Positions 1-64,000 of a stretch of 64,000 nucleotides of DNA are shown here, piece after piece (position 1 is the stretch's first letter; every line of letters begins with the position of its first letter). The stretch lies in assembly GCA_040397175.1 (NCBI GenBank), contig JBBAWM010000001.1:345976-409975 (forward strand), in the 5' to 3' direction. The notes beneath the pieces are model-generated. The model made no database searches. It was not told where the DNA came from and worked only from the letters and a program-made list of their open reading frames with translations. A program made the position numbers and the translations under genes. The stretch is from Candidatus Limnocylindrus sp. GTDB taxonomy: Bacteria > Chloroflexota > Limnocylindria > Limnocylindrales > Limnocylindraceae.

Positions 1-552
1 GCGGCGGTCGATCTTCTCGAGCGAGACGTAGATCGGCAACACCATGAACGGGAAGAAGTTGTACGAGATTCCGAAGATGACTGCGGCTGGAGTAGCGAGA
101 ATGCGGAACTCTTCGGGAAGGACGCCGATTGCCTTCAGGGGCCCGAGGATAAATCCGTCGTCAGCGAGAACCGTCTTCCAGGCGAGCACGCGGAGGAGGA
201 ATGAGGTGAAGAACGGTGCGATCACGATGAAGAGGAGCAGGGTTCGGTATCGCCCAGCGCGATAGGCGATGGTATACGCCAGTGGGAAGGCGAGGGCGAG
301 GCAGACCACCGTGGCCACTCCCGCATACAAGATCGAACGCAAGAACTGCTCGGAGTACCGGCCGAGCGCCGTCGAATAGGTCTCTGCGTTCGCCCATGAG
401 AAGGTGAACCCCGATTCCAGCGTGCCACTCCAGAGGCTGGCTTGCAGCATCTGGATCGCTGGGTACACGTAGAACGCGACGAGCCAAACGATTGCGGGCG
501 CAAGGAGCAACAGGGGGAGCGCCCCCGGATGCCGCCGCAGGTAGGCGATCAC
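1..552 (-). CDS. potB: Spermidine/putrescine ABC transporter permease (PotB-like), C-terminally truncated by the window edge
   Basis: Translated by hand from GTG at 552-550 (GGCGGAG upstream): VIAYLRRHPGALPLLLLAPAIVWLVAFYVYP...LAFPLAYTIA...PFFTSFLLRVLAWKTVL...YNFFPFMVLPIYVSLEKIDRR. Typical PotB transmembrane pattern; lies downstream of potA-potD. Confidence 0.85.
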   Translation of the reverse strand, partial: MIAYLRRHPGALPLLLLAPAIVWLVAFYVYPAIQMLQASLWSGTLESGFTFSWANAETYSTALGRYSEQFLRSILYAGVATVVCLALAFPLAYTIAYRAGRYRTLLLFIVIAPFFTSFLLRVLAWKTVLADDGFILGPLKAIGVLPEEFRILATPAAVIFGISYNFFPFMVLPIYVSLEKIDRR

Positions 553-577
553 CGTCAGCTCCGCCTGGCTCGGCGGC

Positions 578-1753
578 TCAGTTGCCCTGGAGGGCGCTGA
601 AGGCGTCGTTCATGTAGATCTCATCGTCCTCAGAGAGGCCGGCGAACACATGCAGCTTCGCCGAGAGGGCGGCATCGGGGAAGATGAACGCGTCAGTGGC
701 GAGCGCACCGTCAAGCTTCGCGATCTCCTCCTTGGTCCCCTTCACTGGCGAGACGTACTGCACGTGGGCGGTGAGCTGCGCCGCGATCTCCGGCTTGTAG
801 TACCAGTCCATCCACTTCTCCGCGGTGAACTTATGCGCGGCGCCGAGCGGGATCAACATGTTGTCCGACGAGAAGGTGCAGCCGTCCGTTGGTGTGACCC
901 AAACGATGTCGGCGTCCTCGTACCCGATCTGCACCGTGTCGCCGCGCCAGGCAACGCACGCTGCGACGTCGCCCTTCACGATGAGCTCCTTATAGTCATT
1001 GCCCGTGAACGCGCGAATCTGTCCGCCGGTGACGCTCGGCTCGATCAGGGTTATGGCGCGATCGAATGAGGCGCGGTCGGCCTTGGCGGGATCGTCACCG
1101 TTTGCCAGCATGGCGAGCCCAATGGTGTCGCGCATTTCGGTGAGGAGTGAGACCTTCCCCTGCAGGCGTGGGTCGAAGAGATCCTTGAACCCCTTCACGA
1201 ACCCAGCGGTGCTCTTACGCGCGGCGATGCCCGCCACGATGCCGGCCCACGGGGCGAGATACTCAACATTCGGATCAAAGCTGCGCCCCTTGTATACGTC
1301 AAGGAGATTGGCGCTGAAATTCGGCATGTTCCCCTTGTTGAGCTTCTCAGCCCAGCCGAGGCGCAGGATGCGAGCGGCCATCCAGTCGGTCAGCGTCGCG
1401 ATGTCCCAGCCCGCATCCTCACCGGCTTTCAGTGGCGCCTGGATCGTGCCGAAGAAGGAGTCGTTGTCGTTGATCGCTTCCACGTAGTTGACCTTCGTCT
1501 TGTATTCCGCTTCGAATGCGGCAACCGTCGGTCGTGTCAGCTGATCTTCACTAAGGTCAATGTAGAGGGTCCAGTTCGCCACGTTCACCACGTCGGAGAT
1601 CGTGTCGGACTGCGACGGCTTCGGGCTCGTCGACGTTGAGCTGCCCGAGGTGCCACACGCGGCGAGGAAGGCGGCGGTGCCTGCGGCGGCGGCTCCAACC
1701 TTGAGGATGGTGCGTCGGCTTACCAACATCTCAGCGCGCTTCTCGGTACCCAT
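578..1753 (-). CDS. potD: Polyamine ABC transporter substrate-binding lipoprotein (PotD/PotF family), Tat-exported
   Basis: SRRTILK twin-arginine motif and LAAC lipobox; NWTLYID, MRDTIG, AWRGD and SDNMLIP motifs of PotD; adjacent to potA and potB. Confidence 0.85.
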   Translation of the reverse strand: MGTEKRAEMLVSRRTILKVGAAAAGTAAFLAACGTSGSSTSTSPKPSQSDTISDVVNVANWTLYIDLSEDQLTRPTVAAFEAEYKTKVNYVEAINDNDSFFGTIQAPLKAGEDAGWDIATLTDWMAARILRLGWAEKLNKGNMPNFSANLLDVYKGRSFDPNVEYLAPWAGIVAGIAARKSTAGFVKGFKDLFDPRLQGKVSLLTEMRDTIGLAMLANGDDPAKADRASFDRAITLIEPSVTGGQIRAFTGNDYKELIVKGDVAACVAWRGDTVQIGYEDADIVWVTPTDGCTFSSDNMLIPLGAAHKFTAEKWMDWYYKPEIAAQLTAHVQYVSPVKGTKEEIAKLDGALATDAFIFPDAALSAKLHVFAGLSEDDEIYMNDAFSALQGN

Positions 1754-1772
1754 CGTCTACTCCTCCTGCGCC

Positions 1773-2894
1773 TTAGGCGCTCTTCGAATCGCCGACCACG
1801 AAGCCGTGTTCGGGTTTCCATGTCAGGGCCACCCGCTCGCCCGGTCGCCAGGTGTCGCTCCGCGTCGTGCGGTCAACGTTCTGCTCGCTCACGAGAAGTC
1901 GTAGGCCGCCCGCCCCTTCCACGGTGTACTGCGTCAGTACGCCGAGGTAGCTCGTATCAACGACCGTGCCATCGAGGCGATTCCCCTTCGACTCTTGCCC
2001 AGGCTCGAGCAGCATGAGCTTCTCGGGGCGAACGCCGATCGCACCACCGGTTCCAATGTCGCCAAGGCCCTTTGGCGCGCGCACAACATCACCCGATGGC
2101 AGCGTGACCGTCCACATGTCGCCGTCGCTGCCAATCTTCCCTTCGAGCAGATTGCTTGCACCAACGAAGCTCGCGACAAAGCGCGTGGTTGGTCGTTCGT
2201 AGAGTGTCTCTGGTCCGGCGAGCTGCTCGTAGCGGCCCTTGTTCATGACGGCGATGCGATCCGACATCGTCATCGCCTCTTCTTGGTCGTGGGTGACATA
2301 GATGAAGGTGATGCCGACTTCGCGCTGAATGCGCTTGAGCTCGATGCCCATCTGTTTGCGCAACTTCAAGTCGAGTGCGCCGAGCGGCTCATCAAGCAGA
2401 AGAACTGCTGGGCGATTCACCAGTGCCCGTGCAAGGGCAACGCGCTGTGCCTGGCCTCCAGAGAGTTGTGCAGGCTTGCGCTTCTCATAGCCAATGAGTT
2501 GCACCAGCTCCAGTGCCTCGCCGACGCGGCGCGTGACCTCGTCACCCTTGATGCCGGAGCGACGGAGACCGAAGGCAACATTTTCAAAGATCGAGAGATG
2601 CGGGAAGAGCGCGTAGCTCTGGAAGACGGTGTTGACGTCGCGTTCATGCGCGGGGAGGAAGGTGACGTCTACGCCCTTCAACTCAATGAGGCCGCTGGTT
2701 GGCTGTTCGAAGCCGCCGATCATGCGCAGGGTTGTGGTCTTGCCGCAGCCAGATGGGCCGAGGAGGGTGAAGAACTCGCCGTCGGAGACATCAAGTGTGA
2801 TGCCGTCTACTGCGGTCTGATCTCCGAACTTCTTGGTCACGTTGACCAGGCGAACGTCGACGTCTGCCACCCTCGGTTTCACCTCCGCGGACAC
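1773..2894 (-). CDS. potA: Polyamine ABC transporter ATP-binding subunit
   Basis: Walker [25 protein letters not shown] signature, [15 protein letters not shown]-terminal TOBE-like region. Confidence 0.9.
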
Positions 2895-2930
2895 CTGCCC
2901 TGTCTCTGCCCCTCAAGTGAGGACGTGCGA

Positions 2931-2959
2931 AGACTATGACCCACGGGGGGTGGGGTCAA
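2931..2959 (-). promoter_or_regulatory. Putative sigma70-type promoter of the pot operon
   Basis: Minus strand reads TTGACC-N17-TAGTCT about 35 nt upstream of the potA start. Confidence 0.5.
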
Positions 2960-3036
2960 ACGCCGTTGCGGGTAGGATGGGGGAGACGCGCCCGTGGGGC
3001 GCCGCCGAGAGCCCCAATTGGGGCGAAAGGGGAGCC

Positions 3037-4110
3037 ATGGCCACCACCGAAGCAGCCGTCATGCAGGCCCTCTCCAACGTTCAGGAGCCAGAGCTCGGTC
3101 GCGACATTGTTACATTGGAGATGGTCAAGGAGCTCACCCTGAACGGCGATCAGGCCAGCTTCATGATCGAGCTCACCACCCCCGCCTGCCCCCTCAAGGA
3201 CGTGATTGAGCGCGATATTCGCGGCGCCCTTGATGGGATCGGTGTAACAGTGGCTGAGCTCCGCTGGGGCTCGAAGGTCCGTCGCGCTTCCTCCTCCACT
3301 CAGGAGCGCCTCCTCCCCGGCATTCGGAACATTGTGGCCGTCGCCTCCGGGAAGGGCGGGGTGGGGAAGAGCACCGTCTCAGTCAACCTCGCCGTGGCCC
3401 TCGCTCAGAGCGGTGCCCGAGTCGGCCTCCTCGACGCCGACATCACCGGGCCGAACATCCCCCAGATGATGGGGGCGACTGGCACCCCAAAGTCGAGCGC
3501 CGGCGGCAAGATCGAGCCGATCGAGCGCCACGGCGTCAAAGTCATCTCCATTCAGTTCTTTGTGCCAGAGGGTCAGCCGATCGTCTGGCGCGGCCCGCTC
3601 ATTGGCGGCGCGATCCAGCAGTTCCTGCGCGACGTGGAGTGGGGTGACCTCGACTATCTCGTCGTTGACCTGCCGCCTGGAACCTCTGACGCGCAACTCA
3701 CGCTGGCGCAGGCGGTGCCAATTGCTGGGTGCGTCCTTGTGACTACGCCACAAGACGTTGCCCTCTCTGATGTCACGAAGGCACTGGCGATGTTCCGACG
3801 CATGAACGTGCCGATACTTGGCATCGTTGAGAACATGTCGGCGTTTGCCTGCCCACACTGCGGCGAGCTCACCGAAATCTTCGGACGCGGTGGCGCAGAG
3901 CGTCTCGCAAAAGAGGAGGGGCTCGACAACCTGGGCCGCATTCCGCTGGAGATGGCGGTGCGACAGGGTGGCGACGCAGGCATCCCCGCCGTCGCGCAAC
4001 GCGAAGAGGGTCCAGCGGCTGCAGCGCTCAAGGAGTTGGCCGGCCAAGTCGCCGCGCGACTCGCAGTGCGCGCCGCAAACGAGACGGCACCAACGTTGAC
4101 GGTCGCCTAA
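3037..4110 (+). CDS. Mrp/NBP35 (ApbC) Fe-S cluster carrier ATPase with N-terminal DUF59-like domain
   Basis: ATG at 3037 after AAAGGGGAG; LTTPACPL, ASGKGGVGKST, DADITGP, DLPPGT and ENMS..CPHC motifs. Confidence 0.92.
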   Translation: MATTEAAVMQALSNVQEPELGRDIVTLEMVKELTLNGDQASFMIELTTPACPLKDVIERDIRGALDGIGVTVAELRWGSKVRRASSSTQERLLPGIRNIVAVASGKGGVGKSTVSVNLAVALAQSGARVGLLDADITGPNIPQMMGATGTPKSSAGGKIEPIERHGVKVISIQFFVPEGQPIVWRGPLIGGAIQQFLRDVEWGDLDYLVVDLPPGTSDAQLTLAQAVPIAGCVLVTTPQDVALSDVTKALAMFRRMNVPILGIVENMSAFACPHCGELTEIFGRGGAERLAKEEGLDNLGRIPLEMAVRQGGDAGIPAVAQREEGPAAAALKELAGQVAARLAVRAANETAPTLTVA

Positions 4111-4114
4111 CCGC

Positions 4115-4870
4115 ATGACCGAAACGCCAGGCGGTTCAACGGAGCACCAGGGCTTCAGCGACGACGCTGCGCAACTGATCGTTGCGGTGCGCGCACTCAT
4201 CGGCGGGCACTGGGATCTCTTCCGCGCCGAACTTGGTGCAATCTCTCGTGATGCCGTTGGCGTGCTCATCGGTGCGATCGCCGTCATTACGCTCGTCACG
4301 GCGGCGTTGCTTGCGCTTCTTATTGCCGTCTTCATGCTGCTCGGCGCCGCCTTCTTCGGTTCCATGGTGTGGGGCGCAGCGCACGTCACACTCCTCCTAC
4401 TTGTGGTCGCGGCGGCGATCACCTCGGCAATCTTGCAGATCACCGCGCCACGTCGCGCGCGTTCATTCGCCCTCGCCGTTCTCGGTGGTGCGATCGGTGC
4501 GCTGCTTGTGCTCTTCGTCTTCAACGGATCGGCCGGCCCAGCAACTGCGGCATCGCTGCTCTTTGCGTTGAGCTTCCTGCTGGTGGACTTGCTGGTTGGA
4601 CTGGCAACGTTTGATATGGAGCGCTTCACCGATCGCTTCCGCCCGCTTGCAACGGAGCACGAGCTCCGCGCAACGTTTGATGCTGTTGATGATCTGCGCG
4701 ACGAGGCAGCCTCCGCCTTCGCCGAAGAGGTTGGTGGGGCGGTCGGCGCCGCCGATGCCGCCATCGCGCCAGCCCGCAAGGTGGTTCGAGCCGCCGCCGA
4801 TGCGCTGCGCGGCATCGCCGATCGACTGCGCGAGCGACGTGGAGCCGGCGACGAGGGCGACAATGCCTGA
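4115..4870 (+). CDS. Hypothetical multi-pass membrane protein, resembling the 'phage holin family' (Phage_holin_3_6/YhjD-like) proteins of non-phage loci
   Basis: N-terminal 'WDLFRAEL' helix, about 4 hydrophobic segments, then 'RPLATEHELR' and an Ala-rich helical tail. The family assignment is by pattern only. Confidence 0.6.
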   Translation: MTETPGGSTEHQGFSDDAAQLIVAVRALIGGHWDLFRAELGAISRDAVGVLIGAIAVITLVTAALLALLIAVFMLLGAAFFGSMVWGAAHVTLLLLVVAAAITSAILQITAPRRARSFALAVLGGAIGALLVLFVFNGSAGPATAASLLFALSFLLVDLLVGLATFDMERFTDRFRPLATEHELRATFDAVDDLRDEAASAFAEEVGGAVGAADAAIAPARKVVRAAADALRGIADRLRERRGAGDEGDNA

Positions 4871-5297
4871 CGAGACAACGGAACGCGAGCGGCGCGCCAA
4901 GCGGGTGGAGGTTCTCGCCGCGAGCCGCCCTGCGGTGGCCGAGCGACTCTCAGCTGTCCGCCTCTCTCGAGAGGCCTCGCTCGTGCGTGTTCGGGCCATT
5001 GGTGGCCGACTGCGACCCAGCGGCGGGCTAGGGCAGGAGCTGCGGGACCGCCCCCTGCGGGCCCTCGGCCTCCTCGGGATCCTGGCCCTCCTTCTCGTGC
5101 GCTGGTTCGGCTCGCGTTCAGGTGGATCCAAGCGCCCTGGCGGTGGGGCGGGGAGCGCCTTTGTGAGTGGCGTAGTGGCGGCAGCAGCCCAGCGTGGTGG
5201 ACGTGCGGTGATTGATGCGTTGATCGATGGCCGACCTGCGGTGGACGGAACCCCCGTGGGCGACGATGATGCTCGGGGGCGAGTGGCGAAACGGTAG
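4863..5297 (+). CDS. Hypothetical protein with one transmembrane segment
   Basis: ATG at 4863 overlaps the upstream stop and has GAGGG upstream; basic N-terminus, TM segment LGLLGILALLLVRWF. Its stop lies inside tRNA-Leu. Confidence 0.55.
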   Translation: MPDETTERERRAKRVEVLAASRPAVAERLSAVRLSREASLVRVRAIGGRLRPSGGLGQELRDRPLRALGLLGILALLLVRWFGSRSGGSKRPGGGAGSAFVSGVVAAAAQRGGRAVIDALIDGRPAVDGTPVGDDDARGRVAKR

Positions 5298-5362
5298 ACG
5301 CGCCGGCCTTAGGAGCCGGTGTCGGCAACGACGTGTGAGTTCGAGTCTCACCTCGCCCACCA
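5277..5362 (+). tRNA. tRNA-Leu(TAG)
   Basis: GGGCGAG/CTCGCCC acceptor stem plus ACCA; anticodon arm CCGGC-CTTAGGA-GCCGG; long variable arm; GTTCGAG T-loop. Confidence 0.95.
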
Positions 5363-5393
5363 GAACAAGGGTCGTCGGGTACCCTGTGCGCTC

Positions 5394-6758
5394 ATGGAAT
5401 TCACGACCACTCCTGCAGAGAAGAGCACCGTCCGACTCGAGGTCACCCTCGCGGTCGCAGACGTGGCCGCGGCAATTGCCCAGGCGGTCCGCCATGTTGC
5501 GGGCCACAGCCGCATCCCAGGCTTCCGCCCGGGGAAGGCACCGCGCTCCATCGTTGAGCGCTTTGCCGGCATCAATCGCATCCTCGACGAGGCGACCGAG
5601 ATCCTCATCGAGCGCGGCTATCGCGATGCAATCATGAAGTCCGACATCGTTCCACTCACCAGCCCGAAGATCGATGCGAAGCCGATCGTCGAAGGCGAGG
5701 TCTACACCTTTACCGCACTCATCCCTGTGCCGCCAGAGGTGAAGCTTGGCGACTATCGCGGCTACACCTTTGAGCCAACCTTTGAGGAGCCTGATGAGGC
5801 GAAGGTCGAAGCGGTCGTCACCGACCTGCGCGACAGCTACGCAACGCTCACCGCCGTCACCGATCGTGGCGCGGAGATGGGCGACTACGCGATCATCGCC
5901 TTCGATGGCTATCGCGTTGACAGCGGCCTAGCGATTGATGGCGCCTCGTCGGAGCGCATGCCGATCGTGATCGGATCTGACCGACTGATTCCAGGATTTG
6001 AGGCACAGCTCGTCGGCGCGAAGGTCGGCGATGCCACCACCGTTGAGGTGACCTTCCCTGAGGACTACCAAGAGGCGGCGCTGCAGGGCGTGCCGGCACG
6101 ATTCGATGTGGTCATCAACGATTTGCGCGCGCGTGTTCCACCGCCGTTCGATGATGCCTTCGCCGCGCAAGTCGCGAACGTCACCGATGTTGCTGGCCTA
6201 CGCGCCGAGATCCTGATGCGCCTCAAGGCGAGCGCCGTTGATCGCGGTCGCCACGAGTTCGCCGACAAGATCGTCGAGTTCGCCATGGAGGGCGCCACCG
6301 TTGAGATTCCCGATCCGCTGATTGAAGAGGAGATCGACGGACTGGTAGACGAGTTGGCGCGCGGCATCGCGCGACAAGGGCTCACCTTTGAGCAGTACTT
6401 GGGCGCCGCTGGCAAGAGCGTGGAAGAGATTCGCGCCGAGATGCGTGAGCGCGGCGAGCGCCGCGCGCGAACCCTCCTGGTGTTGAGTGCGGTCGCCGGC
6501 GCCGAAGGGATGGAGGTCCCCGAGGAGCTCATCGACGAAGAGGTGGAGCGTGCCCGTCCGCAAACCCAGGGGCAGCGTAAGCTCGAGGCCTACCTCTCGT
6601 CGGAGCGTGGGCGCCGAGCAATCCGTGCCTCACTCCGCCGCTCCCTGGTGGTGGAGCGGCTCGTCGACGAGTGGTTTGACGCTCACCCGAAGGCCTGGCC
6701 GACCTGGGCTCCTGAGCGCCCAGCGACGCCTACCGCCGCGAACGCTCCCGCCAAGTAA
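5394..6758 (+). CDS. tig: Trigger factor
   Basis: IPGFRPGKAP ribosome-binding motif, FKBP domain (LIPGFEAQLVG, VTFPEDY); precedes clpP-clpX. Confidence 0.95.
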   Translation: MEFTTTPAEKSTVRLEVTLAVADVAAAIAQAVRHVAGHSRIPGFRPGKAPRSIVERFAGINRILDEATEILIERGYRDAIMKSDIVPLTSPKIDAKPIVEGEVYTFTALIPVPPEVKLGDYRGYTFEPTFEEPDEAKVEAVVTDLRDSYATLTAVTDRGAEMGDYAIIAFDGYRVDSGLAIDGASSERMPIVIGSDRLIPGFEAQLVGAKVGDATTVEVTFPEDYQEAALQGVPARFDVVINDLRARVPPPFDDAFAAQVANVTDVAGLRAEILMRLKASAVDRGRHEFADKIVEFAMEGATVEIPDPLIEEEIDGLVDELARGIARQGLTFEQYLGAAGKSVEEIRAEMRERGERRARTLLVLSAVAGAEGMEVPEELIDEEVERARPQTQGQRKLEAYLSSERGRRAIRASLRRSLVVERLVDEWFDAHPKAWPTWAPERPATPTAANAPAK

Positions 6759-6803
6759 ACTCAGCCTCCCGCAGAGAGCGGGTGCACACGTAGGGGGTGA
6801 CCA

Positions 6804-7406
6804 GTGCTCGTACCAATGGTGATTGAGTCTTCCAGCAAGGGCGAACGCGCCTACGACATCTGGTCGCGCCTTCTTAAGGAGCGCATCATCTTCTTGGGCG
6901 GCCCTGTCGAAGACGACATTGCCAACCTGATCATTGCGCAGCTCCTCTTCCTTGATTCAGAGGATCCCGAGAAGGAGATCTCGCTCTACATCAACAGCCC
7001 AGGAGGTGTGATCACCTCCGGCCTCGCGATCTACGACACGATGCGCTACGTGCGCGCCCCCGTGAGCACGATCTGCACCGGCATCGCCATGTCGATGGGT
7101 GCGGTGCTCCTCGCCGCTGGTGCGCCAGGTCGACGCTTCGCCCTGCCGCACAGCCGAATCATGATCCATCAGGGCTCCGGCGGATTCCGTGGCAACACGC
7201 CCGACGTCTTCATTCAGGTGAAGGAGATGGAGCAGCTCGTGCGAACGACGCAAGAGATCCTCGCCGCCCACACGGGCCAGTCGATGGAGAAGGTCGTGAA
7301 AGATACGGACCGCGACCTCTTCCTCTCGCCAGAGCAGGCCGTGGAGTACGGCATCATCGACGAGGTGTACAAGCTCCCTGCCATCGTTCCGCCAAAGGGG
7401 AAGTGA
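6804..7406 (+). CDS. clpP: ATP-dependent Clp protease proteolytic subunit
   Basis: [25 protein letters not shown], catalytic Ser (AMSMGA), His (IMIHQ) and Asp (DRD). Confidence 0.97.
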
Positions 7407-7416
7407 GGCGCGCCGC

Positions 7417-8775
7417 ATGAGCGGAGGAGCTGGTTCCGGAGAGTCGGGAGGCGGTAAGTCGCGCGGTCCACGGAGCGCGGGCACGGGATCATATCGCTGC
7501 TCCTTCTGCCGCAAGCCGCAGGAGCAGGTTCGCAAGCTGATCGCCGGTCAGGGTGTCTACATCTGCGACGAGTGCGTCGCCCTCTGCGCCGAGATTGCCA
7601 CTGAGCAGTCGCCATCCGCACCGCAGCGCACGTCGTTCGGTGGCGTCACGCCAACTCCGCGCATGATTCATGCCGCACTCAATGAACATGTCGTGAGCCA
7701 GGAGCGCGCGAAGCGCTCACTCGCCGTGGGAGTACATAACCATTACCAGCGCGTTGGCGCACCAAACGTGGCCGACGGAGTAGAGATCGCAAAGTCGAAC
7801 ATCCTGCTCGTCGGGCCGACCGGTTCCGGCAAGACCCTCCTGGCGCAGACGCTCGCCCGGTTCCTTGATGTGCCCTTCTGCATCGCCGATGCCACGAGCC
7901 TGACCGAGGCGGGCTACGTTGGCGAAGATGTCGAGAACATCCTGCTTCGCCTGATCCAGGCCGCTGATGGCGATATTGAGCGCGCGCAGCGCGGCATTAT
8001 CTATATCGACGAGATCGACAAGATCACCCGCAAGTCCGACAACCCGTCGATCACGCGCGACGTCTCGGGCGAAGGGGTGCAGCAGGCGCTGCTGAAGATC
8101 ATTGAGGGGACCGTCGCCAATGTGCCGCCCCAGGGTGGTCGCAAGCATCCGCACCAGGAGTACCTCCAGATCGACACGACGAACATCCTCTTCATCTGCG
8201 GCGGCGCATTTGAGGGGCTCGAGAAGATCGTTGCTGACCGCGTCGGGCGACGCGGCATCGGCTTCGGCTCCGATACGCCCGCAAGTAAAGATGAGCGCAC
8301 CCGTGTGCTGGAGCAGCTGATGCCCGACGACCTGCTCCGCTACGGACTCATCCCTGAATTCATCGGACGCCTGCCGATGATCGTTGCACTCGATCCGCTC
8401 ACCCTCGACGATCTCGTTGAGATCCTGGTCGCACCAAAGAACGCCCTGGTTAAGCAGTATCAGCGCCTCTTCCAGATGCACAGCGTCGACCTGCAGTTCA
8501 CTCCAGCCGCCCTTCATGCGGTTGCCGAGAAGGCTTTGCTCCGCAAGACCGGCGCCCGCGCTCTGCGTGCGGTGCTAGAAGATGCGCTCCTCGCCACCAT
8601 GTACGACCTGCCCGATCGTCCGGACGTACGTCGCTGTGTGGTGACAGAAGAGACGATTAGCGATGGCGCCGCACCACTCATGCTGACCGAACGCGAGATT
8701 GGCGCGAGTGAACCGGCGGCGCCGAGCCGACGCGTGCCGCGCACGCGCACGGCCGCCCCCCGCGCATCAGCGTGA
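7417..8775 (+). CDS. clpX: ATP-dependent Clp protease ATP-binding subunit
   Basis: C4 zinc domain CSFC...[33 protein letters not shown] loop. Confidence 0.97.
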
Positions 8776-11471
8776 CGGCGGCGCGCGAGCTCGGCCCCTC
8801 GTATCGCGCCGCTGAGGTAGAGCGCAGCGTTGCAGCCCGCTGGGCGGCAACCGATTACGGCAGCCCCGACGGACGCGAGACGCGCGATGCCGAAGGGCGT
8901 GACTCCCTGCCGCCGTTCACGATCATCATGCCGCCGCCGAATGTCACTGGCGGCTTGCACGTGGGCCACGCACTCTTCGTGACGCTCGAAGACCTCATGG
9001 TGCGTCGTGCGCGCATGCAGGGTCGAGCCGCCCTCTGGCTCCCTGGTGTCGATCACGCCTCCATCGCCGCGCAGTACGTACTCGACCGCGTTGTTGAGAG
9101 GGAGGGGAGCAGCCGCGCCGATCTGGGCCGCGAGCGCTACCTCGAGCGCATGCACCGCTTCATGGACGAGACGCGGAACACCATCCTTGGCCAGTTCCAG
9201 CGCCTCGGCGCATCGGCTGACTGGGGTCGCACCCGCTTCACCATGGACGAGGTGTCGAGCCGCGCCGTGCGCACCGCCTTCGCCACCCTCTACGAACGCG
9301 GCCTTGCGTATCGCGGTGAGGCGCTCGTGAACTGGTGCCCAGGTTGCAAGACAAGTGTCTCTGACCTCGAGTCGGTCGCGACCGAGGAGCAGGGGAGCAT
9401 CTGGGAGATTCGCTACCCACTAGAGGGGGGCGAGGCCACGAGCGGTGTCGTTGTCGCGACAACTCGACCAGAGACGCTGCTTGGTGACACCGGCGTGGCT
9501 GTGCACCCCGACGATCCGCGCTACACCGCACTCGTTGGGAAGCGCGTAATGGTGCCGTTCGTGAACCGCGCCGTTCCCGTGGTCGCCGACGCCTTCGTCG
9601 AGATGAGCTTCGGCACGGGCGCCGTGAAGGTGACCCCAGCACACGACCCCAACGACCGCGAGGTGGGACTGCGCCACAACCTGCCCGCGCTAACCATCCT
9701 TGATGAGTCGGCGCGCATCGTTGCCGATGCCCCAGCCCCGTTTGCCGGGATGGATCGCTTCAAGGCGCGTAAGGCGATCGTCGCCGCGCTTGAAGAGCTT
9801 GGCCTGCTCGTTTCGGTAAAGCCACACACGGCGAATCCCGCGCGCTGCCAGCGCAGCAACGACATCTTGGAGCCACGCCTGCGCACGCAGTGGTTCATCC
9901 GCGCCAAGCCGCTCGCCGAGAAGGCGCTCGCCGCAACGCGCTCTGGTGCAACGCAGATTGTGCCCGCGCACTTTGAAAAGACCTGGGAGCACTGGCTCAC
10001 CGAGATTCGCGATTGGAACGTGAGTCGGCAACTCTGGTGGGGGCACCGGATTCCCGCCTGGTACTGCGCCGACGGACACATCACCGTGACCGATCGCGAA
10101 GAGGGTCCGGTCGGCTGCGGTACCTGCGGAGCAGAGGCAAACACCTTGCAGCAGGAGAGCGACATCTTTGACACCTGGTTCAGCAGCGGGCTCTGGCCAT
10201 TCAGCACCCTCGGCTGGCCCGACAAGACGCCAGACCTCGCGCGCTACTACCCGTCGCAGGTGATGGAGACCGGCCACGACATCCTCTTCTTCTGGGTTGC
10301 GCGCATGATGATGCTCGGCATTGAACTCATGGGCACGCCGCCGTTTGAAACCATCTACCTGCACGGCATGGTGCGAGACCCTGAGGGGCAGAAGATGTCG
10401 AAGACAAAGGGGAACGTTGTTGACCCACTTTCGGTGATCGACGAGATCGGCGCCGACGCACTGCGCTTCGCACTCGTCTCGGGCACTGCACCGGGCGCCG
10501 ACCAGCGCCTCTCGCCAGAGAAGCTAGAGAACGCGCGCAACTTCATGAACAAGCTCTGGAATGCCGCACGCTACGTGCTTGGCGCGCGACCTGTTGAGGC
10601 GACTGGTGAACGGCTCTCGACCGCCGATGCCCATGCGGCGGCAGGGGAGTTCGGCTCCTGGATGGCCACACGTCTCAGCGCCGCTGTGGATGACGTTGAT
10701 CGCGCGCTCGGGCAGTACGGTTTCTCCGAAGCGTCGCAGCGCATCTACGACGCGATCTGGGCGGAGTACTGTGATCAAGCGATTGAGGTTGCCAAGGTGA
10801 CGCTCGCCGACGAGGCGCGTCCAGCCGCCGAACGCACCGCTGTTTGGTGGACGCTCGTTGACGCGCTCGATGATCTCTTGCGCCTGTTGCACCCGATTGC
10901 CCCGTTTATCACCGAAGGGATCTGGGAGGCGCTCCCGCACCGTGCGAGCGATCCTGGGCTCTTGGCGACGGCGGCTTGGCCGGCGCGACACGCGACGGCG
11001 AGCAGCTCAACAAGCAGCATTGATCAGTGGCTCGATCTTGTGCGCGAAGTGCGCGCAGCGCGAACCACCGCAAAGCTCCCCGCTGGTGCGTGGATTCCAC
11101 TTGTTGTTGCTGCGCCGCCACAACTCGCCAAATCGGGCGAAGGGCTGCGCTCCGCCATTGAGCGACTGGCGCGCGTGCGCCCACTCACGATCCAGTCTGC
11201 ACTCCCAACCGAGGGTGAAGGTCTCCTCGTTGTGGCGGGCACACTCACGGCGCGACTCGAGCCGCCACAGGCCGATGCCGCGACGCATGAAGCCGATCGC
11301 GCCCGATGCGAACGCGACCTTGCGGCAGCCCAGGCGCAACTTGCCGCCGCGGAGGCTCGCCTCGCCGACCCGTCGTTTACTGGGAAGGCGCCGGCCGCTG
11401 TGGTCGCAGGAGCGGAGCGCCGCGTTGCCGAGCTGCGCGATGAGATCGCACGACTCGAGCGAGGTTCGTAA
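8772..11471 (+). CDS. valS: Valine--tRNA ligase
   Basis: [20 protein letters not shown] editing motif, [26 protein letters not shown]-terminal coiled coil. Confidence 0.97.
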
Positions 11472-11716
11472 TGCCCTTCTACGACTATCTCTGCGCAAAG
11501 TGCGGCGCCACCGTTGAGGTGCTGCACGGCATCGACGAGCAGCAGGCTCGGACCCACGAAGATTGTGGTGGGTCGCTCGAACGACAATTCTCTGCGGCGA
11601 GCGTGCACTTCAAGGGGAGCGGCTGGGCCAAACTTGATCGCCGCAGCGGTGGCTCGGGCGCCTCGGATGCGCCTGCGAGCGCGCCAGCCCCGGCCCCAAA
11701 GAGCGACGCGAAGTAG
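11471..11716 (+). CDS. FmdB-family zinc-ribbon protein
   Basis: [12 protein letters not shown]...HEDCGG...FKGSGW is the family signature; low-complexity tail. Confidence 0.85.
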   Translation: MPFYDYLCAKCGATVEVLHGIDEQQARTHEDCGGSLERQFSAASVHFKGSGWAKLDRRSGGSGASDAPASAPAPAPKSDAK

Positions 11717-11748
11717 GCGATCTCCCTGATCGGGTAGGCTTCCACGCA

Positions 11749-13182
11749 ATGAGCATCAACGCCGACTCCTCGAAGACCCTCGCTGGAACCCCAGCTGCTG
11801 ACGCGACCCCCGCAGTCTCCGAGCTCGACACCATCGTCTCGTTGGCAAAGCGCCGCGGCTTTGTCTACCCGAGCTCCGAGATCTACGGCGGCATCAACGC
11901 GGTGTGGGATTACGGCCCCCTCGGCGTAGAGCTGAAGAATAATGTGAAGCGCGCCTGGTGGCGCAGCGTGGTGCAGCAGCGCCACGAAGTGGTCGGACTC
12001 GACGCCGGCATCCTGATGCACCCGCAGGTCTGGAAGACTTCGGGCCACGTCGGCTCCTTCAGCGATCCACTCGTTGAGTGCACCGCCTGCAAGCGACGCT
12101 ACCGTCTCGACGAACTCCCGGGCACGGGCGACCTCACCACCACGCAGCTCGCCGATGCCGAGATCGTTGCGAAGATGGGCCTGAAGTGCCCTGACTGCGA
12201 AGGGGCACTCACCGCGCCGCGCCGATTCAACCTGATGTTCAAGACGTTCATGGGCCCGGTCGAAGAGGATGCCTCAGTCATCTACCTTCGCCCCGAGACG
12301 GCGCAGGGCGCCTATGTGCAGCACAAGAACGTGCGCGATTCGTCGCGAAAGAAGATCCCGTTCGGCATCGCACAGATCGGCAAGTCGTTCCGCAATGAGA
12401 TCAGCCCTGGAAACTTCGTCTTCCGCATGCGCGAGTTTGAGCAGATGGAGCTGCAGATGTTCGTGCGCCCAGACGAGGCCGCCACTGCTGCGTTCGAGGA
12501 GTGGCTGCCGCGACGACTGGAGTGGTACAAGTCGTACGGCGTTTCGCCAGAGCGACTCCGCATGCGCGAGCATGCTCCTGACGAGTTGGCCCACTACGCC
12601 AAGCGCGCCATTGACGTGGAGTACCGCTTCCCATTCGGCTGGAAGGAGCTCGAGGGGATTCACAACCGTGGTGACTTCGACCTCTCGCGCCACGCCGCTG
12701 AGAGCGGCGAGAGCCTCGACTACTTTGACCCTGCGACCGAGACCTCATTCACCCCATGGGTGGTTGAGGCCGCCGCTGGTGCAGATCGCGCCGCCTTCAC
12801 CTTCCTGATCGACGCCTACCGCGAGGAGGTGGTGCGCGACGAGAAGCGCGTCGTCCTCTCGCTGCATCCAGAGTTGGCGCCGTACAAGGTGGCGGTCCTG
12901 CCGCTCCTCAAGAAGCGCGACGACCTTGTGGAGATGGCGCACCGCATTCGCGACGGCCTCTCACGCGAGTTCACCGCCGTCTACGACGACACCGCCGCAA
13001 TCGGCAAGCTCTATCGCCGGCAGGATGAGATCGGCACGCCGTGGTGCATCTGCGTCGACGTGGACTCCATGGATGACAACGCTGTCACCGTGCGCGATCG
13101 CGACACCATGGAGCAGGAGCGCGTCAGCGCTGATCGTCTGGAGGAGTTCTTCCTCGCGAAGTTGCGCGCCTCGCGCCCTTAG
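11749..13182 (+). CDS. glyQS: Glycine--tRNA ligase, homodimeric (alpha2) type
   Basis: KRRGFVYPSSEIYGG, LRPETAQG, FRNEISP, REFEQME, IGKLYRRQDEIGTP. Confidence 0.96.
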   Translation: MSINADSSKTLAGTPAADATPAVSELDTIVSLAKRRGFVYPSSEIYGGINAVWDYGPLGVELKNNVKRAWWRSVVQQRHEVVGLDAGILMHPQVWKTSGHVGSFSDPLVECTACKRRYRLDELPGTGDLTTTQLADAEIVAKMGLKCPDCEGALTAPRRFNLMFKTFMGPVEEDASVIYLRPETAQGAYVQHKNVRDSSRKKIPFGIAQIGKSFRNEISPGNFVFRMREFEQMELQMFVRPDEAATAAFEEWLPRRLEWYKSYGVSPERLRMREHAPDELAHYAKRAIDVEYRFPFGWKELEGIHNRGDFDLSRHAAESGESLDYFDPATETSFTPWVVEAAAGADRAAFTFLIDAYREEVVRDEKRVVLSLHPELAPYKVAVLPLLKKRDDLVEMAHRIRDGLSREFTAVYDDTAAIGKLYRRQDEIGTPWCICVDVDSMDDNAVTVRDRDTMEQERVSADRLEEFFLAKLRASRP

Positions 13183-13994
13183 GCTTCGGTCGCGCCTGTC
13201 GGCTGCTTGCCAGCTGGCCAGTAGAGCTCCTTATGGATCGCCCCCTCAGGAAGGCCGTAGGCTGAGAGTTCGCGCTCGGCTGCGACGATCATCTCGGGAT
13301 TCCCGCAGAGGTAGGCGATCGCCTCGTTCGCATTAACACCGAGATCTCGCAGCGCTGACTGAATGATGCTCTCGACGCGACCGGTGCGGCCCGTCCAGCC
13401 GGCATTGAGTGGATCAGTCGGTCGTGAAATGGTTGGAACGTAGGTGGCTGGATAGGCGCCACTCTTCTCCCACCCCTCAATCAGATCGCGGTAGCCAATG
13501 TCGCTGACGTAGCTCACACCATTTAGGTAGATCGCACGGCGTGGGGCACCATCGTCGGCGAGGGTGCGCGCCATGCTGACAAACGGTGCGATCCCCGTGC
13601 CCGACGAGACGTAGATCTGCACGCGCGAATCGGCGGGCTCCATCGTGAACTTCCCCTTTGGGGCGAGCACGCGCAGTCGGTGGCCAACCGGCAGTGAGAA
13701 GACGAGCGGCGTAAACGCTCCGCCACGGACGAGTCGGAGGTACAGCTCATAGCCGCCATCGAGGGCGCGCGCCGAGGAGGCTACGGAGTAGGGGCGCTGC
13801 ACAAACTTCTCGCCGACCTTCACGCCGATCGTCACGTACTGACCAGGTTCGAATGGGGTCGGTACGCCGTCGGGCTTGATCCAAACACGTGCGAGCGTGT
13901 CGGTGTCGTCGATGCGTGCCGCGAGGGTCGCGTTATAGGCGGGGTCGTCGGCAAGGATGCCGAACGAGGCGGGGGTAGCTGCCGTCTCTGCCAT
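13179..13994 (-). CDS. fpr: Ferredoxin/flavodoxin--NADP+ reductase
   Basis: RPYSVAS FAD motif, GTGIAPF, YLCGNPEM, C-terminal ELYW. Confidence 0.85.
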   Translation of the reverse strand: MAETAATPASFGILADDPAYNATLAARIDDTDTLARVWIKPDGVPTPFEPGQYVTIGVKVGEKFVQRPYSVASSARALDGGYELYLRLVRGGAFTPLVFSLPVGHRLRVLAPKGKFTMEPADSRVQIYVSSGTGIAPFVSMARTLADDGAPRRAIYLNGVSYVSDIGYRDLIEGWEKSGAYPATYVPTISRPTDPLNAGWTGRTGRVESIIQSALRDLGVNANEAIAYLCGNPEMIVAAERELSAYGLPEGAIHKELYWPAGKQPTGATEA

Positions 13995-14092
13995 TGGGCC
14001 TCCTCACGGTTAGTGCGACCCTGAGCGTCGCCGTTGCAGGGGAGTGTAGGGGAGGGGGGGCGCGGGCGCCTTGGCCGAAGGGAGGTGTCGGC

Positions 14093-14101
14093 TGCTATTC
14101 T
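14093..14101 (+). promoter_or_regulatory. Putative extended -10 promoter for dnaG-rpoD
   Basis: TG-C-TATTCT about 75 nt upstream of the dnaG ATG; the leader contains AAGGAGGT. Confidence 0.4.
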
Positions 14102-14176
14102 GCGCCCAACTGCGCTTGACACTCACGGGCAACTGCTTTGCCCGATCACGGAATTACGAAGGAGGTCTCCCTACCG

Positions 14177-16090
14177 ATGGCTTCCGGAAGCGTCGCTGAG
14201 ATCAAGAGCCGACTCGCCGTCGCCGACGTCGTTGGCGAGACCGTCGCGCTGCGTAAAGCGGGCGCCGCGTTTAAGGGCCTCTGCCCATTCCACGGCGAGA
14301 AGACCCCCTCGTTCGTTGTGACACCTGCCCGCGAAACCTGGAAGTGCTTCGGCTGCGGCAAGGGGGGAGACATCTTCACCTTCGTCATGGAGCGTGACAG
14401 CCTCCCGTTCGGTGAGGCACTCACCCTCCTCGCCGCCAAGGCGGGCGTCACGATTGACGATCGAAGTCGCGCCGAAGATGCGCGCAAGGTGCGCCTCCGC
14501 GATGTCCTTGAAGGGGCGGTGAGCTTCTATCACGCCATCCTTACCTCACACGAGCTCGGTCGCCCCGCACTCGACTACCTGCACTCGCGCGGATTCACCG
14601 ATGAGACCATCGAGGCGCAGCGACTCGGCTGGTCACCCGATTCATGGGACGCCTGCTCCAAGGCGCTCGCCGCAAAGCGTGGCGCAACACCCGCTGAGCT
14701 TGCCGCTGTCGGTCTCACCACCGAACGCGATGGTGGCCGTGGTGCCTATGACCGCTTCCGCGCACGTGTGATCTTTCCGATCCGCGATGCGAACGGCAAG
14801 ATTACCGGACTCGGTGGCCGCCTTCTCCCCGATGACGACAAGCGCGGCGATCGCGGCCCAAAGTATTTGAACAGCGCAGCAACAGAACTCTTCGACAAGT
14901 CGCGCACCCTCTATCTCATTGACAAGGCGAAGCCGGCGATGCGTAAATCCGGCACTGGGGTACTGGTTGAGGGATACACCGACGCACTGATGGCGCATCA
15001 GTCTGGGTTCACCAATGTCGTCGCCAGCATGGGAACCGCACTCACCCCCGCCCAGGTCGCGCTGCTCTTGCGCTACGGATCGAAGATCCTCTTGGCGTAT
15101 GACGTTGACGCGGCGGGTGCAAAGGCGGGCGCATTTGGTGCCACGGAGCTGTTGCGCCTCGTCACTGAGCTCGGTAGCGCCGATGGCGGGCCGTCACTCG
15201 TTGACGTGGGGATTGTGCGCCTCCCTGACGGGAAAGACCCCGATGAGGTCGTTCGCGATCAACCGGAGATTTGGCGCACCTCAACGGAGCAGCCGATTCC
15301 AGTGGTGGAGTACCTCATTGATACGCACGCCCAGGCGCACGACTTGAAGGATCTCGGTGGCCGCAAGCGTGCCATTGACGGCATCAAGCCGATCCTGCGC
15401 AGCCTCCGCGACCCGATCGTCCGCGACGGATATATCTCTGCCGCTGCACGACGCATCGGCGTAGACGAGAACTCGATTCGCGAAGCGATGATCCAGCGCG
15501 GCGCTGAGTCGGCTGGCGCAGAGAGTCGTATCTCCGCGGATCGCGTGCGAGCCGCCGATGCGGACGGCGACATCGATTCCATCCTTTCCGGGGTTACCTC
15601 CCCCGAGGCGGAACTGCTTCGCCTCCTTATTGCGGCGCCGGCCGAGCGGCTCCGCGTGCGTGACGTTCTCGTTGACCAGCTCTTTACGAGTGGGCTGGCG
15701 CGCTCACTTTGGCGCGGACTCCGGGCGGCACTCGACGGTGCGCTGGAGGCGGGGGCGACCGTTGATGCCCTGGAGCGCCTACCCAGTACGATTGAGGGCG
15801 AAGAGCGCCGACTGGCGCAGGCACTCTCCGTGCGTCTTGGGGCCACCGTTGAGCTTGCGCGGATACGGATTGGCATTGATCAGACCATTCTGCGGCTAGA
15901 GGCCGATCGTCTCGAGGAGGCGATGGCCTGGTCGCGTAGTGAGATTGCCGAGGCGGAGCGAGAGGGTGATGCCGTTCGCGTTCGAACCCTCATGGAGGCT
16001 GAACGAGATCTAGGACAAAAGCGAAAGGCGCTCGACCGACGCTTCTTGGCGTCGGGAGTGCTCACAGCGGCAAAGGGGGGGAGCAAGTGA
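14177..16090 (+). CDS. dnaG: DNA primase
   Basis: CHC2 zinc finger (CPFH...CFGC), [29 protein letters not shown] and YDVDAAG; upstream of rpoD. Confidence 0.96.
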
Positions 16091-16653
16091 CGAAGGCGAA
16101 GCAGGTGAGCAAGGTGGCTGTAAGCACGACGGCAAAGGCGGCGCCAGTGAAGGCTGCACCAACGAAGGTCGCCCCAAAGGTCGCTGCAAAGCCCGTCACG
16201 AAGGTTGCTGCTAAGCCCGCTGCGAAGTCAGCCCCAAAGCTTGTCGCAAAGCCGACGGCGAAGTCCGTCGCGAAGCCGGCCGTGAAGTTGCTCGCCAAAC
16301 CAGTCGCAAAGCGTGCAACGCTCGCAACGTCAAAGCCAGCCCCAAAGCCTGTGACCAAGGCTGTACCAAAGCCCGCTGTGAAAGCAGCTCCGAAGCGGCC
16401 AGTACCAACAAAGGTTGTCACGAAGAGTGCAACCAAGCCAGCGGCAAAGAATTCCGCGAAGCCGATCGCCAAGGCGAAGCCAGTCGTGAAGCCTGCGCCA
16501 GCGAAGGTGAAGAAGTCTGGCTCACTCGCAACGTCACCCGTATCGACCGCGAAGTCAAAGGGGGCGAAGGCGGCACCAGCGGTGTCAGTCCCCCCTGTCA
16601 AGGCGCAGGGGAAACTCGCGAAGGGAAAGGCCGCGTCCGGTCCAACCGCGAAG
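16087..16653 (+). repeat. Low-complexity degenerate repeats encoding (V/A)AKP(A/V) units in the RpoD N-terminus
   Basis: Repeated VAAKP, VAKP, AKPA and KPV units over about 189 codons; no acidic residue until residue ~191. Confidence 0.85.
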
Positions 16654-18225
16654 CTTGATGGCGTCGCTGAGCCGGGTGCCGCGGACCTCGCCGAGATTGA
16701 AGTTGATGGTGTTGAGATGCTGAGTCCGGAGGCGGCCGCAGCACTCCTTGTTGCCGAGGTCGCCCCAGAGGCACCGAAGCCTGAAGTTGTCGAGCCAGTT
16801 GCGGAGTCAACGGGTGTTGACGATCCAGTGCGCATGTACCTCAAGGAGATTGGCCGCGTCGGACTACTCACCGCCGAGGAGGAGGTCGTGCTTGCCAAGA
16901 TGATTGAGCTTGGTGAGCAGATGGCCGACGAGCCGTGGAAGGCCGTCTACAACCTGCACCAGTGGACGTACCACGAGACCGAGCTCAAGACACGCAAGAA
17001 GAAGGAGTGGTACCGCCTTGATCCGGCGCTCGCCGCCAAGGCGCATGCGACCTATGCCGATGCGATCGGTGCGTGGGTCAAGGGGCATCACGTCCACGAG
17101 TGCAAGGTGACCGGTTTCGACAAGGCCTCGCGTGAGGTGACGGGCGAGACCGCGAAGAAGAATTTGATGATTGCGAAGAGCCTCGTGAAGTCGTTCAACG
17201 AGCCGAACCGCCGCAACCTTGCAGCGAAGACTGCAGAGATTATTGACTTTGCCTTTGCAACGGTAGGAACCGGCGATATGGAGAGCCGTGACAACGGCGT
17301 GCTCCAGAAGCTCTTCCTTTGGGCCCGTGACGAGATTGCCTGGCCAGCACTCGAGACGTGGATCGTGCAGGGGAAGCACATTGCTAAAGATGGGAAGGAC
17401 TGGATCCGCGAGGCGGGTTGGGATCCCGAGAATCCGGCGCTCGGTAAGCTGCGGGGCCGCGAAGGCTACGTGGTGCAGCTCGGCTGGCGCGGACGCGAGG
17501 AGTTGACCAAGGCGAACCTGCGCCTTGTCGTCTCGATCGCCAAGAAGTACATCGGTCGTGGCATGAGCTTCCTAGATCTGATCCAAGAGGGGAACATCGG
17601 CCTCATCCGCGCCGTGGAGAAGTTCGAGTACATCAAGGGCTTCAAGTTCTCGACCTATGCGACGTGGTGGATTCGCCAAGCGATCACGCGCGCGATTGCG
17701 GATCAGGCCCGAACGATCCGCATCCCGGTGCATATGTATGAACAGCTCAACCGTCTCACCCGCGTCCAGCGCCAGCTCTTCCAGGAGTTGGGCCGCGAGG
17801 CGACGGATGATGAGATTGCCAAGGAGCTCACCAAGGTGACCGAGTCTGAAGTCACCGCAGAGCGCGTGCGAGAGATGCGTAAGGTGAGCCAGGAGCCGGT
17901 CTCCCTCGAGACGCCGATCGGCGAAGAGGAGGATAGCCACCTCGGCGACTTCATCGAGGATAAGGCGGCAAAGAAGCCAGACGAGGCGGCGAACAGCCAG
18001 CTCCTCTCCGAGCAGATCGTGGCGACGCTGGAGTCACTCAGCCTCCGCGAGCAGCGGGTGCTACGACTGCGCTTCGGCCTGGAAGATGGTCGCCAGCGCA
18101 CCCTGGAGGAGGTCGGGGCGGAGTTCAACGTAACCCGCGAACGCATCCGTCAGATCGAGGCGAAGGCGCTGCGCAAGTTGCGCCACCCGTCGCGTGCCCG
18201 CAAGCTGCGCGACTACCTCGACTAG
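16087..18225 (+). CDS. rpoD: Primary RNA polymerase sigma factor (RpoD/SigA) with a long Lys/Ala/Pro-rich N-terminus
   Basis: [12 protein letters not shown] (region 1.2), [64 protein letters not shown]. Confidence 0.96.
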
Positions 18226-18297
18226 GGGGTTCGTGCGGCGGCGAGGAGCGACGGCCCTCCCTGCTAATATTCCGCTCGCGGCAGCGGCCGCGGTCAT

Positions 18298-18372
18298 TCC
18301 GGCGTAGCTCAGTGGTAGAGCGGGCGGCTGTTAACCGCCATGTCGTAGGTTCGAATCCTACCGCCGGAGCCA
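18298..18372 (+). tRNA. tRNA-Asn(GTT)
   Basis: TCCGGCG/CGCCGGA acceptor stem plus GCCA; anticodon arm GGCGG-CTGTTAA-CCGCC; GTTCGAAT T-loop; TG-C-TAATAT upstream at 18262-18270. Confidence 0.96.
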
Positions 18373-18400
18373 GCACCTAACGCAAGAGTGGAGGGCGAGA

Positions 18401-18769
18401 ATGGTTGCAACTGGACTCAGCGAGAGCCCTCAGGCCTACCGCGTCAAGTTGCTCGAGCAGAGCGACAGCCAGATCGATGCCTGGGCTACCGGCTCACTGC
18501 GCGACATGGCGAAGCGCAAGGGCATCGTCGCTACCATCCATGAGTTTTCCCACTCCGCACACCTCGACGAGGATGCGCTGGCGGGCGCCTACACGCTTGG
18601 TGGCGGACCGGCCGCAACGATGGGGCGCGACGCTGAGGGGCGACTGCTTCTTCCTGCGGTCAGCCTCTGGTGCCTTGTTCCCGGCCTCCGCGCCGCCGAT
18701 CCAAAGGGCGGTCGCGACCGACTCGTCGCCTTTCTCGTAGCAACCTTCGAAGAGGTCGTCTACATCTAA
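18401..18769 (+). CDS. Hypothetical protein (122 aa)
   Basis: GGAGGG Shine-Dalgarno, ATG start, fills the gap between tRNA-Asn and parB, host-like codon usage. No family recognised. Confidence 0.7.
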   Translation: MVATGLSESPQAYRVKLLEQSDSQIDAWATGSLRDMAKRKGIVATIHEFSHSAHLDEDALAGAYTLGGGPAATMGRDAEGRLLLPAVSLWCLVPGLRAADPKGGRDRLVAFLVATFEEVVYI

Positions 18770-18779
18770 CTGCGGTCGG

Positions 18780-19823
18780 TTACTCCGACTTCTGGCGCAA
18801 GATCGCAGCGAGGTTGTCGAGCTTGTTCCGCGCGATCAGCAGCCACTTGGCCATGTTGGCGCGATCTGTTTCACTGAGCGGCGCCCCTGCCTCTGGCTGA
18901 TCGATCTCGTGCAGCACGCCAGCAAGTGCGTCGATAGAGTTAGCGAGGCTGTCACGGGCGCTGGTTAACGCTGCGTCAGATGCAGAGGCGATGGCCGCTG
19001 CCTGTGCCGAGATCGGCTCCGACGCACTCGGTACGACTGGCTTGGTCGCCGCAATAATCGGGCGCTCGTTTGCTGCGGCATATGGGAAGATCGACGGCGC
19101 GGCAACGTCTGCTGCGACGGCTGGTTCTGGGCGCTCCTCGCGCACCACGCTCTTGAGACGGGCGAGCGAGAGCTCCCCACGCATCACCTGAGCCGCGAGT
19201 TCACCACGGCGGGCCTGGTCGGTGATCTTCATCAACTCGTAGGCGTGGCTGATTGTGTCGGAGCGCTCCGCGACGAGCGCGCGGATGTCGGCCGGGGCAT
19301 GAATCAGGCGCAGGCGATTCTCGACGTAGCCCTTGTCCTTGCCGATACGCTCGGCCAGTTTGCGAATGCTGTAGCCGAGTTCGCTCGTCATGCGCGCGAA
19401 GATCGCCGCTTCATTGAGTGGCGAGAGATCTTCACGCTGGAGGTTCTCAATGATCGCAACCTCAAGGGCGATCTCATCGCTCATCGCCTCAACGATTGCG
19501 GGGATCATTGGGAGTCCGAGCGAGAGCACCGCCCGCCAGCGACGCTCGCCCGCAACGATCTCGTAGGAGCCCGGCTCCGTTGGGCGAACGATGATCGGCT
19601 GCAGCACGCCGTGCTCCCGAATGCTGGCGGTGAGCTCGTCAATCGCGAGCGGTGGGAGTGCGAGACGAGGCTGTTTCGCGTTGACCGCCACGCGGTCGAC
19701 GGCAATGTGGCGCACCGAACGATCACCCTGAGCCCCCTCTGGTGGGAGGAGCGAGAGGATGGAGTCGTCAAGCTCCTGCCCGCTGAGCCCGGAATCGCCC
19801 GCTGGCTGCTTCGCCTTCGGCAT
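18780..19823 (-). CDS. ParB/RepB/Spo0J family protein (no adjacent parA)
   Basis: QPR...[18 protein letters not shown]...AGERRWRA (CTPase arginine patch), [15 protein letters not shown]; AAGGAGG Shine-Dalgarno. Confidence 0.9.
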
Positions 19824-19944
19824 ACTGCCTCCTTGCCGCTTCGTGCGCCTTGCGGCCCACCGTTTCGCCGCATCGTACCGCGCAAGGGGTGTGGGAGAAT
19901 CGTGCGAAGCGAAGCGCCCCTATCGGGGCAGCAGGGAGGTGTGT

Positions 19945-21546
19945 GTGGGCAAGGATCCAGGCCGCGACGCCGCGCGCCACACGACCACCTCCGGCGCGCC
20001 CCTTGATTCGCACTACGGCCCGAATCCCTCCCGCGACGCCGCCAAGGAGATCGGTGACCCAGGATCATTCCCGTACACGCGCGGCGTGCAAGAGACGATG
20101 TATCGCGGCCGCCTCTGGACGATGCGCCAGTACGCCGGATTCTCGACTGCCCGTGAATCCAACGAGCGATATCGCTACCTGCTTGAGCAGGGCCAAACCG
20201 GCCTCTCTGTCGCCTTCGACCTGCCTACACAGATGGGCTACGACTCTGACGCGCCAGAGGCGGAGGGTGAGGTTGGTCGCGTGGGCGTTGCCATCGACTC
20301 CATCGCCGATATGGAGACGCTCTTCAAAGGGATCCCACTCGACAAGGTCTCGACCTCCATGACGATCAATTCCACCGCGCCGATCCTTCTGGCGCTCTAT
20401 GTGGCAGTTGCGGAGCGACAGGGGGTGTCGCGCGCCGAGCTCTCGGGTACAACACAGAACGATCTCCTCAAGGAGTACATCGCTCGCGGCACCTATATCT
20501 TCCCGCCCGAGCCATCGCTGCGCCTGATCACCGACGTCTTTGAGTGGTGTGCCACCGAACTACCCAAGTGGAATACGATCAGCATCTCGGGTTATCACAT
20601 GCGTGAGGCGGGGGCGACGGCAGCGCAAGAGCTCGCCTTCACCTTTGCCGACGCGATTGCCTATGTCGACGCGGCGATTGCACGCGGCCTTGAGGTGGAC
20701 GCCATCGCGCCGCGCCTCTCCTTCTTCTTCGCGGCGTGGACCGACATCCTCGAAGAGGTGGCGAAGTTCCGCGCCGCGCGCCGCATCTGGGCGCGCATCA
20801 TGCGCGATCGCTACGGCGCCAAGAGCGAGAAGTCGCTCCTCTGCCGCTTCCATGTGCAGACGGCTGGCTCCACCCTCACGGCACAGTCGATCGACAACAA
20901 TGTTGTTCGCGCCGCGTATCAGGCCCTCGCTGCAGTGCTCGGCGGCGCGCAGAGCCTGCACGTCAACGGTAAGGACGAGGCGCTCGCCCTTCCAACCGAA
21001 GCATCGGCGCGCCTCGCGCTGCGCACCCAACAGGTGCTGGCCCACGAGGCGGGCGTCGCAGGAACCGTTGATCCGTTTGGTGGCAGCTACGCCGTAGAGG
21101 CGCTCACCGACCAGGTGGAGCGCGACGCACTCGCCCTCATCGCCGAAGTGGATCGCCTCGGTGGTATGGTCGCCGCCGTTGCCGCGGGATTCCCACAGCG
21201 CTCCATTCAAGACTCGGCCTACGCCTACCAGCGCGAAGTGGAGAGCGGCGAGCGCGTGATCGTGGGCGTCAACCGATTCGTCGACGAAGAGGTTGAGACG
21301 CCAGCCATTGCCCGCATTGACCCGGCACGCGAGCGCGAGCAGATCGCTGAGCTACAGGCGTTCCGTGCCGCGCGCGACAACGCTGCCGCCACCGCCGCCA
21401 TCGCCGAGGTGATCGCCACGGCGAAGGGGAGTGCCAACATGATGCCGCCGATCCTGGCCGCAGTGAAGGCGGGCTGCACCGTTGGCGAGATTAGCGCTGC
21501 ACTGCGCAGCATCTGGGGCGAGCACCGCGAGGCGATGGTCCTATGA
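19945..21546 (+). CDS. Methylmalonyl-CoA mutase, substrate-binding (N-terminal) subunit
   Basis: GTG after GGAGG; [54 protein letters not shown]. No C-terminal B12-binding (DxHxxG) domain. Confidence 0.92.
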
Positions 21547-22010
21547 GCCTCCCCGTGCGCGGTCGCATTCACCACGTCGCCTCTGTCGTCCGCGACATCG
21601 ACGCGTCAATCGACTTTTACACGCGCGTGCTCGGGCTGGCGCTCGAACAGGTGGCCAAGGTGCCGTCACAAGAGGTGCGTATCGCCTTCCTCACCGCCGG
21701 TGACTCCAAGATTGAACTCGTCTCCCCAACAAATGCGACGAGTGGGGTCGCGCGCTTCCTCGAGTCGAAGGGGGAGGGGTTTCACCATCTTTGCCTTGAA
21801 GTTCCCGATATCGCTGCGGAGCTCACCGAACTCGCCGCTGCGGGGGTGCAGCTGATCAACACCGAGGCGGTCGCCGGCGTCGAAGGGCCAGTCGCCTTCT
21901 TGCATCCGAAGAGCTGCAACGGGGTGCTGATTGAATTGATCGAAGCGCCTGGTGGCCCTGAGTGGACGAGGCTCGGATTCGGCGCCCCAGGGGAGCTGCG
22001 GATCCGGTAG
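21543..22010 (+). CDS. mce: Methylmalonyl-CoA epimerase (VOC family)
   Basis: [37 protein letters not shown]; coupled to the mutase gene by an ATGA overlap. Confidence 0.9.
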
Positions 22011-22013
22011 CGC

Positions 22014-22913
22014 CTAGCGCTTCGTGTACCCGGCCTCAATCAAGAGTCGTGGCAGTTCGGTCGGCGAGGCGGCCACCTTGAACCCGGCGGCCTCCAGTGC
22101 AGCGATCTTGTCGATCGCTCGGCCCGATGCGCCAGAGACGATCGCCCCGGCGTGCCCCATGCGGCGACCCTCAGGTGCGGCGCGTCCGGCGATGAAGGCG
22201 ACACGTGGCAGGTGCTTCAGGTGTTCGCCCGCCCATGCGGCGGCCTCCTCCTCCGCGGATCCGCCGATCTCGCCGATTAGTACGAGTGCGCGCGTCGCAG
22301 GATCCGCAGCGAAGAGCTCAAGTGCGTCGCGGAAGGTGGTGCCGATGATCGGATCGCCGCCAATGCCGAGACAGGTGGACTGACCGATGCCAGCATCCGT
22401 CATTGACTGCACCGCCTCGTAGGTCAGCGTGCCCGAGCGGCTCACCACGCCAACGTCACCGGGAAGGTGAATGGAGGCGGGGATGATGCCGATCTTCGCG
22501 CCGAGTCCGTTCACGCCCGGCGTGGTTGCGCCTGGGCAATTTGGTCCGATCAGTCGCGCGCCGTGCTGCTGCACGATCGCGAGGGCGCCAACCATGTCGT
22601 GGACGGGGATCCCTTCGGTAATGCAGAAGATCGTCTTGATGCCCGACGCGGCCGCCTCGGCAATGGCGTCGGCAGCGCCCGCCGCAGGAACAAAGATGCA
22701 GCTCGTGTTGGCGCCGGTCTTCTCGACCGCTTCGCGCACGGTGTCAAAGACGGCGACGGTGCCGTCGAGCCCGAGTTCGCCACCGCGGCCTGGCGTGACG
22801 CCTGCAACGATCTTGGTGCCATACGCGGCCATCTGGCCCGCGTGGAAGCCACCTTCGCGGCCGGTGAGGCCTTGCACTACGAGTCGCGTGTGCTGATCAA
22901 CGAGAATGCTCAC
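22014..22913 (-). CDS. sucD: Succinyl-CoA synthetase alpha subunit
   Basis: [36 protein letters not shown] (phospho-His). Confidence 0.96.
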
Positions 22914-24085
22914 TTGCCGCCCCCCGCTGCAGCGAGTGCTACAGCCTTTTCTGCTGCCTCATCGAGGCTTGCCGCGGTTTCAAATCCACCTTCGCGTAGA
23001 AGTACGGCGGCCTCGGCCGCATTCGTTCCGACAATGCGCACGACCATTGGCACGGTGCGCTCTTGCTGCGCGCGCGCCTCGATGAGCCCCTTCGCGACCT
23101 CGTCGCCGCGCGTGATGCCGCCGAAGATGTTGACAAGGATCGCCTTGACGCCCGCATCGGCAAGGATGATGCGCATTGCGGCAGCAACCTTATCGGCGCG
23201 AGCACCGCCGCCAATGTCGAGGAAGTTTGCCGGCGTGCCGCCGGCGCGGGTCACGAGGTCGAGCGTGGTCATGGCGAGACCCGCACCATTCACCATGCAG
23301 CCGATGCTCCCATCGAGTCGGATGTATGAGATCCCCTGTTCGCGCGCCTCGCGGTCAATGGGATCTTCGCTGTCGGCGTCGCGCCAGGCGGCAAGGTCGG
23401 GGTGACGATCGAGTGCGGAATCATCCAACGTCACCTTGGCGTCGAGGCAGACAAGTCGCTCACCGCCTGGAAGCTCGGGCGCTGGCACCACGGCGAGGGG
23501 ATTCACCTCGACGAGATCGGCGTCGCTCTCACGTGCGATCTTTACGAGCCCGGCGGCGATCACGCAGAACTGCTTCAGCAGTTCACCGCGCAGACCAATG
23601 CCGAATCCGAGGCGGCGCGCTTGGAACGGGAGCAGGCCACCGTGTGGGTGCGCAACTTCTCGAACGATCGCGGCCGGATCCTTTGCGGCGACCTCTTCGA
23701 TCTCCATGCCACCAGCGGCGGATGCCATGACGAGAACGCCACGCGTAGTGCGATCGATCAGTGCGGCGAGATAGATCTCGCGGATGATCGTGGAGGCTGG
23801 CGCAACGAGCACGCGTCGCACAGGAAGGTCCTTGATCGTGAGGGCGAGAATTGCTGCGGCGGTGGCCTCGGCCTCTGCCGCGCTCGCGGCGAGCTTGACC
23901 CCGCCCGCCTTTCCTCGTCCGCCGACGAGGACCTGGGCCTTAACCACGACCTGTGCGACCCCAGAGGCGAAGAGGCGCTCAGCGATGGCGCGGGCGCCCG
24001 CGGCGGTAGTGGCCACGTCGGCATCGGGGACGGGGAGGCCGGCTCGAAATAAGAGTTCTCGGGCTTCAGCCTCGTGTAGCTTCAC
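22910..24085 (-). CDS. sucC: Succinyl-CoA synthetase beta subunit
   Basis: GTG start (MKLHE) after GGAGG; [35 protein letters not shown]. Confidence 0.96.
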
Positions 24086-24233
24086 TTCGCCTCCGCATGG
24101 TCCGTGGTGGGTTCCTCCCCGCTGTAACAGGGGGTAGTGTACGCGGGCAGACTTCAAGCGTTGCGGCTAGGATTTGGGGGGCACAATCGTCAGGATTTCA
24201 ACGCCCTGATTGGGAGTAAGGAGGGGTTTACAC

Positions 24234-24647
24234 ATGACCCAAGGATCTAGCCCACTCGCCTCTCCGCAGAAGCTTCGAAACTACCCGGCATATCGCGGCG
24301 GGGAGGGGATGGTCGCCTGGGCCTTCCATCGAATCTCAGGCATTGGCGTATGGGCCTTCATCGTCTTGCACGTATTTGACATTTGGTTGATTGGGGCTAA
24401 TCCCGCGCTCTATGACCAACTGGGCAAAATTTATTCAAGCGCGCCTGGCCGTGTGATGGAGACCCTCCTAGGAGCGGCGCTGTTTTATCACGCCCTCAAC
24501 GGCATGCGCATCGTCGTCATGGACTTCTGGCCTGCGCTGACGATCTTTCACCGTGGACTGTGGCGAGCTGTTTGGGTCACCTTCTTTATCTTTGGCCTAC
24601 CTGGCGCGTACATCATCCTGAAGCCTATCTGGGAGATGGCATCATGA
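24234..24647 (+). CDS. sdhC: Succinate dehydrogenase cytochrome b subunit
   Basis: WAFHRISG, LHVFD, YHALNGMR; three TM helices; AAGGAGG Shine-Dalgarno. Confidence 0.9.
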   Translation: MTQGSSPLASPQKLRNYPAYRGGEGMVAWAFHRISGIGVWAFIVLHVFDIWLIGANPALYDQLGKIYSSAPGRVMETLLGAALFYHALNGMRIVVMDFWPALTIFHRGLWRAVWVTFFIFGLPGAYIILKPIWEMAS

Positions 24648-25033
24648 GCGCTCAAAAGTATTCACTCTCCGGCCGTCCGCGCCCGACAGGGTCGCGCGCT
24701 GATCTCTACGTCTGGCGGGCGGTGCGAATCACTTCAATTGCGCTCTTTGTATTGGCGCTTGCGCACTTCTCGATCACGCACTTCGTCTACGAGGTTGGTG
24801 ACCAGAGTGCAGAGTGGGTCCGCCAGACTCGTTGGAACTCGATCCCCCTCCGTGTGCTGGACTGGGGCATGTTGATGACTGTGTTGGTGCATGGGTTCCT
24901 TGGCATGCGAACGGTCATGCAGGACTACGTCCCCTCGCGCATTAGGCGGGGGTCGCTCATCGGCCTTTACGTCATTGCGCTTCTGCTATTCGTGCTTGGC
25001 ACCCAGGTCATTGCGACCCTACCGATGCGTTAG
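24644..25033 (+). CDS. sdhD: Succinate dehydrogenase membrane anchor subunit
   Basis: Three TM helices, LAHF and VHGFLGMRTVMQDY; ATGA overlap with sdhC. Confidence 0.88.
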   Translation: MSAQKYSLSGRPRPTGSRADLYVWRAVRITSIALFVLALAHFSITHFVYEVGDQSAEWVRQTRWNSIPLRVLDWGMLMTVLVHGFLGMRTVMQDYVPSRIRRGSLIGLYVIALLLFVLGTQVIATLPMR

Positions 25034-25041
25034 GGGGACAT

Positions 25042-26823
25042 ATGGCTAGTGCGCTACGAGCAGAGGTTGGGCAGATTGACGTTGACGCGATCGTGGTCGG
25101 CGCGGGTGGCGCTGGCCTTTGGGCCGCGCTTGAGCTTGCACGCGAAGGAATTCCAACCGCCGTACTGACCAAGCTCTATCCGACCCGCTCGCATACCGGT
25201 GCTGCGCAAGGTGGGGTCTGCGCGGCACTCGGCAACGTTGAAGAGGACCACTGGGAGTGGCACATGTTTGACACGATCAAGGGTGGCGACTACCTCGCCG
25301 ATCAGGATGCGGCCGAAGTGCTCGCGCGTGAGGCGATCCCCGCGGTGATTGAACTGGAGCGCATGGGCCTTCCGTTTAATCGCACTCCTGACGGCAAGAT
25401 CGATCAGCGTCGATTTGGAGGACATACACGCAATTACGGCGAGGGACCGGTGCGTCGTAGCTGCTACGCCGCAGACCGCACTGGGCACATGATCCTGCAA
25501 ACGCTCTACCAGCAGTGCATCAAGGCGGGGGTCAAGTTTTATGACGAGTATCACGTTGTCGATCTGGTCTTCGAAGGGGGCGAGGCGGACAAGGGAGGGC
25601 GCTGCTCTGGGGTTGTTGGGTACAAGATCGCCGACGGTTCGCTCCATGTGTTTCGTGCGAAGGCGGTGCTGCTCGCCACAGGTGGGTACGGTCGCGCGTG
25701 GCGCGTAACGTCAAACGCACACTCATTGACCGGTGATGGGATGGCACTCGCTTGGCGGCATGGCGTGCCACTCCAGGATATGGAGTTCTACCAGTTTCAT
25801 CCGACCGGCATTGTCGGTACGGGAATTCTCTTGAGCGAGGCGGCGCGAGGTGAGGGAGGCTACCTCATCAATGATGCAGGGCAGCGATTTATGGAGTCTT
25901 ACGCTCCGAAGTTGATGGAGCTTGCGCCGCGCGACATGATCTCACGTGCGATCTATCAGGAGATCCGTGAGGGTCGAGGGATCGGGGGAAAAGACTACAT
26001 CCATCTTGACGTGAGACACCTCGGTCGAAAGGTGATTGAAGAGAAGCTCCCTGACATCACCGAACTTGCTCGCATCTATCAGGGCGTAGAACCGATCAGC
26101 GAGCCAGTCCCGGTTCAGCCAACCGCGCATTACGCCATGGGAGGCGTTCCGACAAATCTTGAGACTGAGGTGCTCGCCGATGCTCGTGGCAACGTTGTGC
26201 CTGGGCTCTTTGCCGCCGGCGAAGTCGCCTGCGTAAGCGTGCACGGGGCGAATCGCCTGGGGACCAACTCCCTCGTCGACCTGTTGGTGTTCGGCAAACG
26301 TGCTGGGATCCGTATGGCCCAAGTTTGCAAGAGCACCCCGATGCCCGGCTCAACAAGCGGGGCCGAGCGAGCCGTCCGCGAAGAGCTCCTCGCCCTGAGC
26401 ACGCGCCCATCTGGGGTGCGCCCGGCGGAGATTCGCCGTGAACTCGCCGCCCTGATGATGGACAACGTCGGCGTCTATCGCGACGAGGCCCTCCTTGGCG
26501 CCGCGGTAATGGGGATCGCCAAGTTGAAGGGGGAGTACGCCAACGTGCGCGTGGAGGACACCGGGAGCGTCTTCAACACCGACCTCCTTGAGGCGCGAGA
26601 GCTCGGCTACCTGCTAGACACCGCGGAGGCGACAGCCGTCTCCGCCTACGCACGAACAGAGTCACGTGGTGCGCACAGCCGTGAAGACTTTCCAGAGCGA
26701 AACGACGCTAAGTTCCTAGCGCACACTCTGGTCTGGCAGGGGAGCAATGGTGCACCAGCCACGAAGCTAGACTACAAACCCGTCACGATTACCAAGTTTG
26801 AGCCGAAGGCGAGGGTTTACTAA
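25042..26823 (+). CDS. sdhA: Succinate dehydrogenase flavoprotein
   Basis: GAGGAG, RSHTGAAQGG (covalent FAD His), QFHPTG, HYAMGG, HGANRLGTNSL. Confidence 0.97.
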   Translation: MASALRAEVGQIDVDAIVVGAGGAGLWAALELAREGIPTAVLTKLYPTRSHTGAAQGGVCAALGNVEEDHWEWHMFDTIKGGDYLADQDAAEVLAREAIPAVIELERMGLPFNRTPDGKIDQRRFGGHTRNYGEGPVRRSCYAADRTGHMILQTLYQQCIKAGVKFYDEYHVVDLVFEGGEADKGGRCSGVVGYKIADGSLHVFRAKAVLLATGGYGRAWRVTSNAHSLTGDGMALAWRHGVPLQDMEFYQFHPTGIVGTGILLSEAARGEGGYLINDAGQRFMESYAPKLMELAPRDMISRAIYQEIREGRGIGGKDYIHLDVRHLGRKVIEEKLPDITELARIYQGVEPISEPVPVQPTAHYAMGGVPTNLETEVLADARGNVVPGLFAAGEVACVSVHGANRLGTNSLVDLLVFGKRAGIRMAQVCKSTPMPGSTSGAERAVREELLALSTRPSGVRPAEIRRELAALMMDNVGVYRDEALLGAAVMGIAKLKGEYANVRVEDTGSVFNTDLLEARELGYLLDTAEATAVSAYARTESRGAHSREDFPERNDAKFLAHTLVWQGSNGAPATKLDYKPVTITKFEPKARVY

Positions 26824-27531
26824 ATGGCTTCTGCTACACAGGTTGAGCTCAAGATCCAGCGATATGATCCGGAGCGCGACAGTGAGCCGCACTGGCAAAC
26901 GCTGACGGTTCCGGTGGAGCCTATGGATCGCGTGCTTGATCTGCTCACGCGGGCAAAAGAGCTCTTCGATGGCTCGATCACCTTCCGTCGCTCTTGCGCG
27001 CACGGTGTCTGCGGCTCTGACGCTCTGCTGATTAATGGTCGTAATCGGCTCGCCTGTAAGTTGCGAGTAGAAGCGTTGGGCCGAACGATCACGGTGGCGC
27101 CACTCCCTGGACTGCCGATCGTCAAGGACCTAGTCGTTGATATGGAGGAGTTCTTTGAAAAGTTCCGCTCCGTGCAGCCGTATCTTGTGGCGGCACCAGT
27201 TGAGGGTGACGGTGAGCGGATTCAGAGTGAAGAGCAGCGCGATCGGTATGACGATACGACCAAGTGCATCCTCTGTGCAGCATGTACAACCTCGTGCCCC
27301 AGCTTCTGGGCGCAACCAGAATATGTTGGCCCCGCGGCGATCGTGAACGCGCACCGTTTTATCTTTGACTCGCGTGATGAGAACGCCGATACACGCTTGG
27401 ACATCTTGTCTGACGAAAATGGCGTGTGGCGTTGCCGCACCACCTTCAATTGCGTGGAAGCTTGCCCACGCGGCATCAATATCACGAAGGCGATTCTTGA
27501 GGTTTCCTCCGCAATTAGCGCACGGCGGTAA
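26824..27531 (+). CDS. sdhB: Succinate dehydrogenase iron-sulfur subunit
   Basis: SCAHGVCGSD...LAC, CILCAACTTSCP, CRTTFNCVEACP. Confidence 0.97.
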   Translation: MASATQVELKIQRYDPERDSEPHWQTLTVPVEPMDRVLDLLTRAKELFDGSITFRRSCAHGVCGSDALLINGRNRLACKLRVEALGRTITVAPLPGLPIVKDLVVDMEEFFEKFRSVQPYLVAAPVEGDGERIQSEEQRDRYDDTTKCILCAACTTSCPSFWAQPEYVGPAAIVNAHRFIFDSRDENADTRLDILSDENGVWRCRTTFNCVEACPRGINITKAILEVSSAISARR

Positions 27532-27533
27532 CG

Positions 27534-28844
27534 TTGTCGATTCGGTCGTACATCATTCGTACCGATGGAGCGTGTCGGGGGAACCCTGGGCCAGCATCTA
27601 TTGGCGTGGCTCTCTATGACGTTTCGCTGCCCGGATCTGATGACCCGAACGCAATGCCCATCGCCTCGATCTCTGCAGCGATCGGCACGACTACGAATAA
27701 CGTCGCAGAATGGCGTGCTGTGGTGGCGGCGATTGACTTTGCTGCGGAGCTCGGCGCGCGTGAAATTGATCTACTCCTGGATAGCAAGCTCGTGGTTGAG
27801 CAGCTCCAGGGTCGTTGGCGTGTGCGAGACGCCAAGCTCGCCCCGCTCTGCGATGAGGCCCTAAGGGGGCTGACGCGCTTTACGCATTGGAGTGCACGCC
27901 ATGTGCCGCGCGCACTGAACGGTCGTGCCGATTCACTCGCTAATGAGGCGCTTGATCGCGCGCTGCGCGGCGGGCCAGCCTGGGTCGCTCGCCGTCCGCA
28001 AGACTTAGTCCCCGCCACGGCGACTGCTATCCCTGGCTCCGATTCTTCTGCTACTGCGGCGATGCGCATCACCGTGCTCGGCTCAGGGGCGAGCCGTGGC
28101 GTGCCGCGTGTCGGTTGTCGCTGCGGGGTCTGTCTTTCACGCGATCAGCGCAACCGCCGTCTGCGCAGCTCGGTACTCGTGGAGTGGCTCGACGGTGTCA
28201 CTGAGCGCGGCGTCATCATTGATCCCGGGATGGACCTGCGCCTGCAGGCGCTGCGCCATGGTGTCACTCGACTTGATGGTGCGCTGGTCACCCACATTCA
28301 TGTTGACCACAGCGGTGGGATTGACGAGTTGCGCGCCTATACCGATGCGCAAGATGTTGTACTGCCGATCGGCGCAGGCGAAGCGACCGCGGATGAGCTG
28401 CGAAAGCGCTGGGAGTACGCGGTTGATGGACGAACGGCACCTGGCTCGGGAATCCCTGCGCTGCAACTCGTTGCGTCGGATCGCGAGGTAACGATCGCGG
28501 GCCGCTCATTTCAGGCGATCCACATCGTTCACGGGAAGCGCCCGGCTCACGGTTGGCGGAGTGGGGGATTCGCCTATCTGACCGACGTTAGCTCGGTTCC
28601 GGCGGCATCGCGCGACCTTCTGGGCGACCTTGACCTACTGATCGTTTCGGCGCTGCGCGATCTGCCGCACCCAACGCACCAGACCGTGGACGAGGCGTTG
28701 GAGCTGATTCGAGCGGTTGCCCCACGTCGGGCGCTCCTCACCCACCTTGATCACGACCTCGACTTTGAGGATCTGGCGGCCCGCCTCCCTGCTGGGGTTG
28801 CCCCCGCCTTTGACGGGCTCGTCGTAGAGGTTCCGGCGCGCTAG
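27534..28844 (+). CDS. Fusion: RNase HI (archaeal/actinobacterial type) + PhnP-like metallo-beta-lactamase-fold hydrolase
   Basis: N-terminal TDGACRGNPG, TNNVAE, DSKLVVEQ, HVPR..N..ADSLANEALD. C-terminal domain from 28062: LGSGASRGVP..GCRCGVC...RLRSS, THIHVDH, HG, YLTD, HPTH, THLDH, AFDG. Confidence 0.88.
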   Translation: MSIRSYIIRTDGACRGNPGPASIGVALYDVSLPGSDDPNAMPIASISAAIGTTTNNVAEWRAVVAAIDFAAELGAREIDLLLDSKLVVEQLQGRWRVRDAKLAPLCDEALRGLTRFTHWSARHVPRALNGRADSLANEALDRALRGGPAWVARRPQDLVPATATAIPGSDSSATAAMRITVLGSGASRGVPRVGCRCGVCLSRDQRNRRLRSSVLVEWLDGVTERGVIIDPGMDLRLQALRHGVTRLDGALVTHIHVDHSGGIDELRAYTDAQDVVLPIGAGEATADELRKRWEYAVDGRTAPGSGIPALQLVASDREVTIAGRSFQAIHIVHGKRPAHGWRSGGFAYLTDVSSVPAASRDLLGDLDLLIVSALRDLPHPTHQTVDEALELIRAVAPRRALLTHLDHDLDFEDLAARLPAGVAPAFDGLVVEVPAR

Positions 28845-28852
28845 ACTGCCGA

Positions 28853-29198
28853 TCCGGCGAGATGGCCGGACGGCCGCGTCGCCCCTTCGGGGGCGTCGAG
28901 GAAAGTCCGGGCTCCGAGGTGTAAAGGCAGCGGGTAACGCCCGTCCGCCGTAAGGCGCGGACTAGTGCCACAGAGACGAGTCCACCGCAGAGCTTCGGCT
29001 CAGCGGTGGGGTGAAACGCGGCAAACTCTGCCTGGAGCAAGGTCGAATAGGGAGGCATTCCAGTCGCTTGCGGCTGGACCGGCGCACCGCCGGGACCTCC
29101 GGGTTGACCGCTAGAGCCCCCGAGCAATCGGGGGTCGAGATGGATGGCCGTCCCCCCGCAAGGGGGACAGAACCCGGCTTACAGGCCATCTCGCCGGA
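28853..29198 (+). ncRNA. rnpB: RNase P RNA
   Basis: P1 TCCGGCGAGATGGCC/GGCCATCTCGCCGGA; conserved GAGGAAAGTCCGGGCTCC, AGTGCCACAGA, GGAGCAAG and ACAGAACCCGGCTTA. Confidence 0.96.
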
Positions 29199-29268
29199 CT
29201 CCTACCCGTGCTCGATTCGTGCTTGGCCGCCCTCAAACCCTCTCACGTCAGACCTGCCCATGGCCCCC

Positions 29269-29297
29269 TTGACAGGGGCGAATGGTGGGGGCAAAAT
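29269..29297 (+). promoter_or_regulatory. dcw operon promoter
   Basis: TTGACA (29269-29274), 17-nt spacer, CAAAAT (29292-29297), upstream of mraZ. Confidence 0.65.
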
Positions 29298-29303
29298 GCA
29301 CTT

Positions 29304-29331
29304 AAGTGGTTCTAAGTGGGGGAAGGTGGGG
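29304..29331 (+). promoter_or_regulatory. MraZ-binding direct repeats
   Basis: GTGG at 29306, 29316 and 29326 (exact 10-bp period), plus one at 29285; matches the known MraZ operator layout upstream of mraZ. Confidence 0.8.
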
Positions 29332-29368
29332 TAACACCTCCCATTGGGCCGCGGCGGAGGGTGTACTG

Positions 29369-29797
29369 GTGTTTACCGGCGAATATCGTCATGCCATCGA
29401 TGGGAAGGGACGCGTTGCCGTCCCCGCGCGCTTCCGAGCGCAGCTCGATGAGGGGGCCTTCGTCTCCCGTTGGCTCGACAACTGCCTCGCGATCTTCCCG
29501 CGCGCCGCGTGGGATGACCTCGCCGCTCGCGTCGCCGCCCTGCCAACCGGCAACGCCACCGCCCGTGAATTCGCCCGCTTCCTCTTCGGCAGCGCCTTTG
29601 AAGTAGAGCTCGATGCGCAGGGCCGCCTGCTGCTCCCTGCAACGTTGCGAACCTGGGGCCAGCTCGACGCTGAAGCGATGGTCGTTGGCGCACGCGATCA
29701 CGCCGAAATCTGGACACCGAAGCGCTGGGATTCGTATCGCGGCGGCATGGAGTCTTCTGACGCTCTCGCCGCGCAACTCGAGGAGCTCGGCTTCTAA
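29369..29797 (+). CDS. mraZ: Transcriptional regulator MraZ
   Basis: FTGEYRHAIDGKGR and LDAQGR duplicated motifs, AEIW; GGAGG Shine-Dalgarno. Confidence 0.95.
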   Translation: MFTGEYRHAIDGKGRVAVPARFRAQLDEGAFVSRWLDNCLAIFPRAAWDDLAARVAALPTGNATAREFARFLFGSAFEVELDAQGRLLLPATLRTWGQLDAEAMVVGARDHAEIWTPKRWDSYRGGMESSDALAAQLEELGF

Positions 29798-30756
29798 TGG
29801 CAACGGGTGCGACCCTCCATCGCCCCGTCTTACTGACTGAACTGCTCGGCGCGCTGGCGGTGCGCCCAAACGGCACCTATGTCGATGCAAACCTCGGTGG
29901 TGGCGGACACGCCGAAGCGGTGCTTGAAGCCTCCGGGCCACGCGGACTCCTTCTCGGTATTGATGCGGATGGTGGCGCGATCGCGATGAGTCGGGTGCGA
30001 CTCGCTCGCTTCGGCGACCGCCTCTCCACATTCCACGGGAGCAGCACACACCTTGTGCGCGCCATCACCGATGCGGGATTCAGTGAGGTCGACGGCGTCT
30101 ACTTTGACCTTGGGCTCTCCTCCGATCAGCTCGTCGACCGCGAACGCGGATTCGGCATTCGCGCGGGTGGCCTCCTCGACCTGCGCTTCGACACGCGCAC
30201 CGGTGAATCGGCGGCTGAGCTGGTTGCACAGGCGAGCGCTGCCGAGCTTGAGCAAATCTTCCGCGACTATGGTGAAGAGCCTCACGCGGCGAAGATTGCG
30301 CGCGCTATCGTTGCAGCGCGAGGGAGCGCGCCAATTACCACTGCAGAGGCACTTGCGGCGCTTGTAGAGCAGAGCGTGCCAAAACGATATGGCCCACCAT
30401 TGCGAATACATCCGGCAACGCGCGTCTTCCAGGCGCTGCGGATTGCCGTCAATGATGAGCTGACGGCGTTGAGCACCGCGCTCGTGGCAGCAATTGCCGC
30501 CCTTCGCGTTGGTGGGCGCATTGTCGTTCTGACCTATCACTCCCTCGAAGATCGCATCGTGAAGCAGGCGTTTGCTGCTGCCGCGCGCGACTGCATCTGC
30601 CCTCCGCGTGTACCTGTGTGTACCTGCATCAACCGAGCATCACTGCGCCTCATCACCAAGCACCCCATCACTGCAAGTGACGCGGAGATTGCGGCAAACC
30701 CGCGTAGCCGCAGCGCGAAGCTTCGCGCGGCAGAGCGATTAGAGCGCGCGGCATGA
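29797..30756 (+). CDS. rsmH: 16S rRNA m4C1402 methyltransferase
   Basis: HRPVLL, DANLGGGGHA, DLGLSS, HPATRVFQALRIAVNDE, HSLEDR, NPRSRSAKLR. Confidence 0.96.
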   Translation: MATGATLHRPVLLTELLGALAVRPNGTYVDANLGGGGHAEAVLEASGPRGLLLGIDADGGAIAMSRVRLARFGDRLSTFHGSSTHLVRAITDAGFSEVDGVYFDLGLSSDQLVDRERGFGIRAGGLLDLRFDTRTGESAAELVAQASAAELEQIFRDYGEEPHAAKIARAIVAARGSAPITTAEALAALVEQSVPKRYGPPLRIHPATRVFQALRIAVNDELTALSTALVAAIAALRVGGRIVVLTYHSLEDRIVKQAFAAAARDCICPPRVPVCTCINRASLRLITKHPITASDAEIAANPRSRSAKLRAAERLERAA

Positions 30757-31295
30757 CGACGATCGGCCGTCCACTCCGTGGTGCGCAGTTGATGACCCCG
30801 CCATATCAGCCACGCGCCGTCGATCGTCGCTTTGCCGCCTCGGCGCGTCAGCGTGCGGCAATTCGCAACGCCTTCCAGCCTTCACAGGCTGCGACGGGGA
30901 GTGGCTCTATTCGCATCGGCACGCGCCCGCTCCCGGGAACGCCGGTTGCGCGCACGGCGGTGATGCCGGGTGCGGCCCCGCGCGGGCGCATTGGCGTCTC
31001 GTCGTGGAACGCCGTTGAGCGGCACGGCGGACTGAGTGCGAAGCTCGGCTCGCTCCTCATGCCTACCGCGGTACTCTTTGGCGCATTCTTCATGTTGACG
31101 ATCCTCTCCATTGAGATCTCAACCTCGAGCGCCAAGGTCACCACCCTGATCGACGAGCAGACCCGCCTCATGGAGGTGATCCGAGTTGGTGAGACAGATA
31201 TGAGCCGGCTCGGTCGTGAGCCGGCCGTGCGCCGTCGAGTGACGGGCCTGGGCGTCGTGCAACTCTCCGATCCACTTGTCGTGGAGGTTCGCTAA
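30753..31295 (+). CDS. FtsL-like cell division protein (positional assignment)
   Basis: Between rsmH and ftsI; disordered N-terminus, one TM segment, short coiled coil and '..LG..' tail. Confidence 0.6.
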   Translation: MTTIGRPLRGAQLMTPPYQPRAVDRRFAASARQRAAIRNAFQPSQAATGSGSIRIGTRPLPGTPVARTAVMPGAAPRGRIGVSSWNAVERHGGLSAKLGSLLMPTAVLFGAFFMLTILSIEISTSSAKVTTLIDEQTRLMEVIRVGETDMSRLGREPAVRRRVTGLGVVQLSDPLVVEVR

Positions 31296-33215
31296 GTGGC
31301 GCGAGATCCTCGAAACCTGCGCACCGATTCGCACTTGCGGACCAGGGTGGTGACGGTCGTCTTGATTCTCGTTGCCATCGCCTGCGTGGCGCGGCTCGGC
31401 TACTGGCAGGTGATCGCGCGAGATCAACTCCTTGAGGCGGGTGCGGCACAGATGCGCTCAACTGTCACGAACGAGCCGATTCGGGGCACCATCACGGATC
31501 GCACCGGCGCCGTGGTACTGGCCACGACGGTCCTTCGTCACCGACTCCTCTCGCAGGGGTCTACCTTCTCAACGGCAGACCGAACTTTGACCGCCGACGC
31601 GTTAGCGACCGCACTTGGGCTGAGTCTGCCGATCGCCACCAAGGTGCGGGCCGCGCTTACCTCGGGTCGCAAGTGGGCGGTGCTCCTCCCCGCACTTGAC
31701 GACGCTCAGACCGATGTCGTTCGGGGCGAGATCGCGGCGGGCCGCGTGCGCGGTGTCACCCTTGAAGAGGTTCGGGTGCGCCTCTACCCGCAGCCGGGTG
31801 GTGGCGTTGGCGCCACCCTCGCGAGCCACATCCTCGGCTTCGTCAACTCCGATGGGGGCGGCCAGTATGGCCTCGAGCAGTACTACAACGAACAGCTGGC
31901 CGGTGCAGCGAGCGTCAGTACGACGGTGCGTGGCCCTGATGGGCAGCTGCAGACGACGCAGGTAAGTGCGGGCAGGAGCCCATCGAATCTGCAGCTCTGC
32001 ATCGATGCCACGCTGCAAACCCTCGTCGAGCAGGAGGTGACGACGGCCGGGATCGCGGATAATGCCGAATCGGTTAGCGCGATCGTGATGGATCCATATT
32101 CCGGAGCCGTGATCTCGTCGGCTTCTTGGCCCGCCTACGACGCCAACAACTTCGGAGTCACCGCGGCGCGCGACCCGAGCCGCTTCATCAACCCAGTCAC
32201 GACGAGTGTCTATGAACCTGGGTCGGTCATGAAGGCGATCACCTCTGTCGCTGCCCTTGAGTCGGGCCTCTACACCCCAACGACGGTGATCCAAGATGAG
32301 GCGCTGCTCACACTTGATAACGGCGCAACGAAAGTGCGCAACTCCGACCACAAATCACGGGGATCAATGACGCTAACCGCTGCGCTCGCCTGGAGTCGAA
32401 ACATCGTGTTCAGCAAGGTTGGACTCTCCCTCGGTGGCAACGCGCGCGAAGCGGCGGCGCGTCTCTACGCCACATGGCTACGCTTCGGATTCGGTGGCAA
32501 GACCGGCATTGATGTCGTTGGCGAGAGTCAGGGGCTGGTGAACGATCCAGCGGAGCGTCGATGGCGGGAGATTGATGTGGCAAATGCCTCATTTGGTCAG
32601 GGTGTCGGGACGACACTCGTGCAGCTTGCCGTCGCCTATTCGGCACTGGTGAACGGTGGCGTACTGGTACGTCCTCGTCTCGTTGATTCCATCGATGGCG
32701 TGCCCGTACCAATCACGGTGCGTGGAACGGCAACCACCCCACAGGTTTCTGCACAACTCGTCAGCATGACGGGTCAGGTGACCAAGAGCGTGCCCTTCTA
32801 TGCCAAGTTGACTCGCATGGATGGGTACTCCTACGGCGGCAAGACCGGAACTGCCCAGATTTGGTTGAAGGGAGCTGACAACGGCAAGGGCGCATGGGAT
32901 TCCGATCACTACAACTTCACCTTTGTCGGTTGGGTTGGCAAGACGACGCCAGAGTATGTGATCGCAATCTCTATTCGCCGTGGTACGCCCGTCACGCAGC
33001 GCCAAGGTGCGATCATCAACCGCATTGAGTCGTTTGAGCTCTTCCGCCGCGTGGCGCAAGACCTCATCTCCGTCTACAACATCCCCCCCGCCGTTGCGGC
33101 TGCAGCAGGCGGCTTGACTCCCCCCACCCACCCTGGCGCGCCGGAACCCTCCGCTCCGGTTTTGCCGGCGGTGGGTGGGGATCTACCAACCTTCCGGAGC
33201 TGGAGGCGCGGATGA
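31296..33215 (+). CDS. ftsI: Class B penicillin-binding protein (FtsI/SpoVD family)
   Basis: N-terminal TM, RGTITDR, RLYP, GLEQYY; transpeptidase motifs SVMK, SRN and KTG. Confidence 0.9.
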   Translation: MARDPRNLRTDSHLRTRVVTVVLILVAIACVARLGYWQVIARDQLLEAGAAQMRSTVTNEPIRGTITDRTGAVVLATTVLRHRLLSQGSTFSTADRTLTADALATALGLSLPIATKVRAALTSGRKWAVLLPALDDAQTDVVRGEIAAGRVRGVTLEEVRVRLYPQPGGGVGATLASHILGFVNSDGGGQYGLEQYYNEQLAGAASVSTTVRGPDGQLQTTQVSAGRSPSNLQLCIDATLQTLVEQEVTTAGIADNAESVSAIVMDPYSGAVISSASWPAYDANNFGVTAARDPSRFINPVTTSVYEPGSVMKAITSVAALESGLYTPTTVIQDEALLTLDNGATKVRNSDHKSRGSMTLTAALAWSRNIVFSKVGLSLGGNAREAAARLYATWLRFGFGGKTGIDVVGESQGLVNDPAERRWREIDVANASFGQGVGTTLVQLAVAYSALVNGGVLVRPRLVDSIDGVPVPITVRGTATTPQVSAQLVSMTGQVTKSVPFYAKLTRMDGYSYGGKTGTAQIWLKGADNGKGAWDSDHYNFTFVGWVGKTTPEYVIAISIRRGTPVTQRQGAIINRIESFELFRRVAQDLISVYNIPPAVAAAAGGLTPPTHPGAPEPSAPVLPAVGGDLPTFRSWRRG

Positions 33216-34699
33216 TGGCCCTCTCGGCAACTCCGCGAACGGTCAGCGGACCTCTCGCGACATCGGGTCGCGAGCTTGCAAGCATCCTCGGTGGCACGCT
33301 GATCGTTGATGGCCAACAGCCGATCCGCGGATGCGCGGTTGACTCCCGCGTCGTCACTGCGGGTCAGATGTTCCTCGCACTACCCGGTGAGCAGACGCAC
33401 GGACTCCGTCATGCTGGCGAGGCGTTGCACGCTGGTGCAGCGGCGATCGTCGTTGAGGCTGGAGCGGCCACCGCGGCGATGCCAGAGGTGCTCGCCGAAG
33501 TGGAGCGAGCGGCACGCGGGGCGGGCGCCACGCTCATCAGCGTCGACAACGGCCGGGTTGCACTCAACCGCGCGGCGACCGATTGGCGCAACCGCTTCAC
33601 ACTCGAGGTGATTGGCGTCACCGGATCAGTGGGAAAGACCACGACGAAGCAGCTCATCGCCGCCGCCCTTGGGGGTGAGGCTGCCGGGTGCGCCGCCACT
33701 CCCGGGAATGCCAACAACGAGCTCGGCCTGCCCATGTCGCTCCTGAATCTTCCTGACGGAACCGTGCGCTACGTCGCCGAGATGGGGATGTACGTGGAGG
33801 GCGATATCCGGGCGCTCTGTACCTTGGCCCGCCCCCACATCGGCGTGGTGACCGCCATTGATGCCGTGCATGCTGAGCGGGCAGGTGACCTTGATGCCAT
33901 CGAACGTGGCAAGGGTGAGCTCGTGGAGTCACTCCCGCCCGAGGGATGGGCTCTCCTCGCCGCCGACGACTCCCGCGTCCTCCGTCTCGCCGCGCGTACC
34001 CGAGCGCAAACCGTGACCGCTGGTCACGCTACCGGCGCCAACGTTCGCATCGTTGAGACCGCGCTCGATGAGCCATCAGGTCACACGCTCGTCACGCTAC
34101 AGATCCGCGACGAATTAGTGCGTGTTGATCTGCCGCTCTTTGGGCTCCACTTCGCCAAGGCGGCGGCGCTTGCGATTGCCGTCGCGGACATCTGTGGCAT
34201 TACACCGAGCGACGCCGCGACCAGGCTCGCCGCAGTTCAGCTTCCATCTGGCCGTGCAACGGTGCACATGTTCGCCGGGATCCGGCTGATCGATGACGCG
34301 TATAACGCTGCACCAACGAGCATGGCAGCTGCGCTGGCGACTCTCGCAGCCTGTCGCCCACGCCGCTTTGCAGCGCTTGGCGCAATGGGGGAGCTCGGCG
34401 CCTATGCCGCTGATGCGCACAACGCAGTCGGCGAGGCCGCCGCCGCAAGTGGGCTTGAGCTCCTCATCGTCTTTGGCGCCGAGGCGGACGGGATTGCCGA
34501 AGGTGCACGCGCAAGTGGAATGCCAATCCTGAAGATCATGCGCCTCAGTAGTGATGCAGCAGGTATCGCTGCAGCCGTCGGACTCTTAGGCGATAAGGCG
34601 GCTTCGGGCGACACCATCTTGGTGAAGGCGTCGCGCTCCGTTGCGCTAGAGCGGCTGGTTGGTGGGCTAGAAACCCGCTGGGGTGAGGGGGCGCGATGA
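33212..34699 (+). CDS. murF: UDP-MurNAc-tripeptide--D-Ala-D-Ala ligase
   Basis: GVTGSVGKTTTK, NNELGLP, EMGM, DDAYNAAP, GAMGELG, VKASR. Confidence 0.93.
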   Translation: MMALSATPRTVSGPLATSGRELASILGGTLIVDGQQPIRGCAVDSRVVTAGQMFLALPGEQTHGLRHAGEALHAGAAAIVVEAGAATAAMPEVLAEVERAARGAGATLISVDNGRVALNRAATDWRNRFTLEVIGVTGSVGKTTTKQLIAAALGGEAAGCAATPGNANNELGLPMSLLNLPDGTVRYVAEMGMYVEGDIRALCTLARPHIGVVTAIDAVHAERAGDLDAIERGKGELVESLPPEGWALLAADDSRVLRLAARTRAQTVTAGHATGANVRIVETALDEPSGHTLVTLQIRDELVRVDLPLFGLHFAKAAALAIAVADICGITPSDAATRLAAVQLPSGRATVHMFAGIRLIDDAYNAAPTSMAAALATLAACRPRRFAALGAMGELGAYAADAHNAVGEAAAASGLELLIVFGAEADGIAEGARASGMPILKIMRLSSDAAGIAAAVGLLGDKAASGDTILVKASRSVALERLVGGLETRWGEGAR

Positions 34700-35667
34700 T
34701 TGCCATCGTGCAGGCGCTGGTCCTCGCATTCCTGTGTGTCTTCGTACTGATGCCGGCGTACCTGCGCCTCTTGAAGTACGCAGGATTCGGTAAGCGCGTA
34801 CGACGGGAGTTTGGCCCGGAGTGGCATATCGTCAAAGAGGGAACCCCGACGATGGGAGGGTTGCTGCTCACGGCGATCGTGATTGCCCTTGCGCTCCTCC
34901 TCGACGCCGTCGACGCTTCAACCTACGCCGTGCTGCTGGCACTGCTCGGCGTTACCCTCCTCGGCGCGTTTGATGATTGGATGAATGCGCGAACGGGCGA
35001 TGGAATCTCGGCGCGACAGAAGCTCCTCTGGCAGACCGGCGTGGCAGTCATTTCGGCAATCTACCTGCAGCAGCACTTCGCCTTCTCCTCACTTGTCGTG
35101 CCATTCGTTGGTGAGGTGCCAATCGCGCCAATCTTGTGGATCACCGTTGCCGTCGTTGCCATCGTCGCAACGAGCAACGGCGTGAACCTTACCGACGGCC
35201 TCGACGGGCTCTCCGGTGGAACGATGACGTTCGCCTGGATCAGCTACATGGTCATTGCGCTCCTCAACGCGCCGGGGCAGGTGAATCTGGCGATCGTTTG
35301 CGCGCTCATTGCCGGTGCCTTGGTCGGCTTCCTCTGGTTTAACGTGCATCCGGCAAGCGTGATCATCGGCGATGCAGGCGCACTTGGATTCGGAGCCGCA
35401 CTCGCCGTGACGGGACTGGTGACGGGCCACGTGCTGCTCCTACCGCTCATCGGCATCATCTTCGTGGTGGAGACGGGCTCGGTCATCTTGCAGGTTGCGA
35501 GCGTCAAGCTCACCGGCAGGCGCATCTTCCTCTTCACGCCCATTCACCACCACTTTGAGCGGCTCGGTTGGGCGGAGACGCAAATAACCTTCCGCTTCTG
35601 GATCATCGGTGCGATTGGCGGGATCCTCGGCATCGTGACCTTTCTGGCAACTCGAGCGCAAGGATGA
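34696..35667 (+). CDS. mraY: Phospho-N-acetylmuramoyl-pentapeptide transferase
   Basis: KEGTPTMGG, DD, NGVNLTDGLDGL, GDAG, ETGSV, PIHHHFE. Confidence 0.96.
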   Translation: MIAIVQALVLAFLCVFVLMPAYLRLLKYAGFGKRVRREFGPEWHIVKEGTPTMGGLLLTAIVIALALLLDAVDASTYAVLLALLGVTLLGAFDDWMNARTGDGISARQKLLWQTGVAVISAIYLQQHFAFSSLVVPFVGEVPIAPILWITVAVVAIVATSNGVNLTDGLDGLSGGTMTFAWISYMVIALLNAPGQVNLAIVCALIAGALVGFLWFNVHPASVIIGDAGALGFGAALAVTGLVTGHVLLLPLIGIIFVVETGSVILQVASVKLTGRRIFLFTPIHHHFERLGWAETQITFRFWIIGAIGGILGIVTFLATRAQG

Positions 35668-37220
35668 GCGGCGACGGCATTACGCTCACTGACCTCGAAG
35701 CGCCAGCCATTGCGGCGGGGAGCCTTCGCGGACGCAACGTGCTCATCCTTGGAGCCGGGCGTACCGGTCAGGCAACCGCCGCATTTGCCGCTGGAGCGGG
35801 CGCCTACGTGACGGTACACGACACGGATACGATCGAGCGCGTGGTCGGCGCCGCTGAGTCCTTCGCCGGCGGTGGAATACACACCTCTTTCGGTGATGAC
35901 GAGAACCTCGCACCACTCCTCGCCAAGGCAGATCTTGTCGTCCATAGCCCCGCGGTAACGCTGGGGTTCCCTACGGTGCGCCCCGCCATTGAGCGCGACC
36001 TTCGCGCCTTTGCCGCGCGCGCGATCCCGCTGGTCGGGGAGGGGGGCGCCCATGGTCAAATCCTGATCAGCGAACCCGAGTGGGCGCTCCGCCTGCTGGG
36101 AAGCAGATGGCGCATCGGGGTAACGGGAACGAAGGGGAAGAGCACCACCTGCAACCTGATCGCGACGATCCTCGCGCGCGACCCTTCGCACCCAGTTGAG
36201 CTTGGCGGCAACAATGGGAAGCCGCTCATCGGTCGCGCAGCAACCCTTCCAGCGGAGACACGCGTCGTGATCGAGCTGTCGGAACTGCAACTTCCGTCGC
36301 TCCACTCGACCGTTGACGTCGGAGTGTTTACGAACGTGACCGCCGATCACCTCGATCGACATGGAAGTGTGAGCGCCTATCGCAGCGTCAAGCGCCTCCT
36401 CGCCGATCGCATCGCCGAGGATGGCGTCATGATCGTCAATCTCGACGATCCAGTGGTGGCCGCGTATGCAGGTATCGGCCGCGTCGAAACTGTTGGGTAT
36501 CGCCTTAGCAGCCCAATGCCAGGTGGCGTCGGCATTGTTGATGGATGGATCGTCGCGGCTGGCGTACCGCGAGCGGCGCGATTTGGGGGCGGTGTCGCCG
36601 CGACTGGACCCGGCGGTCGCATCATGCCCGTCGGCGAGATTGCGCTCCCCGGCGACCATAGCGTGAGTAATGTGCTGGCTGCCATCAGCGTGGCGCTCGT
36701 TGCGGGGGTCGCCCCCGACGCAATCCGCAGCGCGGTGGGATCGTTCACTGGCATCCCGCATCGCCTTGAGACTGTGGCCGTAATCAAGGGCATTCGCTAC
36801 GTGAATGATTCACAGGCGACGCAACCAGATGCGGTTGCAGCTGCGGTGCGCTCCTTCCCGAAACCACTCGTCCTGATCGCTGGAGGGCGGAGCAAGGGGC
36901 TTGATCTCGTAGACCTAGCACCGATCGTTGCCATCCACTGCTCCGCGGCGGTGGTGATGGGCGAACTCGCAGACGAGCTCGAGGCGCTCTTCCGCGGTGC
37001 AGGGCTGACACGTATTGCCCGTGCGACGAGTGTCGAAGGAGCCGTAGAGGTTGGAGCACTGCTTGCTGAGGAGCTTGGTACCGAAAGCCCCAATGGCATT
37101 CGAGCAACGCTGCTGTTGAGCCCAATCGGCTCTAGTTTTGATATGTACAACAATCCATTTGGCGCGCGTGGCGAGGCCTTCCGCGCCGCCGTACTTGCCC
37201 GGGCGGAGTCGCCACGATGA
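35664..37220 (+). CDS. murD: UDP-MurNAc-L-Ala--D-Glu ligase
   Basis: GAGRTG, GVTGTKGKSTT, ELSELQL, DHLDRH, PHRLE, NDSQAT, LLSPIGSSFDMY; ATGA overlap with mraY. Confidence 0.92.
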   Translation: MSGDGITLTDLEAPAIAAGSLRGRNVLILGAGRTGQATAAFAAGAGAYVTVHDTDTIERVVGAAESFAGGGIHTSFGDDENLAPLLAKADLVVHSPAVTLGFPTVRPAIERDLRAFAARAIPLVGEGGAHGQILISEPEWALRLLGSRWRIGVTGTKGKSTTCNLIATILARDPSHPVELGGNNGKPLIGRAATLPAETRVVIELSELQLPSLHSTVDVGVFTNVTADHLDRHGSVSAYRSVKRLLADRIAEDGVMIVNLDDPVVAAYAGIGRVETVGYRLSSPMPGGVGIVDGWIVAAGVPRAARFGGGVAATGPGGRIMPVGEIALPGDHSVSNVLAAISVALVAGVAPDAIRSAVGSFTGIPHRLETVAVIKGIRYVNDSQATQPDAVAAAVRSFPKPLVLIAGGRSKGLDLVDLAPIVAIHCSAAVVMGELADELEALFRGAGLTRIARATSVEGAVEVGALLAEELGTESPNGIRATLLLSPIGSSFDMYNNPFGARGEAFRAAVLARAESPR

Positions 37221-38542
37221 GCCGACTTGTGCGACAGGGTGGTCCGATGCGCACGCCGGGGGCTCGACCGATGAACGGGAGCTCGTCGAGGCGCAGCGGC
37301 ACAACGCGGCAGCGCATTGCGAGTGCGCTACGGATTGAGCGGCCCGGTGAAGATATGGCGATTCTCTTCCCTGCAGTTGTCCTCGTTGGGATTGGTGTGC
37401 TCATGGTGTTCTCCGCCTCCGCCATGAACAATCTGATCAAGAACAACGACGCCTACGGCGCAGGCATTCGACAACTCTTCTACGCGGTGATCGGGGCGGC
37501 AGTCATGTACCTCTTCTCTGCCGCTGACTACCGTCGCTGGCGCCCCTTCGCCCCCTTTGCGATGGTCGTGTCGATCGCACTCCTCCTTGCAGTGCTGATT
37601 CCGGGAGTTCCGACCGAGGCGGGTTTGCGGCGTTCGCTCTCGATTGGCCCAATTAGCATCCATGCCGCAGAGGCGGCGAAGTTCTCGTTGATCCTTTTCT
37701 TGGCCGATCTCCTCGCACGGCGGGGCCAGGAGGTGGGGAAGATGTTCGAGACGATGCTCTCCCCACTGCTGGCGATTGCGCTCTCGGTCGGGCTTGTGCT
37801 GGTTGAGCCTGACCTTGGCACGGCGTCGATTCTCGGCCTCATCGGTTTCTCGCTCCTCTTTGTTGCAGGTGTCCCACTTCGCTGGGTGTTGGCGCCAGGG
37901 CTCGCCGCCGCAGCGTTCGCCATCACAATGATCTTCGTCAACGGATACCAGGCCGCTCGCCTCGGCGGGTTCAGTGATCCATTCTCTGACCCAACCGGCT
38001 CGACGTACCAGACGCTTCAAGGTTTGATCGCCATGGCCGTCGGTGGGCCGCTCGGCTCCGGTCTCGGCTCCTCCCAGCAGTTGGGAGGGATCAATATTCC
38101 GTACGCCTGGAACGACTACATCTTTGCCGTCATCGGAGAGGAGGTCGGCCTCCTTGGCATGCTCACCGTCATCGTCGCCTTCTTGGCGATTGCCCTTCGC
38201 GGCCTGCGAGCGGCACGTCTCGCCCCCGACACCTACGGCGCGCTCCTTGCGACCGGCATCGTGGTGTGGATCTCTGGGCAGGCCTTCGTGAACATTGCGG
38301 TGGTGCTCGCCCTGCTCCCCGTTACGGGGGTGCCGCTCCCGCTCGTCTCCCAGGGCGGCTCGTCACTCATTGTGTTGATGGCGGCCATCGGGCTGCTCCT
38401 CTCGGTATCGCGTGAGACGATGAGTACAGGTCAGGCAGGAGGTAGTGATGCGCGTGCTAATCGCGGGTGGCGGAACGGGGGGACATCTCTTCCCAGCGTT
38501 CGCCGTAGCTCGTACGGTTCGCCAACTCCATACCGGCGCTGA
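37217..38542 (+). CDS. ftsW: SEDS-family peptidoglycan polymerase FtsW
   Basis: VFSAS, EAAK, EPDLGT, YQAAR, YQTLQG, DYIFAVIGEEVG, PVTGVPLPLVSQGGSS. Start codon uncertain. Confidence 0.93.
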   Translation: MSRLVRQGGPMRTPGARPMNGSSSRRSGTTRQRIASALRIERPGEDMAILFPAVVLVGIGVLMVFSASAMNNLIKNNDAYGAGIRQLFYAVIGAAVMYLFSAADYRRWRPFAPFAMVVSIALLLAVLIPGVPTEAGLRRSLSIGPISIHAAEAAKFSLILFLADLLARRGQEVGKMFETMLSPLLAIALSVGLVLVEPDLGTASILGLIGFSLLFVAGVPLRWVLAPGLAAAAFAITMIFVNGYQAARLGGFSDPFSDPTGSTYQTLQGLIAMAVGGPLGSGLGSSQQLGGINIPYAWNDYIFAVIGEEVGLLGMLTVIVAFLAIALRGLRAARLAPDTYGALLATGIVVWISGQAFVNIAVVLALLPVTGVPLPLVSQGGSSLIVLMAAIGLLLSVSRETMSTGQAGGSDARANRGWRNGGTSLPSVRRSSYGSPTPYRR

Positions 38543-39551
38543 GATCAGCTGGCTCGGCGGCGCGCGTGGCGTCGAGTCGCGCCTCGTTGCAGAGGCGGGC
38601 ATTCCGCTCACCCTCCTGGCCGCCCCAAGCCTGCGACCGAGCGGCGCAGGGTTGCTCGCGACGGCGCGTGATGCCGCCGCGCTGCTCTGGTCGATCCCTC
38701 AGGCGATCCGCCTCATTCGTCGTTTTCGACCCGATGTGATCTTCTCAACGGGCGGCTACATCGCCATCCCCACACTGATCGCCGCGTGGCTGACGCGCAC
38801 GCCGAGCCTCCTGTGGGAGGGGAACGTCCAGGCAGGTCGCTCCAACACCCTCGTGGCGCCGCTTGCCACGCATCTCGCCGTCGCCTGGCGAAAAACTGCG
38901 GAGCGTGCACCGTGGAGTGGGGGAAAAACAACGGTGACTGGCACACCCGTGCGTGGGCTTGCGATCAGCCGCGAGTCCGCGCGCGCGGCACGTGGACTCG
39001 TGGAGGGTGACCAACTCCTCCTCGTGTTCGGCGGCTCGCAACGCGTTCGTCGATTCGAGACGGCACTCGACGGTGCGCTCACAACACTCCTTACCAATTG
39101 GACCGTACTCCACGTCGTGATGGAGGGACTGCCAGATGCTGAGCGCCGTCGAGCAAGTCTGCCAAGGGAACTTCGTCACCGGTATGTGCCCGTTGCATTC
39201 CTTGGTGGCGGAGAGATGGAGTCGGCCCTCGTCGCGGCTGACTTGATGCTTGGACGTGCTGGCGCGTCAACGATTGCCGAGGCTGCCGCTGCGGGACTCC
39301 CCGCCATCATCGTGCCCTACCCGTATGCGGGTGGCCATCAACGTGCGAATGCTGAGGCCGCCGCAGAGGCTGGTGCAGCCACCATGATCAACGATGAAGC
39401 GTTGACCTCTGACCGCCTCCTCGCCGCAGTCCAACACTATGCGACACCCGCTCAGCGCGCTGCAGCGGCGCGCGCGGCCACGACGCTGGCGCACCCTGAT
39501 GCCACGGTGGTGATTGCGGAGAAGTTGTTGCAGTTGGGCGGTCGGCGATGA
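38448..39551 (+). CDS. murG: Undecaprenyl-PP-MurNAc-pentapeptide GlcNAc transferase
   Basis: GGAGGT Shine-Dalgarno; AGGGTGGH, GGY, GTPVR, GGSQ, RAGASTIAE, PYP...HQRANA. Confidence 0.95.
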   Translation: MRVLIAGGGTGGHLFPAFAVARTVRQLHTGAEISWLGGARGVESRLVAEAGIPLTLLAAPSLRPSGAGLLATARDAAALLWSIPQAIRLIRRFRPDVIFSTGGYIAIPTLIAAWLTRTPSLLWEGNVQAGRSNTLVAPLATHLAVAWRKTAERAPWSGGKTTVTGTPVRGLAISRESARAARGLVEGDQLLLVFGGSQRVRRFETALDGALTTLLTNWTVLHVVMEGLPDAERRRASLPRELRHRYVPVAFLGGGEMESALVAADLMLGRAGASTIAEAAAAGLPAIIVPYPYAGGHQRANAEAAAEAGAATMINDEALTSDRLLAAVQHYATPAQRAAAARAATTLAHPDATVVIAEKLLQLGGRR

Positions 39552-40507
39552 GCGATGTGCAGCGCGTTCATCCGTGGGCCGATGCGGAGGTAGCTGCGCG
39601 CGAACTCGAGCGCCGCCTCAGCTTGAAGGTGCTGCGTAACGAGCCCCTCGCCGAGCACACCACGATGCGTGTCGGTGGTCCAGCCGACCTTCTCGTCACC
39701 ATCCGCGATCGCTTCGCCCTGCGTGGGCTGGTTCGCCTCGCTGCGTCACGTAGCTGGCCGCTGCTCATCCTTGGGCGCGGTAGCAATGTGGTCGTGGGCG
39801 ATCGCGGCATTCGCGGCATCGTTGCGTTGAATCGCAGCGCGGGGTACGACGTGGATCAATCAGCGGGAACGATCTCCTTTGATTCAGGAGTCCCCATGGC
39901 GAAGGCATCGACGATCGCCGCCGAGGCTGGGCTGACCGGACTGGAGTTTGCCCTTGCGATTCCGGGGAACATCGGCGGCGCCATCTGGGCGAATGCGGGA
40001 GCGCATGGCGGTGAGATGGCTGCGATTACCCGTTCTGTGACGCTCCTTCGGGCGGACGGCGCCGAGGTAGAGATCCCGGTCGCCGAGGCGGAATTTCGCT
40101 ACCGCGAATCGCGATTCAAGCGGCCCGAGGGGGGCGGCGAGGTGATTCTGGGAGCGACGGTCAGCCTCACACCGGGCGATCCAGACGTCATCAAAGGGCA
40201 CCTCGAGGAGATCCGTCGCTGGCGTCGCGAGCATCAGCCGCTCGGCATACCGAGCGCCGGCAGTGTCTTCCGCAACCCCCCAGGTGAGCTGAGCGCAGGC
40301 GCGCTCATCGAGGCTGCAGGGATGAAGGGGGTGCGGATTGGCGGCGCTGAGGTCTCGGAGATGCACGCCAATTGGATCCTGAATCGTGGGGGAGCAACCG
40401 CAGCGGATATCCGCGCGTTACATGACGCCTGCCGCGATGCTGTCCAGGCACAGCGCGGGATCACACTCGCTACGGAGATCGCCTTCGTTGGAGAGCTCAC
40501 CGCATGA
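39548..40507 (+). CDS. murB: UDP-N-acetylenolpyruvoylglucosamine reductase
   Basis: HTTMRVGGPA, GRGSN, GLEF..IPG..GG...NAGA, FRYRES, SAGSVFRNP, HANW. Confidence 0.95.
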   Translation: MSDVQRVHPWADAEVAARELERRLSLKVLRNEPLAEHTTMRVGGPADLLVTIRDRFALRGLVRLAASRSWPLLILGRGSNVVVGDRGIRGIVALNRSAGYDVDQSAGTISFDSGVPMAKASTIAAEAGLTGLEFALAIPGNIGGAIWANAGAHGGEMAAITRSVTLLRADGAEVEIPVAEAEFRYRESRFKRPEGGGEVILGATVSLTPGDPDVIKGHLEEIRRWRREHQPLGIPSAGSVFRNPPGELSAGALIEAAGMKGVRIGGAEVSEMHANWILNRGGATAADIRALHDACRDAVQAQRGITLATEIAFVGELTA

Positions 40508-41628
40508 GTGTGCGTGGGTCGCTCCCGCCGATCCTCGTCCTCTTCGGTGGAAGGAGCGCGGAGTCTGATATCTCGGTGATCTCTGGCACCGCCATCGCAG
40601 CAGCGCTCCTTGATGCTGGGTTGAACGTGACGCAGGCGCATATCGCTCGGGACGGTTCCGTTCGATCGCTGGCAGCCGACCATCGCCGCGACAACGTTGC
40701 GGGCGGCGCCTATACCGACCTCACTGCGTCAGCACTTCGCTCTGCACCGGTCATGGCGCTCGAAACCTATCTGCACGGCGTTGCCGCATCGGCACCAGAG
40801 ACGATCGTCATTCCGGCGCTACATGGACCAGGCGACGAAGATGGCACGATCGCAGCGGCAGCCGCGGCCGCTGGACTCAACTATGTCGGGGATACCCCCG
40901 ATGTTGCCGCGCTCGGCATGGATAAGCCGCGATTCAAATCACTCGCACGCGAACTCGGCGTTGCAACGCTCCCCGACCTGGTGATCAGCCAACAGGATTG
41001 GTCGTCAAATCGCGCGCACGCGCTCGACGCCCTGGCAGCCTTTGCGCACGAGCACACTGCGACGGGGGCGCTGATCGGCAAACCGGCGGCACACGGGTCC
41101 TCAATCGGTATGAAGATCGCCCACACGTCAGCCGAATGGGCCGAAGCCGTCGAGGAGGCACTGCGCTTCGGTGATCACGCCATGCTCGAGCCGTACCTTG
41201 AGCGCGCCAGGGAGCTAGAGGTTGCAGTGTTGGAACGTGCGGACGGCTCGGTGCAAGCGTTTGGCCCTGGCGAGGTGTTCCCCGGGCGAGAGTTTTACGA
41301 TTACGACGCCAAGTATGCGCCCGGAATTTCGCGCACTGCCACCTCAAGCGAACTCCCTTCCGGCCTATCCGATGAGATTCGCAACGCTGCTGCAGCGCTC
41401 TTCGCGGCCGCGGGCAGTCGGGGCCTCTCGCGCATGGACTTCTTGATGGCGCGGAGCGGCGAGCGCGCTGGCCACTGGTACCTCTCAGAGGTGAATACCT
41501 TCCCTGGCTTCACGCCAATCTCGCTCTTCCCTGCATTGGTGATGTCTGGTGGTTCCAGTTTTATGGAGCTGTGCGTTGAGTTGGTCGCTGCGGCCGCCGC
41601 ACGTCCCGCAGGTCGTGGCGCGCAATGA
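40504..41628 (+). CDS. ddl: D-alanine--D-alanine ligase
   Basis: GGRSAE, LHG..EDG, MDK, KP..HGSSIG, FYDYDAKY, EVNTFPGFT. Confidence 0.9.
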   Translation: MSVRGSLPPILVLFGGRSAESDISVISGTAIAAALLDAGLNVTQAHIARDGSVRSLAADHRRDNVAGGAYTDLTASALRSAPVMALETYLHGVAASAPETIVIPALHGPGDEDGTIAAAAAAAGLNYVGDTPDVAALGMDKPRFKSLARELGVATLPDLVISQQDWSSNRAHALDALAAFAHEHTATGALIGKPAAHGSSIGMKIAHTSAEWAEAVEEALRFGDHAMLEPYLERARELEVAVLERADGSVQAFGPGEVFPGREFYDYDAKYAPGISRTATSSELPSGLSDEIRNAAAALFAAAGSRGLSRMDFLMARSGERAGHWYLSEVNTFPGFTPISLFPALVMSGGSSFMELCVELVAAAAARPAGRGAQ

Positions 41629-42725
41629 GCGGTCGCGAACGACCACCTGGGGGACGCGGAGGGCAGCGCGGCGCGGGAGCACGCCCCTTCGCCCCCGGTG
41701 AGGCGCCGCTTGGCGTGCGCCCTGGCCTGGGTGGAGGGCGCCGGCGCGCTGGCGTGACGCCGATCGGTGGCTCAAGGGTTCAACGTGCGAACGATGCGCC
41801 TGGAGTGGCGTCGGAGCGGGGAGCCCGTCTCTCCCCCGGAGCTGCCGCGCGACTCCGTCGCATGGCCCTTGGAGCGCTGCTGGTCGTGGCCCTCCTCTTG
41901 CCCCCAGTGGCTGCGCGCGCCAACCTCACCACGGTTGGGCATGTTTCGGTAGTCGGTACCCTCCTGCTCGATCCCGAGGCGGTGATCGAGGCGGCACACA
42001 TTCCCATCGGGAGCAGCCTCCTCGGTGTCGATCTCCGCGCGGCAGAGACGGCGGTGGCAGCGTTGCCGCTCGTCGATGCAGTTCGCGTCAGCGCTGGGCT
42101 GCCGGATGGAATCCAAATTCGCGTGCGCGAGAAGTCGCTCTTGTTGCGATGGCAGATTGGCGATCAGGTCTACGCGGTGTCCGAAAGTGGCGAGCTCTTA
42201 GGCGATGTTGCCGCGCTTCACCTCGCTCCTTCGGCGGCCTCCGCGCTTGCGGCGGCACCCCTCCTCTTCGACGATCGCGTGCCAAGTCCACTTCAGACGG
42301 TGGGGCGGCTCACGGCGACCGAGCTTGATGTCGCAACCCGCCTCGCCTCCCTCACACCGGGGGATCTCGGCACCGGGGCGACCGCATTGACGCTCCGACT
42401 CCTCGGCGATTTTGGCTTCGTGGTGCAGGCAGCGGGACCCTCGATTGAGTGGAGCGCCGTCTTCGGGATTTACTCCGCCACCATCCGTCCGACGAGCATG
42501 ATCCCGGGCCAGGTGCGGCTGCTGCGCAGCTTGCTCGCCGGACGGGAGACGCGGATTGGTTGGGTGATCCTTGCCGACGACCAGGCTGGCACCTACACGG
42601 CGAAGGGGGTACGCCCGCCACCGCCAGCCGTGAGCCCAAGCCCGAGCCCAAGCGCTAGCCCAAGCGCGAGCCCAGCCTCCCCTGATCCAGCGTCCAGCCC
42701 ATCGACCTCCACGGTCGCTCCGTGA
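41625..42725 (+). CDS. ftsQ: Cell division protein FtsQ/DivIB-like
   Basis: Single TM segment followed by a POTRA-like region (V.V.G...LP.V..VRV...LPD.I.IRVRE); lies between ddl and ftsA; Ser/Pro-rich tail. Confidence 0.8.
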   Translation: MSGRERPPGGRGGQRGAGARPFAPGEAPLGVRPGLGGGRRRAGVTPIGGSRVQRANDAPGVASERGARLSPGAAARLRRMALGALLVVALLLPPVAARANLTTVGHVSVVGTLLLDPEAVIEAAHIPIGSSLLGVDLRAAETAVAALPLVDAVRVSAGLPDGIQIRVREKSLLLRWQIGDQVYAVSESGELLGDVAALHLAPSAASALAAAPLLFDDRVPSPLQTVGRLTATELDVATRLASLTPGDLGTGATALTLRLLGDFGFVVQAAGPSIEWSAVFGIYSATIRPTSMIPGQVRLLRSLLAGRETRIGWVILADDQAGTYTAKGVRPPPPAVSPSPSPSASPSASPASPDPASSPSTSTVAP

Positions 42726-42805
42726 TGGCGCAGGTGCGGCGTGTCGTTCGGGTGAGCAGGGGTATGATGCGCAAGATGAGCGCACAGAGTGGAGGGGGCA
42801 ACTAA

Positions 42806-44047
42806 ATGGCTGAAGAGCGCTACACGACGATTGCCGCGATCGATATCGGGACCTCGAAAGTCTCGTGCGCCATCGCGCATATCGGTGGCGAGAATGGTTC
42901 AATTAGCGTCATTGGCAAGGGAACGTACCCGAATCAAGGGATGCGCAAGGGCGTGGTCACCGACATCGAAAAGACCGGCGCCGCCATCCGCGCCGCTGTC
43001 GACGCCGCCGAGCGCCTCTCGGGTTATCACATTGAACACGCCACCATCACAATCTCTGGCAGCCATGTGCTCGGCCAGAACACGAGCGGGCAGGTCGCCG
43101 TCGCCAACCCCGATCGCGAGATTCGTGACGACGATGTGGATCGCGTGCTTGAGGTTTGCCGTGCGATTGAGGTTCCAAACTCTCGCATGCTGCTTAATGT
43201 GCTCCCGTCGTCCTACATCGTGGATGGGCAAGAGGGGATCCAGCAGCCACGCGGCATGATCGCCTACCGTCTCGAGGCGCGTGCGCATCTAATTACCGCG
43301 GGCAGTACCGCCGTGCAGAACCTCGAGAAGTGTGTGCAGGCTGCTGGCATTGCGGTCGATGACTACGTTCCGGCATCCCTCGCCGCTGCGGAGCTCACGC
43401 TGACCGAGACCGAGCGCGAACTGGGTACGGTCTTGGTCGATATTGGCGCGGAGACCTGCGACATCGCGATCTTCCACCAGAACGCTGTGGTCTATACGGC
43501 GGTCCTGCCGATCGGCGGCGCATTCATCACGCGTGACGTGGCGATTGGGCTCAAGACGAGCCTCCTTGCCGCCGAAGAGTTGAAGATGACCTATGGCACG
43601 TGTGATCCGCGCACCGCCAGTGATACGGAGCAGTACAACGTGCCCGATGAGCCAGCCGGCCGGCGCATCAGTCGACTCGAACTCGCTCGCATCATTGAGC
43701 CGCGCATGAGCGAGATCTTTGAGCTGATCGCGGGGGTGATCGCCAGCGCGGGCCCCGAGGTGACCAGCGCGGGTGTCGTCTTGACTGGCGGCGGCGCGCA
43801 GCTGGCGGGCGTCGAGGCCCTCGGCCGCGAGATCCTGAAGGCGCCAGTGCGCGTCGCATCGCCAACCGGCCCTCTCCTGGGCATCCTCGACGAGTTTCGC
43901 GGACCGGGTCAGGCAGCCGTACTCGGCCTCTTCTCGTGGGTCGCTCGAGGGCTCGACGAGGCAGGGATCGCCGAGGAGCCAGCCGCAGGCTTCGGTGGTC
44001 GCCTCTTTGGCGGGGCACGCAACCTCCTCGGCCGCATTCGGGGGTAG
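42806..44047 (+). CDS. ftsA: Cell division protein FtsA
   Basis: IDIGTSK, GMRKGVV, VDIGA, AEELK, VLTGGG, C-terminal amphipathic helix. Confidence 0.95.
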   Translation: MAEERYTTIAAIDIGTSKVSCAIAHIGGENGSISVIGKGTYPNQGMRKGVVTDIEKTGAAIRAAVDAAERLSGYHIEHATITISGSHVLGQNTSGQVAVANPDREIRDDDVDRVLEVCRAIEVPNSRMLLNVLPSSYIVDGQEGIQQPRGMIAYRLEARAHLITAGSTAVQNLEKCVQAAGIAVDDYVPASLAAAELTLTETERELGTVLVDIGAETCDIAIFHQNAVVYTAVLPIGGAFITRDVAIGLKTSLLAAEELKMTYGTCDPRTASDTEQYNVPDEPAGRRISRLELARIIEPRMSEIFELIAGVIASAGPEVTSAGVVLTGGGAQLAGVEALGREILKAPVRVASPTGPLLGILDEFRGPGQAAVLGLFSWVARGLDEAGIAEEPAAGFGGRLFGGARNLLGRIRG

Positions 44048-44052
44048 CCCAA

Positions 44053-44087
44053 CCCGCCGCGAACCGCGGGCGGGGCGCTGCTACACT
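44053..44087 (+). promoter_or_regulatory. GC hairpin after ftsA followed by a putative extended -10 promoter for ftsZ
   Basis: CCCGCCGCG-AAC-CGCGGGCGGG, then TG-C-TACACT at 44079-44087. Confidence 0.45.
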
Positions 44088-44167
44088 TCGCGGGATCGAC
44101 GGGAGGGCGTCGTCTAAACGGGGCTAGCCCCGGGCGGCGCAGAGTCGGGGCAACAGGTCCGGAGGGC

Positions 44168-45379
<1,212 letters not shown>

Positions 45380-45401
45380 TAGCTGGGGGTAACCCCAGGA
45401 G

Positions 45402-46106
45402 ATGCTGAGCGCCGCTGATCTCACCAGCAGCTACCGCGAACTACTTTCGCGCGTACGCGCCGCCGGCCCCGCCGAACTGATGGTCGTCACGAAGGGTGTT
45501 GCTGCGGAGCAGATCGCGGTGGTTGTAGACGCTGGCTGCACTCTCTTCGGTGAGAATCGCGTTCAGGAGTTGGAGGCAAAGCGGGCGGCCGTTGCAGCAC
45601 TGCGCCCTACGGCAAATCTCACGTGGGTCCTGATCGGCCCGCTGCAGTCGAACAAGGCGCGACGTGCGATCGAGGTTGCCGACCGCATCGCCACCGTGGG
45701 GAGTGTTGAGCTGCTTGAGCGCCTTGCCGCACTTGCCAGCGAACGCGCAAAGCCGCTGGAGATTGCCCTGCAGGTCAACGTGGACGAGGATCCGGCCAAG
45801 TCGGGCTTCACCCCAGCGGGTCTCCGCGCGGCGCTCCCCGCCATCGCGGCAATCGTCAGCGCTGCCCCGATCACCCTCGCTGGGCTCTTTACGGTGGGGA
45901 GGCTCACTGCAGGTGGGGAGGCCGCACGCCCAACCTTCGCCCAGTTCTGCGCGCTGGCGACAGAGGTCGATGTTGACGCACGGGCGCTCGGCCTTCAGCT
46001 CGGGCCACTGCGCTCCGCGGGGATGAGTGGCGACTTCGAGGTGGCGATCAGTGAGGGCTCCACCGAGGTGCGTGTGGGGAGCGCACTCTTTGGTCAGCGC
46101 GGCTAG
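45402..46106 (+). CDS. yggS: YggS/PLP homeostasis protein
   Basis: VVTK (PLP Lys), FGENRVQE, IGPLQSNK, LQVN...KSG, GMSGDF..AI.EGST.VRVGSALFG. Confidence 0.92.
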   Translation: MLSAADLTSSYRELLSRVRAAGPAELMVVTKGVAAEQIAVVVDAGCTLFGENRVQELEAKRAAVAALRPTANLTWVLIGPLQSNKARRAIEVADRIATVGSVELLERLAALASERAKPLEIALQVNVDEDPAKSGFTPAGLRAALPAIAAIVSAAPITLAGLFTVGRLTAGGEAARPTFAQFCALATEVDVDARALGLQLGPLRSAGMSGDFEVAISEGSTEVRVGSALFGQRG

Positions 46107-46115
46107 GCTGTAGTC

Positions 46116-46370
46116 ATGCGTACGTCAGATATCGTTGGCCTCGTGTTCCAGACCCTCTGGTGGGTGATTCTCGGACGCGTGCTGCTCTCGTGGTTTGACC
46201 CGGCCGGATCCTATCGGATCTCGCGCATCATCTACGACATGAGTGAGCCGATCCTCGCCCCAGCCCGACGCATCCTGCCCACCTTCGGCGGCGTGGACTG
46301 GTCGCCGCTCGTCACGATGCTTGCCCTGAACGTGCTTGAGGGTTTCATCTTAGGCAGCCTCAGAGGCTGA
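46116..46370 (+). CDS. yggT: YggT/YlmG family membrane protein
   Basis: RVLLSWF...SEPILAPARRILP..GGVDWSP. Confidence 0.9.
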   Translation: MRTSDIVGLVFQTLWWVILGRVLLSWFDPAGSYRISRIIYDMSEPILAPARRILPTFGGVDWSPLVTMLALNVLEGFILGSLRG

Positions 46371-46392
46371 ACCGAGTAGAATCTGCGCCCGA

Positions 46393-46469
<77 letters not shown>

Positions 46470-46483
46470 CCTTCACGCGACCG

Positions 46484-49180
<2,697 letters not shown>

Positions 49181-49344
49181 GGGTCCTCCCCTTTGTTGTG
49201 CGTGGCCGCGGCTGCGTCACCCCGCTTGCGGCTAGGGTAGCGCGCCGCGCCTCAGCAGCGCGCCGCCGCTGCGGAGGCTACCATCGGCTCAATTGCGGGT
49301 ACGGCCCTGGCCGCCCGTCCATCGGAGAGGTGAGGGAGCAGCAC

Positions 49345-49779
49345 ATGGGAGCAACACGGCGCAGCGCAATGTCGGCTGGCGGCCTGGTCATTCGAGGTGT
49401 TGGCGGTCGCCCAGAGATCGTGATTGGTCGCCGTCGTCGAGAGCGAGACGGTTTCGTCTGGTCGCTACCAAAGGGGACCCCTGAAGATGGCGAAACTCGC
49501 GAGGAGACGGCGCTTCGCGAAGTGCGCGAAGAGACGGGCCTGGAGGTGCAAATCCTCTCCTATTTTGATGCCATTCACTACTCGTTCACCCGGGGCGGGG
49601 AGCGGATCGACAAGACGGTGCACTACTACTTAATGGAGGCGATCGGCGGATCGTTTGATCAGTGGGATCACGAATTCGACGAGGTGCGCTGGGTGCCGAT
49701 GGAGGAGGCGATCGCCCTCCTGGACTTTCAAACAGAGTGCGGCCTCGTTGAGCGCGCCTACGCCGCCCTCGCTGCATAG
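49345..49779 (+). CDS. NUDIX hydrolase (Ap4A hydrolase/MutT1-like)
   Basis: SAGGLV, WSLPKG, complete Nudix box G-x5-E-x7-REVREETG. Confidence 0.9.
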   Translation: MGATRRSAMSAGGLVIRGVGGRPEIVIGRRRRERDGFVWSLPKGTPEDGETREETALREVREETGLEVQILSYFDAIHYSFTRGGERIDKTVHYYLMEAIGGSFDQWDHEFDEVRWVPMEEAIALLDFQTECGLVERAYAALAA

Positions 49780-49887
49780 TCGATTCGTGCGGGCGGGTCA
49801 CCCCGCCACAAAAGAGCACGGCGACCCCCTATCCTGTGGGGAGATCGGCAACCGCCGATCCATGAGAGCGTGAGAGGAGAGATGCGG

Positions 49888-51816
49888 ATGCATCCGAGCC
49901 TAAAGGTCCTTGCTGCAGCGCTCTTAACAGTAACTCTCCTCCCTGGTTGCACCATCTTCTCTGGTCGCACCCTGCGCGTCGGGATTGTGGGTGAGCCTGC
50001 CGGCCTCGAGCTCGCCTATACGGATGACGCCTCTGCCCTTGTCGGCTCCATGGTCCACGCGGGCCTCTACCGCGCTGACGCCTCCTTCGCGCCTACCCCC
50101 GTTCTAGCAGCGGGTGATGCGTCGAGTGCGGCAGGTGGTACGAAGTGGCGCGTGACACTGCGCCCTGGGCTCACCTTCCACGATGGATCGCTCCTTACCG
50201 CAGAGGACGTGAAATTCACCTACGAGCTTGCAGCCTCCACCCGCTGTCCACTGGTGAGCGACATTTGCGCCGTGGTTGGTAACCACCTGGTCTCTGTTGA
50301 GTCGGCGACAGACGGCACGCTCACCTTCACCTTGAAATCGCCGTGGGCTCCCTGGCAAACGCGTGGATTGACGATCCCGATCCTCCCAAAGGCCACCCTT
50401 ACCGCATCACTTGCCCGACTTCAGGCCAAGGTCCAATCGGCAGATCGCAACGCGGTCTCCCTGACGCGGGAGAACATTGCCGCCGATATTGACGGCGGCG
50501 GTTGCGCCGCCTCTGGCGGCACAAACTGCACCTATGCCTCACGTGTCACCGAGCTAGAACGCACCCTAGCCGATGCTGGGCTGGATCTTCCCGACCCGCG
50601 CGGCTATCCGCAGCTCAATAGTGCGGGTGAGGCAACGGGGAGCCGAGATGATGAACAGTACGCACTTGCGCTGTATGCACGGCTCACCGCACTTGAGGGG
50701 TTACTCCTCTCGCCAACTGACGGGCAGCTGGCCGCCGCATTCCCGCTTCTCGACGTGCAGAGCGCGCCAGTAGGCGCTGGACCGTATGAATTTGTCGAGC
50801 GAGTGCCAGGCACCTTCGTGCAGCTTGCCGCCTTCAAGGGATACGCCGTCGGAGTAGCGCCAATGTCGGCGATGACAATGACGGTCTTTGCGTCGACAGC
50901 CGGTGTGGTGAAATCCTTCCAGGGCGGCGGAATCGATTGGGCGCCGGACCTCCGTGCCGCAGACGTCGCCGGCCTCAACGTCAGCAGCGATGCAACGCTG
51001 TTGCACACGGCATCACTCCGCGGATACAACTACCTCGCGTTTAATACACGCGAAGGCCGACTCTTTGCCAACGGCGTTGCCCGCCGTGCCTTGGCCTCCT
51101 GCGTAGACATTCCGGCGATACTCACCGGGGCCACTGACGACACGGGGATCAAGATCTCGAGCACCGTTGCACCGACCTCGTGGGCAGCCGAGAACCCTGC
51201 TGCAGCAGAGTCGACGCGCGATGTTGTCGGTGCGCGAGCTGCACTCGTTGCCGACGGCTGGGTGGCGGGGCAGGATGGCGTCTTCGCCCGTGCCGGCGTG
51301 CGCCTTGAGGCCGACATCATCGTCCGTGAGGGCCAGGTTGCACGATCTCGCGCCGCACAATTGATCGTTGACCAGGTTGCAGAGTGCGGCATCTCACTCA
51401 CCGTTGCCGAACTCCCGTTTGTGACGGATATTGCGGCGCGGCTCCGCTATCCCAATGACTTTGACCTCTATCTCGGTGCGTGGCAGTGGAGCCTCGACCC
51501 AGATGATTCGGACATCTTTGCCTCAACTGGTTGCCCAACCGAAGAGTCGCCGGCGGGAAAGAACTTTGTCTGTTGGTCAAATGCGCGGGTGGACCAGCTA
51601 CTCGCCCAGGGGGTCTCGGCTGGAAGTGTGAGCTCTCGTGTGGGGATCTACGCCACGATTCAATCAATCCGTCGCAGTGAGCGACCGTACCTCCTCCTGT
51701 GGGGAGATCCTGGATATGCGCTCATTCGCAATAGGATCACGTGGGCTACTCGAGCCTCTGATGTGCAGAGCCCCCTATACGCGTGGTCGATCCACACGTG
51801 GGATTTGCAAAAGTAG
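49888..51816 (+). CDS. Family-5 (Opp/Dpp) ABC substrate-binding lipoprotein with a large internal insertion
   Basis: Lipobox LPGC; LRPGLTFHDG..LTAEDVKFT, PVGAGPY, YLAFN, VARRAL, W..DPD. The start may be 49882. Confidence 0.85.
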   Translation: MHPSLKVLAAALLTVTLLPGCTIFSGRTLRVGIVGEPAGLELAYTDDASALVGSMVHAGLYRADASFAPTPVLAAGDASSAAGGTKWRVTLRPGLTFHDGSLLTAEDVKFTYELAASTRCPLVSDICAVVGNHLVSVESATDGTLTFTLKSPWAPWQTRGLTIPILPKATLTASLARLQAKVQSADRNAVSLTRENIAADIDGGGCAASGGTNCTYASRVTELERTLADAGLDLPDPRGYPQLNSAGEATGSRDDEQYALALYARLTALEGLLLSPTDGQLAAAFPLLDVQSAPVGAGPYEFVERVPGTFVQLAAFKGYAVGVAPMSAMTMTVFASTAGVVKSFQGGGIDWAPDLRAADVAGLNVSSDATLLHTASLRGYNYLAFNTREGRLFANGVARRALASCVDIPAILTGATDDTGIKISSTVAPTSWAAENPAAAESTRDVVGARAALVADGWVAGQDGVFARAGVRLEADIIVREGQVARSRAAQLIVDQVAECGISLTVAELPFVTDIAARLRYPNDFDLYLGAWQWSLDPDDSDIFASTGCPTEESPAGKNFVCWSNARVDQLLAQGVSAGSVSSRVGIYATIQSIRRSERPYLLLWGDPGYALIRNRITWATRASDVQSPLYAWSIHTWDLQK

Positions 51817-51822
51817 GGGCTG

Positions 51823-52722
51823 ATGCGACGCAGAGTGCTCGCCCTTGCACAGATTGCCCCAGCCCTTGGCGATCTTCCCCAGAACCTCGCCATCCATCAA
51901 GAGAAGATGGCGGAGGGTCGGATTGCGGGCGCCGATCTGGTGATCTTCCCTGAGCTCAGCCTCACCGGATATCAGCTACAAGACCTCACGCCAGAGGTTG
52001 CAATGCGACGCAGTGATCCTCGACTTCAGGCCCTGGCAGCGCTCACACGTGGTGGCCCGTCAGCGATCGTCTCGTTTGTGGAGTCCACAGACGACCATCG
52101 CTGCTTCGCCTCCGCCGCCCTGTTGGAGGGGGGTGAGGTTCGCCATGTGGCGCGCAAATGCTACCTGCCAACGTACGGAATCTTCGATGAGCGACGCTTC
52201 CTCGCAGCGGGCGATTCGATTCGTGCCGCGCGCGCCGTCCTGGGTAGCGCAACGGCACAAGGGGATGTCGGTTTTGGCATTGGGATCTGTGAAGATTTCT
52301 GGCATCCAACGCTGCCATCGATCCTTGCGCAGGACGGTGCCGAACTCCTCATCAACGTGGCGGCTGGGCCGGCGCGCGGTGCAAGCGTGGACGCCGATGA
52401 GGGACTTGGCTCGGCGGCATCGTGGGGCACCCTCTTGCGAGCCACCGCGGCGCTCACCACCTCCTATGTCGCATTCACCAATCGGGTTGGCGTCGACGAG
52501 TCGCTGATCTTCTGGGGCGGCTCACGTGTGATCGGCCCCGATGGCGTGGTGCTCGCTGAGGCGCCACTTTTTGAGGAGGCGCTCCTCTTGGCCGAGATCG
52601 ATCTTGATGAGGTGGCACGCGCGCGGAGCGCCCTCCCTCTCCTTCGCGATGAGCGACTTGAGCTAACGCGTCGCGAATTCGATCGCATCATCGCCACGCG
52701 CGCCGGCCTCGAGGAGGCGTAG
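51823..52722 (+). CDS. Nitrilase-family amidohydrolase, probable stand-alone glutaminase subunit of NAD+ synthetase
   Basis: Catalytic triad FPE / RKCYLPTYGIFDERRF / ICEDFW, NRVG..E..FWGGS; 5 nt upstream of nadE. Confidence 0.85.
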   Translation: MRRRVLALAQIAPALGDLPQNLAIHQEKMAEGRIAGADLVIFPELSLTGYQLQDLTPEVAMRRSDPRLQALAALTRGGPSAIVSFVESTDDHRCFASAALLEGGEVRHVARKCYLPTYGIFDERRFLAAGDSIRAARAVLGSATAQGDVGFGIGICEDFWHPTLPSILAQDGAELLINVAAGPARGASVDADEGLGSAASWGTLLRATAALTTSYVAFTNRVGVDESLIFWGGSRVIGPDGVVLAEAPLFEEALLLAEIDLDEVARARSALPLLRDERLELTRREFDRIIATRAGLEEA

Positions 52723-52727
52723 TTCGC

Positions 52728-53594
52728 GTGGCGGAGGGCAGGGGTAGCAGCGGAACGCATGATGAGCTCGCAATCGATCCCGAGATGGTCGCGGTCATGT
52801 GCCGCTCCTTCATCACCTCGCACCTGGCGAGCACCGGCGCCGAGCGTGTAGTACTGGGCCTCTCCGGCGGCATCGACTCCGCACTGGTTGCCTACCTTAC
52901 GGCCGCCGCGATTGGGGCAGATCGCCTGGTGGTGGTGCTCATGCCAACGGCGTCGTCCACACCGAGCTCAAAGGCAGATGCAGAGGCAATCGTGAGCGAT
53001 CTCCGCTGCCAGAGCGAACTCATCTCGATTGAGGCCCCCTTGGCGGCACTCATGGCGAATCTGCCCGGCGGTGAGAGCGTGACGCCCGTACGTCGGGGAA
53101 ATATCGCAGCACGATTGCGAATGACGACGCTGTATGACCGTTCAGCCGTGCATCGTGGGGTTGTAATCGGCACGGGGAACAAGAGCGAGATCCTGATCGG
53201 CTACTCCACGATTTTCGGCGATGCCGCATCCGCATTCAACCCGATCGGCGATCTGTATAAGACGCAGGTGCGCGAACTCTCACGCCACCTCGGCGTGCCG
53301 ACGCAGATCATTGAGAAGGCGCCGAGCGCCGATCTCTGGCCCGGACAAACCGATGAGGGTGAGGGTGGATTTGACTACCCAACGCTCGATCGCGTTCTCT
53401 ATCGCATCGTTGATCGCCGCCTTCCGCTCGAGGATGTGATCGCGGAAGGCTTCGATCGCGACTTCGTCCTACGCGTCAGCGAGATGATCCGTCGATCTGA
53501 GTTCAAGCGACAGATGCCACCGATTGCGAAGGTGGGGGGTCGGAGTAGTGGGAGCGACTATCTCTACCCTCGGCGGCGCCCGAAGCTTGACTGA
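52728..53594 (+). CDS. nadE: NAD+ synthetase (synthetase domain only)
   Basis: GLSGGIDS, GNIAARLRM, GTGNKSE..GY.T.FGD, DLYKT, KAPSADLW.GQTDE, EFKR. Confidence 0.95.
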   Translation: MAEGRGSSGTHDELAIDPEMVAVMCRSFITSHLASTGAERVVLGLSGGIDSALVAYLTAAAIGADRLVVVLMPTASSTPSSKADAEAIVSDLRCQSELISIEAPLAALMANLPGGESVTPVRRGNIAARLRMTTLYDRSAVHRGVVIGTGNKSEILIGYSTIFGDAASAFNPIGDLYKTQVRELSRHLGVPTQIIEKAPSADLWPGQTDEGEGGFDYPTLDRVLYRIVDRRLPLEDVIAEGFDRDFVLRVSEMIRRSEFKRQMPPIAKVGGRSSGSDYLYPRRRPKLD

Positions 53595-54498
53595 CGACCT
53601 GCGTGGCGGTGGTGCAACGCCAGGGGCGTTGCATATCGTCTCCACCCCCATCGGGAATCTTGCCGATCTCACGCCGCGTGCCGTGGCCGTACTTCGTGAA
53701 GTTGGATTGATCGTTGCCGAAGACACGCGACTCTCTCGTCCGATGCTTGCAAGCATAGGCGTGCAGGCGGAGGTGACGGCACTGCCAGGATTTGATGAGG
53801 TTGACCGGGTTGCGCCGATCATTCTTCGGCTCCAGTCAGGTGCCGCCGTTGCCCTGATCAGCGACGCTGGGACGCCGCTCATTAGCGACCCGGGAGGTAC
53901 GCTCGTTGCCGCTGCAGTTGCTGCAGGAATCCGCGTGATCCCGATTCCTGGCGCATCCGCACTCCTTGCCGCGGTGGTCGCAGCGGGTGTCACCGGTCTG
54001 CGTTGGTCATTCGAAGGATTTCTCCCCCGCAGTGGCGTTGACCGCTCAATGGTGCTCGGTGCCATTGCAGCGGATGAGCGCGGCACGGTGATCTATGAGG
54101 CGGGACCCCGTGTGGCCGCGACGCTAGACGACCTGGCGCGCGTGTGCGGTACGGAGCGAGTCGGCGCCGTCTGTCGTGAGCTGACCAAGTTGCATGAAGA
54201 GGTTCGGCGGGGCTCTCTCGGCGAACTTGCAGCTGCGATGGACGCGGGGGAGATTGATGCGCGCGGTGAGTTCGTAATTGTTGTCGGCTCGCAGGATTCT
54301 GCGAATCTTCCGAGAGCAGATGACCCAGAGGGCCCGTACGCTGCGGCACTTGAACTCGTGGGGCGTGCCGTTGCGGGCGGCGAGCCGCGCAGCGCAGCGA
54401 TTCGGCGTATCGCCACGCTGTGGGGGCTCGAGCGTCGACGCCTCTGGAACCTCGCCCATGACGACGCGGCACCAGAGAGCGTCGACAACGAGCGCTAG
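53587..54498 (+). CDS. rsmI: 16S rRNA C1402 2'-O-methyltransferase
   Basis: VSTPIGNLAD, AEDTR, SDAGTPLISDPG, PIPGASA, FEGFLP, CRELTKLHEE, RGE. Probable TTG start overlapping the end of nadE. Confidence 0.93.
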   Translation: MTDDLRGGGATPGALHIVSTPIGNLADLTPRAVAVLREVGLIVAEDTRLSRPMLASIGVQAEVTALPGFDEVDRVAPIILRLQSGAAVALISDAGTPLISDPGGTLVAAAVAAGIRVIPIPGASALLAAVVAAGVTGLRWSFEGFLPRSGVDRSMVLGAIAADERGTVIYEAGPRVAATLDDLARVCGTERVGAVCRELTKLHEEVRRGSLGELAAAMDAGEIDARGEFVIVVGSQDSANLPRADDPEGPYAAALELVGRAVAGGEPRSAAIRRIATLWGLERRRLWNLAHDDAAPESVDNER

Positions 54499-54890
54499 GC
54501 GCGAACCGGAGCGATCTCCTCGCCGTATTCGGCCTCACCAAGATCGGTTGGCTCTGACCCCTGTGCGACTGGATCGCCCGACTGTGGCTTTGGTCCGAGG
54601 AACTCGAGGCGATTGACGATCACCTCGGTCATCCAGCGACGCGATCCTTCGCTCTCCCATTCGTGGGTTTTCAAGCGGCCATCGATGCTTACCAGCGAAC
54701 CGGCCTGCAGGTGCGCGGCGGCGATCTCGGCGAGCTTCTCCCAGAAGACCAGTCGGTGGAACTCGGTGCGCTCCTCCCCACCACGGAAGTCGTGGGTTGC
54801 GACGCTTCCCACAGCGACCTTGGAGCCTGAGGGGAGCGATTTCAACTCGACGGGTTTGGTGATCCTGCCGGCGAGCATGACCTTGTTCAT
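54495..54890 (-). CDS. ssb: Single-stranded DNA-binding protein, short form without the canonical DDIPF tail
   Basis: AGGAGG Shine-Dalgarno; MNKVMLAGR, TEFHRLVFWEKLAE, GSLVSIDGRL, TEVIV. Confidence 0.88.
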   Translation of the reverse strand: MNKVMLAGRITKPVELKSLPSGSKVAVGSVATHDFRGGEERTEFHRLVFWEKLAEIAAAHLQAGSLVSIDGRLKTHEWESEGSRRWMTEVIVNRLEFLGPKPQSGDPVAQGSEPTDLGEAEYGEEIAPVRA

Positions 54891-54937
54891 TGCGCCTCCT
54901 GATGCGGCAGCGGCCCGGATCTCGTGACCCGCAGGAG

Positions 54938-54953
54938 CCGAACGCCTGCTCGG
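54938..54953. promoter_or_regulatory. Candidate Gram-positive-type LexA (SOS) box upstream of ssb
   Basis: CCGAAC-GCCT-GCTCGG: one mismatch to the GAAC-N4-GTTC palindrome, with symmetric flanks. Confidence 0.35.
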
Positions 54954-55025
54954 AAACCCTCCCACCGTGCGAATACTGCGGGCATATCGCGCTGGTGTCG
55001 CGCTCTTCTGCGACAATCGCCCACG

Positions 55026-56651
55026 ATGCGGTACTACCTAACAACGGCCATTGCGTATGCCAATAACAAGCCCGGCCTGCACACGCTCTATGAGGTAATC
55101 GGCGCGGATGCCATTGCCCGTTGGCGCCGCATGCGGGGTGACGAGGTGCGCTTCCTGACCGGCACCGACGAGTATTCGGTCAACATCGCCGCCCGCGCCT
55201 CAGAGGAGGGGATGAGCCCAAAAGCGTTCGTGGATGCGAAGGTCGCCCTCTTCCAGGCGAGCGAGGCGAAGCTGCTGATTAGTCCCGACCGATTCATTCG
55301 CACCACCGATGCCGACCACACCCTCGCCGCTCAGGAGATGGTTCGACGTTCGTTTGCTGCGGGGGACATCTACGTCGGCAGCTACGAAGGCTGGTACTGC
55401 CCTAATGAAGGGTTCCGCAACGCCGACGACGTGGTGAAAGAGGGCGACAAGACGGTCTGCCCGAACCATCCAGGGATCCCGCTGCAGTGGCTCACCGAGC
55501 GCAACTGGTTCTTCAAGCTGAGCGCCTACCAGGAGCGCCTTGAGGCCTGGCTGACGCAGGATCCATCGCCGGTGCAGCCCGAATACCGCCGAAACGAGAT
55601 GCTCGGCTTTGTACGCCAGGGGCTGGAGGATTTCTCCATAAGCCGAGAAGGGGCAACGTGGGGCATTCCGTTCCCGATCCGCGAAGACGGCAGCAGTGCC
55701 CTGACCGCAACAGGCGAGGGCGATCCAAAGGCCGGCACTATCTACGTCTGGTACGACGCGCTGATCAACTACCTCACCGGTGCTGGCTTCCCGGCGGATG
55801 CTGCCGGCGCACCATGGTGGCCCGCCGATCTGCACATCATCGGCAAGGACATCAATCGTTTCCACTCCGTCTTCTGGCCCGCAATGTTGTGGAGCGCTGG
55901 GCTTGAGGCACCGAAGAAGATCTGGGTGCACGGCTGGCTCCTCTCCAGCGGTGAGCGAATGAGCAAGAGCCGCGGCAACTTCCTTGATCCAGATGATGCA
56001 GTTGCTGCACTTGGCGCCGACGGGACACGCTTTGTGGCACTGCGCGAGGTGCCCTTTGATCGTGATGGTGATGTGAGCTGGGACTCCATCATTCGCCGCT
56101 ACAACTCTGAGCTTGCCAATGACTTTGGCAACTTGGTGAACCGAGCGACCACGTTGGCGAGCCGCGCCTTCACTGATGCGCCCCTTCCCCGACCTGCCGC
56201 TGCATCCCTCCTCGGCGCCGCATGGGAAGAGACACGTCGCGAGGCGATCGCAGCGCTCGAGCGCAACGCGCTGCATGAGTGGCTCGGTGCGCTTTGGGGG
56301 TTCGTCGGTGCGGCAAACAAGTTTGTCGATACCGAAAAGCCGTGGGAGCTCGCGAAGGCGGCGAAGCTTGGCGATGCCGCTGCGGAGGAGAAGCTGCGTG
56401 GCGTACTTGGCGACCTTCTTGAGTCGTGCCGACTGATTTCGCTCTATGCAGCGCCAGCGATGCCAACCATCACCGCAAAGATTTGGACGCTGCTCGGCCG
56501 TAGCTGGCCGTATGACGCGAGCGGGCACAACGGCCCGGCGCTCGACGAGATCGGCGCATGGGGGGCACTCGGTGCAGGCGGCGCACTTGGTGCACCAGAG
56601 CCACTCTTCCCGCGACTAGAGGCGGATGCGCTCGATGCCACTGCTGACTGA
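55026..56651 (+). CDS. metG: Methionine--tRNA ligase (short form, atypical HIGH motif)
   Basis: FLTGTDE, FIRTT, YEGWYC, SISR...WGIP, IYVWYDALINY, IGKDI.RFH..FWPAML, RMSKSRGN, LANDFGNLVNR, LFPR. Confidence 0.95.
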   Translation: MRYYLTTAIAYANNKPGLHTLYEVIGADAIARWRRMRGDEVRFLTGTDEYSVNIAARASEEGMSPKAFVDAKVALFQASEAKLLISPDRFIRTTDADHTLAAQEMVRRSFAAGDIYVGSYEGWYCPNEGFRNADDVVKEGDKTVCPNHPGIPLQWLTERNWFFKLSAYQERLEAWLTQDPSPVQPEYRRNEMLGFVRQGLEDFSISREGATWGIPFPIREDGSSALTATGEGDPKAGTIYVWYDALINYLTGAGFPADAAGAPWWPADLHIIGKDINRFHSVFWPAMLWSAGLEAPKKIWVHGWLLSSGERMSKSRGNFLDPDDAVAALGADGTRFVALREVPFDRDGDVSWDSIIRRYNSELANDFGNLVNRATTLASRAFTDAPLPRPAAASLLGAAWEETRREAIAALERNALHEWLGALWGFVGAANKFVDTEKPWELAKAAKLGDAAAEEKLRGVLGDLLESCRLISLYAAPAMPTITAKIWTLLGRSWPYDASGHNGPALDEIGAWGALGAGGALGAPEPLFPRLEADALDATAD

Positions 56652-57489
56652 CGCACACGGGCACCTGCAGGCTGATCGATTCAACGACGACTACAAGCAG
56701 GTCGCGCAGCGCGCACGTGATGCGGGGATGGTCCGACTCTTGATTCCGTCGTACGGCATCAAAAGTTCTGAAGGAGCCTTTCGCATCGCGCCCGATCTCC
56801 CGTGGGCCGACCTTGCGATTGGCATTCATCCATATACCGCCGTCAGCGACGCGCCGGGTCGCGATGCGCTGCTGCAGCGGGCGACCGATCCTCGCGTGGC
56901 CGCGATTGGCGAAACAGGCCTCGACACTAAGCGTGATTTCGCGCCATTTGCGGCGCAGATCGAAAATCTAGAGGCACATATCGACGTTGCCACGACACTC
57001 GGGAAGCCGCTGATCCTGCACTGCCGATCGCTCGGTGATGGCGATGAGGCGCAGCGTCAGCTCATAGCGACGATCAAGAGCTCAAAGATCGGCGCACCGG
57101 GTGGTGCCAAGGCGTTCGGAGGTCGAATTCCGTTCGTCTTGCACAGCGCTTCGGGGAGCGCGGCCTATGTAGAGGAGGCACTCGCGCTCGGTGGGGCCGT
57201 CTCCATCTCTGGGTTGGCATTCCGCCCAGAAGAGTCGGCAACGGGGGAGTGGGTTCGGCTGATTCCGTCGGATCGCCTGCTGACGGAGACCGACGCGCCA
57301 TGGCTCACCATGCCTGGGGCGCCAGACCCGCGCCGTAACGAGCCGGCGAATGTTGCCCTCACCCTCGCGTGGATCGCGGAGCGTCGCGGTGAAGCGGCTG
57401 AGCCGTTGTCGAGCACAATTGCCGAGAACTTTGACCGCATCTTTCCACGCGGCGAAGGCCTACCGCCACGCTTGGAGTTGGCACTCTAG
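56626..57489 (+). CDS. tatD: TatD-family hydrolase
   Basis: DAHGH, GIHP, AIGETGLD, LHCR, LHS, LTETDAP, RNEP. The start could be 56635. Confidence 0.92.
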   Translation: MRSMPLLTDAHGHLQADRFNDDYKQVAQRARDAGMVRLLIPSYGIKSSEGAFRIAPDLPWADLAIGIHPYTAVSDAPGRDALLQRATDPRVAAIGETGLDTKRDFAPFAAQIENLEAHIDVATTLGKPLILHCRSLGDGDEAQRQLIATIKSSKIGAPGGAKAFGGRIPFVLHSASGSAAYVEEALALGGAVSISGLAFRPEESATGEWVRLIPSDRLLTETDAPWLTMPGAPDPRRNEPANVALTLAWIAERRGEAAEPLSSTIAENFDRIFPRGEGLPPRLELAL

Positions 57490-57504
57490 CCCTTAGAGTG
57501 CTAA
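57478..57504. promoter_or_regulatory. CIRCE element (HrcA operator)
   Basis: TTGGCACTC-N9-GAGTGCTAA: one mismatch to TTAGCACTC-N9-GAGTGCTAA, 75 nt upstream of groES. Confidence 0.92.
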
Positions 57505-57579
57505 CATCTCCGCACGTGCCTCGTTCGCGTAGGCACAAGGTGCAGGGGCGGCGAACCCGCCCACAAGGAGGTTCTACCA

Positions 57580-57879
57580 ATGGCCAAGAAGGCAGCACTC
57601 CGACCCCTCGGCGACCGCGTGGTCGTCAAGCCAGTCCCGCGCGATGAGAAGACCGCCAGCGGCATCATCCTGCCCGACACGGCGCAGGAGAAGCCACAGG
57701 AGGGCGAGGTCGTTGCTGTTGGGCCAGGCCGCATCCTCGATGATGGGAAGCGCGAGCCGATTGACGTGAAGGTGGGCGATCGCGTCCTGCACGCCAAGTA
57801 CGCCGGCACCGAGTTCAAGATCGATGGCGATGAGTTCCTCATCGTCGGCGCCAAGGACATCTTGGCCGTCGTCGACTGA
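57580..57879 (+). CDS. groES: Co-chaperonin GroES
   Basis: [39 protein letters not shown]. Confidence 0.98.
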
Positions 57880-57913
57880 CCAACGACCTACCGAAGTAAT
57901 CCAACCCAAGTAG

Positions 57914-61767
<3,854 letters not shown>

Positions 61768-61777
61768 CCCTGCTCTG

Positions 61778-61822
61778 TCGCCGCCGCCTGGTCGGTGTAA
61801 CCGGCCAGGGTGGGGGCGGCGG
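61778..61822 (+). terminator. Strong GC hairpin after katG (possible terminator, no U-tract)
   Basis: Inner stem CCTGGTCGGT-GTA-ACCGGCCAGG, extended by TCGCCGCC/GGCGGCGG. Confidence 0.4.
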
Positions 61823-61834
61823 TAGAATATGGGG

Positions 61835-64000
61835 GTGAACCTCCCCCTCGATCCAACTGGTGAACCATCCACGGCGGAGCGATCCCTCTCGCGTCATGCC
61901 CCACTGACGGGGGGCGCTCTCAGCAGCGTTGAGGAGCGGATCCTTGCCCCGCTGAACGAGGCGCAGCGACGCGCGGTAACCACCACGGCGGGACCACTCC
62001 TGGTGCTCGCCGGTGCCGGTTCAGGGAAGACGCGGGTGATCACGCACCGCATCGCCTGGCTGATTCAGCATGAGGGCGTCGCCCCGTGGAAGATCCTCGC
62101 CGTGACCTTCACGAACAAGGCCGCCGCCGAGATGCGCGATCGCCTGCACGAGATGATCGGTGAGTCGGCACGCGACGTGGCGATGGGCACCTTCCACAGC
62201 CTCTGCGCTCGCATGTTGCGCCGCGACGGTGAGGCGATTGGGCTACCGAAGGGCTTCACAATCTACGACGCCGATGACCAGGCGCGCGTAATCAAGGGAT
62301 TCTTGAAAGAGGATGACCTCCCCGCAACTGGCGAGACGAAGCCGAGCCTCATTCTGGGCGCCATCAGCCGCGCCAAGAACGACGGTCTCTCCGCCGAGCA
62401 GATGGAGGACCGCGCGATCACCCATCATGAGCGTCTCGTCGCCCGGTTTGCCCGCCGCTATGCCGCGGAGTTGAAGCGCCTCGATGCCCTCGACTTCGAC
62501 GACCTCCTCCTCGAAGGACTGCGCCTGCTGCAGGAGGCACCCGCCGTCGCCGACCGCTACCGCACGAAGTGGGAATACCTGCACGTGGATGAGTATCAAG
62601 ACACCAACCGCATCCAATACAACTGGGTGCGCGAGCTCGCTGCCAAACACGGCAACCTCTGTGTAGTGGGCGATGACGACCAGTCCATCTATAGCTGGCG
62701 CGGTGCAGACATTCGCAACATCCTCGACTTTGAACGCGACTGGCCCACTGCGGAGGTCGTGCCGCTCGAGCAGAACTATCGTTCCACGCAGACGATCCTT
62801 GATGCAGCCCACGGCGTCGTCTCAAACAATCAGGGGCGCAAGAAGAAGAAGCTGTGGACCGAGCTTGAGGGTGGCGACCAGATCACCGTCTATGGAGCAT
62901 TCGATCCCGAAGACGAGGCGGCCTGGATCGTTCGCCGCATTGAAGAAGCCTCCGCCGCGGTGACCGGACGTCGAGCAGATGCACCAACGCCCGTCAGTCT
63001 CAACGAGATTGCCATCCTCTATCGCACGAACGCACAGTCGCGCGCGATTGAAGAGGCACTGCTGCGTTCGAGTGTTCCGTATCAGCTGATTGGCGGCACG
63101 CGCTTCTATCAGCGCCGCGAGGTTAAGGACGCACTCGCCTGGCTCCGCGTGCTACGGAGCGACACTGACCGCATCTCGTATGAGCGCATCCTGAACGTGC
63201 CACCACGCGGCATTGGCGAAAAGACGATTGAGCTGCTGCGCGCCACTGCCGCGCCGAGTGTGAGTGCGCCGGACGGAACCCCCTACGGACACGTGATTGC
63301 CGCGGCTGGCCGTGGTGAGGTAGCGGGCGTGAACACCCGCGCACGAAACTCCCTGGCGGGCATCGCCGATGTCATCAGCCGACTCCGTGATCGCATTGCG
63401 GCGGTCACACTTCCAGAACTCCTTGACGGGGTCTACTCGGAGTCCGGTCTGCGCGCACACCTCGCCTCGGAGGGGGTAGAGGGTGAGGAGCGCTGGGCGA
63501 ACCTGCTCGAGCTTCGCGGAATCTCGGGGCGATTCAGGGAACTCGCCCCGCTCGACGCACTCGACCGCTTCGTGGAAGACACCGCGTTGGTGGCCGATCA
63601 GGACGCCTTTGATGGCGATGCAGAACGCGTGACACTGATCACCCTTCACGCTGCAAAGGGGTTGGAGTGGCCGACGGTCTTTATCTCCGGCTTGACCGAA
63701 GGGCTCTTTCCGCACAGTCGGGCGCTGATGAACCAGGAGCAGATGGAGGAGGAGCGTCGCCTCTGCTACGTCGGCATCACGCGTGCAAAGCGTCGCCTCA
63801 GCCTCTCGTACGCCTTACGTCGTGGCTGGGGTGATGGCGACGGCGCGCCGTCGCGATTCTTGGCAGAGATTCCAGAGGAGCTGCTCAATGTGGCAAACGA
63901 CGACGACCCACGCGCCGATGGCGAGACGCGATTCGGCCGTGGCTTCCGCTCGGCTCGTGCAGGATTTGCAGGCGGCGAGTCGTGGCGCGAGGGGAGCGGT
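61835..64000 (+). CDS. pcrA: PcrA/UvrD superfamily-1 DNA helicase, truncated by the window end
   Basis: Translated by hand: LNEAQRRAV...LVLAGAGSGKTRVITHR, VTFTNKAA, TFHS, VDEYQDTN, VGDDDQSIYSWRGA, LEQNYRST, LYRTNAQSR, TLHAAKGLE, EERRLCYVGITRA. Confidence 0.95.
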   Translation, partial: MNLPLDPTGEPSTAERSLSRHAPLTGGALSSVEERILAPLNEAQRRAVTTTAGPLLVLAGAGSGKTRVITHRIAWLIQHEGVAPWKILAVTFTNKAAAEMRDRLHEMIGESARDVAMGTFHSLCARMLRRDGEAIGLPKGFTIYDADDQARVIKGFLKEDDLPATGETKPSLILGAISRAKNDGLSAEQMEDRAITHHERLVARFARRYAAELKRLDALDFDDLLLEGLRLLQEAPAVADRYRTKWEYLHVDEYQDTNRIQYNWVRELAAKHGNLCVVGDDDQSIYSWRGADIRNILDFERDWPTAEVVPLEQNYRSTQTILDAAHGVVSNNQGRKKKKLWTELEGGDQITVYGAFDPEDEAAWIVRRIEEASAAVTGRRADAPTPVSLNEIAILYRTNAQSRAIEEALLRSSVPYQLIGGTRFYQRREVKDALAWLRVLRSDTDRISYERILNVPPRGIGEKTIELLRATAAPSVSAPDGTPYGHVIAAAGRGEVAGVNTRARNSLAGIADVISRLRDRIAAVTLPELLDGVYSESGLRAHLASEGVEGEERWANLLELRGISGRFRELAPLDALDRFVEDTALVADQDAFDGDAERVTLITLHAAKGLEWPTVFISGLTEGLFPHSRALMNQEQMEEERRLCYVGITRAKRRLSLSYALRRGWGDGDGAPSRFLAEIPEELLNVANDDDPRADGETRFGRGFRSARAGFAGGESWREGSG

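Follow-up and report, generated by a model that had tools for sequence, protein, structure and literature searches.

What, if anything, a single protein gains from carrying RNase HI at one end and a PhnP-like metallo-beta-lactamase (MBL)-fold hydrolase at the other is the question raised by a locus of Candidatus Limnocylindrus at which such a fusion directly precedes rnpB, the RNase P RNA gene. The locus lies in a 64,000-nucleotide stretch of DNA (the window), for which an initial annotation had proposed a two-activity RNA-processing enzyme that might be co-expressed with RNase P.

One reading frame, two intact domains

The fused open reading frame (ORF) occupies 27534..28844 on the plus strand, where it begins with TTG 2 nt past the sdhB stop and encodes 436 amino acids with no internal stop, the uninterrupted frame that had been described. 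Its upstream neighbor sdhB (26824..27531, plus strand) is the last gene of sdhCDAB and precedes RNase HI throughout the order. Pfam profiles matched RVT_3 at residues 10–139 (E 3e-16) and Lactamase_B_2 at residues 227–404 (E 4e-26), and an AlphaFold2 model of the fused protein (mean pLDDT 85.5, pTM 0.60) comprised two confident domains separated by a segment, residues 158–173, with pLDDT below 50. We place the RNase HI domain, of the RVT_3 / RnhC-Halobacterium type, at 27546..27998, the linker at 28005..28052, and the MBL domain, assigned to the 6B9V/3MD7 subfamily by profile, structure comparison, and residues, at 28062..28841, all on the plus strand. The linker is variable and predicted to be disordered; its length between conserved blocks is about 22 amino acids here, somewhat under the roughly 30 claimed, and ranges from 22 to 31 across the genus, with longer linkers in the sister family. 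An internal methionine, Met177 (28062), had been described as lacking a Shine-Dalgarno sequence, and only 1 of 21 genus sequences has methionine at this position, so the MBL half has no start of its own. Homologues at 67 to 68% identity bear the name Ca. Limnocylindrus in NCBI. Automatic annotation names the MBL half only, as "MBL fold metallo-hydrolase" or "phosphoribosyl 1,2-cyclic phosphate phosphodiesterase"; such names conceal the RNase HI of the cell and may wrongly suggest that it uses phosphonates.

The front half retains all four acidic residues of RNase H (D11, E59, D83, and D133), as had been read from the sequence, and these are invariant in 36 of 36 homologues (21 fused and 15 unfused). 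It scored 60 bits against the RVT_3 profile (cut-off, 21.6), matched 3HST with an E value of 6e-27, and superimposed on 3HST and 4E19 with TM scores of 0.91 to 0.94; the proposed sharing of this RNase HI subtype with mycobacterial RnhC holds, at 42% identity to 3HST in the structural alignment. This domain gave the only RVT_3 match in the genome, and as the sole type-1 RNase H found there it would, judging from its solved relatives, clear R-loops and RNA primers. Elsewhere, RnhC-type RNase H domains are fused to histidine phosphatase, GNAT, formyltransferase, and serine beta-lactamase-like domains, a list that gains a new partner with the present fusion. Single records underlie an RNase HI joined to the serine beta-lactamase-like domain (L241:3001-4284, a Ca. 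Fervidifonticultor record) and two other fusions (L260:1003-1905 and L209:2377-3420), whose partners are GNAT and, in a Pirellulales record, formyltransferase.

Conservation, range, and history of the fusion

A stop-free, full-length fusion is present in 20 of 24 other Ca. Limnocylindrus genomes at 69 to 99% identity. Among the remaining four, one carries residues 63–436 up to a contig edge, one matched over 28 residues within an open frame of 34, and the last two, which are 61% and 80% complete, gave no fusion match. When 200 genomes of the order were searched, the MBL domain was matched in 25 of 27 genus genomes and, strongly, in 15 of 173 genomes of the sister family, these being all members of genera g3 (13/13) and g8 (2/2); 152 of the 173 gave no MBL match at all, and 6 gave weak matches to other MBLs only. 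RNase HI was matched in 198 of 201 genomes of the order, a count that includes genome G201, and in 171 of 173 of the sister family. This family is named CSP1-4 in the available text of PMC13212565, and we equate CSP1-4 with family f2 of our genome set. Fourteen of the 15 strong sister-family cases were fetched, yielding 13 intact fusions and one (G081) that is fused but carries a frameshift inside the MBL domain.

Strong purifying selection acts on both domains of the fusion. Within the genus, two clades were compared, and dN/dS was 0.04 to 0.05 for RNase H, 0.05 to 0.09 for the MBL domain, and 0.28 to 0.37 for the linker; the corresponding values in sister-family groups were 0.09 to 0.25, 0.16 to 0.26, and 0.30 to 0.41. 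All linker length changes among genus sequences are in frame, and a contig from an independent run spans the linker. Parts of each domain and of rnpB are represented among contigs from RNA runs of relatives, although contig depth cannot rank genes, and no such contig spanned the linker in runs that cover small shares of the stretch. Where both domains occur, they were never met, across about 50% sequence identity, as two adjacent genes with a stop in the linker, the arrangement that the initial annotation had named as grounds for rejecting the fusion. Nothing was found in favor of an assembly error or a very recent stop loss, although public assemblies do contain chimeric proteins that include pieces of this gene (P0041 and P0051). 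Conservation across the genus and 13 sister-family genomes refutes that reading, the independent contig and the in-frame linker changes also speak against it, and its probability is negligible; the fusion is genuine. In P0041 and P0051, the MBL half is set on unrelated N-termini, joined exactly where the RNase H domain ends, and both look chimeric.

Outside Limnocylindrales, no RNase HI::PhnP-like fusion was found in profile, phylum, and atlas searches. A profile search of 1.84 billion representatives returned two full-length two-domain clusters and two fragments among the best 150 matches, beyond which a divergent fusion scoring below about 220 bits would fall. In the ESM Atlas, one cluster holds both families and has 107 members, most commonly Chloroflexota. 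Elsewhere in Chloroflexota, the MBL domain was matched in 75 further genomes among 401 searched, and no RNase H lay closer than 1.5 kb to it at any of 23 such loci. A search of mainly open-access literature found no published report of an RNase H::PhnP-like fusion; the main text of a Limnocylindria genomics paper (PMC13212565) is silent on RNase, fusion, and PhnP, and its supplement gives KEGG ids only. Within these searches the architecture was neither common nor already characterized, in line with the initial annotation, and it appears to be undescribed, while resembling the known pairing of RNase HI with a phosphate-hydrolase passenger. Its presence also cleanly marks Ca. Limnocylindrus together with two related genera.

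All 21 fused MBL domains group in a single clade (SH-aLRT, 97). In an RpoB tree built by a quick method, with G148 left out (frameshifted) and G024 on an implausibly long branch, the fused genera fall in three places and 3 changes are needed, a pattern consistent with a single gain followed by several losses. In the RNase H tree, the genus falls inside part of g3, a grouping that the MBL data reject (p-AU, 0.006), and the species arrangement forced on the RNase H tree was not rejected (p-AU, 0.24). Since the two domain trees disagree on the position of the genus, a single-origin history is only partly settled. RpoB of G024 (L138) has 66% identity to that of the window genome and may come from a misbinned contig. 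SdhA was rejected as a species marker, as two types occupy the locus. Upstream of rnhA in several sister-family genera (L026, L028, L099, L105, and L107) are sdhB/sdhA genes of a distant type, with SdhB about 30% identical to that of the window, which suggests in-place replacement of a succinate dehydrogenase/fumarate reductase operon.

Family and active site of the MBL half

The motifs reported for the MBL half are intact: C195, C197, and C200 of the zinc motif form a structural zinc site with H407, HxHxDH lies at residues 254–259, and the metal ligands are H254, H256, D258, H259, H333, D351, and H404. The zinc site and the metal ligands are complete in 8 of 8 genus sequences examined. In HxHxDH, the last histidine is kept in those 8, in 23 of 23 stand-alone Chloroflexota proteins, and in 123 of 123 other representatives (154 in all); in 13 of 13 sister-family fusions it is alanine or serine (L023–L025, L056–L059, and L090–L097). 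The sister-family domain, which has lost this ligand yet remains under purifying selection, is possibly a mono-metal, re-tuned, or binding-only form.

The best sequence match of the MBL half was 6B9V (E 3e-52), a "new diphosphatase from the PhnP family" that shares the CxCxxC zinc motif, HxHxDH, and the fold (TM, 0.90 to 0.91) and, unlike the fusion, stands alone without RNase H, at 37% identity. It is reportedly the FAD photoproduct diphosphatase of Beaudoin et al. 2018. The same activity is given for 6B9V in the accessible part of PMC7599082. A second solved relative, Brucella BrabA.11339.a (3MD7/3PY5/3QH8; TM, 0.86), differs from the fusion in standing alone by metG/tatD, in the arrangement holB-metG-tatD, and in lacking two of the three zinc-motif cysteines. 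This protein has a di-manganese site and co-purified with GMP, and AMP and GMP were seen after co-crystallization with AMPPNP and GMPPNP; in 3MD7 the free 2',3'-diol of the nucleoside monophosphate (NMP) is gripped and its 5'-phosphate sits on the metals, Asp96 and Arg99 holding the ribose and Tyr127 stacking on the base (PMC3169410, in the portion available). The di-manganese site is conserved here, and the three clamp residues align with D264, R267, and Y295, which are kept in 21/21, 21/21, and 20/21 fusions, respectively. A clamp on both ribose hydroxyls would fit free nucleotides, cofactors, or a 3'-terminal nucleotide and would not fit a 2',3'-cyclic RNA end. Against curated equivalog models, the MBL half scored 237 (cut-off, 360) for NF038231 and 207 (cut-off, 386) for PRK02113; both scores fall below the cut-offs, making these its nearest families and the protein a member of neither.

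Identity with the C-P lyase enzyme PhnP was rejected on a TIGR03307 score of 72.4 bits against a cut-off of 272.25. E. coli PhnP (TIGR03307, 3G1P) shares the fold, the zinc motif, and the metal-binding motifs but has 22% identity and TM scores of 0.74 to 0.76. PhnJ (PF06007) was found in 0 of 5 genomes that are 91 to 95% complete, with a positive E. coli control, and a role in phosphonate use was rejected on this ground. RNase H and RNase P leave 5'-phosphate and 3'-OH ends and no cyclic phosphates. On all three counts, the cyclic-phosphate removal suggested by the initial annotation is weakly founded.

Within the MBL subfamily, 20 long matches that were scanned included fusions to RibF (4), GNAT (2), MurB, a LipB-like ligase, DXR, and a metallophosphoesterase, those seen once being possible assembly or calling errors. 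At 2 of 23 Chloroflexota loci, a stand-alone member has dnaN and a Nudix gene for neighbors, and no steady flavin-gene neighbors were found among the 23.

The rnpB neighbor and its promoter

The class A RNase P RNA gene, rnpB, spans 28853..29198 on the plus strand. The Rfam covariance model RF00010 matched 28858–29197 over the full model with 231.7 bits (gathering score, 100), and the P1 helix extends to 28853, which pairs with 29198, so the gap of 8 nt past the fusion stop had been given correctly. A predicted -10 box, TAGACT (28842..28847, plus strand), overlaps the TAG stop of the fusion; a sigma-70 scan listed no rnpB promoter and gave no -35 match, and the box is called from conservation. 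A TAnnnT hexamer precedes the 5' end of rnpB with constant spacing at 36 of 36 loci, fused and unfused, where the anchor matched (54 loci were examined, some of them duplicates), and at 23 of 23 further loci. The TAG of the box doubles as the stop of the fusion or, in L099, L100, L105, L170, and L176, of the stand-alone RNase HI. A 376-nt contig from an RNA run (X4) links the rnpB 3' end to 28853 (28853–29200), a joint in line with an rnpB start 6 to 9 nt past the -10 box; the contig itself is either circularized RNase P RNA or a library ligation product.

Linkage of rnpB to RNase HI is not peculiar to the fusion. The common arrangement in the order is sdhB/frdB-rnhA-(variable)-rnpB, and of 15 unfused genomes that were fetched from the order, 13 carry rnpB downstream of their stand-alone RNase HI; the slot between rnhA and rnpB elsewhere holds unrelated genes (an SGNH hydrolase, a META protein, and PPK2). 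By a motif scan that gives lower bounds, rnpB lies near RNase HI in at least 15 of the 18 named Chloroflexota loci, 17 of the 25 in other families of the phylum, and 10 of the 62 in other phyla, and none of these loci has this MBL. Given its wide occurrence after unfused RNase HI and a conserved -10 box of its own, rnpB is not bound to the fusion, and it is likely transcribed separately from its own predicted promoter. Downstream, 29269–29297 holds a good sigma-70-type promoter, TTGACA-17-CAAAAT, before mraZ, the start of a division and cell wall cluster.

Independent or coupled halves

The protein is probably a lineage-specific fusion of two neighboring genes for separate housekeeping activities, each half likely acting on its own, with a predicted manganese diphosphatase at the back. 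By analogy with the solved relatives, from which the activities of both halves are deduced, the MBL half would be a manganese-dependent housekeeping enzyme converting small nucleotides or damaged cofactors (FAD-like or NDP-X) to NMPs alongside the hybrid-clearing front half. Its gene may have landed between rnhA and rnpB, a slot prone to insertions, in an early ancestor of Limnocylindrales; the stop between rnhA and the MBL gene would then have been lost, giving a fusion of single origin, and the MBL domain later lost in most sister-family genera, with rnpB presumably transcribed from its own promoter.

The reading first offered for this locus, in which a PhnP-type enzyme for cyclic phosphates or RNA ends works alongside RNase P and is co-expressed with it, could draw on the PhnP-family zinc motif and fold, on the proximity of rnpB, and on one RNA-run contig of a relative that bridges the end of the ORF and rnpB, although that contig shows no single transcript and could reflect read-through or DNA. 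It is nonetheless very unlikely, given the low PhnP score, the missing PhnJ, and the rnhA-rnpB linkage without the MBL domain in many lineages; the separate -10 box speaks against co-expression, and an SGNH hydrolase gene intervenes between the fusion and rnpB in 4 of 14 fetched sister-family genomes. Alternatively, the MBL half might be a flavin-damage enzyme retained at the end of the sdhCDAB transcript on account of the heavy use of FAD by succinate dehydrogenase, with the RNase HI fusion a by-product of placement. The activity of 6B9V, the recurrence of RibF fusions in the subfamily, the 2-nt spacing from the sdhB stop, and the description of the genus as a freshwater lineage (PMC13212565, available text) would fit this idea. 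We regard it as quite improbable, however, since the sdhB/frdB-rnhA order is found equally in unfused genomes, ribF sits elsewhere in the genome, fused copies also occur in the mostly soil and sediment sister family, and stand-alone Chloroflexota homologues keep no steady flavin neighbors.

In a coupled enzyme, a reading that we consider unlikely, RNase HI would cut the RNA of a hybrid and the tethered MBL domain would finish the short products from the 3'-OH end, turning dinucleotides or nanoRNA into NMPs for recycling. The NMP pose in 3MD7 (PMC3169410, available portion) would also be that of a 3'-terminal cleavage product, and the clamp residues are almost invariant in the fusions. The lack of any split where both domains are present and the occasional placement of stand-alone homologues near replication genes point the same way. 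Furthermore, the genus is streamlined, with genomes of 1.0 to 1.4 Mb, and keeps the MBL half at dN/dS of about 0.05 to 0.09, which, with the never-split fusion, makes selection for the join itself possible. Against this, the genome also encodes RNase HII, a Pol I 5'-3' exonuclease, four Nudix proteins, an RNase J-sized MBL, and two DHH proteins, one of 356 amino acids (NrnA size) and one RecJ-sized, the NrnA, RecJ, and RNase J labels reflecting size and family; the same RNase HI operates in most of the order without such an MBL; and the best 150 matches among 1.84 billion representatives held no second, independent RNase H::MBL fusion, whereas RibF fusions recur. With these enzymes kept, there is no obvious gap for the MBL half to fill, and replacement of a missing nanoRNase or Nudix enzyme was rejected. 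The fusion first described stands, with catalytic residues in both domains; its coupling to RNase H products found no direct support.

Mycobacterial RnhC (Rv2228c / MSMEG_4305; PRK07238; 3HST) offers the closest parallel to a fusion with independent halves. It pairs an N-terminal RNase HI of the same subtype, through a variable linker, with a C-terminal phosphate-hydrolase partner, and rnpB can lie close downstream (two mycobacterial loci). In RnhC the partner is a histidine phosphatase, whereas here it is an MBL-fold metallohydrolase; the fusion scored 134 against the PRK07238 cut-off of 326, and its range is Limnocylindrales rather than Actinomycetes. The domains of RnhC were dissociated in vivo; removal of its phosphatase half did not raise RNA:DNA hybrids, and the authors credited the fusion to drift (PMC7466739, available text); separate phenotypes have been assigned to that half (bioRxiv 2022.11.09.515703, available text). 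Since both domain families here fuse with many unrelated partners and the RnhC halves are independent, independent halves are likely, in which case the fusion would be a curiosity parallel to RnhC. There remains a slim chance that the chain is an RNA:DNA-hybrid recycling machine, in which a tethered PhnP-like dimer would clamp the 3'-terminal ribose of RNase HI products and free NMPs. Were that so, a widespread and poorly assigned subfamily would acquire a function in turning over primers and R-loops, and those sister-family fusions that lack the metal-ligand histidine would be a nucleotide-sensing or re-tuned version. The fusion offers a convenient natural case in which to ask whether members of the PhnP-like subfamily attack RNA ends or small nucleotides. 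The genome also encodes a second small MBL protein of 279 amino acids (L067:1387-2223; G000:C3), whose best NCBIfam match, below the cut-off, is a cyclic nucleotide-degrading phosphodiesterase, followed by weaker RNase Z matches.
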